Positions 1-64,000 of a stretch of 64,000 nucleotides of DNA are shown here, in pieces (positions within the stretch are counted from its first letter, which is position 1; each line of letters begins with the position of its first letter). The notes below the pieces were generated by a model. That model saw only the letters and a list, made by a program, of their open reading frames with translations. It had not been told where the DNA came from and did not search any database. The stretch lies in NCBI GenBank assembly GCA_017654855.1, contig CM030335.1, positions 310,001 to 374,000 of the forward strand, read 5' to 3'. Origin of the DNA: Podospora anserina (taxonomy: Eukaryota). A program made the position numbers and the translations under genes.

Positions 1-977
1 CTTGATCAAGTTCTTCTCCATGCCCAGCGGTGCGCCGTCAAATGTCCGAATGTGTCGCTCGGCAGGGGCGAAAGGCCTAATGTCCCACGTCCTGGCGGTC
101 GAGTCCATCGCATACGACAATAATTGCTGCCCGTCCGGCGATACCCTCAACGTCGTGATCGTGTCCTGATGACCCAGCATTGTGTGTACCACAGCCTTTT
201 TCCTGACATCCCACACCTTGATGTCATTGTCGATGCCACCCGAATAGATCTCATTGCCAGCCTCCGAGAAAGCAACCGCCGTGATGGGGAAATCCGTTTC
301 AATGTAATCCGCCGCGTGCTTCGTCCTTGGATCCCAAATACCAATTGTACCGTCGTTGCTGCCGCTGATGAGCATCTCCTCGCCGCGCTTGCTCAGGTCT
401 AGCGATGTGACGCCTTCTTCGTGTCCAACGTAGCGTCTTATTCTTGTGCCTGATGTGAGGTCCCAACTAGCGAGGTGCATATCGGCAGAGGCGGTGAAGA
501 GGATTTCGGAATCGCGGGACCATTGCAGGTCAAGAACGGCGCCCTTGTGGCCGGAGAGAACGCCGTAGTTTTCGCAGTCGCCGTAGGTTCGCCAAAGCAC
601 TGGACTGGGTGTCAGTAGGTTTTCCGACCTGACCATCAAGTTTGTTTACGTACAAACTGTCCTGTCCATTGACCCAGAGGCTATTAAGTTTCCTGTGGGA
701 TCGAATCTTGCCGCAAAGATCTCGCCGCTGTGTCCTGACAGCTCCATTACCGGAGCCTGCAAGGAGCTCGTTCGTGGAACCTTCATCGCGCATGTTAGCA
801 GACATGATAAGACTTGTTTCCAAAACTCCAAAGACATACCGACGACTGAATTAGGGCACCAGAGCTTCCACCAGCAGGGCCAGAGCGGGTAGCGAGGGCG
901 CGACTAGAGCCCACATTCTGCCGCTTGACCACGAGCTGCTGGTCGTCGCCTGGGAACGGTCTCTTTTCAGAAGACAT
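1..977 (-). CDS. U5 snRNP 40 kDa WD40-repeat protein (SNRNP40/Spf38/Cwf17-like); multi-exon, 3' part runs off the window
   Basis: ATG at 977 (MSSEKRP...GALIQS), GTATGT intron, then VPRTSSLQAPVMELSGHSGEIFAARFDPTGNLIASGSMDR. Downstream exons read as WD repeats (GHKGAVLDLQWSRDS, LGHQDTITTLRVSPDGQQLLSYAMDSTARTWDIRPFAP). Confidence 0.85.
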
Positions 978-1429
978 GATTGATAGATATTCAAAGATCC
1001 AATGTGTCTGTTGAATCAATTGATGTTGTGATGTTGTGATGCCGTGATGCAATGGTAGGATTGAGTCGTGAACAAGATGGGTCTCTTGGCGAGGCTGCGC
1101 TGTTTGACTTTCAAGTCCCAAATCCAATTGATGATGATGCGCCAGTGCTGGAGGACGCGCCTGATGGATTTTAGATTCCCCGCTTCCCGCCCAAGGCACA
1201 TGAGCACTGACCTGGGGTCCCTGCACTTTAGGGGAGTAGTGGGGCTTTGTCCCCCGACATGCGGCCTGTAAGGTGAGCACCCTTGTAGCTACCGCCAGAA
1301 ACATCACCGCCCTCTCCGAACAAACATCATTCTGGGTGCCTCCGATAGTTATACGCAACACCGCTCTTCGTCGCTTCTTCGGTTCAATCTTAGGTTATCT
1401 CCCAGGCATTCTCTCGACCCTATTCCGCC

Positions 1430-2208
1430 ATGGCGGCTAACAAGGCGTCCCGATTGGGGGAAGAGTACGCTGCGCATCCCTCCTCTGTTTACTTCGTTGC
1501 CATCTCTGCTAACACTGCTTCTCTGACAGGATCTGGAAGTAAGGGCCTCCCACACGCCCTCAGCTAGAACTCAACCATCGCTAATGCTGCCCCCCGCTGA
1601 AGGACACGGATAGACAAGGTCAACGCCGAGCTGGTCGTCCTCACATACGGCACCATCGTTGCGCAGCTGTGTAAGGACTTTGACAGCGACTATGTCGAGG
1701 TCAACAAGCAACTCGATAAGATGGGGTACAACATCGGTCTGCGCCTAATCGAGGATTACCTTGCGAAATCCAACACTGTACGCCGATGTTCGAACTTTAA
1801 GGAAACAGCCGAGATGATCGCGAAGGTGGGCAGTTTGGCATGTTGGGCCGGTGTTTGCGCGTGGACGTGTTTGTGTCTGACAGATGTGCTCTTCAGGTTG
1901 GGTTCAAGATATTCCTCAACATCACGCCAACGATAGCGAATTGGACCAACGACGGCAAGCAGTTCTCACTGATCTTCGATGAGAACCCCTTTGCCGACTT
2001 TGTGGAACTACCCGACGACGGCCGGGCCCAAGACGAGCTGTGGTATTCGAATATCCTGTGCGGCGTGTTGAGGGGAGCGTTGGAGATGGTACAAATGCAG
2101 GTGGAGGCCCATTTCATCAGCGACGTGCTCAGGGGTAACGATACGACCGAGATGCGCATCACGCTGATACGATATATCGATGACGAGTTGCCACCAGAGG
2201 ACGACTAG
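1430..2208 (+). CDS. BET3: TRAPP complex core subunit Bet3; 4 exons including a 9-nt micro-exon (1530-1538)
   Basis: Spliced N-terminus MAANKASRLGEE-IWK-TRIDKVNAELVVLTYG, then MGYNIGLRLIEDYLAKS, GFKIFLNI, ENPFADFVELP and LWYSNILCGVLRGALEMVQ, which are Bet3 signatures. Introns at 1465-1529, 1539-1602 and about 1826-1896. Confidence 0.95.
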
Positions 2209-3740
2209 AGGGTGTGAGAAGATCAATGATGAAAGAGCGGATAAGCGTCGCCGGGAAATAAAAGGCCTCGGGCATAACTGATACATGGCTATTCTTAATG
2301 TCTCATGAGTAAACAATGGATGATGAGGGCGTGCAAAACATATGCACCGCCCGTTGACTTGATGGCGGTCTGCTCATCTGCTCAGGGTTGCGTACCTACA
2401 GTGTCGAAGTTTTGCTTGCAGTTGTCTAGATCCTTCGACTGCTAACCTTCTTATACCAGACGATAACCTAGCACGGCGCTTACAATCAACCCCAGAACCT
2501 TATGCACTAGCCCAAGGACCCAACCTGCGAGCCGCTTTACGGAGAGGTAATCCAGAGTTGTGCCGTGTTTCCTTCCACAGCTCTTTGTATGGCGCATGTG
2601 GCATCTTCCTCGTGAATGCATTGTTTCAAGTCACCACCACGTGGAAATGACGACTTGTAAAAACATGCATACAAGACCACCAATTCCCTCACGCGCCGTT
2701 CCGGTGGTACAGACTTCAGAGTCGGCGTCCGGACGTTGAGGGATTGGACACCGCCCTCCGAGGATCATGAGGTTCGTCTCGGCAGCTTGGTGATACCGCG
2801 GAGCCTCACACGTTGCGAATGGAAATGACGACGAGGTGCCGTCAGGGCTACCATCCGACTTTGCCGCACCACGCATGGGGAGTAACGAGGGGTGGCCAAC
2901 AGCCGCGTCGCCCAGGAACCGGCCACACACTGCCCTGCCCGCTGCCCAACAGCCCAGGAGCCAATCCTTTGAGTCGGGCTGTGCAGGTTTGTCGCCCCAG
3001 AGTTGCCCAGCAGATATAGTGACCACACCACCATCTTTTGGAATTTCGGGCACCGCCATCGGATTTACTCTTGTACTCACTGCCACTGCCGACGAATCAG
3101 CCCCTTTCCTTTTTGCCCGTTTATTCCCTGGGCACTGCATCAAATGACATAACCAAGTGGAGGTGCTGTTGTCCAGTTCAAGTACAAAACCACCCATGGA
3201 AGGCCACGCGCGCGCCAGCCGGGTCCGGGTCTCGCCCAACCCACGTATTGCCCACATACGCATATATCACCGACGGGTCGGCCACCGTCTCAAGCCCTGT
3301 GTCAAAGACCCTCATTGAAAACATTTCTTTGTTGTATAAGGCACCGAACCCCGGGTCAAGGGCATTGTCCTGCACGGGAGATCACCGGTCATCACCTTGT
3401 TCAACCCCTTTCTTCCGAACCTCAGTCTTTGTTCAACAAGCTCAGAGGGGGACCTGACGTTCACTTGTAACACGCGATGCTCACCTTCTCAAGCTCCCGG
3501 CCAACCCGGCAGCCCGCCCGCGGGGTGTGCCGGCCACACGAGACCGGCGAGTCGAATCTCAACTCTGAGTGTCCAAACTCATTCAACACAATAAAGACTG
3601 CCATGGCGGCAGGGCTCGGGAGCAGTCTATTTCTGTTTCAAGGACTGTCGAGTATTTCTCCTAGGATTTTGACGGAAGCTTCGCTGCCGTCACCAACATT
3701 TCCACCTTCATCGACCTATCAAGAAGAAGACGGGGGCAGT

Positions 3741-4232
3741 ATGGGGAATTCAAAATCGAAACCATCTCGAGAATCAAAGCCGAATTCACGATTCTCACGG
3801 CTCTCTACCACAGCCCCAGTAACCTCACCCGTTTCGGCATCCAAACGCACAAAACCGGAGTATAAACTCAAGGTCATCTGCTCCAACTGCGCCTGCAAAA
3901 ACCTGCCTGAGACGGCCTGCCACACAGCGAACGATATCAACGCCAACGGGGGGAGCAACCTCGCCTTTCAGGAAGGGAGTTCTTACTATGAAAACCAAGA
4001 GCTGAAGAGTTGGAAGCTGGAGATTGACTGCTGCGGTTGGAGCAGGACGCGGGAGGAGGGGGTTTATCTCGTGGAGAAGCACATGAAGAATGCGCAGGAA
4101 AGGGGGAGGCCAATTAGTGTGGACGAGGTGCTGGTGAAGCTGGAGGAGGGCGGGATTGCGCATAGGAGTAATGTGGCCAAGAGGGTTTATAAGCCTAGGG
4201 GGCAGGATAACGCTCAGAGGCCGAGGGGTTCG

Positions 4233-4263
<31 letters not shown>

Positions 4264-4379
4264 CACGTCCCCAATCACACCCGCAGCCGCAACAACAACT
4301 ACAGCAAAGAACGAGACAGGGATGGAGTCAGCAGAGTTGGCATCAGGGGGTCGAGTACCAGTATCCTGGAAGACGATGA
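3741..4379 (+). CDS. Hypothetical orphan protein (about 212 aa) with an MGxxxS N-terminus, a Cys-containing core and a Gln-rich tail
   Basis: Uninterrupted ORF. ATG at 3741 gives MGNSKSKPS; core ICSNCACK...IDCCGW; poly-CAG tract near 4240-4260. Confidence 0.55.
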
Positions 4380-4776
4380 ACGACAGAAGAATCATGACAT
4401 ATGGCTCTGCCACGGTGCATATCTTGGATTTTGGTTTCGTCATCTATCATATCAACTTGGGGCTGGCACACCCGAGTATTCCGAGCATAAATTGGACATT
4501 GGGACTGGATATGGTGTGGCATGGCATGGCACTGGATACAGGTTTATATCCAGAGACTGATCATGGCGAGAGGCATGCCCGGCAGAACGATACCCTTGGT
4601 TTTAGTGGTTACACATATCGTAATGTTTTTCAAATGCGCATCAATCATCATAAACGCCAGTCCTACTTAGACAATAATGGAACCGTGATATTCTCTCCTC
4701 TTCCTTCCGCACCACATACCAAACTCGGTTGCCATCTTTAATCGGTCCCTCTTATATTGAGATGATAAAAAATCCC

Positions 4777-5210
4777 TCAGCATCTCAAACTCTTCCACTT
4801 ATCAATCTCTCCATTGTGATAATCGAGATGACTACGAACCGTCCTGTCGATCTGGGCTTGGGTGAACGAAGCAATGTGATCCATCCGCAGAGCGCTGCAT
4901 AGGCGGTACGTAGGTAAGTTGGCCCAAAGTCAGCCCTTTTCCATCTTGAACATAGCAAACATTCTTTGCAAGCTGTTCCTCACCAGAGATCTTTTTTTTT
5001 TTAACTTTTTTTTTTTTTAACTTACTAGTGTGAAGCAACAAGCTCTATATCGGCCCGGAGCCATTTCTCGCACTCTGCTTTGAGCCTAACCTCGCACGCG
5101 GTCCTGAACTTCTTCAGCTTCTCCACCCGCTCCAGCGGGGTGACTTTCTGGTCGATGTGGTATGTGATCATTACATCGCAGAGTGAGTTTAGTTGGTTGG
5201 CGGTGACCAT
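4777..5210 (-). CDS. Small orphan family, copy A (100 aa; exons 5210-5026 and 4894-4777)
   Basis: MVTANQLNSLCDVMITYHIDQK...ELVASH-Y-ALRMDHIASFTQAQIDRTVRSHLDYHNGEIDKWKSLRC*. Donor TA|GTAAGT, branch CTGAC, acceptor CAG. Homologous to copies B, C and E. Confidence 0.75.
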
Positions 5211-5393
5211 CGTTCTGTGCTGTTGTCAAGTGAGTGAGGTGGGATGAGAGGGATATCCATGCTGGCCGATGCAGGAAGGCAAAGGTGATGTGATGGGTGC
5301 TTAGGTACACTCTGCTTATATTTCTCCACATAACCCTAACCCCCTGTCGGGGTAATGCCTCGCTCAGCCTCTCCCCCCTTGGCCAGGGCCCCC

Positions 5394-5782
5394 TCAACAT
5401 CTCAACCTCTTCCACTTATCAATCTCTCCGCTGTGGTAATCGACACCAGGTCGAACTGTCCTCTCGATTTGGGCCCGGGTGAAGGCAGTACGGTTGTTGA
5501 TAAGTCTGGTGCTAGATAGGTGGGTAGGTAGCCAGCTTTCGGTCTTTGAGATACCAAAAGTGCGCTGAGCTCTTCCAGTTCTTTGGCGGTTACCGCTTAC
5601 AATTTCGCAATAATGTCGGTTGCAGATAACCGAGCTTTCTCAGCCTGTCTTGTAAGCCAAGCTCTACATTTGGTTATGGATTTCTCCAGCCTTTCCACCT
5701 TTTTAAGTGGGATGGCCGTTTGGTCGATGTGGTAGGTGATCATGGAGTCGCAGATGGAGTTGAACTCGGCGGTGGTGACCAT
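5394..5782 (-). CDS. Small orphan family, copy B (99 aa; exons 5782-5601 and 5511-5394)
   Basis: MVTTAEFNSICDSMITYHIDQ...DIIAK-F-TRLINNRTAFTRAQIERTVRPGVDYHSGEIDKWKRLRC*. Donor TT|GTAAGC, acceptor TAG. Exon 2 is 118 nt, as in copy A, and its last ~50 nt are near-identical to copy A. Confidence 0.75.
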
Positions 5783-6595
5783 TTTTGTTCTTTTTAGGTG
5801 GGTGAGTTGAGGAAATGGCGGAGAGAGGGGATGATGAACTGTGGTGATGATGTGATGTGGTGTTGAGAAGACGGTGATGAAGCTTGCGGGAATGCTTTTC
5901 AGCCCTTTTCTCCGATTTTATCTGGTGCGCCATGGACGTCAAGGTTTATGAAGCTTTTCAGTTTTCGCGAGTTCTGTATGAAACTTTCTTTTCTTCATCC
6001 GATTAGGAGGGACCCATCGGAGCCTCCTAAAAGCCACACTACGCCAAAATAAAATGCTTCAAACTATAAACCGGTTCTATATCAGCTTCCAACTACGTGA
6101 TAAAGATGGTTGTCGACTGGCCTTTGAAGATGGTCTATAGTAGATCTTTAAGAGTCAAAGGTAGAGATATATCACCATTCGATTGTTACTTAAAAGCGAT
6201 ATAAGACAGAGATAACCGCCAAAGCCTCATGTTCTGTTCTCATGATGCGTCAACCTGGGTCCATTCCATGTAAGTCACTTCCTTGCCTATCTGACATTGA
6301 CTTTGTTGGGAGAATAACGGGCCTGAAGACGATGCCGAGATTTGCTGGTGTCGAGACTGGCGTTAAAAAAATGATGGGCTGAACGGCTGCCAGTAGACCG
6401 GGCCAGCAAGCTTCAGCACAACTACCCAGAAAATTTCTGGCCCTTGATCAAAAACCATTCCAAAGACTCGGCAACCTGACACACAAACCACGGAGAGAAG
6501 AGCAGCGCCTGTTTAAATTCTTTCTTCAATCCAACCCATATCTTCCACACCCACTCCCCACCCAAGCGTCCTCACCAAGGGCGTGCAAAGACAAA

Positions 6596-6948
6596 ATGGT
6601 CTCGACCAGCGAGTTCAACTCGATCTGCGACGCGATGATCTCGCACCACATCGATCAAAAGAAAAAGTCATCCGAGCGAATCGACAAGTTGAACCAATAC
6701 AAAGCCAACCAAATATCCAGGGTTGTTGCCAAACCAATGCCGTGGTGTTTTAATCCCCTCTTTCTGTAACTCAGCACCATGATGATGAATGGGCTCTGGC
6801 ATTTGAGATAGACACTGACCTTGGGTATTCTAGCGCCGAGCGCATCCTCTTTGTAACTGGGTTTGCACAAGCTCAGATTGATATCGCAGTTCGTCATTAT
6901 AATTATCATAACGGAGAAGTTAAAATTTGGAAGGTGTTAAGAGGTTAA
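6596..6948 (+). CDS. Small orphan family, copy C (94 aa; exons 6596-6765 and 6834-6948); absent from the ORF track
   Basis: MVSTSEFNSICDAMISHHIDQKKKSSERIDKL...NPLF-L-AERILFVTGFAQAQIDIAVRHYNYHNGEVKIWKVLRG*. Donor CT|GTAACT, branch CTGAC, acceptor TAG; same intron phase as A and B. Confidence 0.75.
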
Positions 6949-7227
6949 CGAGGTTGGAGGTGTTGAGAAGTTCGAAATCAGGCGGCCAAGGGAGGTAGTT
7001 GGGATAAGTCTACTCGCAGCCAAAATCAACTCTAAGCCACTGAAGGTGCATTTGTCCACAGCCGATGGGGTTAGATAGGAAGTTTCTAATGGCAGTTCAC
7101 AGCTTGAAATAATCAACCATCCTTTTCCCCTCACTTTGATGACTTCCATGGTAGGTACTACACACCTTGTGATACAACCAGCACCGCCCACGCGCAAAAT
7201 AAAAACAAAGAACGCCCCACCAAGAAG

Positions 7228-7735
7228 ATGCTACCGACCTGCCAGTTTGATGTGTTAATGTGTTAACGTGTAGCCATTGCGACTGTATGATTGAGTTTAA
7301 CATTGATCAAAAGGCACACTACCGTAAGGGAGCTAAGAGACTATGGAAGATTGTAGCAAATGCGATCAAGGAATCTTTGGTCATCCAGTGAGCAACAGAC
7401 ATCTTTTTCGGCTACTTTTGTGAGAATAAGGGGTTGTAGGGCAAGGTCACTGGGGCAGAAAACGTAAGCAAAATGTAATGAGAGTGATCGTACTCTACAA
7501 ATCTAACAAACAGACGAAAAACTACAGAAAGTGTGTGAAATACCCTAGCCCTGGGAGCAACCAGAGTGTGGGCCTGAAGAAAGGTGGGATAGGTGTGTCC
7601 TGGGAGCAACCATATGGGTTGATATTAGATGTAATTAGATCCATGCTGGCCGTGGATGCCATGGAGGTCGAGGATTTGATTGTTCATCATGGGGCAGAGA
7701 CGCTAAGGCGGAACAAGGCGAGGCTTTGGGGATGA
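7228..7735 (+). pseudogene. Small orphan family, decayed copy D
   Basis: MLPTCQF.. is followed by a GTGTTAAT/GTGTTAAC micro-duplication with a frameshift, then CDCMIEFNIDQKAHYRK...LVI and a CA|GTGAGC donor. Downstream IVHHGAETLRRNKARL weakly resembles the family C-terminus. Confidence 0.45.
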
Positions 7736-9118
7736 AAGAATAAGGATGTGGGGGCTCTGATGGATAAAGGGCTGGCAATATTGGCTGGGACTGTGGATTC
7801 CTCATTTATGATGGTAACCAGGTAGGTATAATGAGGGCTGGACCTCCAATATGGACCGGGGGTTTGACAAGTGATGGGACATGCCTTGACTCCCAGGCTG
7901 TATTAAAGGCATGATCCAACTTAGTGAATTTCCCTACCTATTCAAAGCACATTAACTTTCTTCTGAGGCCTTGTTGTCCGTCCTGTGCTATGGTCTGGTC
8001 TTTGGGCCGGTCACTCTCTCAACGGCAGGCGGCTGCAAAAAAGATTGCCGCTATGTGAGGCCCGGTGATGACATCTGCAGCGATCTCTTCTCTCATTGCA
8101 TGATTTCCGTGGGCTCTTCTCAATTCTTTGACAGCTCCTGTTGGCAAATCCTTACTGGTGGTTGTCACGATGAAGATGGTGTGTTGTTTCTCATAATGGC
8201 CACGCAGAAATAGTACTCTCTCTCACGCTTTTGGACAACTTGGAAAGCCACAGTATTTTCCACCTTGTGATTGTTTGACAGCGCCACCTGACTGGCTGCA
8301 CAACGAAGCGGCCTGGTTTCACTGACAAGAGACTCCGTGGAGAAACGTGCAGACGGATGCAATGCTGTCACACCAGAGCATCACTGCCATCACCGGTTGA
8401 GAGCTCAGTTCCCCACGGATAGCTTCCAAAAGAGTCATGAAGCCTTGTTTCAAATGACCCTTTTTTGTCTCTGATTCTGTCTGTGCCCGATGTTGGCTGC
8501 GTGGCAGCTTTAACACCAGGACGCGGGGTCTGGTCTCAGTCTTGTATAAAATTCCTGATGATCATCCGTATTATTGTGACACAAGCGCCGGTGTAACCCC
8601 CGTGGTGGCGCATGCCGTGGACGATTTACTGCCGGTTCTAGACTTTACCCAGCCTTCGGAAGTGGCTTACCACCTGCGCCAATGCGAGGTGTGCTTCTTC
8701 ACATTATCGGTCGTACTCAGCCCAAATACGACGGGAGATCTCCCCCTCCCTCTGGTCCCTTCTCTTGTCGGTGTGGGCAGGGCTTTCGAGTCATGCCATA
8801 GGTAGTTCGGCATATCGTGCAGTTTCAGCTCATACCAGGCCAATCGATCATTGGACGCTGTTCGTCACGGCCGACTCCGAGTACGCCTGTTGCATATGAA
8901 CCCGGGAGGGCGGTCCGCTGATTTCCCTCGGTGGCCCCGGTCGCCTTTAGTATGTGGTATTATGTTCCTGCTTTGCCCGCCCTTAACCCCCCGGACTCGA
9001 CTGAACTTGCAACTGGTTTCGTTTCTTCCCTTCTCGTCATATTCCTTTTTACCCTCTGTTTACATGCTCATCCGACACCTCGCCGAGGAAGCCCGCTTTC
9101 ATTCGGGCCGATGCCGAC

Positions 9119-10236
9119 ATGGCTGTGTATAACCCAAACATCTCCAACGGCACCTGCTATTACACGGAGGACACCCCGACAAAGGGGGATTTTATCCCAT
9201 GTGGTAACGAGGCGCTCCAAGTATGGCCATGCTGCCACACGGGCAGTTTTTGTCTATCGCTAGGTGAAGCCAACGCCTGCTGGGACAAGACCTGTATGTC
9301 ATCTCTTTTGTCCATCTCTCCTCTCCTCTCCTCTCCCCTCCCCTCCCCTTTACTACTGACACAAAACAAAAACCAGCCGGAAACACCTACGTAGCAGGCT
9401 GCACCGACCCCTCCTTCACCGACCCCAACTGCCTCTACAAGCGCGACCCCTTCCACTCCCAAGAATGGGTCGCCATCAACCAAGCCTGCAAAAACCTCAA
9501 CGCCGCCTCCAGCCCCGACACGACCAACTGGACCGGCTGCAAGGTCCCCGACAACTCCACCGAACTGGTGAAGCTCTCCCTCGACGCCTGCACCCCCTAT
9601 TGCAACAAAGACCAGATCCTCTACCCCGGCTCCTCCTCCCTCGCCGCCTACGCCAGCCTACCCACCATCCCGGGGTCGTCCATCTTCTGGCAAAACAACT
9701 ACGTGCCCCCCACCGCGCCAGCAGCGGGGTACACCCCCGGCAAAACCCGCGGCGTCGTCCCAACCTACACGGGTAAATCGTCCACCTCCTCCTCCGCCGC
9801 CTCTCCCGAACCGGGAGGTCTCTCTCCCGGAGCCAAAGCGGGGATCGGCGTCGGCGCAGCGATAGGTGGTATCCTCCTCCTGTTGATCCTAGGCTGGGCA
9901 ATCGTCCTCTGCCGCCGCAAGCGTCGGAGACAAAAGGAGTTGGAGATTGGGCATTATAACAGTATCCATGGTGGTGGGCATCACCCTGGGATGGTGGGTG
10001 TGCGTTCTCCCGGTGGCTTCAGCCAAAGCCATTACTCACAGCAGGATGTCATGACTGTCAGCTCGGCGACGGCTGTGCACCCGAGTCCGCCGCCGCCGTT
10101 TAACAGTGGTTTGTATTATGCGCATAATGCTGCTCCTGGGGAGTTACCCGGAACGACAGTGGGTGGGGGGCAGAGCCCGGGGCAAAAGAGCGAGTTGCCG
10201 GCTGATGAGAGGTTTTCGGTGCAGCTGCCTACCTAG
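9119..10236 (+). CDS. Cys-rich single-pass membrane protein (cell-surface sensor-like architecture); one intron at about 9294-9376
   Basis: Cys-rich N-domain (CYY..PCG..WPCC..FCL..NAC|..YVAGCTDPSF..PNC), S/P linker, GLSPGAKAGIGVGAAIGGILLLLILGWAIVL TM helix followed by RRKRRR, and C-terminal ELP motifs. Confidence 0.8.
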
Positions 10237-10778
10237 TTTAGGGTCGGGGGTTAGCGGGAAGGGGAGGGAGAAGGAGAAAAGATATATACAAGAAGGATCT
10301 TTCTTGGTTGGGAAGAGTAACTTTTGTGACTGTCTGTACAACTATAAAGAAGCTAAACTGATTGCACACAATCAGTCTTGGAACCAAATTTCAGGTGTGC
10401 TTGTTCATGCTGACGTCGGCCCTTTTTTGCGGACAGGTGAAGAAAACTGGTGGTGAGAGTCAAGATTGAGACATGGAAGCTGTTGCAGCAGCTGAAAGTC
10501 CCGAGCTGGTTACCCAAAGCATTTGTAAGGCGCATAAACCATTGTTCAAGATCGATACCCAATCAATCTGTGGACCTGTCTCCAGAATTTCCTACGGCAT
10601 GTTTTTGTAGAGTCATCATTCTTATTGAGAGATGCCTTTCAAGGCTACTAAACAAGATCCAAACCTGATCATAACTAAGCAGACCCCCCCCCCACACACA
10701 ACACACACACAACAATCCACCTTCCCAGGGTATCACACATTTCCACTCGTCCTTCATCACATCATCGCCAGTCACAAA

Positions 10779-12909
10779 TCATAACCAAGCCTCACCGTTG
10801 AGAGAAAAACCGGCCGGAACCACCACCTCAATTCCCATAACCCCCACATGCCCCCCACTAGCATGAACATCATCATCATCCCAACTCCCACTCACCCTCC
10901 TCCTAGGCCACGTGGCCTTGAACGCCAGCGCTGGTTCCCAAAACATGAACTCTGTAATATCCTCCTTCCCAATCCCATACATCTCCGCCAACCCCCCCCT
11001 CGTCAAAACCCCCGACTCCACCACCAGCTCAAACACCTCCCGTGTCGGAAACAAGATGTCCAACGTGACCGAATACGGCCCCGCGTTCTTCGTCCTGAGC
11101 GTCTTGGCCAGCTTATACAACGGCACCGAAGACGGAAGCGCCGATTTCGGAAAACACGTCAATTCCGGCGCAACCAAAGAAGGCGGGAACAACGGCCGGG
11201 AAGACTTGAGCTTTTCAAGGGGGGAGATCTCTTTTGGGTGGGTCCCGCTGGGAAAAAAAAAGGGGGTTAGCAACAGAAAAAGTGGAGACTTCAAAGTAAA
11301 CAAAGAGGGGACAAAAACATAACATACTTTGTTTGAATCTCCTCAGGGGCGAGCACCCTCCCGACAGTCTGCACAGATATGGGGAATGGCGCCACGGGGT
11401 CGTCGATCTCCATGAGATGGTACATGCAAAACTGCGTCGCCGGCCCGACAGAGATGTCACACGGGGCGAGCGGCATGGCAAAGTTCCCTGCTGTGGCTAC
11501 CTGCCCTGGGTAGGGGGCGTGGACAAAGTATACCTTTGCCAGGTTTGCCACAGCCTTGGCTTGCGCCGGTGTTTGTGCCAGGACTTTACCCAGCACACCA
11601 ATCTCGGTGGGGAAGTGTGCTGGTTGAGGGGCGATGCCGGGTATGAGGGGTGTCTGGCCGTAGAATTTGAAGCTGAGGTCAAAGTCAAAGGTGTAGACTT
11701 GATGCAGGCGCTTCTTGATCATGGGCACCAACAAATCGTTGAGCTGGGACTGCATGATGGGGTCGCGGATGCCGCCGATGAAGATGGCGAGGTGACCAGT
11801 CACCTTGGCCGCTTCGAGCTTGATGGTGTACTTTGTGTTGCTGACGCTTGGCTCCGGCGAGGACTGGTCGGGCGAAAAGGGGATGAATTTGGATCCGGTT
11901 ACACGGATCGTCCGGCCGTCAGGGAGCTGTGTGTACGTCGAGTCGCGGACGTCAAGAATCCCGCCCGGTCCGGCAAGGAGGTCAGGCCGGGGCTTCTCAT
12001 ACATGGTGTGCGCCGCCACAGAAAGAGGTGTGCACTTGGCTACCGGATTCAGGGGCCGGATTTCAAAGCAATCCTGTCGAACAATAGCCAAAGCCTCGGC
12101 ACTCTTTGGCGTCGCGCAGACAGCACCGCATTCCATGATTTTGCCCATGTGGTGAGCAAGACCAAGATCCGGGAAGCCATTGTGCACACAAAAGGCCACG
12201 TAAGGCGCCGGATCATAGGATCGACCTGCGATGATGATGTCGAAGTCAGGATGGTTCCGCATGGCCTGTACCCAGGGCTCAAGGCCCATCTGGGCAACGA
12301 TGACCACGGCATCGTCAATGTCCGAAGACAGGAGCTCCGGGACACCTCCACCGCACGGCGTGGTTTCACCTCGGCCAAGACTAGCTCGTACCTCGGACTT
12401 GGTAATCTCGGAGTGAATGGTGACGATCTTTAGTTGGCGATACTTTTCCCTTTCGACAACCTCATTGACAATGTCGACAAGAAGCTGCACGTGGGCATTT
12501 GTTCCGTCGCCTCCGGCAGAGCCTATGAGAAGATTACTTAGTCATCATTTCTCCGCGAGCTAATGTCGGTGTGGACGCCCCGCAAGTACCTATCCGTCTG
12601 ACATTCCAGCGCCCCCCGTACGACGTGGGCCGCACCAAGAGCGTGAAACAAACGATACTTACCGATAAGAACGGGGATGTGGTTGTTCGCGCTGGCGGTG
12701 ACAAGAAGCTTGAGGTCCCGCTCATATGCCTCTCGCGAAGCAGACGTCAGTCCCAAGGCCAGGCGCGAGGGCCCACTGTCTGTAGAGCCACTGTCGAGGA
12801 TGATGGCGTCGACGCCGTTCTCTATCTCGGTCCAGTACAGGTGCTCGTCGAAGGAGTACCCCAGCATGCCAATTGGCGTGAGGATCCTGAGTTCGTCCTT
12901 TACCGCCAT
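10779..12909 (-). CDS. AtuA-like (DUF1446, acyclic terpene utilisation family) enzyme fused to a C-terminal DUF4387 domain; 2 introns
   Basis: LRILTPIGMLGY, DSGSTDSGPSRLALG, IG|SAGGDG, VAQMG, IIAGRSYDPAP, HMGKIMECG and AHTMYEKPRPD match the AtuA/DUF1446 pattern. C-terminal LAKTLRTKNAGPYSVTLDILF...DDVH matches DUF4387. Assignments are from motif recall. Confidence 0.8.
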
Positions 12910-14444
12910 GTTCTGCTTTGTTGATGATGTCGTTTGGTATCGAACCAGAGGTGGTGGTGGTGGTGGTGATGCTTGGCTGATATGGAAAAGAGATAATGGC
13001 CGTGCTCTACCAGGGTCTGATCGACAGGCAGCGCGGGGAGGGTGGTACTGAGTCACACTGAATCAAATGGCGATCTTGGAATCTTTCGGCTGCCACTGTG
13101 CCACAAGACAAGACCTGTCGCGAGAGACTTTGCATGCATGATGAGTGTGTACGCGTCCCAAGCCCAAGCACCCCCCTTTATAGATGGCGGCTGTCCCTCC
13201 CTATCCTGTTGGACGGTACCGGTTAGCAAGAGTAAGTTGATAGACACAACATGACGGCAATTTGCATTAAGTGAGGGATGATCCCATAAAACAAGGTGAT
13301 GTTGCTTGGACAGGAGCCGGACGTTAAAAACTCAACCGAGGCTCCGTGTCTCTGATATCGTGTTTGACTGACTCAATATATTTCGTCCCTCGTTGCAGGG
13401 TCCAACTCGACAAAACAGATGGTTTCCAGGCTGGAGAAATGAGGGAGTAGACGAACAGAGGGAGATACCGAGTATATGGTGTTTTTTTTTGAGTAAGTGT
13501 AATAATAATAAGGTTATGCAAGTGCCGGAATCTGACTCGGTGTAGAGACAGTTCGGAATGTGTGTGAGAAATGCTGGACGCGCCTCGGACTTGCAGTCTG
13601 ACAGCTTGTGCAGTTCTGTACAGTCAGCAGTAAAAATGGGTGACTAGGTGACATGCAGCCAATGGATGCCGAAATATTAATGGGAAAGTGCTACCCAGAG
13701 TGCATGGGGAGGGGTCACAGTGCTGGATCCTCGGCCTTGGTAGGCGAGCCCGTTCCTAATATTTCGCGCGGCGGGTACCTAGCCAGCTACCTAGCGGGAG
13801 CATAAAAAGTCCCCTGAATTGGTTGGCTGGGACACGGCTGGCGATCACACCTGACATGGAAACTTCAAGTTCATTGTTCCATCATATACCTACCTACCTC
13901 TTCCCCGGCCATCCTCCCCCGCACACCACATGCACCTCTGGCCAACTTTGGGTCCTCGGAATGCCAACCATCCCTTTGAATCTGGCAGGTATCACAAGTT
14001 GTTCATCTCTTCCCATCCCACGTCGTCAACGACTCCCCGCTCGTTTCATGTTGAGGTTGGCGCTTCCTGTTGCTGCTGCCACGCAAGCAACGTTCCTCAC
14101 TTCCGCTTGAGGTCATCCCCACGATAGGGAACCACGGGACCAGTGGGCACGACGGGCGGCTAGGTGAAGTAAGTATGATTTCACTATCCCTTGCGTCTTT
14201 CTCCAACCCGGAGTATGTAGAACGTCACCCTCCCTTACCCCCCCGCGAATTACAACCGTATACTACTCGATGGCGACGCTGACGATATCTCCTAGGGATC
14301 ATCATCCTGTCTTTGAGACATTCCTAGGTTCATCGCCGATCATTGTCTTGACTGTAGTTATATGCCTCGACCTCGGCACTTGAGCAGCCATAGTAGTATC
14401 TTGGCCAGAAGCAACTGAAGTGGCTCGACAAACAGCAGCAAGAC

Positions 14445-16181
14445 ATGGCGCAATCGCCCGTGACCCCCGTAGGCTCAAGTCTAGGACTTGGGGACGATAA
14501 AAGCTTTTCAAAGGCCGGAGTCTCAAGCGATCCAGGCGATGGCGAGGTCAGCGACCGTCTTGACGTTGACGCCAGCCATAGCGAGGATGGCGACCACTCT
14601 AACGGACTGTACGCCCATCGCGAGATTTCCTTGACCGCAGAGGAAAGGAAAGCCGAAAAGAGGTTCCTTCTCAAGATTGACTTTATTATCTTACCTTTGA
14701 TTGCATCCATTTACTTTCTCGCTGCGCTGGTAAGTCGCCCGGCCATCCTTCCGTTTTTCGCTCTCCCCAAAGCTAACGTCGTTGTCAGGACCGAAGCGAT
14801 GTTGGCAATGCGGCCGTGGCCGGCATGACAGCCGATCTGAACTTGACCGCCGCAGAGCTCAGTTTCTGCGTGGCCTTCTTCTACATTGGTTTCTTGGCCT
14901 TCCAGCTTCCCGGCTCCATCATGGTCAGGCTGTTGACGCCCCCTATCCAACTGGGCACTGCATTGGTCATCTGGGGCGGTGCCACCGCCATCATGACAGA
15001 AGCAAATAACTGGCAAACCATCGCCGGTCTCCGCATAGTAGTCGGTTGCTTCGAAGCATTCATCCAAGGCGCCCCGCTGTACCTTACTTTCTGGTACAAG
15101 CCCCACGAGCTCGCCACCCGCGGTGCAATCTTCATGTCCATGACGAGCCTGGCCGGGAGCATGAATGGCTTGATAGCGTATTCCATTCAGACGACCATGG
15201 AGGGTGCCCACGGTCGGAGGGCCTGGCGGTGGATTTTCCTTATCGAGGGTGTGGCGTCTGTTGGGTTTGGGGTGCTCATCTTTTTCATCCTGCCCAACAC
15301 GCCGGAGAAGGTGAAGAGGTGGTTTACCGAGGAGGAGAAGAAGATTGCGCTGAGGAGGACGAAGGAGGCGTATAATATCCCAAACACGAAGATTAGTTTG
15401 GGGCAGCTGAAGGCGACGGTTAGGGATCCGAAGACGTGGTTTTATTGTGAGTTTTCCTGATGATTAACAGGAGGAAGACTACTGACTAAAGCACAGGTGT
15501 CATCAACCTCGCCGCTGCCATCAGTCAAGCAGCATGGGGCCAGTTCTTGCCTGTGCTACTCAACCTCAACGGGTACACCCCCAACGAAGCCCAAATCATG
15601 TCCATTCCTGTCTATGTCTGCGCAGGAGTGTCGGCGATTGCGTGCGGGTACCTTTCCGATCGCTTCCGCATGAGAGGAATCTTTGTTATCGTCGGGCTAC
15701 TCGTTGCCGCGGCAGGATGGCTTGTTCTCATCCTCAGCAAGAACCAACAGCTCTCCTACGCGGGCACATACTTTGTCGGCATTGGGTCGTCACCATGTGT
15801 GATTGTTATGTTGGCATGGATGAATAACAATGTCCTGGGCTACACGAAGAAGTACACCCCCTCGCGACCCCCTTTTCGGAGACAGTCACTAACATGAACA
15901 ACAGAGCGGGAACACTAGCCATAGTCAACATGATCGGCCACCTAGGCGCCATCGGCGTTTCTTTCTCTTTCAACAACAAGCCTGATTACTACCTTGGGAA
16001 GTCACTGGCTATGGGATCAGCGCTCATTGCGACCTGCACGACTATTCTGTTCTTCTTTTACCTGGATCGGCAAAACGCGCGGAAGCTGGCGAATAAGGAC
16101 ACGGTGGAGGCGCGGATGCTGAGGCAGAAGACGGTGGAGGAGGTGTTTGATGGACATCCGGATTTCATGTATTCGAAGTAG
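14445..16181 (+). CDS. MFS transporter, anion:cation symporter (Dal5/Tna1 allantoate/nicotinate permease) family; 3 introns
   Basis: LLKIDFIILP..YFLAAL|DRSDVGNA, YLTFWYKPHELATR, RAWRWIFLIEG, YLSDRFRMRG and C-terminal HPDFMYSK. Confidence 0.92.
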
Positions 16182-17097
16182 ACTGACTGCATTGGGTGGT
16201 ATGGCAGGTAGGGGGTTAACTCGGGCGTTTATTTTTTTGGTGTAGCATTTTGGATTTTTTCTTTAATTGGATGGGGTGAAATAAGAAAATTAAGTCTTTA
16301 CCATTGCATTGGGAGTATATCACAGACAGTGATGAGACCTTTGGGTATGTGAAATTTCTTGGAATGGGTGTGCTCGGTGAAGAAAATTGACCGATGAGTG
16401 TGCAAATGGTTTATGCATGGCACAACTTACAACTGGGTTGCTTAATTGGATTGGTTTACGAAGAGACATTGACCCCTCCCGATTAGGAAGGTGAAAGTAC
16501 ACCTGGCGATGGGTGAGGTGGAAAAACGGCGTCAGCAGGTCTGTGACTCGGTTGGGGTTTTTGAGGTTGGGGGTGCTGGTTGGGGAGGATCTTTGGGATC
16601 TGCAGTACATTGGATTGGATATGTTTTTCAACCTGCAAACATCCTGGATTGATTTGATAGGGGTGAGTAAGCGGTTATTCCCGGAAAGGACGAGGTGAGG
16701 TAATGAGTTCCAGGAGATTGGTCGAGACTGATAAGCCTGGCAAGGCTTTGCTGACCTCGAGGCGTGGCGCAGCTGGTACTTATAACAGGGTTTGGCTAGT
16801 TGCCGAGAAGACTCGTACAAATCGTATAGAAGGTTTCCAGTGAATGTAGACCAACGCGTCACTGTAGACAAGGCATTGTCGGGAAACACAGCCGAGTGCA
16901 ACAGAGTGGAGTCTGTGGTGATCATCGCAGGCATGGTGGTATATACATGTACTATATAAGAAAGACTGGCTTCCATTTATTGACCGAATTGACCATTGAG
17001 TTTGGGCGTGTAGCCGGTTCGGCCCCTGTTTGAAAGATTTCTTTGCACCAAGGCTTTGTTCTCATCATACTGTCTTGTTCGGCGTCAGAAGCCCATC

Positions 17098-18877
17098 ATG
17101 AGATCCTGTTCTCCCTCTTTGAGAGGGCTGACAGTCTGTTCAGTGGTCTTGTCAATTTCCCTTGCGTCAGCCAAACCTCTCTCATTCCGATCTCGCAACG
17201 ACACCACAACCGCTGTAAAAAAAATCAGCTGGGCACCATGCAATTTCAACGTTTCAGGCGACCCTCTTGCAGACCAAATCGACTGCGGGAGTCTGGTTGT
17301 ACCGCTCGATTACACCGACCCAACCTCCAATGAGACCCTCACGTTGTCTCTGCTGAGAAGCAAAGCCGTCTCCCCTAGCGCCACAGGAAACAAGAAGAGC
17401 ATGCTGTTCAACTTTGGCGGGCCAGGCTACCCGGCAAGAACTACCCTGGCAGAAAATGCCGTTACTCTGCACAAGTGAGTTTGGCTTCGCTTGATGGTGA
17501 GAGATGTGCAAGCTGACAAGACAACAGCATGACTGGCGGAGAATATGACCTCGTCGCCTTTGATCCACGGTACTTACCATCTTCCCCATACTTTTTGCTA
17601 TCAACCCACATCCTAACCAGAGTAACAGCGGCACGGCCGACACCATCACCTTCAGATGCTATGCCAATCAGACCGAGCGCCTCGCAGCAACCGCTTCCCT
17701 CCCCATCCTCGACCTCACCCCCGGCGCCAGCGCCCCCAACGCCTTCGCCGAAAACTACGCCAACGCCGTCGCCCTCTCCCAACGCTGCGCCGCCTACAAC
17801 CTCGACCCAGCCCTCCAAAAGAACGCCAACGTTCTCACCACCGGAATGGTAGCCCGCGATCTAATGGCTGTAGTCGACTCCCTCCACACCTTCGAAGAAG
17901 AAGACGGTCTCCTCCACTACTGGGGCATCTCCTACGGCTCCCTCCTCGGCGCCACCGTCGCCGCACTCTTCCCAGACAGAATGGAACGCCTCATCCTCGA
18001 CGGAATAGTCAACGCAGAGAATTACTACCACCACTTCGGCATCGACATCGACCAACTCCTCTCTTCTGACGACGCCTTCCGGGGTGTGCTATCCGACTGC
18101 CTCAAAATCGGCACCTCCCGCTGTGCCCTAGCCGACATCAACTCCACCGCTCCCGAGCTAGAAGCCACGCTCCTCGCCATGGTCGACCGCTACCAATCCA
18201 ACCCCGTCGCCGCGGCCGGCAAGGTAATCAACGGGAAATTCGTCAAAGAAATCCTCATAGTCATCATAAAATACCCCACTGGCATCGTCCCCCTAGCCAC
18301 AGTCTACATCCGCTCCCTCCTCGAAGGCAAAAACCTCGACGGGGTGGTGGCCTTCCACACGGCGCTCTACAACGCCGTCAGCATGGGTGACAATGACGCC
18401 TTGACGGGAATAGCCTGCTCAGACAAGGTCATCCGCGCCACTGGGCCCACGGATCAGAAGTTGATAGATGACACGAATCACATGTTCAACTCGACAAAGA
18501 TATTTGGCGGGTTGCTAGCCGGGATCGCCAGCCAGTGCGCCGAGTGGCCTCTTGAGGGGAGGGGGAAGTACACGGAGCACTGGTTTGATGAGGAAGGACG
18601 GCCAAGGGTGATTAAGACGAGGAAGCCGATTTTGTTTGTCGGGAATCGGTATGATCCTGTGACGCCGGTCAAGTCGGCGGTGGCCATGTCAAGCGTTTTT
18701 GAGGGGAGCCGGGTGTTGGAACGGGATGCGTTTGGGCATGCGTCGATGGCGCAGTGGTCGGATTGCACGGCCGAGGTGTTTAGGGGGTATTTTGGGGAGG
18801 AGATGGTTCTGCCTGAGGACAAGAAGGTTTGTGAGGTTGATGTTGGGGTGTTTGACGTTGGGGTGTTTCCTGGGTAA
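17098..18877 (+). CDS. Secreted alpha/beta hydrolase, peptidase S33 / TAP-like; 2 introns
   Basis: Signal peptide, CGSLVVPLDY, NFGGPG, FDPR|G, nucleophile motif YWGISYG, LILDG, DPVTP and catalytic GHAS. Confidence 0.9.
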
Positions 18878-21242
18878 AGCTTCAGTACGTAGGTACCTAG
18901 CTCAACCATACATGAAAGCCTTGAAAGGCTCCTCTTCAAGCCCCGAGTCCCCTCGCTGGTCTTGTCAAATGTCAAGAGATTGTCCAACCATGCTGATCGC
19001 CGTCTCATCGGCAAGACACTACACGCCAAGCAACCATGTGGTTGAGAGACTTTGCTATTTTGAGAGAAGTTGAAGAGACACCAACCTTCAGAATATGATA
19101 TGTTCAGTCTAGAATATCGCCAAGCCTGCTTGTTGCGCAGCGCACGGTGCAGAAGGCGCCACGCGCAGGCTGTGCCCTGAAAGCGCTGGTCGCGTCCAAC
19201 TTTCTGAGCACATTTGCCATTGCACTTCATGTTGCATCAACCACTCAAGCTCCATGCAGGACTCGTTGTTTTCTTCCGGTACTGGCTGGCATCTTGTTCC
19301 TGACGACAGATTCATCTATCTGCGACAATATCCACCCATCTACACTGCGCGACGCGTGTGGAATCGAAATATCCTCACCTCCAACCTCGCGACTTTCTGT
19401 CAACTCCATCTCCAGCCACCTCTGAACTTTGAACATTCAGCTGCCCCGCACCCTGCAATGAGAAGCATTCCCTGAAGCTTTCACCATTTTTGAGTCAGTC
19501 ATTCTCGGCGACGCCATGTCGGTTCGTTGATGTCGAGATCGCGGTCGGCAGTTGTGGTTGTGCCGATGCATATGCGTGGCAGTCAGTCTGCATGCATCAA
19601 GTCCCGAGCGAGCCGAGCAGTCAGGAGTCAGGCTGATATAGCAGAATTGACTGCAGAACCGTGAGAACCTGTCGCTGATATTGGTTTGAAGCTTGCAGAT
19701 GCTTTTCTTGATGCTTTCCCACGTCAAAGAACTCGTTTCAACCCTCTCATTGGACCGCCCGGAGTTCCGTTGATGATTGCAGGCGCTCTGAAATCTGCCT
19801 TGTTGCCCCTGCCAAGACATCTTCGGCTTTTGGGCCCGCGACCCTTCAGGAACCGGTCTGGACGACTTGCCAACTCCTTCAGACCTCTCTAAGACTGCAA
19901 ACATGCTCGTTTTCCCAGCCGAATCTCAGGATCAGGTGCTGGGAATCTGGTCAAGATTGCGAACAACTCTTCAACAACCACAAGATGGCCATGCCCAGCT
20001 TGGCTCATTGACGTAGATGTCGTTGCATCCCCACATGTTTGAGGCTCTTCAGTGGATGGCAGACGTTAGCCCAGTTCATCCCGTGCAACCTGCCAGCGTG
20101 TCGCTCGGTTTCATGTTGAGCCTGCTGGGTTCCTGGGTTGCGCAGGTACTGGAAGGTTGTCCTTGGGAGACGCATAAAGGTGTGGTGGGGCAGCCGTTTT
20201 GTTTCCCCTTTTTGATGTCAACCTGCGCCTCACTTCCCCTTTTTGCAGCCCAAAAGAAGACTTGCATGAAGTTTTCTGGTCTGCAAATCCTGCTGCTGCT
20301 CATCATGGTCTTGTCATCCTGCTTCGAGAGCCAAAGCTTGGGCTCGATTGAGGTCATCGATGCGGCCCGTCTGATCTCATCAGCCCTGTTTTCTGCATAT
20401 ATATCTCAGGGATCTCTGCTAAGATATCGCGGAGAGATATGCAATGCTCTACATTTGTCCAGGTCAGCCAGTTTGTGCAAACTACCAACCTTTCTACCTG
20501 GAACGCTGGAATAAAAGCTCGGATTATACCCGGACGCCACATACCAAAACAGGCGAGATATCTGCCGAGGAGGGCTGATGAGGGGACTGGAATGACGGAA
20601 CATTTTTTGCTTGTTTCATGCTCTTTGCCAAGTTCACAGTGAGGCTCCAATCAGCACTGCCCTCTCAGTTTGGCAGCTCGATGGATTCAGATGTGGACTG
20701 ATCCAGACCTTTGCATCTCCACTTGGACGCGATCATGTCAGGGGTGCGCAGCCCGCGCCCACAGCTCTGGTCGACAGCCATGCATGCCGATGGCGCCTGG
20801 AGATGGGAGGGTGGAAACGTGGCGGGCAATATAGATGCATTTATATCTGCTCTATTTTCCCGTGCTCTTCAATTTCCTGTTCAGGTTCTCTGCCTTGGTT
20901 GCTTGAAGCTCCCGCCTTTCTTTTCGTCTGTTGCTGATATCAGAGGTTCTTGTCTTTGATCATCACTGTCCTTCTTTCGCTTTTTCCCGGTTTTCGAGAA
21001 ACCACAGGCCATTCATTTTTTTTATTTGTTGATATAGCTCCTTCCCGAGTTATCATCACTTTTTTTTTTTTTTTTTTTTGGAGCTCTCGTCCGCTCTTTC
21101 CCTGAGACCACAGCAGCACCGCACCTCTGTCTTGACACTCACTCTTTTTTCTGAGCCACAACCACCGCAGCAGTCTTGTGTGCTGTGTACGTCTTATACC
21201 CAGTATCTTTTATCACCCTCTTTTCGGGGGCCCACCGTCATC

Positions 21243-22232
21243 ATGCGTTTCGACACCATCGCGTTCGCCTCCCTCTTTTCCACCCTCGCCTCGGCCGGTG
21301 CAGTCCCCAACTACCCCGGCCTCAAAACACTGTGGTCGGATGACTTTGCCGGTGCTCCGGGTCAAATGCCCAACAGCAACCTCTGGAACATCATCACCAA
21401 GTTTGTTTTCTTCCCCGTCCCCCCTTTCCTTTCCCATGGTTACTAACCCCCCCAACCTCAGCCTCAAAACCAACAACGACCTCCAAGAATACACCACCTC
21501 CAACACCAACCTCCAGCTCTCGGGCGGTGGCACCGTCCAAATCATCCCCCGCCTCAACCGCCAAACCAACAGCTGGACCTCTGCCCGCATCGAGACAAAA
21601 GCAGTCTTCACCCCCTCCCCCGGGAAGGTCACCACCTTTGAAGGCAGCATCCGCTTCGGCGACCACCCGGTCCACATGAAGCAGGGGATCTGGCCCGCGT
21701 TTTGGATGCTGGGCAAGTCGATCCACCAGGGCACGCCCTGGCCGCAGTGCGGGGAGCTCGACATTATGGAGACGATCAACGGCGTGCCGACGGCGTATGG
21801 GACTGTGCACTGCGGGAGTGTTCCGGGAGGCCCGTGCAACGAGCCGGTGGGGAGGCACGGGACGATGGGGATCAGCCCGACGGGGTGGCACACTTATCGG
21901 ATAAGGGTTGATAGGGCGAGGGCTGGGGCGGGGGGCAGGTGGGAGGATGAGGAGATTGTTTGGGAGGTGGATGGGAGGGTGTTTCATACGTTGAGGGGGG
22001 GGGAGGTGGGGGATCAGGGGGTCTGGGGGACGCTGGCGCATAGTCCGATGTTTTTGATTTTGAATGTGGCTGTGGGGGGGGACTGGTGAGTTTTGTTTTT
22101 TGTTTTGACTGATGATGAAGTCTGGATGGATGCTAACAAAGTGGAAATAGGCCTGGTGCGCCCAATGCGCTGACTGCGGACAGCTATGGCAGTATGATGG
22201 AGGTGGAGTACGTCGCTGTGTACTCGTCGTAG
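21243..22232 (+). CDS. Secreted glycoside hydrolase family 16 (endo-beta-1,3-glucanase-like); 2 introns
   Basis: Signal peptide MRFDTIAFASLFSTLASA, WTSARIE, GIWPAFWMLG, catalytic GELDIME and LNVAVGGDW|PG..MEVEYVAVYSS*. Confidence 0.92.
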
Positions 22233-22794
22233 ATTTGTTTGGGACAGGGGCTCTTTCTCTGCCGGTAAAAGGCTAGAAAGTTTGTGTCAGAATATGGATG
22301 GACGATGGATGTCACTCTCGTTAATGATGCACGGCGTTTTTGGAGGAATGATACCATGGAAGGTTGGATACACAGACAAAAGCTTCTCTTCTTGAGTTGT
22401 ACATATTGCTTGTTCCTCGGCCTGAGGCTAGATTTAGTGTTGGAAAGTGTCTTTACCCAGCGATTTCGAGCGGTAAAATCTGTTGAGGGAAGACACCTCA
22501 AGACTTGGCTGAGCCTCCATGGCCTTGTGCTCCTTTGTTCTCTAATAATGATGCTCGGTTTGGGAGCTTTAGTTTATTCAATAAGTTGCTCGGCCCCGAT
22601 CGAAACGCATGCGAGTTTCAATTCGAACTTGGGTGATCAACATTCGCAAAGAAAACATAATGTGTTTTCATATTCCCCATCAACTGCACTAAAAAAAAAC
22701 TTTATTCTCTCACCAATGACACTATCGAGTGTTGTGTGGTGGTGCAAATGTGGAGACAAAGACGAGTGAGGTTGCAAAAATGTCAAAAGACATC

Positions 22795-22876
22795 CGACGT
22801 GGGCCTGATTCGAACAGACGCTCCCGAAGGAACAAGATTTCTAGTCTTGCGCATTAGACCACTCTGCCACCACGCC
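22795..22876 (-). tRNA. tRNA-Ser (anticodon AGA), intronless, 82 nt
   Basis: GGCGTGGTGGCAGAGTGGTCTAATGCG-CAAGA CT AGA AA TCTTG-TTCCTTCGGGAG-CGTCTGTTCGAATCAGGC-CCACGTCG. It has the acceptor stem, a long variable arm, a TTCGAAT T-loop and a downstream oligo-T. Confidence 0.95.
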
Positions 22877-24439
22877 TTAATGTGCTAACCTACTTAGAAT
22901 TTTGCAAATATGACTACCCCTCGTACCGGTCAAACAAATGCGTAGGGTCTTTGTTTTGCACTCAAAAATGTGAGAAATGTATGAAAAAGGATCATGGTGG
23001 TGAAAGGCCTGGCGGTGATGTTCCGTTGTTTGCACCACCAAAGTTTTCGCCGCATATTCTTTGTAAGAAGGTACCTACCGTAGTAGGGACGTGCCATGTT
23101 CCCAGCAAGAAGAATAGTCAACGGCGCACGAAGCAGGCGTAGTAAATATGGGTCGCCTCACCTTTTGGGAGTGGTGTGCATACCTATCTCCCGTGCCGCC
23201 GCTCTCACGATGACGGGTGTGAATTTGCAGACATGGCCTGGGGACAACTGAAAGCAAAACATGAGAAACCGATGAGCCATCAAGGATGCAGGACGAACTC
23301 CAGGTGTGGGACTATCATTTCAACGTCAATGACAGCAGATAAGGGCACCACCCTACCTCCGTCTTGTTTTGCCCATGTTTACCAAGGTCGGTGTTCCGGC
23401 CACAGGCATCGTACCTATATCTTCCGGATTGAATGTTGGAATATCGGAAAGGGGTACAGTAAACTCCACAGTGCCGATTGTCGGCTTATCCGATTTTCCC
23501 TGCGAATCTGATAACCATATCTGCACTTTTATCTGATCTATCTCTCTGTGTTTTATTTTCGGCACTCGGGTCTCTCGGCAGGAGACCGGGAGATGTTTTG
23601 AATCAGGTAATTCTTTCCGAGATGCTATCATTTCGTTGATGATCCGGGCTGGTATTATTCCAAGCCACAGATCGCCTTGAGATCTTGCACGCTAATAGAG
23701 GGTGACAATGACCAACCGAGGGTGAAGAATATTGTTCTTCACACCCCTTCGTCGGACTTTTTGAAAGCCACATATGAAGAGAAGAATTTTACCCAAAGAA
23801 AAGAACAAACCACCCCAGGTTCGGATGTCAAGCCTCCTGTCAACAAAGCCTTAAATTGTGTGCCTCGGAGATGGGAGAAGAGTTACACAAACACCTCATG
23901 TAGCCGGTGCCATCATCTGCGAGACTTGCAACTCCCCTCTTCTTCCCGTTCCTAAATCTTTCCCACGTAAAAAAAAAAAAAAAAAGCACGCCGACAAAAG
24001 TTCAAACCGGCCAACATCTCAAACTCTCAATCACCCCGTTCATGTCTCACCCTCCAACCTAAAGACCGAACCGGTCTCAAAGTCCCGCAGGAAAACCCCT
24101 ATATTCTTCAATACCCGTGACAGAAAGCGGCCCGCTGGTGGAGGTTACCAAAAAGAAACCAAAAAGAACAGCGTGAATCAAGGTGTGATCATGTATGTCT
24201 CACCTTCCGCGCCGCAGACTTAGGTGTGTGACACCGGACTGGGCTGGGCTATTCCGAAACGGACCACACCATCACTCTGATCGATGCACGTTGCCGTTTC
24301 TTGGCGACATCGAGATCGGGCCCTTATGTCGAGGCTTTAGGTAACAGCTGGGAGGTGTCGTGGGGATGTATTACTTGCCACGAGTCGTTTCCATTAATGT
24401 GAAGTACTCATATATGCTAGAAATCTGACCAAAGCTATC

Positions 24440-24558
24440 ACATACGACCATAGACAACTGAAAATACGGGATCCCGTCCGCTCTCCCCTAGTCAAACAGT
24501 TGATCGGCAGATTAGTACTCAGGTGGGTGACCACTGGGGAATCCCTGCTGTTGTATGT
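24440..24558 (+). rRNA. Dispersed 5S rRNA gene (119 nt)
   Basis: ACATACGACCATA...GATCCCGTCCGCTCTCCCCTAGTCAAAC...GATTAGTACTCAGGTGGGTGACCACTGGGGAATCCCTGCTGTTGTATGT, followed by an oligo-T terminator. TATA-like element (CATATAT) about 28-30 nt upstream, as in Neurospora-type dispersed 5S genes. Confidence 0.93.
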
Positions 24559-24616
24559 TTTTTTGTTGCTTTGTGCTCCACTAGGTGGAGCCCCCTTTTT
24601 GCCCCTTTTGGTTCCT

Positions 24617-26541
24617 TCAACCTCTCGCCTTGATGATGTCGGCCGCCTTCTCGGCAATCGCATAGACCGTTGCTTGCAGAGAGGTGCCACTAATCAGAGG
24701 AATGACACTAGCATCTACCACACTCAGCCCCTTGACGCCATACACCCTTAGGTCAGACCCAACACACCCTCCCAGCTTTTCGGGCATCATGGCGCATGTG
24801 CCAGACGGGTGGGCCAAACTGGCAAACAATGCTAACCGATTTGCCTTGAGATAGTCCGAGATCTCTGTGTCTGTCTGGTACTCCGCGCCCGGTTGTCTTT
24901 CCGTCGGGCCCAGTTTCTGAAGAGCTGGGCTGGCCCAGTACCTGCGAGAGCGCCGGACAACCGCGACGGCAAGTTCTTCATCGATCGGGTTTATGAAGGT
25001 GTTGTATTGTACCACTGGAAGACTTTCTGGATGAGTCAAGTTGAGCGTTACGGTACCCCTGGAAAGAGGCTTCAGCAGCGGAGACGGGCTCTGGCCGTTG
25101 CCACGTAGAGGCTGGGCTGTGTATGATGATGTGTTGGTCGTGAATCGCTGCGCCAGAATGGCGCGTTGAGCTTTGAAACCTCGAAGAAGAGCCGAACTGG
25201 TGCTGTAAATGGCTGGTAAGTACTGCCTTGCATCCTGTGCTAAGAGCCGGGAGGCTACGGAGGCCGCAGCCGAAGGTGACAGGACCTGTGCAAGTGAATA
25301 GTAGATGATGCTGTTGCTGTTGGCAGCTGCGACTGGCCCTGTTCTGTTGGTGAGGTATTCTTCCCAGACGGTCGCATTGTACGTGGCGTTGTTCGATATG
25401 CTATCGGAGTTGGGAAATGATGGCGTGGAGAGGTTGAACCACAGCACAACTGTCGCATGGTCTTGAAAGTTGGCCCCCACAGAGGGCAGGTCTTTCTCAA
25501 CTTTGATACCAGCTGCCTTGAGCACCGATGCGGGACCGATGCCGCTGACTTGCAACAAATGAGGAGTCATCACAGCTCCTGCTGCCAGGATGACCTCCTT
25601 CCGTGCATAAACGTTGCGAACCTTGGCGTCAAAACTGGAAACGACCCGCACTCCCTTCGCTCTCAAAGGCTTTCCGCGGTCGAACAGTAACTCTGTCGCC
25701 GTCTGACCAATGACAAGACGCAGATTTGAGCGAGTCTTGTTGACAGGGTCGTAGTAGGCACTGCGTGCAGTCGATCGGGTCATGCCGCGGGCATCAATCG
25801 TATTTGCTGACCAGTACGCGCCTGGCCCAAATCCAGAAGAGGACCCTGGTGGAAAGGTAACTCCGGGTTGTTGTCTGAAGCCTTCCCAAATTGTATCAAT
25901 GTCAGGGTACTGGAAGTTGGAGATATGAACCTGGACGGGGCCTTTTCCATATGCGGCAGTATTCCAGGTGATATTCCACCGGTCCACCACGTCGGGGTTG
26001 GGAGGAGTGAAGGTTGTGCTCTTCTTGAAGTAGGGCAGCAGCCCATTCCACCCCCAGCCTGGATTGCCCAATTCCTCCCAAGCATCGTAGTCTGCCTTGC
26101 TTCCGCGGTCACATCCCATGCCGTTGACAACTGTTGCGCCTCCAACAACAGCTGCAACAGTCACATTGTGTGTAGCATTGTAAAGCTTCGAATTTGGTGC
26201 AGACCGGGGGTTGAGTAGAACGCTTGTGTCGACGGCGGTGGAATACCAAGGTATGATGGCCTCGGGTTTGTCGTCAAAGTAGCCTCGCTCAATCACGAGG
26301 ACAGTGTCTGAACAACTGTGGTGTTAATGATAAAACAAATCTGTTGCATCTCGTCAGACATACTGTGGCGATTTTCAGTCAGCCGATTGGCAACCACTAG
26401 CCCCGATGTCCCTCCGCCCACAACGACATAGTCGAAGGTGCTGCTGTCAGTCGCAAAGTGATGGGAACCTGTAGCAGCTGCGGAGTGAACTGCTAGAGCA
26501 CAACCCAGCACAGTCAACGGTGAAGTCGTCCCGAGCCCCAT
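24617..26541 (-). CDS. Secreted GMC oxidoreductase (CAZy AA3); 1 intron
   Basis: Signal peptide, FDYVVVGGGTSGLVVANRLTE FAD motif, VGGATVVNGM, EVILAAGAVMTPHLLQVSGIG, VGANFQDH, HPSGTCAM and YAIAEKAADII. Confidence 0.95.
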
Positions 26542-28798
26542 TTCGTCTTTTCAACGGCGAAGGGGATGGCAAAAAAGTGAGGAAGTGGACGAGCAATGCT
26601 GAGAATAAGCTAAGAGATATATGTCGGACCGCGCCACGATTGCGACTTCTTGAAGCATTGCGACGTTTACGACACACCATATTGGCCAGAATCAGCTTAC
26701 TGCATTGAAGAGCTCCGATAGTCCTGCAGCAAGCGGGGTGCTGAAAATGTGGTAGGGTCGTTCATTGGCTATGCGGCAGCTACCAGGTAGGGTCGAGAGG
26801 CATATCATTGCTGAGCATACAGGAAGAGGTAACATTCTTGATGCTATATATCGGCGAAAGTGACGTTCTGACTAAGCGCCAGACCTATAACTCAGTTCAA
26901 ATGCCAGCAGAAGCCAGGCCCGTAGAAACGAAGAAAAGGGGGACATACCAGAGCCCAACCAATTGCCAGGCAGGCGAGTCAAACCAGACAACTTGAAAGA
27001 CCTGCTTGTGGTGTGTCTCCCCCTGTTCGTTATATGATCGTAGACTTGAAGTTGTCAGGGCCCAGGATCGGCGATGGTGGACTGAGGTGCGGGAGAATAT
27101 TCGATTGCTTCTCAGCCACACAGACCACAGACCACAGACCACAGAGACCACGAAGAGTGACCCGGGGCGTGATATTGAGAGAGCGAGGTAGCTAAAGGGT
27201 GTGTAGCACAATCTGGATCCTGTCTCCGCGCCATCGTTGGCCAGCGTGACCGTTCCGCGATGTGTGTCGCAAAATGATCTATATCCAGTCAGCCATGTTG
27301 CGGGGTCAACGTTGGTCAAGATCCGGATGTGTGCAGAACCAATACAATCCTCCAATATAAAAAGAGATACTAGCCAAACTATACAATCTGTTGCCTCTTT
27401 GATAAAGCATAAAACACAGAGTACAGAGAAGCGCCCACTTAATGGGACTATCAGGTGATACAGGCTGCAAGAGACATGGCGAATTGTCGGCGAGTCGGCA
27501 ACGTTCCTTCCTGTTGAGCTGTGACCAGAACATGGTGCCTTCCCCTTCTCGAAGTCGCGCGCAGCAAAGGAGGACAGGGCTGGCACCTGCCTGTCCAATC
27601 GCCCTGCGATGCTAAGATGAATATGGCAACAGGCTCCTTCCCGACCCTGACAGCCGGGCAAGATTTCTTCTCCTGGACACTTTTCTTCCATAAAGCCCGA
27701 CCTCACTTTTTTGTTACCCTCCCGTTTCTCTTCCATTTCTAGACAAACCGTCGCTGGGTGGAGGTGCTCGATTCTGCGGAGTGCAGGGTGATGGTCTGAT
27801 CTGTCACCAGAAAAAGAAACTCGCCTTCGAGTCTTCTGTCGGGTCGTTCCAGCGCTGATTCAGCAGAGATGTCTCGACGACGGTCTGTGATAGGCCTGCC
27901 ACCACCTCGTCCTCTGTCGCACCTGTCGTGAACAGGAGAACAAACTCATCCCACCACCATTGGCCGGGTCCCCAGACAAGTCATCCAGAGCGGTCTAGAG
28001 CCCAGGGTTCATCCCACAGACTCATACACGATACGGACCCTGTCTTGCTGCGATCGGCCAGCCACCGGAGCAACACAGCTGCTGTGGCCAGCGGACAGCG
28101 TCTGCGACAACATCTCTTTTGGGCCAGCATTTGTCACATCATGGCTGCCCTGACCTCGCACTGTGGCGTTCAGGTTGTGCCTTCCGGCCGTCTACCGACG
28201 ACGACACTCGATCCCCGGTCACTCCACGCTATCCCGTTATCGCCAGCGCGCAATATCTACTGCATCTCCAGGGTTGTTGCTGTTGCTTTTTGCTGGGACG
28301 AGTTGGCGCTCGCCACATCCACCACCTCACCACCACGTTTCCGGCGTTCCATGAGAATCATGGCTGCCGCTGCTTGTGGCACTGCCTTTCACCACACCCC
28401 TCCCCCTTCCCCCCCTGAGCACCCCCTACCCTGCTTGCCTTTTATTCCATATTTCTCTTGTGTCTCCGCGGCGCTCGATCTCATCCGAGGACACAAGTCA
28501 ATGACCTCTTCGCTCTTCGACATCATCCTCTGATAGCACCTTCCATCTTCGCGAGAACGACCTCGCCATTTTTACACCATCATCACGACGCCCTCTGCGT
28601 TGTTGTCTCCGCCGCCTCCATCCCCACGTGCCGCAAAGCCCCCCCTGAGTCCCTTCCCGGCATCAAGTGAGGTTGGCGCCACGTCCAGCCATGCCTCTTC
28701 ACTGGAAGGACAATCCTATAATATCATCAACAGCTCTTCTCACGCAAGAGACCAAGTCTTATCAAGGTCCCTTCTCAGACCCTCGACCATCAACCCAT

Positions 28799-31700
28799 AT
28801 GTCCTCGCCAGAGCTGGTCGAAAGAGTCTTTCCCATCCGCCTATCTATTCTTGAGAACTCGCCATATCTGCGAAATAGTGATAGTATGTGTTCCTTCCAC
28901 CCCTGCGACGTACAATCATGCTGACTCAAAGTGCTCAGCTGCTGGAGTTGCTCTTTCAGTTGTTCCTGTTCAGGCAGAAGACCATTCTGTGACTGGTGTG
29001 GAAGCCCAGGTGGCAGCCCCCGATGGGCTTGTCCCAGGGCCAGATCCTCAAGCACCGTTGATAACACCCGAAGCTGTTATCGAACATGGCCCTGACGAGG
29101 CATTGAGATCGTCGAATCCTTTGGTGACGGACAGATTTGAATACACCGTCATGAACGACGGGTCACACGGCGTCTTTCAGGGCACACGACGAGTTGTCAC
29201 TCGTTGCGAAGATGAGTTGATCCACATCCCCGGAGCGATTCAATCGCATGGTATGCTCGTGGCTCTGAAGCGGCGAGCAGAAGGAGTCTACATTCCCCGG
29301 GTTGTGAGCGAAAACTCGTTTCAAGTCTGCCACTTTCACCCTGCCGAGATCTTTGCCCTCGACAGCTTCAACAAGGTGGTACCGACCTACCAGCGACCAC
29401 TGTTTAATACCCAGCTAAGAAGTGTGAGAACCACGTACGAGATCACGAGGAAAGAGCAAGAACCTGTGGTATTCGACTTTTCCTTTAGCGATCCCGAAGG
29501 ACTCATTATTCCATGCTGGTGCGCTGTTCACTACCTTGGAGGCGAAGTCGACTTGTACATTTGCGAATTTGAGTTGCAGGACAACGCATTGCACCCCATG
29601 GCCCATTACTGGCAGGCTGATGTGCCGCCAAATCCCATCGACACTCTAGGAAGCGACCACATGGATCTTGCCACTGTCTCAAGCATGCAGACTCGCAGTC
29701 AACCTGTCATTTCCAGTCCAGACGCCCTGTGTGGCGGTCTTGGCCCCAATGCATCCTCGGTCGAGGTCGTCAACGTGGCAACCAAGATTCAAAAACAATT
29801 CTCAGCCGCAAAATCGGTTTCCCAGTTGCTGGATTCTATTGTCGGCGTGGTTAAGGAACTCTCAAGGTTCAACCGGGTCATGGTGTACCAGTTTGACCAA
29901 GACTTCAACGGCACGGTCATCGCCGAGCTCATGGATCCCGCCACAAGTCGTGATGTTTACCGTGGTTTGCACTTTCCACACACAGATATCCCACCTCAAG
30001 CACGGCGCCTGTACATGGTCAACAAAGTTCGTGTGCTTTTCGACAGAACACAGACTACCGCCCGGTTGGTGGGTAGAGACCGGAAAGACATCGAAACCCC
30101 ATTGAATCTCACACACTCGTATCTCCGAGCAATGTCGCCGGTCCATCTCAAATATTTGGAAAATATGGAGGTTCGATCTTCCATGTCTCTGTCGCTCGAG
30201 TCGGAGGGCAAGCTTTGGGGGCTGATCATTTGCCACTCATATGGACCCACGGCAACGCGTGTACCTTTTACGGTGCGGGAATTGATATATTTTGTGGGCG
30301 TCTCAGCATCGACCTGTTTGGAGAAGCTGCTCAACGCCGACAGGCTCAAAGCTCGGCGCATCATTGAGACACTTCAAGACCAAAAGAGCCCCAATGAATG
30401 CATCACGGCATCGTCGGACGAGCTACTCAAACTCTTCGAGGCCGACTGTGGCTTCCTTGTGGTGGAGGGTGAGGCTAGAACAATTGGGCGACTGGCAGCA
30501 TATGCCGAGGCCGTAACACTGCTCAAGTATTTGTTCTTCCGAAGATCGAGCAGAATACTCGTCTCGAGCAACTTTGCCCATGATTTTCAGGATCTTCACT
30601 ATCCAAGCGGCTTCAAGGCAATTGCCGGTGTCTTGTACATCCCATTGTCGGGGATGACGGACGACTGTGTGGTGTTTTATCGCCGAAGTCAGCTTCGAGA
30701 GGTTCACTGGGCAGGGAAGCCATGCCTGGCAGGCAAGTTTGGCACGCTGGAACCTCGCAACAGCTTTCAAAAATGGACCGAAGTGGTGGATGGAACCAGC
30801 AAGAGCTGGACACCAGAGCAAGGTAGGCACCGCACCATCGTGCCAAGGGACGAGTAACGGACTGACCGAAACTAGCCACCCTGGCCACCATGGCCCAGCT
30901 TGTTTACGGCAGCTTTATCAGAGTCTGGCGTGAGAAGGAATCCGCTGTCAAAGAGACAAGGTTGAAGCGTCTGCTTCTGCATGATGCATCACACCAAGGT
31001 AAGCGATTCAAGGGAAGAGATTTTCCCATCCCAACGCTGACATACACCGACAGTGCGAACACCCCTGAACGCAGTGATCAACTACCTTGAGATGGCCCTC
31101 GAGAAGCCTCTGGAGGAGAGCACCAAGCAAGCTCTCACGTCGTCCTACACGGCATCCAAGTCTCTCATCTACGTCATAGATGACCTCCTGAATTTGACAG
31201 GGAGCGCAACTGGGTCGATCCCGCAGCTCTCCAACCTCTTTGATGTGGGAGTCTGCTTGGAGGAGGCCATGGAACCTCTCGAGCGGCTGGCAAGGGAGAA
31301 GGGAATCGAGGTTGTTCTCAAACCCTGCACAGGAGCTGTTCGATTCGTGCGAGGTGACCCATCCAGTCTCCAACGGGCCGTCTCCATACTGGTCGCCAAC
31401 GCCATTCAGCATACAGTCAGGGGGCGGGTGTTGGTCGAGTGGACTACAACGTGCAAGAAAATGGAAAGCTGCACGATGCAAATTTCGGTCAGCGACTCGG
31501 GCCCCGGTCTCAGCGAACGAGCCCTCGATGACATGTTTCAGGAATTTGAGCAGGTTCCAGACGAAGACTTTGACGAGCTCATGGGCCAGTCGCTGGCGCC
31601 GAGGGACAATGTCCTTCGCGTCGGTGTTGGACTAGCCTTTGTGGCCCGCTATGTCAAACAACAGAACGGGCAGCTGAGAGTGAAGTCAGTCAAAGGACTT

Positions 31701-33033
31701 GGCTCAACTTTCATCATCGAGGCGCCCTTTACCGTGGTATCGCGCGCACACTCTCTGGCTGCACGTAGGGACGCATCCCCGCTCCCAGCATTGCCCATGC
31801 CTGGACGCCCGTCGGTTTTGGGGTCGTTTCCCCCCAAAACACACGACATCACACCGGCAGGATCGTCAGGTGCGGGCCTGGGATCCAAGATGGGTGCCTC
31901 GCCACCCATCGTTGTGCCGACACCAAGCATTTCGCCCATGGACACGGCGCGGACGCCGACGACACTCTGCTTTACCGTCCTGATTGCCGATGACAACATT
32001 ATTAATATCCAAATTCTCAACCGTCGCCTGACCAAGTTCGGTCACAAGGTTCTTGTCAGTCGCGATGGCCAAGAGTGTTATAACATGTTTGCGGCGAATC
32101 AAGCTACTACTGATTTTATCCTGATGGATCTCAACGTGAGTTCCGTTGCATCCTTTCGCACATGCTTGCCTTCTCTAACCAGATACTCGTGAACAGATGC
32201 CCGTCGTCGACGGTTGGGCTTCGGTTAAGATGATAAGAGACCTCGAAAACGCCAGACCGACCCCATCTCGCGTTGTCCAAGCCTATGGCCGTGTCCCTGT
32301 CTTTGCCATCTCTGGCATGCTCCGGCGTGGAGACGAACAGCGGTACAAGGATGTGGGCTTTGACGGCTGGATGCCCAAGCCCATTGATATGAAACGACTC
32401 TCCACCTACTTGACCGGTGCTGTCGACGCACCAACACGGAAGCAGGGTGTTTATCAAGAGACACACTTTGCCATGGGCGGGTGGTTTCCCGAGGAGACTG
32501 TCCCACCACTTGTTATGGAGAGGCAGTTGCAGCCGGAAGAGGAAGTTATTGAGATTGAACATGTTAAGGAAGAAAATCCCGAAGCAGCTTACATTCCTCT
32601 TCCTGTGACAGCAATGGAGTCTCCATCAGTGCCGAGGGCTGATGACTCCTTCTTCCCCAGCAAGGACTGGAGCGTACCGCCAGCCAACGAAGATGATCAT
32701 CGAATGGCTTGTCCTCTTCCACTTGAAAAGGATGGTGTTGGCCAGAAAGAAACTCCCCCTCCTGACAGCGCCATCGCCATCCACTCCACCATGAATACGC
32801 CCGCGGTGGAGGCTAGCCCGGAGATTTGGAGCCTGCATCAACCTCAACCACCAACGGACAGCATCGAAGCAGTGCTGGAAGCTGATGAGTGCCCTCCATC
32901 GAGTGAGGGCGCAGCAAAGCCAGTATCTGGCCGAGGTCATGCCCAGACACCGGCAGCGAGACCGCTTCAAGTGGACCCCTTTTCTGAATACTGCTCGCAG
33001 CCAGAGGTATCGTCTCCTGCGAGGACGATTTGA
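28799..33033 (+). CDS. Fungal phytochrome (PAS-GAF-PHY-HisKA-HATPase-receiver hybrid histidine kinase); about 4 introns
   Basis: N-terminal ERVFPIR, bilin-binding region RCEDELIHIPGAIQSHG, FNRVMVYQFD, GLHFPHTDIPPQAR, LRAMSPVH, LWGLIICH, PRNSF, H-box SHQ|VRTPLNA, DSGPG and receiver ILMDLN|MPVVDG..KPID. Start inferred through intron 28884-28938. Confidence 0.92.
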
Positions 33034-34182
33034 ACAGTCTCATTTCTCCTCTGTTTTCTTTTCCGTTTGTAAAGTAATGATTTGTTTATGCTTTCTTGTT
33101 TGCGGCCTACTCTTTGGTGTTTTGGTAAGGGGTTGGGTGTTGAGATGGTCTGGAACAATTTACGATAAGGAACAACATTCCGGATGATCAATGGGTGTTT
33201 GTTGTTTTGTCATGTATTTCGTGTCTCATTTGTTCTGGGTCATCTAGGCGGCATATTGTTCTTCCTGCTGTCAGCCCCTGTCATGGAGCATAAATCTCGA
33301 GCATTGTTTACAGGCAGCACATCGGAGCAAAGAAACAGCTACAAAACTTTTGAAATTTTGTTGCGAGGGGAAACGGTGGAGTGAGTTTTGTGGCAGGTTG
33401 TTCAAGTGGGTTTGGATGAGGGTGTGTGTGATGCAATAATAAGTAAATGGTATTTGAACAAGGAGGTCTTTTCCTACTGAAGAATGTAAGTGTTGTTATT
33501 GATGGGCATTTGTCTACGTTTTGCCACCTCCATCTTGTATGGTTTTTCTGATTAGAATAGTATCACCACACAAGACAAAGGTTGTCTGTCAATCAGAGTC
33601 CACACAAACAGAAGACATGGAGCGAAACAGTGCGAAAATTCAATGATGAGGGGGAATATAAAAGCCTATAAAAAACAGCTAGTAAATACACAGACAACCA
33701 CCCTCCCTACCCTTTCTACCACCCGCCCGCCTTTCTCATTTCCCTCCTGCCACTAACAATTCAAGACCATTTCCCCACCTTTTCTTTCCCTCCCCTGAAA
33801 TCCATCCAATCCACCCAAACCCCACCATTATAACTTCGTTTGTCGCACTGGCATCTGTTTTCGTACCCCCTATTTCAAAGCGATTTAACCCCATTGAAAA
33901 AACACAAAGTTTGTAATAACAATAAAAAGAGGTGATAAATTCATTCCATAACCCGTTATCTTTTCTCTCTTTCTCTCTCTTTCATTGCTTTCTTCAACCC
34001 ATCATTCTCATCTCCTCCTTACCTTTCCCCCCCCAAGTTTCCACCTCCAACCAGCTAGAGATGGAAAACGCAAAAACAAAACACAAAAACAACTTTTACA
34101 CAACGACTTGCAACAACCAATACAAACAACACACACTGAAAGACTTTGCAAAAATGAGATGAAAAGAAAAAGGGGCTGAAAA

Positions 34183-34184
<2 letters not shown>

Positions 34185-34245
<61 letters not shown>
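34185..34245. repeat. (GT)30 microsatellite
   Basis: Perfect dinucleotide run in the AT-rich region between the convergent phytochrome and SOM1-like genes. Confidence 0.97.
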
Positions 34246-34246
<1 letters not shown>

Positions 34247-35006
34247 TATCTCAAGTTCTGAAACAAAACAAAACAACAGATATAAATCGAAAAATCGAAA
34301 ATGAAAAACAAGAACACAAAAATAGTGTATGTGGTATTAAAAGGATCTCCTAGATCCATTGCCTCCCCCGTCGCTACCAACCCCAGTCTTCCGTCCAACG
34401 CTTATTCCACCACCAAACAAAAAGTCAGATAAACAAACACAGCAAAAAGACAAGAAAGGAAAAGTGCGTTTGTTTGAAGATGGGACAGTCGAAAAAAAAA
34501 AAGAAAAAGTAAACACCAGAGAAAGAGAAACAAAAGCAGAGTGAGGACCGACACCCCATGCATGCGAAGCCAACCCAGGACACCGACCCGCACCCATACG
34601 CATCCCAGCTCAAATAAACCATTTACTTCCTTCTCAATGTTTAAAAAGACAAGGGGTGAGAAACAACTACCGAAAAAAGAAAATATGACCGGTTGACTCT
34701 GAAAGAACCCATGGTGTGCTGAGAGTTGCAGAGTAAGAGCGTGATTGTAAATCGCTGCTGCATGTATAAAACCGAATAAACAAAGAGCCTTGAAGAACTG
34801 CCGATATCGAGAGAGTATAGACCAGAAGAAAGGCGACCATGGGAATCATGAGCCCCAAATGGCTCACTGATCCTGACCAAGACAACCAAGGCTGGTTGAG
34901 AGTACTCGCGTTGAGAGGGCCTGGATAAAGCACCTCAGCTCGTACATACGACTTTCGCAGGACTCCGGGGCCCTTATGGTGTGTGTTGAATGAGCAGAGC
35001 GAGATC

Positions 35007-37661
35007 CTAATCCGCCGTGCCAATCGTGTTCGTCCCGTCGTCCATACCAAAACCTGTACCGCCAAAGTCAAAATTTCCCACACCGTCATCGCCGTTGGCG
35101 CCGTCGTGAAGGAATGAATCAAAGTCGAAATCGGTCAGAACGTCGTTAGACTGCGTGGGGTCGGCAAATCCAAGAGGGTATTCCTGACAAATTATGTTAG
35201 CAGACCGAGGGGTGTGTGGAAGATCTAGGGGCCCCTACCATTGCGCCTGTATCCATGTACAAATTGTTAGGATCCTGATGTTGAGGGGCGGCCACTGGTG
35301 GCGCTTGGGGAGGAGGCTGTTGGACAGCTGGCTGGCCGTTGGGAACCACCGGACCAGCGTTGATGTTCTGGTTCTTTGCAAAGTTGGCCGGGTTCGACGG
35401 GGTGATGGGCGTCGCTGGTGTTGGCGCCTCCTGCGCATTCTCGTCGCCGGCAGGCGTGGCCGCCGTGTTGTTGAGGTTATTGTTCGTCTTCTTCTGTGCG
35501 GTCTTTTGTTTGTTAGCATCACGTCCGGCCAAAGGGAGGCACAAGTCTGGAATCCAGGAAATAGCGGCCTACCTTGGCCTTGGAATTCTTGGTTTCCTTC
35601 TTCTTCGGCGCAGGCTTATTGGCAGCCTGTGGGGTAGGGGGGGCGGCGGTGCTCACTTGGGGTGACGATGTGGCGTTGCGAGAGTTTGCAGCGTTCGCAG
35701 CAACATTGGGCGCCGATGGGGGGCCCATCGTCCGCTGCGCCTGAGTTGGTGTTCCTTGGATCTGAGGAGGAGGTCCTTGGCCGGGGAGTTGTCCGTTAGG
35801 CCCGCCTGGAGCCCACTGCATTCCCGGACCCTGCATGGCCTGCCCCTGGCGCTGCGCCATCATTTGCTGGTGAGCCAGCTGCTGTTGGGGGTTGAACTGC
35901 GGGTTCGGGTGCGAGTTTGGAGGGCGCATGCCGGCACCGTTCATCTGCATGTTCATAAACTGCGGGCCTCCGTTGGGAACCATGTTGTTGCCATCCATAA
36001 AGTTCATGGCGTTCGGGGAGCTTCGGGACTGGACCGCTCCGTCGGGAAGGGGAGAGCCGCCCATGTTGGCAGCGTTGTTCATCTGCTGGGCGCGCTTCAT
36101 CTGCTCGGGGTTGGGGGAAGCACCGCTTCGGCCTCCTGGCGGGGAAGTGCCCTGCTGGAAGCCTTGGGCATTGGGTCCTGGGGGTCCGCCGGGGGGTCCG
36201 TCAGGGCGAGGCATGTTGTTGGTGCCAAGATCTTGCTCCTGGCGAGCCATCATCAGCCGCTTCTTATTCTGCTGCTCGAGCAGCATCAACTGCATCTGAT
36301 AGTCCTGCAACGCATGGTTGCTACCGCCCGTCGCTTGCCCGTTGCCTTGGACGGGCCTCATGCCGGCGGCGCCCATGTCGTTGGGATTGTAGTATTGGTT
36401 CAGAGTTGGGGCGTCGGGACCTTGGGGTACCATCGGGGAGCCCTGGCCTTGTGGACCGACGGCGTTTGCCATGGGTTTGTTGGGCATCTGGTTGCCATGG
36501 TGCTGTTGGAGGTTAGCCGAGTACGTGGCAAGAGACTTTGCTTGTACGTGTGGAGAGGCAGAGATGAAGGCCTGGAGCTGGTCAGGATTCAGCTGCGTTG
36601 GGTTGATGCCATTCTGAAGCAGTAGTGCTCGTGCTGAATCGGGGCCGTTTCCTACCTGCTGCTGACCCGGCATGCCCTGCGGTCTCCCGTTCGGCATCAT
36701 GACGCCCGCTTGGGGATTAAACGGGGCGCCGCCGTCAAGGCGCGGTCTCTTGGATGGGGATGGCGCATTCTCGGCCGACGCTGGCGATCCAGGCCTTACC
36801 CGGTTGCCTTCCATGTCGGAGGGGTCGCGTTGCATCTGGCCGGCGACCTTGTTCTGCTGGAGCATCTGCATCGTTTGAGGGCTATCGGGTTATGGATTAG
36901 CACGCTGTCCCGCAGTGGCAAGTCAAGATGGAAGAGAGGTGCAGAACATACTTTTGGTTGTTGGCCATGGCGGCCCTCTGGAGGTTGTTGCCCGGCTTCA
37001 CACCCATATTCATGGCGGCGCCATTTTGCATGCGCATCATGTGGTTCTGGTATTGCTGCTGATTGTACGCATCGGGACGCATGTTGCGCAGCAGGTTTCG
37101 CTGTTCTTCTTGCTTCATGCGAGATTGTGCCTACATGATCGCGTTAGCCAAGCCCTGGGCAGAAGCCACATATCACCGTACCTGAGTATGTTGAACATAT
37201 TGGTTGACAATCTGTCCTCCGGGTTGGCCGGGAGTCTTCTGATGCGAGAACATGGTCCAGAAGAGAGAGAACCAGTCAAACAAGAAGCAACTCTCGTTGA
37301 CATGCACGGGCACGTTAGGCGCGGGCAGGTCGTCTGGTCGCTTATCGAGGAGGTCCTTCGAGTCTGTGTCCATGGGGTCGTCGCCGAGACCGTTGCTATG
37401 CCCCGGACTTTGCTTCTTGACGTTGATGTCGCTGTCGGCGTTGAGGACAGCACGGGCGCATTCCCACATGCCAGAGCGGATGAAGTACTCGTAGATGTAT
37501 GTGTTGAGCAGCGTCCTGTGCTGGTCAGAGCCATGGCGTTGGGCGACTTGGGGCGCGAGCCCGCCATTGTTCATCATGCCCATGGGAGCGTTGACCGGGC
37601 CGCCCATGCCTGCCATGCCTGCCATGCCTGCCATGCCTGCCATGCCTGCCATGTTGTTCAT
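35007..37661 (-). CDS. SOM1: LisH-domain transcriptional regulator, SOM1/SomA/Flo8-like; multi-exon
   Basis: LLNTYIYEYF LisH, DLPAP..SCFLFDWFSLFW, RPGSPASAENAPSPSKRPRL, NHALQDYQMQLMLLEQQNKKRLMMARQEQD, TPATPITP and last exon DVLTDFDFDSFLHD. Confidence 0.9.
37605..37652 (-). repeat. 9-bp tandem repeat (ATGGCAGGC)n encoding MAG repeats in the SOM1 N-terminus
   Basis: About 5 units of ccatgcctg on the + strand; protein reads MAGMAGMAGMAGMAGM. Confidence 0.9.
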
Positions 37662-40600
37662 AGTTCAGGCGGGAGGGAGAGCAGACCTGGTGTCTGCTCG
37701 GGTCGGGTAGCGTGTTTTTCGCGTGGCTTGTGGTGACGTGAAGAAAATGAGGGTGCGATATCGCCGGGTGGATACGACTAGGTAGGTGACTGCTGCTGCG
37801 GGTGAAGATGCAAGCGGTTGATCCGAGATGCAAATTGAATGTCTCGGTCGCCACCTGTGGCACGCGGTGCGCTTAGACCCGGCAGGCGGTGGGCGTCTCG
37901 GGGATTGAAGACGTGGGAGCGGAAGCCAGTTCGGAGGTGTTTCGGAAGCGGAGGAAGCAGACGAACTGCAGACGTGACACGGTCGGGGACAAGTGCTGCG
38001 ACCTTAACGCAACGATCGCGATGGAGCAGCAGACCGTGACCGACAACAGACTCAGCCAGAGATCGGGGAGGGGAGGGGGCTGGGCCACAAAGAGGTTCTG
38101 GCAGCTGGTGGGCGCTGGAGGCGGTGGTGGTGGTGGTTGTGGTTGTGGAAGGGGTTGAAGGAGAAGAGGTTGGTTTGAGTTATGGGGTCAGGGTCGTTGG
38201 AGTCGCGCTGGTGGTGGTAGTGGTTCGGCGGCGGCGGTGCTGTTCTGGTGGTCGGCGCAAGGCAATTGTCGTCCTCAGTGGCTCACCCGCGACTGCTGGG
38301 CCAATGCGGCTGGATGGGATATGTCGGCGCGGCGACACGGGGACCATCAAAGTGACATGGCTCGGGGGAAGGTAGATGTTGGAGGAATCGGCGAGCAGGG
38401 ACCAGTGCGGTATGGGGTAGGGCAGCTGGAAAGGAAGAGAGGAGGATGGGGGATGGGGGTTGGGAATTTTGAATTTTCGGCGTCGCTTGAGCGCAATGGG
38501 GGGGGGAGAGCACAAGAGCAAGCAAGGTGATTGGGGATGGTCCTGTCACACTCTCCTGGGACGAAGCCTCTGCACTGCGCAGTTTCTAGCACGCCCTGGC
38601 CTGGCTGCCCGCGTATTTTTGATACCAGACATCACGGCTGCCTTGGCATTCGGGCGAATGAGGCACTCATGCATCATGGTCAGGCAGCTATTGCAGTAAC
38701 GAGGCCTTGGCCCTCGATTAGCCTCTCTCACCTGTCATCAATCGTCAAAGATTCCAATTCTCTTCCAGGTTGTTGGTCATGGTTGGCCCCAGCACCCAGC
38801 AGAGCAGTTGGAAAATGCAGCTTTGGGCAGCCTCATAACGCATCGGCCAACGGCCAGTCTGGACGAGCTTCAATGTAAACTAACTGCCGTTGGCTACCCT
38901 CCTTCGAAAGGGTTGGTGAACAGGAGCGTTGACAATGGCAGCAGCGAGCAGAGACAATGGCATCACACGTGGAAGGGCTGGAAGTTCGTCGGCAGCCAGC
39001 GCCGAAAAAACCTCCTGACATCAGCGGGATCACGGCACGCAATATCGGTGCCACGTTTGGCAGGGATTTGTCAGGCCTTGGTTGGCAGCAATCACTGTTG
39101 GGCATCTTTGGTTGTGCTGCCTCGCTGTCGCTGCCATCACCACAGTCCGTGGACCCCTTGGCCACGGCCCGTTGATTTAAGCTTCAGCGGGCGCCAGATC
39201 CACGCTAAATTAAAATCGATTCTTGAAGGATGCAGTTATGCAGATGAAAATCATCGAGACGGCCCGTTGCAGCTGGCGGGTCGATCCCGATCCCGTGACT
39301 TGTTGTCCTTTTCCTCTTTCCACTTGGCATTGATTTGAACATCTGACAGCGGCCGGCCCAGCACCTTCATCGGCCGTCGGCAGCGTCTCCCTTTCAGTTG
39401 CAGACCTGAAGAATCATCAGGGTCGTCACAAGGGGGCGTCCATGGCAAACTGTACCTTGCATTAGCCCACTGCTGTGGTTGACCGCTCCCCACGGCCTGG
39501 GTCAGCCCAGAGCGTGTGCATTTTCCAGCTTGGTTTACGGAGTACATATATGAACCATCTTTCCACTCCCGGGAATCAGTCCATGACCCATCCGGCACTT
39601 CACTTCTTCGGGGGGGAGAGTAACAAGCAGGCAATGCCCGCCTGGCAAATGGCAAAAATGCGGGGGAATTTCCATCCCTCCCGCTGTGATCGACAACGCC
39701 ATGGACAGAGAAAACCTGGGGAAACCTCCGCCACAGCATCACCCTGTAGTGTGACTATTTGAAACGACATTCTTTGCTAGCGGGAATATTATCGAACTCG
39801 CAAACTTTTACCTCAAAATCACCAAACCGATGGGCGCAGTCAGGTGAAAAAATCACGGGGTCCAAAATTACCTGAGCTTTGCTTATCTCTGGGATTGATA
39901 AGGCAGCTGATGGGTGTCCATGCAATTAACGGGTCTCTCACTCCACCTTGATGCATAATTAAGGTCTCTCTCACAACCTACCTATACCAAGGCAGGCCGC
40001 CTCAGACATCTGGAAAAAGAAGTATTCGTTTCATACTTTAGATATGATGCAGCTATTGAACCGCAGAAAGTGGCAAGAACCGCATGCCAACCTGGCACCC
40101 AAACATTCGGATCACCAGTGTTTCAGCTCCCCCCAGTGGCCTCTGTCGACATACTGCGGCCCCAATGCAATGCGGAATCTCTCAAAATTTATGTTCTGAT
40201 CTTCAGGAACAGCAGAAGTTCCTCCAATCGACCAGTCACAATCCAAGAGACAATTACATCGCAGATTTTGTCTCCGAGGCCAATGACCCCTGACCCCTGG
40301 AGCCCGTCTTCCGTCCGTCTTGCCGGCGAGCCACTCGTATCCTCCGCCACATAGTGACACAGACACCTGCAATATTAGATCATCAACTGAGTCTGGTGGG
40401 TATAGCACCTATCTTTGGCTTTCAGTGCCTCCCACTTCTTAAGCTCGGCACCATTGACTCTTCAGACCGCGGTACTTTGTTCTCTCACAGAGCAGCTAGC
40501 CAGATGTTCAAGATCATCCGAGAGGGCTAAATGCAGGTAGCCGGGCCTGCAAGGTGTAAGGGAGAGTGGCAAGAGAAATACATGGTCTCCAAACATCGCA

Positions 40601-40900
40601 TCATCTCTCGATGAGGTAACTTGCACTTGTTGAGTTCAGCACCTTGAAGCTCTCATGGCCGACTTTGCTTCACCAGTCATCGTATACCCGTTTCTCACAA
40701 CTTTCTCTTACACCTTCAGTATGTCTGATCCATACTGGCAGACAAGAATACTGACATGGAACTTGAAGAAGGAAGAAAAGGTATTTTCTGTAGCACTTGG
40801 CCTTTGCTGTTTGCCACCAACCCCCACCCACCCATACTCGTCCTCATCCAACCTCTCAACTCACGAGGTAGCTGCCAGATGACCCAGCTGCTCTTTGACT

Positions 40901-41259
40901 TCACATTTTCAACGCCTTCCACTTCTCCGCTTCCGCCTCGTGATATACGAAAACGTCGCATACGAACCGCACATAAGCTGAGAACATCGCACTACACAGT
41001 TGCGGTAAGAACTGTTAGTCCACTGATAGCTTCGAGTAACAGGAGTGCATGATATTCTTGGCTCTTGCTATCTCTTGATCGGCTCCCCCGTCTTTTCTTG
41101 AATCCAGCCTTTTTGTGACGCCCAGGCGTCGAGGTCCTCCACCTCGTCAAGCTCTCGTGCCCACTTCAGTATCATGTTTCGATATTTCTCCTTGTGATCG
41201 AGATGATACTCGATCATAGCGTCGCTGAGGCTGTTGAACTGGGTTTTTGTGAGTGTCAT
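40901..41259 (-). CDS. Small orphan family, copy E (93 aa; exons 41259-41069 and 40991-40901; GC-AG intron)
   Basis: MTLTKTQFNSLSDAMIEYHLDHK...EPIKR-Y-AMFSAYVRFVCDVFVYHEAEAEKWKALKM*. Donor TA|GCAAGA, branch ACTAAC, acceptor TAG; same phase as A-C. Confidence 0.65.
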
Positions 41260-41924
41260 GTTTGGTTTGCCTTGAATCTTGCGGAGGAATTGTACTGGGG
41301 GTTTGTTGGTTAATGTGAAGGTTTTGTTTTGGGGTGTTGGATAAAGGAGTGATCGTTTGGATTCAAGTTCAAGGAGGGAATAGATTGAAAGAGCAATAAA
41401 AAATCTTTTCTATTAGGAAAAAGGATGGTGAGTACTGCGAGGAGATAAAGGGTGATAAGTGTTCGACTGATTCATTTAATCTCCATTGTTTCCGGCCGTA
41501 GACTATGAGCTGGAACAGGTATTCTTTTAGCTGAAATTATGCGCCAAAGTTGCTTCTTAATGCGTGCTTCATACTATTGTATAGAAAGCCTTCTTTTGTA
41601 GCCAGCAGTTCATCGGCCACAGGACAAGACTGTGTTCAAAACCTGCAAGCTCCATATATTTTGCAGTTCATTGGCTGCCAGTGAGATAAGGTATTTGACT
41701 AAACACTACATGTGATTTCTGCGTAGGTGGCTACAAAGCCGCCGTTCAAGAATAAGGTTTCAGACAGGCGCCTGACCAACACAACAATTAAGATAAGGTA
41801 CCTACCTACCTTATATAACGTACCTACCTCAGGTAACGTTACCTGACTTTGCACACGTCGAGATCTGATCCCCAAACTTCCGGAAAAATCATCAACTTTG
41901 CTCACAAATTCTTAGTACAGCAAA

Positions 41925-42520
41925 ATGTCGTCGTCAACTTATATTGTGGGCCCTGGAGAATCTGCAAGAACGAAACGGCCTGCAGGTGTCAGGCATACAA
42001 TCGAGTGTTGATCTCATCCTCGAGACTGTCAAGCATGAGGAAAAGCTTCTGCCCAGACACAAAATATTTTTAGGTGGGATAAGCCAGGGGTTTGCTATGT
42101 ATGTTCGTTCCTAGGTGTCCCCTTCTCTGTCTCTCATGCAGTATTGCTGATGGGAGAGGAGGTTTTGCCGGCCTCTATGGGTTTTGCAGCTGGTTCCCGC
42201 TGGTGGATGAAGCCACATCTGCAGCCCACCAACAATCGGATCTCATCGGACGGTTTACCATCCTGCAACACCCCTCTATTCAAGCGAAGGGAAAAGACCT
42301 ACCAGCACCGGTACCACAGCTCGCCTCAACGCCCATTTTGCTTGAACACAGTCAGGACGACGCCGTCATAGCCATAAAGAACGGCACACGAATGTGGGAT
42401 ACTTTGAAGAAATTTGGGTTTCTTGATGTTGAATGGCATGAATATGGTGGTGGGGGACATTGGATAAATGAGCCTCGGGGAGTTGACGATTTTGTTGCTT
42501 TTTTTTACGCAGAGCTATAG
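41925..42520 (+). pseudogene. Phospholipase/carboxylesterase (acyl-protein thioesterase-like), internally truncated
   Basis: WALENLQER..DLILETVKHEEKLLPRHKIFLGGISQGFA (GxSQG), intron, then PILLEHSQDDAVI..VEWHEYGGGGHWINEPRGVDD. The N-terminal LHG region is missing, and the upstream MSSSTYIVGP is out of frame. Confidence 0.7.
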
Positions 42521-43168
42521 GCGAGTCAGTTACCTCACCTGCCCGGTAACATGGCTTCTCTCTCCAACATAGTCAACAGGCCTTGAAGGATAATCGGTAT
42601 GCATTTAAAGATAATTCATAGAGTCTTTTGAATACTAGAAAAAGGTCCTGGAGCGTTTATTATAGGTCTCAAAGAATGGTCGAGAGGCGTGTTTGACTAC
42701 CTATCGATCGTTGAGCTCTTGAATTTTTGTCGCAGCCTCTATCTTTCTGTCGAAAGCGTGAGGGGTACGGCTTTAGCAATCCCACATTTAACAGGCTGAC
42801 CAGGGCTTTCTCCGTGCCGGGACTGGCTGTAGGTGCAGAAAAGTTTTGGCACTTTGGTGGCGACAGATCAGGTTGCCTGGGGAAACCAGACCAGCCTCTC
42901 CAGGCGCTGCCACCGAAAAAAATTGTTAGACTTCTGGGACCGGAAAGGATGACGAATGCAAGGACGCCACACGACGAAGGATCTTATCACCATCACAGGC
43001 ATCACCACGAATGTAAAATTAAACCTCATTATCCGAAAACTATATCCCAGCTAGAATCGAAAGCCCCCTTCTCCCCCATCCATCACCCCTTGTATCATCC
43101 ATGGCAAGCCATCACTGCCCACTGGAACCCATCATGATGTCATCCCATCATATCTCCTCTCTGACCCT

Positions 43169-44436
43169 CTAAGGCCCGGTAGGAAACTCACAGCTTCCCC
43201 CAATATTCTGCAAATAAGCGATGTTGTTAAACTCGACATCGAGCCCCCCAATCTTCCAGATGTAGTCATTCTGCCCCTTGACATGCTCCGACTCGGTATC
43301 CTCCAACTCGCCCACGGTCTTGAGAATAGCAATACCCCTGACAGGCTTGGCTTGAACATGGGGCACGACAAAAGTAGCAGTCCAGATTAGGGTGATCTCA
43401 GCGCTATCCCACAGTCAGTAACAGTATCTTGATCACATAACAAAGGGTACATACCAGTCAACAATCTTGTGGGTGATGATCAAGGGGAGGTTATCAGGCA
43501 TGACATGCTGGTGCTCAATGAACGCCTCCTTGCTAGGGAAGGTGACGGTTCCCAAGGGGATGCCAGCGAGGGAGTTGATCGAGTCGGAGGTGTCGTAGAA
43601 GTTGTCGGAGAGGTAGTAGGCGTCCTCGTCGTTCCACTTGGAGATCATGCGGACATAGGCGTCGATGATGACCTCGGCGGCTTGGTCGGAGAGGCAGCTC
43701 TCGGCTTGGCCGGCGGCGGGGAAGCGGATGGGGACGCTGCCGTTGATGGGGCGGGTGATGACGGGGATGGGGGTTTCGGGGGTGAGGGGGTGGCGGGGAG
43801 GATGGTGACCGAGCCGTCAGCGGTGCCGTCAGTGTCATCGTTCAGGTCGGTGCCGTCAGTGAGATCAGTGCCATCGGTGAGGCCAGTACCGTCGGTGCCA
43901 TCAGTGCTGTCGCCGCCAGTAAGATCAGGAACGGTGATGGTTGAATCATCGTCATCGTCACCGTCAGGGTTGCCGCCGGTGAAGTCGGGAAGGGTTATGG
44001 GACCACCGTTGTCGCCGCCAGGGATGTTAGGCAGAGCAACTGGGGTGTTGGGTCCATTGCCGGTGCCGTCGTCCGTGCCGTCGTCCGTCCCGTTGTCACC
44101 GCCATCACCACCATCATTGCCGCCATCACCACCGTCGTTACCAGCGTCACCACCGTCGTCACCGCCATCATCGCCATCGCTGTCGCCACCGTCTGTGACA
44201 TCTGGAACCGTGGCTGGGACATCGACAGTAGGGACGTCGGTGAGAGTGGCCGCACCGTTCGTGGTGGAGGAAACCCGGTCGTTCCAAGGATCGGGGATCC
44301 ATCCCTGAGAGTCGGAGTTTGGACCCCTCAAAGTATCTACCAGGTCGTCAAAGACTGGTTGGCGTTGTCTGATAGGTCTCAGGGTAGCCGCCGCTGACAA
44401 CCCTGTGAGGGTGAGGAGAGGGATGAAGGAGCGCAT
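43169..44436 (-). CDS. Secreted protein with a Gly/Asp/Thr-rich linker and a C-terminal NTF2-like domain; apparent 1-nt frameshift near 43788; intron 43454-43404
   Basis: Signal peptide MRSFIPLLTLTGLSAA and GGD repeats. A second frame gives CLSDQAAEVIIDAY..DTSDSINSLAGIPLGTVTFPSKEAF..DC..W..PVRGI..VEFNNIAYLQNIGGSC. The NTF2-like call is from recall only. Confidence 0.7.
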
Positions 44437-45719
44437 GTTGACCGACTCTGAGCTGTTGTTATTGTAAGAGAGTGTGGGTAGAAAAAGCGTGAGTGTGATG
44501 ATGAAATAAGGAATGAGAAGGAAAACGGCCCGAGAGAAGTGACCCTTTTATTCTTATTGTCCCTTCACTCAAACTTGAAATTTCCTAGCCGATTCCCCCC
44601 CTGATCGACATCAGGACTTCCCCACAGGAGCCCTACTGCGGGTTGAGACTGTCGGATATGGGCATGTCTCTCGCGTGAGGACCTCATCTGTGAATGCATG
44701 CGACCTCTCAATCGCCTGGAAGCCATACAGCCGCACTGGTGATCATCATTCATCATCTCAACGGCGTCAGTGAGGGTTTGCTTGTGGTGATGATAGTCTG
44801 GCTGATGGCGGGAGCTCGCTGAAAGCAATGTTATGAATGGTTGAAAGGGAGACGGCGTGTATACGAGCATGGAGCTGCCCTTGAATACCATTGAACGCAA
44901 CGAATTCCTGGCACTCTCCTCTTGGGATGTGTGGAATGCTTGATACAAGGCGTGACGCGGCACATTGCCGTACAGGACCAGCTTTCTCCCGGCAGTTCTA
45001 GGTAGGCTTGCCGGATGGGCATCATCCACTTGCCGTGTCACGGACACTGGGGGTCGCCAGGTAATTGTGAGCATCGGTCTCTGCATGTGCCTGCATTGCG
45101 CTGTGGGCCGCCCGACGGGACAACGGTGATGTCTCAGCGCACAGGCTCGAGGAGAGAATCCCATTGGGCCGAAAAAGACTGTCGTACATGTGTGTGTGGG
45201 AGCTTTGACAGCCAGCGGAGAGTTTCGTCCTCGGAATTGTGGTCGACAAAGGTGAGGTCGTGTTTCTCATGGGAAATGTATCCCGTCGTGCGTTGCCATT
45301 CCGGGTTTCGTAACAGTAATTGACTTGGCGAACCCGATGTATCGGTTCAGTGTGGTTCCTGGCATGAACTAGAGTCGCAGTCAGATAGCAAGTCGTTCGA
45401 TGATTGAATCAAGCATTGGGCCAAGGCGGCAATCGCAACATCGGACCGTCCCGGCAGCGTCGTTTGTCGATCTGATGCGCGTGTGTGCTGGATGGGTCAG
45501 GGGTAAAGATTTGAAGACTCAAGCCAGCCCGCCTCTGTCATCGCTTTGACGTCCGAAAGGCTGCTGGTTTCATTGTTCGTGGGACGGAACTGCCATGTGA
45601 AAGTTCTCTCAATTATTTTGATCTGGGCCCTTTCTATCCCGTCAACTCCACTCATGATCGCCCAAGCTCCGACCCAATCCTTTTCTGAATCAAGCCACTG
45701 TCAGTGTGTCCCCGTGCAG

Positions 45720-46913
45720 TCACCCCTCTGGTGGATCGATCAAATAGCCACAAACACGTTGACGTCTCTCATGAAAATCCCGATAGATCCCGTTCCAAAT
45801 GTCCCTCTCGACGCACGACTCCACGCCGTCCTTGTCGCGACATTTCGGCTCGAGCCTCTGCCGCAAGTCCTCGGCCGCCCCCAGCCATGGCTTTGGTAGC
45901 GGCCAATCCGAAAAGTGCAAGTATTTCGCCTCGTTAAACACCTCGATCGGGTCCCACTCCTCGCGATCACTCCCCAAGTACTTGGCATGCTCGCCATCCT
46001 CCCAACGAAACACCTGCGTCAGCAGAGCATACCGTCTGTGTGGGATCACCATGGCACTATCCTGGTACAACGTGTTGAGGATCTCCATGTCATACTCGTC
46101 CTCACCGCCCTTGTTTGTGGCGTCCAACACTCTCTCAAACTCTTCCGCACTTGGCTCGACAAGCAGGATATGGGACGCTAGCTTCTTTTCCTCGGGATAC
46201 AGCCAATATGCCCGTGGCATCGCGACTGGAGACGGCGGAAGGGTGAACAGCTCGTCTACAGACCCCAACAACACAGCATCCGAGTCCAGCGATAGAACCC
46301 TAGAATACTGTGTTTGGTTGAAGGCCAGAAGTTTGGTGAAGGACTCGGCCCATGTGGCTGGAAATGCAGTCAGTTAACGTATGAACAAGGGGTCTCTTGT
46401 CGAGCGCGACAACATACAGTCCGCCGTGGCTCTATGCTGCACCGATACCGGTACCAACTTGACGTTGAAGTCATCCCTCGCCTTGTTCAGCAGCTCGATA
46501 TCATGACGCTTCCCGCCTTTGCCCCTCCCTGCAGCTTCAGAAACCTCAAGGTTGAACATCCCCTCCGGGTACATCATCACACGATCCGCCTTGCTGCCAT
46601 GCTGATGCAGCTGCCCGAAGAGCATGACCGAGTTGCAGAGGTAGTGACTGTTGGTTACGTATTGAAGATAGGCGAACTTGGACCAGTCGACCTCATCTTC
46701 ATGAACCTCCTTCGGCCCCTGTTCGTCTGGAGCTGCGACCGAGTTTGGCGGTGGCTGTTGCCCGGCGTTCCATTCCGCTGCCGCCCCCCTCTGGCGCGCA
46801 AGAAACAACAGCAGGGCGCAAGTCAGCGTGAAGGCGACCCAAACCCGCGCCCGCCGAGGAGAAAACAGGTCGCTGATGCTGGGGCCCATGGTTGGGGATT
46901 TGGTTACAATCAT
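45720..46913 (-). CDS. GT8 glycosyltransferase, GNT1-like alpha-N-acetylglucosaminyltransferase; 1 intron
   Basis: Type II TM anchor, VDWSKFAYLQYVTNSHYLCNSVM, TWAESFTKLLAFNQTQYSRVLSLDSD, VAMPRAYW, YDMEILN and HFSDWPLPKPW. Confidence 0.9.
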
Positions 46914-47699
46914 GGTGAACGAGTGACGACCGAACGACAGCCAGTTTTTCACCCCAAGCTCCCACTGTCAATACCCTCCTTGTTGTCGCGCAAAATAGTG
47001 GATCTTATCCTTCTCCCAACTTCATGATCCTTGGCGAGGAATGGGAACGGAAGGGCGGCGCCTAGGTTTTGTGTGCTGTCACGGAGGTAAATCCAAAATC
47101 TCGAGCGAAGCGGCCATTCCTCACATTTTTGAACATTAACCCCTGACAGGGGATGCCATGGCTCTCCAGCCCAATGGTTGAGTGGGACATTGATATTCAT
47201 GTACTATCCTGCATTGAGAGACTCAGCTGGTGAGCTGCCGTTGGAGGCGTGGCTGGCAGATCTTTGCCAATACTTGAGCCGCTTCGGGTATAATGACCTG
47301 GGGGAAATATCCGAATTGTGAGACAAAGTTGAACTTTTTTGGTGTAATTATGAATGAAGATTTTTTTGCGTGGGGGTCAGCTGGGGTCTGGACCGTTTGG
47401 TTTGTTGCCGGGTCTCGTATCCGGGTTGTGTCTACCGCACACTGTGGACAAACACTGTTGATGCTGCGAGACGCTGAATGAAGGGAGGGCTTGTCATCAA
47501 TATGGAAATAGCGTCCAAACAAGGAATTGCGAGATTCTGGACATCTAAACTTGAGAGTGCTCAACAATGTTCACTGTTGGGTATCTTCCAACTTGCTCGT
47601 ATCAAGGGATTATTGATCTCTCATGTTCTGGCCGCAAGGTTTCTATTCCATCCAAACCGATGTTGATGGGCACCGAATTCCTCCCTGGCGTCTTGAACT

Positions 47700-47990
47700 A
47701 AAAATCCAAGGTCATAATCAAAGTCAAAAGTCCAGTGATACCTAAGGTGGTCTTGATCTTGGTCAAAATCTAGGTTGTTACCTAGTAGTCCAGATCTGCT
47801 CAAGGTCATACATACATACCTTGGGTCTTGGCTAAAGTCAAAATCATGGTCTAATTTTTAGTCAAAGTTGTGGTCTACAGTCCATGGTGTCTTAGTCCCG
47901 GTCTTAGTCCCGGTCGTAGTCTCGGTCTTAGCCTTAGTCAAAAGTGGTAGTCAAAAGTCAAAAATCAAGCTCTTAGTCCGAGACAAAGTC
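47700..47990 (-). repeat. Degenerate hexamer (GACNNN) array, probable decayed Asp-X coding repeat
   Basis: Minus strand reads GACTAC GACCGG GACTAA GACCGG GACTAA GAC..., GACTTT, GACCAA GATCAA GACCAC, with in-register TAA stops. Confidence 0.55.
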
Positions 47991-48731
47991 AGGTTTCCCA
48001 AACTCAAACCCAAAGGAACACCCGACATCAAAAAACACACGTAGCACATCTCCAACCTCCCAACATACCATCAACATCCTCCCTCTTCCCCAATTGATCG
48101 ATAGTTCTCACACTCCATCTCACACAATCACAGCACGACAACTCTCTTAATTAAACTCGATATGATCCCTCTTCAATTCCCCCTTAACTATGCTGCTTTC
48201 TCTGCCTCTGAACATCTCCAGATAATGATTACAACAGGTGTAGGGGTAAAGAATACTCCTCCTCCCATCTCCCAAGCAAAAACAAAAAAGTAATGAATGT
48301 CAGTCCGACCAGCCCGAATATATATACACATTTCTTTCTTCTTCTTCCTTCCTCCCCAGTATAAATCAAACTTCTTCCATCAAAGGGGGTATAGTGTACA
48401 CCATGCAAACCAACTATCCTATCCACTCCATCATCACTCAAATCACCCAACTCAATCCTCCAATCCAATGGCTATGCAACTTTGTTGAAAAACTCAGAAA
48501 CAAAAAAAAAGAAGAAAAAAAGAAAAGGCCACCCCAATCATCCCCTCTTAGCAACATATCTGTTGAAACAGGCCCTCCAAAAGCACGCCTCGGATATCAG
48601 GCTCTTATATACACTCCCTTCCCCCTTCCCGCCCCCAATCACCTGCCCCGTCCAAAAAATCATACCCCCCTTTCCAAATATAACCCCCCATAAACTCCTT
48701 TATGCAATGCAAAAAAAATAAATTAATAATA

Positions 48732-51465
48732 TCACTCCTCCACCATCGGCTCCAACGCCTCCCTCAACCCCTCCTCCACAGCCCCCAACCTGTCCCCCTC
48801 CAAGCAAACCTTGCTCGTCGGCCGCCTCAAAACCTGATGCTTAGCCCAATACTCATTAAACCCCGGAATCACCCCCTTCTGGTTGATCCCCGTGCCCCTA
48901 AAAGTCCCCGAAGAACTCACGCTCCCCTCGGGACTCTTGGGCACACTAGAAACCGAAACCGTTGGGCTCGTCACCGCAAGCCCAAACGCCGGAATCGCCG
49001 TAGAAGTCGCAATCAAAGTAGGCGGCGGTGGTGGTGGCGTCGCAACAGGAGACGTAGGCGCAGTGTTCCCCCCCCACGGCCTCCATGAAACCAACCGCCC
49101 CAACGCAGAAGGCGTCCTCCTGATCCCTGGATGCAATCGTTCGTTGCCCGACCGTGTAGGCGTCGACACGGTCCGATTGGCAGGTTGCCTCACCTGATTC
49201 GCGAGGTTACCCATCAAAAAGACGCTTCCCCTCTTCCCATCACTGCTCCCACTCGTCAGGGTAGGTGAAGCAATAACCTCGCTGAGATTCGTCCCCGCAG
49301 CGCTCAAACCCAGGGGCTTCAACGCCAGCTGACTCGGTCGCGCCTGCAGCGTGTGAATATCCATCCCGTTGGACAAGGACATGATGGATTCCTGCGAGGT
49401 CACACGGCGTAACCTGCCACCCGGGCGTTGTAATACTTGCGAATCAAAGTGTTTGGAGTGTGGCGAGATGAGATCCCCTGCGTCTGTGCTGCCGGCGTCG
49501 GAGTAGGTCTGTGTCCCGTCATCTTGGACGCGTCTCGGAGTGCTGGGAGAGCGCTCGCCGCAACGGACAAAGTTGGTTAGCGGGTGTGGATTGGTTGGTG
49601 GCGGGCCGTTCCAAGTAGAGGATGCGTCAATCGGAAACATGGACCACTCCGAGGTTCTCTTTCGATGCGCGGTCTTCCATGCTGGTGATGTTGGATCCAG
49701 GCTTGTCGTGGGCGATGTGGGGTAAGAAACGTCCACCATGCGGTCAAATACGGAATTGCGGTTGTTGGACGACCGTGGGGAGCTGATCTCTGACGAATGT
49801 CCAAACTCTGATGGGTTCTCGTCATCTTGTCGAGACCAATGGTGTTCTGAAGGTGTTGGTGGCTCATGGTTCCCATTCACGGGACCCCGATGCCATCTTA
49901 TGGACGATGTGACGGGTGATGAAGGGGCAGAATACATCTTGGGTGGAGTGAAGGTACCAGATGATATCCCTTGTCGCTTCTTTCTCATCCTCTTGAGTTC
50001 CTGCTTGTGGGTGACGTGGTAATGGTGGTGAATATGTAATTGCTGCGTGATTCGAGGCGGTGGCTGCTCGTGTCCCTCCAGCTCGGCCCGGAGTGACTGG
50101 GGCGAGGTGCCGGCTTGTGGCGTTTCTTCCGCAGGTGTCTCGGGTTCTCTCTCGAAATCGTTTAGCGGTGGTGCTGGCTGGTGACACAGCAGCTGCTCCC
50201 GCAGCATCTGAATCTCGTCGTTGGAGTTGACCAGCATCTCGCGGAGTTCAGCCATTCCCAGCTGCAGGTTGGCGTTGTCCTGCAAGAGGTCGCGCACAAA
50301 GTGAGACACGACGTTGCCGCTGTTCTTACTATCAGTCATTGACCTTACCGCGGCGGCGCCCTTGAGCCTCCCAGCTGCTGTGTTGAGCTCCTTCTCCATG
50401 AGACGCTGCCTTTCCATGCGGCTGATGACTTCAACATGTCGTTCTCGATCCTCCCTCGCCTCTTTCTCCATTCGTTCCAACTGTGCTTGCAAGTCACTGA
50501 GCCCCTTCTCAGCTTGTTTCCAACGGTGTATGGCCGTCCGCGCCTCGTCTTTCGTGGTGATGACGGCGGCCTGTAGCGTGGCTTGTTCCTCCTCCAACAG
50601 TTCAATCTGCCTCTCCAGACTGGCCGCTCGTTGCGCTGCGCTTTCGAGCCGTCGCACCTCGCGCTGTGCATCTCGTAGCGTCCTTTCCAAAAATTCTATC
50701 TTTGTGTCTGCATCCTTGACAGTATCGTTCAGGTGGTCCAACTCGTCTCGTAGATTGTGGTTGTCGTGGTTGACCTCGCGGTTTTTTCGTTCGAGTTCAG
50801 CGTTTTCGGCTTCGAGCTGTTCAATTCGGGCGTTGAGCTCGGCTCTGTCCCTCTCTGCAGAGGCCATGTACGCTTCGTGGCGGGCGAGGAGCGTCTGGAG
50901 CGACCATGTTAGCGTTCGAGAAGGGAAGTAAAGGTCGAGTTCAAGTTCGAGTTCGAGCTCTGGGTCTGGCTCCTGCGTCAGGGCTGTCTCGTCTGGGTCA
51001 TCCATGGTGGTGTGCAGAAGAGAAACGAGAGATTCTCTTCAGAAGGCATAGTTGGCAACATGACAGACAGGTACACGATGACCACTCAAAAGACGGCAGC
51101 AGGCACACACAAAGGAAACCAGAGGGTGAAAGAGAAGGTGTCACAGTGGAATGTGGCGGGAAGCACGAAAGGGAAACCGCACAACGTACCTGCCCCATCT
51201 TGGCTGCCGCGTGGACATCCCGCTCGACGCTCAGCAGCACCGAGCAGTTGTGTCTCAAATATACACAGTCTTCTCTCCCGCAGCAGCACCGGATGTCATC
51301 GCCCGGCGGCGAGGACCCGACGACGTCGACGATGCCCATAGTATTATCAGTAGTGTCGTCAGTGCCTGTGCCTGTTCCCGTGCCTGTGTCTGTGTCTGTG
51401 TCTGTGTCTCTCGGCGGCGGGGGAGGCTGCGGCGGATCGGAGTTTGGGTAGGGGCTTGTTGCCAT
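48732..51465 (-). CDS. Conserved fungal coiled-coil protein of unknown function; 1 intron at about 51189-50896
   Basis: CCCGREDCVYLRHN..LLSVERDVHAAAKMGQ|TLLARHEAYMA, a long coiled coil, VVSHFVRDLLQDNANLQLG..ELREML, LHIHHHYH and S/P-rich tail ending LREALE. Confidence 0.85.
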
Positions 51466-52733
51466 GCCAGGTTTATACGGGAACAGGTGGAAGGCGGTAA
51501 CAGTATGGTGGTGGTGGTGGTGGTAACGGGGACGACAACGCAAATGCTACTCGTAGCAGCATAGTCGCTACCGCGCTTTCGGATCGGGATGACAGGTGCA
51601 GGTGTCCTTGGGGGTGGAAAAAGAGGCGAGTGTTGGGCAAGGAGGTTCCCCGGGCGCGGCAGAAAAGCGCATGGATTGAGGTGAGTGGGTGTTTGACAGG
51701 CTCTGACACGGACCGGCGATGGCTTCAGCGATGTTCCCAGGCCTGCTGTCTGTAGTATATTGATCAACTCCAAATGGAATGAATAATTACCCGCTGGACT
51801 CCCAAGCAACCGGTGGAGTCCTCTGACAACGCTACCCGTGGCCAGGGGCGGTCAAAAAGACTATCGGCGCTATCAGTGCGCTAGCCGGGTTTTCGCTCCG
51901 GTCCGTCAAAGCCAAGACTATTGTGGGTGATGCTGTCACGATGGACCGGACACATGACGAAGGTGGATTGACGGGTGGTGTTGTTTGTGACTGGAGGGCT
52001 GGATGGAATATGAGGAGAAAGGGCAAACAAGGAATTCGACAGAGAGTCTCGAGGAGGTTGGCAATGCCAGCCAGCCAACACCTTACAGCCAATGGCTTCT
52101 GTTGGTTCCGGTGTAATGGCCCTCCAATGGCCCTGACCCTGACCGCGACCGCGACCGCAACCGACACGTGCGACCCGACCGCGTTCTGGAAGGGCAGCAC
52201 AAACACCAACAAGACACCAGCGCCAGGCACGGACCCACTCTCCAAATTCTCGGCTGCATCCCCCTGCCCTGTCGATGACGGAACCTTTTCTGGAGGGGAC
52301 ATCCCCCCCACATTTCATCCACATTCTGCGCATTCCACAGCGAAGAGAAAATCTTTGTGCATAAGGGGCGTCATCTGGACGTGCATTATTCGCTGGATCA
52401 ATTCCCAACTCTCCACTGCGCGCATTCAAAGAGAATTTCTCGTTTGCTGGCGACAGCCACGTTGGTGTTGGGTCCATCAACGGTGAGGAGAAGGAAGCCA
52501 AGAGCGGTGTGGCCTCGGGTCCATCCATGTAAGGTGAGCTGGCCAACACCGAGGTCTCCATGACATGAATATCTTTTTCCGAATTCAAGACATTCATTCA
52601 GGGTCCATTGTCTTTCAGGAAGTTAATAATATAACACTAAACGAGACCACCTGTACAACCTCCACCCCTGTGATAGCTGCCTCCAATATGGAGATACTCA
52701 ACGCCCACCTGAGCAATTCCATCCATCCATCCA

Positions 52734-53531
52734 TCACTGCAAATTCACAAACAACCCCCCATCCACCAGCACTTGCGCCCCAGTCACATACCCACTCAAC
52801 TCCTCACACGCCAAAAAAACCGCCGGCCCCGCCACGTCTCCCGGCTCTCCAACCCTCCCCAGCGGGATCCTCCCCTCCATATACCTCAGCTTGTCTCCCC
52901 CCTCCCTCAAATCCTCCTCATTCAACTGCGTCCTCACCGTCCCCGGCAATATGGCATTAGCCCTGATGTTATACTTCCCCAGCGCACACGCCGCACTCTG
53001 CATCAGAGACAACAACCCCGCCTTGGTGGGTGTGTAATGCGCTTGCTCTGCCCCCCCGACCAAGGCAGAGATGCTCGATATCCCGATGATCGACCCCCCT
53101 TTTGGCTCCTGAGTCGCCATTTGTCTCGCCGCCGCCTGGACAAGATAAAACGCTCCGTCGAGGTTGGTCCGGACGGTCTTGTCAAAGAGGTCTCGGGTTA
53201 TGTCGAGGAAGGGGGTGAATGTGCAGACGCCTGCGTTGGAGACACAGATGTCGAGGCGGGAGGTGTGGAAGGTTTCGAGGGCGAACTGGACGAGGGCGGG
53301 GCCGGTGGTTGGGTCGCGGACGTCGCCGGGGAGGTGGGCTATTTTCCCGGGGAGGGAAGAGGCTTCGGAGAGGAGGGAGGTGAGGTGGTCGGTGTCGGAG
53401 GGGAGGTTGAGGTGGTTCACGGCGACGTTGCAGCCTTGGGCGAGGAAGGCGAGGGTGATGGCGCGGCCTATGCCTGTGGTGCCGCCGGTGATGATGGCTG
53501 TTCTGTTGAGGAGGAGGTTGGTGGCGGGCAT
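52734..53531 (-). CDS. LRA1: L-rhamnose 1-dehydrogenase (SDR family)
   Basis: TGGTTGIG, SNAGVC, ISSISALVGG, HYTPTKAG, ILPGTVRTQLN and VDGGLFVNLQ; adjacent to the rhamnonate dehydratase. Confidence 0.9.
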   Translation of the reverse strand: MPATNLLLNRTAIITGGTTGIGRAITLAFLAQGCNVAVNHLNLPSDTDHLTSLLSEASSLPGKIAHLPGDVRDPTTGPALVQFALETFHTSRLDICVSNAGVCTFTPFLDITRDLFDKTVRTNLDGAFYLVQAAARQMATQEPKGGSIIGISSISALVGGAEQAHYTPTKAGLLSLMQSAACALGKYNIRANAILPGTVRTQLNEEDLREGGDKLRYMEGRIPLGRVGEPGDVAGPAVFLACEELSGYVTGAQVLVDGGLFVNLQ

Positions 53532-54346
53532 GGTGGGTGGTCACAACCAGGTGTCGGAAAGGTGAGTTCTTGGTGTCAGGAGCAAGCAAAGGTGAGCTGT
53601 GCCGTGACACAACCTTCAACGATCAACCTATGTCATACCTTCCATCTTGACACGCAAACCCACGAGGGGGTCGCTGCCATTCACACAATTATCCCGTCCG
53701 GCTCGCGGGGTAAATTCCTAGATGCAACCTCTCCCCTTGACCTCCATTCTCTCTAGGGCACCATATCTCACATCACCGCAGCCTTGTCCGCGGTGTCTAA
53801 CAACAATCTCATCACACCCTCTGCAAAGCCCCCAAACAACCACTTACCTCATGTCAGGAATAATGCTCGCGGTACAAAATCAGATCCCATATGAAAGCTG
53901 ACAATCACCCCTGCTCCTGTGCCTCTTATCCTGGATCCACATCCCCCCTCTGCCCCACCCCACAGCTCGGGGTTAAATACAGCGAGGTGATGATCCCACT
54001 TGGACACACAAAGAACCCCCTCTTCATCACATTGCATGAATTTTGGAGACACACGGCACAGAGTATCCGGATACCTGGTTGACCTTTTGTTGGGCTGTAT
54101 TGTTTCATGATTTGAGGGCAACATCAACACCTTCACGACGGTTGATATGACGTCAGTACAACGGGCTTGCGGGATACCCAAGGATCATGCTTGCCAGTGG
54201 GATGGAAGAGATAAACAAAACTGATATTCAAAATGGTAGAATAAAACGCAGACAACAAAAACAAAAAAAAGAAAAAGAAATATCCAATGTCTAGTACCCC
54301 CAAGATAAACTCCTATCCAATCATGTAGCTCTCTGGCGTGAGGTGG

Positions 54347-55844
54347 TCAAGCCTTGGCCTTCCCAGACAACTGCCCCTCCACGTGGCGTCCATTGACACC
54401 ATTAACCTCCTTCTTCTCCTCACTCACCGGTGGGGGTAGCGAATTGGTAGGAATAGCCAGCAGATAAGTACTCGGAATCAGCTTCGCCCTCGCAACCGGG
54501 TTCAGCGTCAGCCCGAACCCCGGCTTGTCCAGATCAGCCGCCGTCAAGAAACCGTTGGTGGGGATCGGCTCGTCCACAAACAAATCGCCAAACACGGGCA
54601 GCACGCTCTTCCCGTCGGGCGAGTTGGCCAGGTACTCCTGAAAGGGGGTGTTGGGCTGGCTGATGACAAAGTGGTAGCTGTACGGCCCGCTCGCGTGGGG
54701 GACCACGGGAATATCATAGGCCGACGCCATGGCGGCCACCCTGAGCAGCTCCGTCATGCCGCCGAGCCACATGACGTCTGGCTGGATGATGTCCAGGTTC
54801 CTCCCCTCGATCAGCTTGCGGAACCCGTACCGCGAGTACTCGTGCTCGCCCGTGGTGAACTTGATGGTCGGGTGGGCGCGCTTGATCTGCTTGAAGCCGT
54901 CCGTGTCGTCGGGGCTGAGGCACTCCTCCCACCAGTTGATGTTTAGGTCCTCGCACGCCTTGGCAATCTCGATCGTGTAGGGCACGTTTAGCGACATGTA
55001 GCAGTCGACCATCAGGGGAAAGTCCGGGCCGACTGACTCGCGGTGCTTGCGGAGGAACTCGACGTTCTTCTTAAGGCCGACGTGGCCCTCTTCGGGGCAG
55101 TAGGGGAGAGGCACTTTGGCGCCCCAGAAGCCCATTTTTTTGGCGGCTGGGGGGTCTGGGCCGGTGCAGTAAAAGTCGATGCGGTCTTTGGTGTTGCCGC
55201 CAATGAGCTTGTAGACGGGCTCGCCGCGGATCTTGCCGAGCAGGTCCCAGAGGGCGAGGTCGATGACGGATATCACGGCAACGGGGAGACCTTTTCTGCC
55301 GTAGAACATGGACGCTCGGTACATTTGCTCAAACAGGTGGTTTGTGTTGCGAGGGTCTTCTCCGATCAGGAAGCGCTCAAAGTGCTGATGGACGAGCCAA
55401 CACGCTGGAGGGCCTGCAATTGCAAACAATATCAGTCTCCATTTCCGGTGGGAGAAAAGCGGGCAGTGTTGACATTACCACCAAAGCCAGTTGCAAAGCC
55501 AACTGTTCCATCGCTGGCCTCAATCTCGACAAAGAACGAGCCGAGAACATTGATACCCCAGCTCGTCCGTGATGCCCGGTACTTCTCCCATCTTGAGCAT
55601 GGAGTAGAAATTGGACTGTCTATGAGCCTGGACTGAAGTTAGGAAATGCTGCCAAGGTGCTGGCTTTTTGAAAGAAAGCACCTCACCAATGACCACCTTT
55701 GACATTGTGGTAATCGCCACCTGTAATCTGGTTAGCCAGCAGTTTTGTCTCAGCCGTTTGGGGATTCCACATACCTGAGCCCACACCGCCGATGACGAAC
55801 GATCGGATACTTTTGATGGTGGGGAACGCTTTTACAGACGCCAT
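54347..55844 (-). CDS. LRA3: L-rhamnonate dehydratase (mandelate racemase/enolase superfamily); 3 introns
   Basis: GVGS|GGDYHNVKGGH|WLIDSPISTP..SRTSWGINVLGSF, YGRKG, LMVDCYMSL, WWEECLSPDD, TTGEHEY, QPDVMWLGG and VVPHASG. Confidence 0.93.
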
Positions 55845-57965
55845 GGTGTCAACGTCTTTTTGGTTCCCAGATAATGAGAGAGGTGGATCGTAACGGCGGG
55901 AAGCAAGCCTCTGGGAGAACCAGTCCCAAGTTATATGCGGTCCAGATGCCTACCTAGCGTCAACGTCTAGTGTCCGATGGCTTGGCATGTGGGGGATGGT
56001 TGATGTGAAAAAGGGGAGGAATTGGGAGGATAAGGCTTCCTTATTATTTCTCTCTACTTGGCTCTGTCAACTACGTAGCCGGAAAGGTCCCTGTGCAGGG
56101 ACAATGCATGTCAAGGGACAAACAACGTCCTCACCAAAGGGGCCAAGGATAGATAGCACTTGGGAAAATAGTGAAACCGGTCGGGTTGTGATGCCCCGAC
56201 GATGGCGACATATAGTCAAGTAGCTCTATTGTTCTCAGATAAGCATCCGGGAACGTGGGCCTGGCCGTTCGCTCTGATCCAAAGACAAAAGACAACGTCA
56301 ACCCCACCTTTGGCATGCACATGGAGGGATGCTGCCAGGGAGCAGAGGCGGATTGGTGGATCACCGTGAAGGGCTATTGGGGTATTTCGCGCTAGGGCTA
56401 TCCGAAGGCGTCACAGTTTGTTGTTGGTCCGGACGGGTGATGGGCACCGGGTGACGGGTCACAGCTCGGTGGTGGTGGTGGTGGTGATGTGGACGGGGGG
56501 AGGATTATACCCTTTTGGTCAAGGGCTGCCGCGACCAACATGGAATCCCGCGTCTTCCGTCGACAACATGTCGGAGGAGGGCTCGAGGGCCATCCTGTCT
56601 ATGCCAGGGTGCGGCAAAGATGCCACGGGTTTCTTACTGTCGTACTCTTGTGGATAGCTGCGGCATGCTGCGGTGGCCGGTCAGTCGAGGTGCTACTGTG
56701 GCAGATGATACCATTGGACCCAGAGCAGCGGTTCGGTTCAAGCTTGCCGTTGGGCTCTCGATATGAACGATGTGAGAGAGTCTGTCAGGCGCAACGACTT
56801 GGGGTAGCATCGCCCCGTCTTCACCGCATTCTCTCGCTGCGTCGACTGCACACTGCACACTCTGCAGCCCGGCTGCAAGTAATTCCATTTGGGTTTGTGT
56901 GTAGCATTCCGGTCATGCTGATAAGCACGTGGGACCGGGTGCGAAGGGCTTCTCGGACTGGTCATGATGATGGTGGTGGGACGAACGCCATGAAGGATTC
57001 CCTGATTGTCGTCGGGGGTCTCTCTCTCTCTCTCTCGAGCAAACACTAACTCCTCCTGTCACTGAAATCTGATGTGTCAGTTGCCCCCAATCAATGTATA
57101 TCTCGAATCCTTCCGAGTTCACCTCGCGTGTTTCTCGTAGCTGACCACCTCCATCCTCAAGAAGACGGAAAGCGGTGAGCAATGGATGACATGACATGAG
57201 ATGTGAGATTGGACAGCTTGACAGCCCTAAAAGGCGTTGGAGTCTCGCAGCAACACCATCTCGTCCAGCACAACCTTGGAAGAGGTGTCAAGAAACAGCC
57301 CGCTGGGACACCGGCTGCTTGTGCTGTGCGCCTGTGCTACCCCACCCCCCACAATTCTCCACACAGGGCACGCACTCCACCAACCCCGGAAATCCAAGCA
57401 AAGGCAAGGTCCGGGCACGGTCCAACAACAGTCCTCTCCCCCAGCAGGGCACCCCCTCACCACCCCCCTCCCCAGCTCCCCAGCTCCCCCGGGCCCAGAC
57501 TCCCCCAGATGACCGCCGCAACGTGGTGTTCCGTACCGCACCTAGTCGTGTAGGTAGTGCCCTGGTGTCCCTGTTTGGGTATAAGGTAAATTAATGCTGG
57601 GTAAAAAAGAGGAATGTGGTCTCTCCACCGCCCTCGCTGTTCTGCTCATCATTACCCCGAGTGTTCATTGGAGTCGTTTCTTGTCTCAATCACACGTGTT
57701 GTTGGCGCTGCCCGCTGCCGTTTCTGACACCCGAGGACCCGAAATCCCGAAGAGTGCCCGCCCGCCCGTTGTTGCGAACTGTTCCCCCGTTCGGGTTGTG
57801 CTGCTTGTCGTCGTGCTTCGGCAACCTGCGTCGTTGCCCCGATCCACTCGCTCGGCGCGCGCAGTAAGCGTCACCACTCAACGGCTGGCGCTTCCAGGCT
57901 GGTTGTCTTGGGGACTTGACAAAGGCTTGAGCTTAAGACGGGAGCCTGGGGAAGAAGCTCTGGCC

Positions 57966-60817
57966 ATGATGCAGCCGGCGGTCCAAGCTTCCACCAGATA
58001 CAACAACAACAACAATGGTCAGAATTCCCACGCCCAGTCATCGCCCTCCTACTCGTCGCATGGCGGCGGACATCACCACCAGGACCCCGCAGACAGCGAT
58101 GACGGAGGCCAGCAGAGTGGGGAAGACGACCATGACCTCGACGACCAGGGCGAGGGCGTGCGTCTGGGGAAGCGCAAGAGACCGGTATCTGTTTCGTGAG
58201 CACTTCAACAACACGCTGTGTGACGCTAAGGAAAATGCTAATTGGCCTTGTTGTGCTGCCTTGCTAGGTGCGAGTTGTGCAAACAGCGCAAAGTGAGTTC
58301 TCGTCCACCCCCCCTCCGACCCGACCGACAGCCATTGCCCGGCCCCCGATGCTGACCTGACCGCGACAGGTGAAATGTGACCGCGCCCAGCCATCGTGCG
58401 GCTGGTGTAGCCGAAACGGAGCTACCTGCGAATACAAGGAGCGCAAGAAGCCGGGTCTACGCGCTGGCTACGGACGGGAATTGGAGCAGCGGCTGGACAA
58501 GCTGGAAGGAATGTTGAGGGCTCACGACAAGCTGCTGCAAGCTCTGACCTCCAACTCAAACACTAGTCCGGGAAGCGGCAATGGCAGCGGTACCGGTGCC
58601 TTTAGCCATCACAACGCTCCCAGCGTCAGGGGAAGTCACACCAGCCAGCTGAGCGATCGAGGCACGCCACGAGAGGTCCGTGAAGCCGGCCCGCCGTCGA
58701 TATTCGCGCGGAGCGAGACCATCCGGACCCCCCAGGCCGAGACGGCCTTGTTCCTCCAAAGACCCACGACATCGGTTGACCTGGGGATACAGGGCCCTCT
58801 GTCAGCCACATCCACCATGGCGGACCCGTTTCAGAGTCTATCCAACAGCATCGTCTCGCCCCGCGGCCAGTTGCCAGCTTCCGGTCCAAGCACTGGAGCA
58901 CAGGAGTACTACACTACCGCACCGACAACCTCGGTGGCCGCTCTACAATCACCACCAGCCCACGCGCCGCCAGGAAGCCACATGGGCACCGAACAGGAGC
59001 TACCGCCGTACGACCTGCTCTATGGCCTGGTGGACTTGTACTTTAAGCACATCAACACGTGGTGCCCTATCCTACACCGAACGACGACGTTGGATGCCCT
59101 CTTTGGGCCGTCAATCTTGGACGAGACCGACAAGATCCTGCTGCATGCCATTGTGGCCACCACCGTACGGTACTCGACAGATCAACGGCTGACTGACGGA
59201 GCTCGCCAACGATACCATTCCGCGTCCAAGAACCGCGTGATTTTGTATGGCATGGAGAACCTCTCTGTCAAGTCGCTGCAGGCGTTGGTCATCCTGGCTC
59301 TGGATTTGTGCGGAAGCGGCAATGGCCCGCCCGGTTGGAACATCATGGCTATCATCACCCGGGCCGTCGTCCAGCTAGGTCTGGCAGTGGAAAGCAACTC
59401 CATCTCCGTGGCACCCAATTACCGGTCCATCTACACGCTCCGGGCCATGATCCTCCCAGAACCCCGCGATTTTATTGAAGAAGAGTCCAGGCGGAGGTTA
59501 TTCTGGATGGTGTACCTTCTCGACCGATACGCGACGATAGCCACCGCCTTTGACTTTGCGCTCGACGATCGAGAGGTTGACCGAACCCTCCCATGTCGAG
59601 ATGACTTATGGATCAAGAACCAAAAAGTCGACACCCGATGGCTGCGCCTGGACGACTCTCGACCGACCCTGACAAGTGGCAACTCGCCCGAGTACGAGGT
59701 CGACAAGCCGGAGAATCTGGGCGCCTTCAGCCATTATATCGAGATCCTCTCCATACTCTCCAGGATACACAAGTTCCTCCGCAAGCCCGTTGACATCAGC
59801 GCGCTGTCGGATGTCGAGCAGTGGCAGATGCGCTACAAGGAGCTGGACAACATGCTGGCTGCCTGGAAGTTCAATCTCCCGGGGGATTATGGCAACATGG
59901 CCAAGCTCTTCCAACCAAGCTCCGCCAAAGCCATCAATTGTGGCTGGGTGATGTTGCACGCAACTTTCCACACCGCCGTCATCCGCCTTCATTCCTCCGC
60001 CGCCTATCCCACCACCCGCTCCCCGATCTTCACCCCAAGTTACAGCGCCTCGCAGCGGTGTCACAGTGCGGCCGAGAACATCGCTGCCCTCCGCGAGTTT
60101 GTCGTCAGCAATAACCTGCTGAACAAGCTCGGGCCACCATTCGCGTTCACGCTGTGGGTGGCCGCCCGCGTCTTGCTTGTTCACGGGAGCACGGTGGAGC
60201 ACAAGCTGGACACCTCGCAGATACGGTTATTTATCGACACGCTGGGGGAGATGGGGCGGTACTGGCCTGTCGCGACGCGGTACTGTGGGCTTCTTACCCG
60301 TGTGCTGGAGGAACATCACGACAATGCTCGCCAGGGAGGGAGCGAGACGCCGAAGATTGTCAAGATTCTGGCCGACATGCGGAGGACGGCGTTTGACCTC
60401 GACTTTTTGATCAGTCGGCAGCCGAGGCATGTTCCACGGAGCAAGAATGGTGTGCCGGGGTCGAGTGGTGCTGCTGGTGGTCCTGGTGGGGGGGCACATA
60501 CCGGGCCGGGAAGGGGTGGTGGTGGTGGTGGATGGCCGGGGAGGTTTGGGCAGGCGCCGCCGGCCACGAACGAGTTGGAGTATTTGGACGTGTTTGACTT
60601 TTTTAATGTGCCGAGGCTGCCGGTTGCGCAGGCTGGGATGGTGAGTGATTCGCATGGTGGTGGTCATGGTGTTTCGGGGGGTGATGGGATGGGGGGAGGA
60701 GGGATAGGGCATGGTGGGGGGGCGGCGGTGGCGGGGGAGTTCAATATTACCGAGTTCATGGTGGATGCTAATAGGGATTGGCTTTTTCAGCAGGGGGAGA
60801 CCAAGTTTTTGGCTTGA
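57966..60817 (+). CDS. rhaR: Zn(II)2Cys6 transcription factor, RhaR/PDR-1-like; 25-nt micro-exon at 58268-58292
   Basis: KRKRPVSVS|CELCKQRK|VKCDRAQPSCGWCSRNGATCEYKERKKPGLRAGYG, Fungal_trans domain (YFKHINTWCPILH, RRRLFWMVYLLDR); divergent from LRA3. Confidence 0.88.
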
Positions 60818-61301
60818 AGGACATATGGGAAGGCGTTTGGTATAGTTAAGGAGGTGGTTTTGGTATTGGATGACCATCTAGCAGGCGGTTAATGATTTTG
60901 GGTTTGGGTTTGGGTTTGGATGATATCCCTGTCAACGTTGGATTATACGGCAGTTGAAAATATGAGCTGGTTGTTCAACATGAGAGATGGGCTTTCTAGG
61001 CTAGGTTCCTTCCAGCTGCTGAGGATGTCCATTGCCGAGCAGGTCCACACATTTGCAGGAGGCACTGTCTCCTCTTTTAGCTGCATCATGATTTCCTTTT
61101 ACGTCCCCTTTGAGCGGAGGCCGTCACCACGTCAATCTCTCTCCACATTGAAATTTACCCACCCTTTTGAACCTTTTCAAACCCAACCTCTCTCTAAACA
61201 CTGCTCGATTCTTCGCTTAGGTGCCTACTACGACCGTCCCTCCAACACCACGTTTCCAAACGCCCGCTCCGACAGACATCGCACCCATCCCACGAGCGGA
61301 G

Positions 61302-61628
61302 ATGCTACTCTCTGAGCAGCAGCTACTTATCATCCTCCGAGGCTTGGTGCTTCTCAAGAAACAAGAAATTCCCGACGCCAAAGACGAGATCCACGACCTC
61401 AAGGAGGGGGTCGGCTTCTTAAAGGGTAAGGTCTGCTGTCTTGAGGATGAGGTTGGCCGCCTCAAGGAGGAAATCCGCTGCGTGGAGGATGAGGTCCCAC
61501 TGCGTGACGGGGCTGTTGATGGCTATGAAGAAAGGGGGGTACAGTGTGTTTGGAGGGCTTGGTACGTGATCAGGAGGACCGCTGGTTTCGTGTGGAGCTG
61601 TTGGAGTGGGTGCTGCCGGTTTGGTTGA
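61302..61628 (+). CDS. Small hypothetical protein with a heptad coiled coil
   Basis: MLLSEQQLLIILRGL..IHDLKEGVGFLKGKVCCLEDEVGRLKEEIRCVEDEV has heptad periodicity and coding-like composition. Confidence 0.4.
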   Translation: MLLSEQQLLIILRGLVLLKKQEIPDAKDEIHDLKEGVGFLKGKVCCLEDEVGRLKEEIRCVEDEVPLRDGAVDGYEERGVQCVWRAWYVIRRTAGFVWSCWSGCCRFG

Positions 61629-64000
61629 TATTGGGTGCTGTTGTTATGGGACTAAAGGGGGAGTGTGTGCCTGTGTGGAGGGGGTAATAGGTGATGGTGG
61701 ATGCTCTTTATGGGGATAGTAACGGCGGGAGTGGCTAAGGTATTGTAGTGATCGATGGACAGCTTGAGAACTACGGAAGGTTATCACAGATAAAGAGGGC
61801 GGAGTTTTTTTGGGGGGGAGGGGGAGGGGGGGGGGTGGGGTGTGTTAGTGATGCCGGTTGGAAAGGCACGGCATACCTAAGGGGAGGAGTACGCAGTGTG
61901 GGTGAGCATTTCTGTTGAAGAGTGCTGATAGTGAGGAATAGAGTCGGGTCAGAATCACAGTCGAAGAGCAGCTGGACAGTTTTAGATTAGCACATCAGAG
62001 ATATGTAGCGAGAAAGGTTGATATCTAACCAGAAGTATGCCGACCCATTTCAGTGTACCTATTGATCCCAAATGGCGGTTACTGCCGGAGATTTTGCTAG
62101 GTACAAAAGCTCCAGATGGTTCGAGGTTAGGGATATTTAAAGCAAGCATATCCTGTGGTTGATACCACTGCGTCGTCATGGATGAGAGAGAACCAAGTCA
62201 TGTCATTTGGAATAAAGGCACCTTGAATGAAGAATTGATGGCCTGGTATGACTATCTGAGATGTGCAAAAGGACAGGGAAAGGTAAGCGGTTCTATGTTG
62301 CCAATGATTATGGGGTATATTGGAGGGGGAACACTTGGGCGTGGCAGAGGGTGGTCGACTGTGTTGTGGTATATGGCTGCATATGGCCCACGTTGTCCAA
62401 CTGGTAGCGAAGGGGACGGTGGTGGGACAGGTGGTTTGGTTCAGGATTAGGTAAGCAAGACTGCCCGGCTGCGCATCCAAATCTCGGGGGTTCGTGGTGG
62501 TCGGTCAACAGGATGATTTCCATATCGTTTGCTCGTCAGTCGAAATGTCATGTGGATGGGTGTGTATTGGGTGTGAAACTTTGCCCATCTGCGACAACAC
62601 GATTCGGGGGAAGGGAACCAGGTGGGTTGGGTCGTGTTTGTGGTCTTGACGGCACATTAAGTCGATCTTTTTGCCCGCCCTCTGGGGCTTAGTGTGTCGA
62701 AGAACACCAGGATGGAAACGTGACTGGGACCTGGCACGCATGGCGACAGGCATGGTTAGACCCCGGCGTACAAGAAGTGGATGAGAGACAGCGATGATGG
62801 AGAACAGTAATATAGACATGAACAGAGGCCATCATCAATGGCAGCGGGCGTCGACTGCTTGTACCCCGCCTCAGTAGTCTGCCGTGAGGTCCCAAGCCGA
62901 TGCAAACACACTGTTTTGATTATGTAAACCTGTGAAAAGTTCTGTTGTCTGCTTGCATTTCTGGTTTGTCACGTGCGACTGTCCAGCAAAATGTAAACAA
63001 ACCACTTGCGCCGTTGCCATTTCACAGAACAGTTTGCTACAGGGTGATTGTTTACTTTTTTTCAGGGGCATTTAGGGGACCATGCCAAGAGATGACGCTA
63101 CCCCGGATCTGCAGTTGGGCCCCCAACGACAGGGCTGTTTTAGCGAGCCCCACTCTTGACGACAGGGTAGTTGAGCCGCAATTAAGCACCATGCAGGTCA
63201 ACTTTTTGCTGTCGTGGAAAAGATGGGAGCACTTTTGATATCGAGGTTGGGAGTATATATTTTATACGACAGATGGCATTTTGGAGCATCATAAATACGT
63301 AGGAGACATGGGCAAACTTTGGATGCCAAACAGGCTGCGGAAGTGCTCTGCTTGATATGATGGACTTCTGGCTGGGATCTGTGACTGTTTGACGAATGGG
63401 ATGATTGTGTGATGAGGGGAAATAGATGTTTCTTAAACCATTAAGTCGACCTTTGCTTCCAGTCAAAGATGTCAGTCGCATCAAGGGAATGAAAGTGCCA
63501 TCTGTGGGAGGCGACAGCGAAGAGGACGACGACAGCGGGCAGAAGATGTGACTCGAGGTTATCTCTCTTCCCCAAGGTCCTGGAAACGCAGGAAAGTCGC
63601 AAAATCTGTCTCTATAGTGGCCCATCATCTCAAGCCTCGATCAAGGGACTGTTGTGATGCTGATCCTGTTGCTCAAGACCACCCACATCAACAGCAACAG
63701 ATATAAAGTCGGGCGGAGGAAGAAAACATAGATATATTACACTCTCAAATTACTGAATTGGGCTACAAAGCATCTATCTCATCATCACAATCATTCTTCA
63801 CTACCTTTGGCCTGGTCAAAAAATGCCACCCATTGCTGGAAAGTTCGTGTTTGGGGGAGAAAGGAGGATGCCCTGTTGACATTCTGAATGACCCGCAATC
63901 GCTGACGTCGCTGCTAAGATAGAGCAACATTTACAAACAAAATCTGGACCATCGCCATAGCGACTGTCAAAAGCGGGGGCCTCATTCACACAAGTATTTA

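What the first reader, a model, noticed from the sequence alone, without database searches (positions are those of the whole stretch)
4777..6948. Cluster of three intact two-exon micro-protein paralogues of an unrecognised family
Seen: three genes (A 100 aa and B 99 aa in tandem on -, C 94 aa divergent on +) share the N-motif MVxxx(E/Q)(F/L)NS(I/L)CDxMIxxHIDQ and the C-motif FxxAQI(D/E)xxVR...YH(N/S)GE(I/V)xxWKxLR. Each has a phase-2 intron after codon 56-61, and splicing restores the frame exactly. The middle segment is highly divergent while both ends are conserved. The ORF track shows only the truncated first exons of A and B and misses C. I recognise no known domain; the proteins look helical, lack a signal peptide and have conserved His/Asp residues. 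Inference: a lineage-specific family under birth-and-death evolution. Such behaviour is seen in fungal allorecognition, meiotic-drive and defence genes, but no function is shown here.
Basis: partly seen in the sequence, partly recalled or inferred. Interest (0 to 1): 0.8.

Follow-up and report, generated by a model that had tools for sequence, protein, structure and literature searches.

The report
Unannotated fungal hairpin micro-protein gene cluster
Three small two-exon genes, with two decayed copies nearby, encode a family of about 100-residue helical-hairpin proteins found only in Podospora and close relatives; one is clearly spliced and expressed yet absent from the gene lists checked, and its function is unknown.

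Summary
Genes A (100 aa), B (99 aa) and C (94 aa) exist at the stated coordinates, each with a phase-2 GT..AG intron whose removal restores the frame.

**Expression.** A's junction 5026/4894 is present in contigs of 4 of 4 runs laid, at depth 137-510. Its spliced protein stands letter for letter on 28 public assembly contigs. B and C have no splicing evidence; two low-depth contigs run unspliced into or through B's intron.

**Extra copies.** I found two: a broken copy psiE (7228-7735) beside C, and a divergent copy D (40901-41259).

**Family.** A profile search of 1.84 billion proteins found 6 hits, all Podospora-type, Triangularia or Apiosordaria. In Apiosordaria, accession numbers place them near the same transporter gene. 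There is no Pfam, PDB-sequence or Rfam match.

**Structure.** AlphaFold2 gives a confident antiparallel helical hairpin (pLDDT 93.6 and 92.5), which would bring the conserved N and C motifs together.

**Evolution.** The motifs are under purifying selection (omega 0.10-0.25 with saturated dS). The middle evolves fast.

**Function.** Untested. My best guess is a small cytosolic binding module. Nothing ties it to allorecognition or meiotic drive.

This is a real, unannotated orphan family of moderate interest.

The parts
4777..5210 (-). Gene A, 100 aa. Exon 1 5026-5210, intron 4895-5025 (131 nt, phase 2), exon 2 4777-4894 including the stop.
   Evidence: Model. Contigs of 4 of 4 runs laid join 4894 to 5026 exactly, at depth 137-510 (table 8). 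The spliced product equals stored protein P0009, seen on 28 assembly contigs. The contigs' upstream (5') ends lie at 5222-5275, which gives a 5' UTR of about 12-65 nt.
5394..5782 (-). Gene B, 99 aa. Exon 1 5601-5782, intron 5512-5600 (89 nt, phase 2), exon 2 5394-5511 including the stop.
   Evidence: Model. It is 45% (exon 1) and 58% (exon 2) identical to A. Splicing is not shown: three low-depth contigs (depth 2-3) overlap the intron. X18 record 12 (5463-5655) spans it whole, X16 record 7 (5436-5586) crosses the exon 2-intron boundary, and X15 record 2 (5538-5774) crosses the exon 1-intron boundary.
6596..6948 (+). Gene C, 94 aa. Exon 1 6596-6765, intron 6766-6833 (68 nt, phase 2), exon 2 6834-6948 including the stop.
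   Evidence: Model. It is 36% (exon 1) and 54% (exon 2) identical to A. Its N-motif DNA is 83% identical to B's over 75 nt.
7228..7735 (+). psiE, a decayed fifth copy. ATG at 7228, then about 20 extra bases (a tandem tgtgttaa) that shift the frame into a stop at 7264-7266. The rest of exon 1 is 7272-7387, the phase-2 intron 7388-7638 (251 nt), and exon 2 7639-7735.
   Evidence: tblastn with P0008 (Apiosordaria backusii): 61.5% over 39 aa (E 1e-12) and 51.9% over 27 aa. Sequence read; junction computed. Family-invariant H18 is N here, and the W of the C motif is R. It groups with P0008 in the tree at 94/94.
40901..41259 (-). D, a divergent copy about 34 kb away. The exon-1 ORF is 41259-41071 (63 aa, N motif with S for the Cys). 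The C motif lies at 40990-40904 in another frame.
   Evidence: tblastn; sequence. Of four frame-restoring GT..AG pairs, none has a good donor; the best phase-2 pair is 41119/40992. A relative's ORF, P0050, is frameshifted against the window just after that donor. Whether D is intact is unresolved.
5783..6595 (.). Divergent intergenic region between B and C (813 nt), presumably holding both promoters.
   Evidence: Position only. No shared promoter motif was found in the alignment of the five upstream regions.

Best explanation
This is a cluster of real protein-coding micro-genes. They belong to a family found so far only in Podospora and close relatives, with annotated members in Triangularia and Apiosordaria.

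Shown:
- Each intact gene (A, B, C) has two exons split by a phase-2 intron. The broken copy psiE keeps an intron of the same phase.
- Each encodes a basic protein of 94-100 residues with no hydrophobic leader.
- A is spliced as predicted and is the only copy seen at high depth.

Predicted: the protein folds into a long antiparallel helical hairpin.

Inferred:
- The conserved N motif (residues 1-21) and C motif (about the last 30 residues) lie on the two arms at the open end of the hairpin, so they would pack against each other. Together they would form one conserved head carrying the residues conserved family-wide (Asn8, Cys11, Asp12, His18, His87, Glu90, Trp94 in A's numbering).
- The fast-evolving middle forms the distal tip.
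- The most likely mechanism is a non-enzymatic binding module. The head binds a conserved partner, ligand or another hairpin, and the variable tip tunes specificity between paralogues.

The locus sits in an unannotated gap between the genes called Pa_4_830 and Pa_4_835.
For: Gene structure and coding:
- Frames are restored by GT..AG introns.
- All five start codons have A at -3 (sequence).
- The motifs show omega 0.10-0.25 while dS is at least about 0.6 and mostly saturated. Protein-level constraint has therefore acted on A, B and C since they duplicated.

Expression:
- 4 of 4 runs laid have a contig joining 4894 to 5026.
- P0009, identical to spliced A, stands on 28 contigs. P0003, a 94%-identical spliced form, stands on one other contig.

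Family range:
- 6 hits at E<=1e-3 among 1,835,955,588 proteins.
- 5 hits among 460 candidates in a second profile search.
- Named members are P. pseudopauciseta, P. pseudocomata, P. bellae-mahoneyi, T. setosa and A. backusii.

Synteny:
- The A. backusii members are KAK0744699 and KAK0744701.
- An A. backusii protein of the window's transporter cluster is KAK0744704.

Fold:
- Model of A: pLDDT 93.6, pTM 0.69, helices 4-21, 23-52 and 56-98.
- Model of the T. setosa member: pLDDT 92.5, pTM 0.74, helices 5-48 and 57-101.

Other properties:
- pI 8.4-9.9 and GRAVY -0.27 to -0.47.
- No repeats other than the paralogues themselves in 3000-9000.

Unannotated:
- No NCBI or UniRef protein sits in A's 90% cluster.
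- In supplement file 1 of PMC9801653, Pa_4_835 follows Pa_4_830 directly.
Against: - No function was tested, and the binding-module mechanism is inference from shape and conservation.
- The head contacts are deduced from hairpin geometry; I could not read model coordinates.
- AlphaFold2 readily gives confident long helices for such sequences, and the alignments were shallow (12 and 13 rows, several of them fragments).
- Fold searches gave only generic coiled-coil hairpins. Foldseek had 0 matches at E<=0.001. The best VIA Z was 10.1, below the level the tool calls meaningful for helical models.
- B and C lack splicing evidence. X18 record 12 runs through the whole of B's intron unspliced, and X16 record 7 and X15 record 2 each cross one of its boundaries.
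- That the laid runs are RNA is the tool's guess. I laid no DNA run to exclude an intron-less DNA copy.
- Slightly lower synonymous divergence inside the motifs (pS 0.41-0.44 in two comparisons) leaves room for some gene conversion.
Confidence: 0.6

Rival explanations
1. A conflict-type element, meaning a toxin-antidote or spore-killing gene, or an allorecognition determinant. Its variable hairpin tip would be under diversifying selection.
For: - The family is clustered and multi-copy, with decayed copies.
- The middle segment diverges fast (dN 0.64-1.35, omega 0.48-0.83).
- A's exon 1 differs at 5 of 61 residues from the forms P0010 and P0011, all within residues 23-52. The flanking Pa_4_830-type protein differs at 2 of 299 and 2 of 256 (P0023, P0024). 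Fisher p is 0.002 and 0.003.
- That each pair sits on the same contig is inferred from equal longest-contig lengths.
- Two passages of PMC9262711 say both subtelomeric regions of chromosome 4 hold large haplotypes with very positive Tajima's D. The locus maps to about 276 kb by my inferred offset.
Against: - No polymorphism was seen within the species. Studies P2, P4 and P5 (6 rows that are not possible sources) hold 0.99-1.00 of the sampled words.
- I do not know that these are different strains.
- The N and C motifs are under purifying selection and dS is saturated, so the copies are old and stable.
- Accession numbers suggest the cluster keeps its place beside the same transporter gene in another genus.
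- No membrane segment is apparent, unlike Spk-1 (134 aa, two predicted transmembrane domains; passages of PMC8092558).
- No HET or NLR domain was found in the 31 long ORFs scanned.
- Whether 276 kb lies inside the haplotype blocks was not checked.
Confidence: 0.1
2. A small metal- or ligand-binding protein. The His18, His87 and Glu90 residues conserved family-wide, with Cys11, Asp12 or Asp20, would form a site at the hairpin head, possibly completed by dimerising into a four-helix bundle.
For: - His18, His87, Glu90 and Trp94 are kept in every member aligned, except the broken psiE. Cys11 is kept in all but D.
- With the turn at residues 53-55, residue 18 would face about residue 90, and 21 would face 87. 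This is inference from geometry.
Against: - There is no match to any metal-binding family.
- Cys11 and His18 are seven residues apart on one helix, too far for one ion (inference).
- No coordinates were available to measure distances.
- The homodimer prediction never ran.
Confidence: 0.15
3. Only A is a working gene. B and C are silent relics that still look intact.
For: - In the four runs laid, the only contigs above depth 5 that lie on the cluster are A's.
- The few low-depth contigs on B run into or through its intron unspliced.
- B's intron lacks a good CTRAY branch site near its 3' end.
- Neither B's nor C's exon-1 ORF is in the protein collection.
Against: - Both keep open frames, GT..AG borders and A at -3 despite saturated synonymous divergence.
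- Their motifs show pN 0.13-0.31 against pS 0.41-0.81. True relics of that age would be broken, as psiE is.
- Expression may be limited to conditions that were not sampled.
Confidence: 0.15

Closest known systems
Hypothetical proteins of relatives: QC763_0106150 and its orthologues (Podospora pseudopauciseta, P. pseudocomata, P. bellae-mahoneyi), QBC36DRAFT_295607 (Triangularia setosa), B0T21DRAFT_407780 and B0T21DRAFT_344865 (Apiosordaria backusii)
   Same: They carry the same N motif and C motif and have similar lengths (82-106 aa; 153 aa for one model with a long N-terminal extension). E-values are 9e-5 to 4e-4 with the first profile and 2e-16 to 5e-32 with the wider one. The two A. backusii genes lie within five accession numbers of a transporter of the same protein cluster as the window's.
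   Different: Identity to A is only 26-37%, and the middle segments cannot be aligned with confidence. All are annotated as hypothetical, with no Pfam domain and no study found. The Podospora 106-aa type is not encoded in this window (best tblastn 44% over 36-38 aa to B and C).
Generic antiparallel coiled-coil hairpins, such as the Snf7/CHMP4B ESCRT-III core hairpin, prefoldin, the seryl-tRNA synthetase arm and HP0958
   Same: They share the two-long-helix hairpin shape. VIA Z is 8.2-10.1 over 75-100 aligned residues; the Foldseek TM-score normalised to the query is 0.59 for the listed Snf7 row (8wb6).
   Different: Sequence identity is 1-14% in the VIA rows. No match stands above the background of helical models, since the tool notes a typical best Z near 14 for helical queries. 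The shared shape shows no shared function or descent.
PIIN_05872 of Piriformospora indica (PDB 5los)
   Same: It is a fungal protein of about 90-100 residues with a helical hairpin fold. VIA Z is 8.7 over 89 residues; Foldseek TMq is 0.54. From recall, it belongs to a lineage-specific multi-gene family of small proteins.
   Different: Identity is 11-18% with no shared motif. From recall, not tested here, that family is secreted and His/Ala-rich with a C-terminal DELD motif. A, B and C have no hydrophobic leader.
Small fungal spore-killer proteins (Spk-1 of Neurospora sitophila; rfk-1; SKC1)
   Same: They are short, lineage-restricted, intron-containing genes without known domains, some with many diverged copies (passages of PMC8092558).
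   Different: Spk-1 has 134 aa and two predicted transmembrane domains. The proteins here are hydrophilic hairpins. No sequence comparison was made, and no drive phenotype is known for this locus.

Membership tests
The family itself (N motif NSxCDxMIxxHIDQ plus C motif YHxxExxxWKxLR hairpin proteins of Podospora and relatives) | N-terminal motif directly after the start codon | tested here: met
   Present in A, B, C, D and, after its frameshift, psiE. Also present in P0003-P0008.
The family itself (N motif NSxCDxMIxxHIDQ plus C motif YHxxExxxWKxLR hairpin proteins of Podospora and relatives) | C-terminal motif ending the protein | tested here: met
   A, B and C carry it. D keeps YH..E..KWK.LK. 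psiE has lost the Trp.
The family itself (N motif NSxCDxMIxxHIDQ plus C motif YHxxExxxWKxLR hairpin proteins of Podospora and relatives) | Phase-2 intron between the variable middle and the C-terminal part | tested here: met
   Found in A, B and C and psiE. Confirmed by RNA contigs for A only. Unresolved for D. Not testable for the relatives, for which I had no DNA.
The family itself (N motif NSxCDxMIxxHIDQ plus C motif YHxxExxxWKxLR hairpin proteins of Podospora and relatives) | Antiparallel helical hairpin fold | tested here: met
   Two AlphaFold2 models, pLDDT 93.6 and 92.5. These are predictions only.
Pfam DUF7648 (PF24659) | Score at or above the gathering cut-off (27 bits) | tested here: not met
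   Only C's exon 1 matched, at 13.3 bits and E 0.1. None of the 7 further proteins scanned matched. Across 13 proteins scanned this is chance level.
Spk-1-type spore killers | Two transmembrane segments, and killing of spores that lack the gene | tested here: not met
   GRAVY is -0.27 to -0.47, and the models are continuous amphipathic helices. The drive phenotype is not testable with these tools.
Allorecognition (het) loci | Two or more divergent alleles kept within the species | tested here: inconclusive
   Six rows from three studies that are not possible sources hold 0.99-1.00 of the sampled words. Strain identities are unknown and no reads were laid from them.
ESCRT-III / Snf7 hairpin | Sequence or fold match standing above background | tested here: inconclusive
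   VIA Z is 8.4-8.9 and Foldseek E is 0.85-1.3, among many unrelated coiled coils. There was no Pfam Snf7 hit.

The most novel reading that the evidence does not exclude
The cluster encodes an intracellular recognition module built on a minimal scaffold. A constant His/His/Glu-bearing head would dock onto a conserved cellular machine or effector. A hypervariable hairpin tip, replaced about ten times faster than the neighbouring gene's protein, would recognise changing targets such as a mycovirus, a selfish element or non-self proteins. The paralogues A, B and C would act as a small repertoire. This would be a new fungal immunity or conflict gene family hidden in an 'intergenic' gap of a model organism.
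Probability: 0.1. Interest if true: 0.75.

Novelty: new member of a known kind. Interest (0 to 1): 0.4.

Why it matters
- It adds at least one well-expressed, correctly spliced protein-coding gene to a 4.4-kb stretch with no gene in the protein sets or transcript table I could check for a model fungus. It probably adds three.
- It defines a small protein family with no recognised domain, a confident predicted fold, and a clear split between a constrained head and a fast-evolving tip.
- Such micro-genes are routinely missed by gene callers: here only exon-1 ORFs or nothing were called. The case shows what is being missed.
- Practically, A is an easy knockout and tagging target in a tractable organism.
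- The faster protein change in A and B than in the flanking gene is a testable hint of adaptive evolution.
- Without a function it remains one more orphan family, which is common in fungi.

Tried and rejected
- **Whole-genome search of the window's own assembly:** no genome is held.
- **RNA runs:** no RNA holder is listed on record. The runs I laid are 'RNA?' by the tool's guess.
- **C's junction:** no contig bridges it. In the four runs laid, C has only pieces at depth about 2, and similar pieces lie in intergenic parts. I draw nothing from this.
- **Joint table:** table 5 listed no joints. I read A's junction from the adjacent record coordinates in table 8.
- **Pfam:** nothing at or near the cut-offs. 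The hits to DUF7648 (E 0.1), DUF2528 (0.059) and ZnuA (0.028) are each on a single protein and are rejected as chance.
- **PDB by sequence:** best E 0.74.
- **ESM Atlas:** no usable hit.
- **Foldseek and VIA-align:** only generic coiled coils.
- **Rfam on 4000-8000:** 0 matches.
- **Shared promoter motif among the five upstream regions:** none convincing.
- **Transposon origin:** rejected. There are no repeats in 3000-9000 beyond the paralogues themselves.
- **D's gene model:** four frame-restoring intron candidates, all with weak donors. Left open.
- **Homodimer prediction (complex prediction, two copies of A):** never accepted because the queue was full. 20 hand-ins were turned back. There is no result of any kind.
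- **Earlier findings of this scan:** nothing found by place, sequence or words.
- **Literature:**
  - Four word searches found no paper on these genes.
  - The locus-tag search returned only Pseudomonas papers.
  - These searches cannot find a sequence, so 'not in print' is not established.
  - PMC9801653: I read the abstract, section 10 and passages of supplement files 1 and 2. Its Table 3 of 20 new coding genes does not include this locus.
  - The supplements I could read contain no occurrence of 'nTAR'; two pptx files were unreadable. A's transcript may be among its 1732 nTARs.
Full report

Yes. I rebuilt the three models from window coordinates.
- A is on the minus strand: exon 1 5210..5026, intron 5025..4895 (131 nt, GTAAGT..CAG), exon 2 4894..4777, 100 aa.
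- B is on the minus strand: exon 1 5782..5601, intron 5600..5512 (89 nt, GTAAGC..TAG), exon 2 5511..5394, 99 aa.
- C is on the plus strand: exon 1 6596..6765, intron 6766..6833 (68 nt, GTAACT..TAG), exon 2 6834..6948, 94 aa.

All three introns are phase 2. The plain ORF list shows only the exon-1 ORFs (61, 61 and 57 aa).

The exon-1 peptides share 13 invariant columns, all but one within the first 21 residues. The exon-2 peptides share 14. By tblastn the exon peptides find one another in the 64-kb window at E 1e-5 to 1e-14.

**2. Are they transcribed and spliced?**

I laid four runs from four studies, which the tool guesses to be RNA, on 4300-7500.

For A:
- In 4 of 4 runs one contig lies on 4300-4894 and continues, at the next record position, on 5026 upward. 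The records are X15 record 1, X16 record 6, X18 record 11 and X19 record 15, at depth 137-510.
- This is exactly the predicted excision of 4895-5025.
- The tool's joint table was empty because rows at the A/T runs inside the intron were dropped, so the junction is read from table 8.
- The contigs end upstream at 5222-5275, which gives a 5' UTR of about 12-65 nt.
- Downstream they run on into the convergent neighbour gene, so A's 3' end is not defined.
- The exact spliced protein of A is stored as P0009 on 28 assembly contigs. A 94%-identical spliced form, P0003, is on another contig.

Caveat: that the runs are RNA is a guess, and I laid no DNA run.

For B, only contigs at depth 2-3 were found. 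One (X18 record 12, 5463-5655) spans the whole intron unspliced. X16 record 7 (5436-5586) and X15 record 2 (5538-5774) each cross one intron boundary. B's splicing is therefore not shown.

**3. More copies than reported.**

tblastn with the exon peptides and with relatives' proteins found two further loci.

psiE (7228-7735, plus strand) lies 280 nt downstream of C.
- It starts with a family-like N-terminus.
- It then carries about 20 extra bases (a tandem tgtgttaa) that shift the frame into a stop.
- The rest of exon 1, a 251-nt phase-2 intron (7388-7638) and exon 2 are recognisable.
- Two residues invariant in every other member aligned are lost.
- Its best match is the A. backusii protein P0008 (61.5% over 39 aa).

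D (40901-41259, minus strand) has a 63-aa exon-1 ORF with the N motif, and the C motif in another frame.
- None of the four frame-restoring GT..AG pairs has a good donor.
- A relative's ORF is frameshifted against the window in the stretch between the motifs (P0050).
- D's status stays open.

**4. What family is it?**

Searches against known families found nothing:
- No Pfam family reaches its cut-off on 13 proteins or pieces scanned.
- Nothing in PDB by sequence (best E 0.74).
- Nothing usable in the ESM Atlas.
- No Rfam match.

Searches for relatives found very few:
- A profile of A's relative plus the exon peptides, run against 1,835,955,588 representative proteins, found 6 at E<=1e-3.
- A wider profile in the word-indexed collection found 5 among 460 candidates, none of them new.
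- The named hits are hypothetical proteins of Podospora pseudopauciseta, P. pseudocomata, P. bellae-mahoneyi, Triangularia setosa and Apiosordaria backusii.
- No longer or fused form appeared in the length-unrestricted search, apart from one 153-aa model with an N-terminal extension.

Because these genes are so easily missed by gene callers, the true range may be wider. I had no fungal genome collection to scan in six frames.

**5. Where is it?**

- The neighbour ORF at 3477-4379 is letter for letter a protein held by NCBI on an 827,805-nt contig.
- Its orthologues carry the tags QC76x_400830.
- The transporter fragment at 14825-15457 clusters with PODANS_4_850 of P. anserina S mat+ chromosome 4.
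- Passages of supplement file 1 of PMC9801653 list Pa_4_830 at 274193-275618, and next Pa_4_835 at 280018-281384.
- Matching the Pa_4_830 coding part gives window x = chromosome x + 270,981. This is inferred, but it fits three further genes.
- A, B, C and psiE therefore lie at about 275.8-278.7 kb, in a gap with no annotated coding gene in that table. The table covers only genes with defined UTRs.
- In A. backusii the two family members (KAK0744699 and KAK0744701) lie within five accession numbers of a protein of the same transporter cluster (KAK0744704). The cluster therefore appears to be syntenic across genera.
- An 11-row tree (104 columns) pairs psiE with the A. backusii 701 protein (94/94) and groups A, B and C (84/92). 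D is unplaced. At least two lineages of the family thus seem to predate the split of the genera.

**6. Structure.**

- AlphaFold2 on a 12-row alignment gave A a model with pLDDT 93.6 and pTM 0.69, with helices 4-21, 23-52 and 56-98.
- The T. setosa member, with a 13-row alignment, gave pLDDT 92.5 and pTM 0.74, with helices 5-48 and 57-101.
- Both are long antiparallel hairpins.
- With the turn near residue 54, the N motif faces the C motif at the open end. This would explain why both ends are conserved together while the middle, forming the distal tip, is free to vary. It is inference from geometry, since I could not read coordinates.
- Fold searches returned only generic coiled-coil hairpins. 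Foldseek had 0 matches at E<=0.001. The best VIA Z was 10.1, with 65 chains at Z>=8.
- The proteins are basic (pI 8.4-9.9) and hydrophilic.

**7. Evolution.**

Nei-Gojobori counts among A, B and C:
- Overall dS is about 1 or saturated, so the duplicates are old.
- N motif: pN 0.13-0.17 against pS 0.41-0.81.
- Last 30 codons: omega 0.10-0.23.
- Middle: dN 0.64-1.35 and omega 0.48-0.83.

Coding constraint has therefore acted on all three genes at their ends.

Between close relatives, A's exon 1 differs at 5 of 61 residues (P0010, P0011), all within residues 23-52. B's exon 1 differs by three substitutions and a six-residue indel. The flanking Pa_4_830-type protein from what appear to be the same contigs (equal contig lengths, inferred) differs at only 2 of 299 and 2 of 256. 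Fisher p is 0.002 and 0.003. This hints at accelerated, possibly adaptive change, but the counts are small and I had no DNA for a proper dN/dS.

**8. What does it do?**

Nothing here shows a function.

My preferred reading is a small cytosolic binding module. A constant head would be formed by the two motifs, carrying Asn8, Cys11, Asp12, His18, His87, Glu90 and Trp94. A variable tip would differ between paralogues.

The rivals are:
- a metal or ligand site at the head;
- a conflict-type element;
- A as the only live gene.

For the conflict reading there is only circumstantial support: clustering, decay of copies, the fast middle, and a published remark that the subtelomeric regions of chromosome 4 hold large haplotypes with positive Tajima's D (two passages of PMC9262711). 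Against it:
- The copies are old.
- The cluster appears to be syntenic across genera.
- DNA runs of three studies that are not possible sources hold 0.99-1.00 of the locus's sampled words.
- Spk-1, the nearest small spore killer I read about, has two predicted transmembrane domains, which these proteins lack.

**9. Verdict.**

The finding is real and somewhat larger than reported. It is an orphan family with a common fold and no demonstrated role. It is useful for the annotation of a model fungus and an easy experimental target, but as it stands it is not a new kind of system.

Noticed in passing
window 4238-4894 and 3110-4379: RNA-type contigs carrying spliced A run on across the convergent neighbour gene (Pa_4_830 type, 3477-4379, plus strand). 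X15 record 1 is 1994 nt and X16 record 6 is 3685 nt. The published 3' UTR of that neighbour ends at about window 4637. The two convergent transcripts therefore probably overlap at their 3' ends.
   Followed up: partly
window 6395-6427: A 33-nt stretch in the B-C intergenic region matches, with 3 mismatches, an internal part of abundant 1.5-3.1-kb contigs (depth 38-124) in all four runs laid. These contigs otherwise lie elsewhere (tables 7 and 8). It is a short sequence shared with an expressed gene at another locus.
   Followed up: no
window 4989-5023 (intron of A): A's intron begins with two long A runs on the coding strand (GTAAGTT, then 13 A, GTT, then 11 A). This made the read-laying tool drop the joint row.
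   Followed up: no
window 5601-5640 (end of B exon 1): Relatives' B-type exon-1 ORFs (P0004, P0012) carry six extra residues just before the intron that the window lacks. This is an in-frame indel in the variable segment.
   Followed up: partly
window 28722-32189 (+): A phytochrome-type sensor kinase. PAS_2, GAF and PHY lie in one ORF; HisKA, HATPase_c and a receiver domain lie in the next. It is an ordinary fungal phytochrome gene split by an intron.
   Followed up: no
window 4250-4300 (C-terminal part of the 3477-4379 gene): The poly-Gln run of the neighbour protein differs in length among the relatives' versions (P0016, P0023, P0024, P0021).
   Followed up: no
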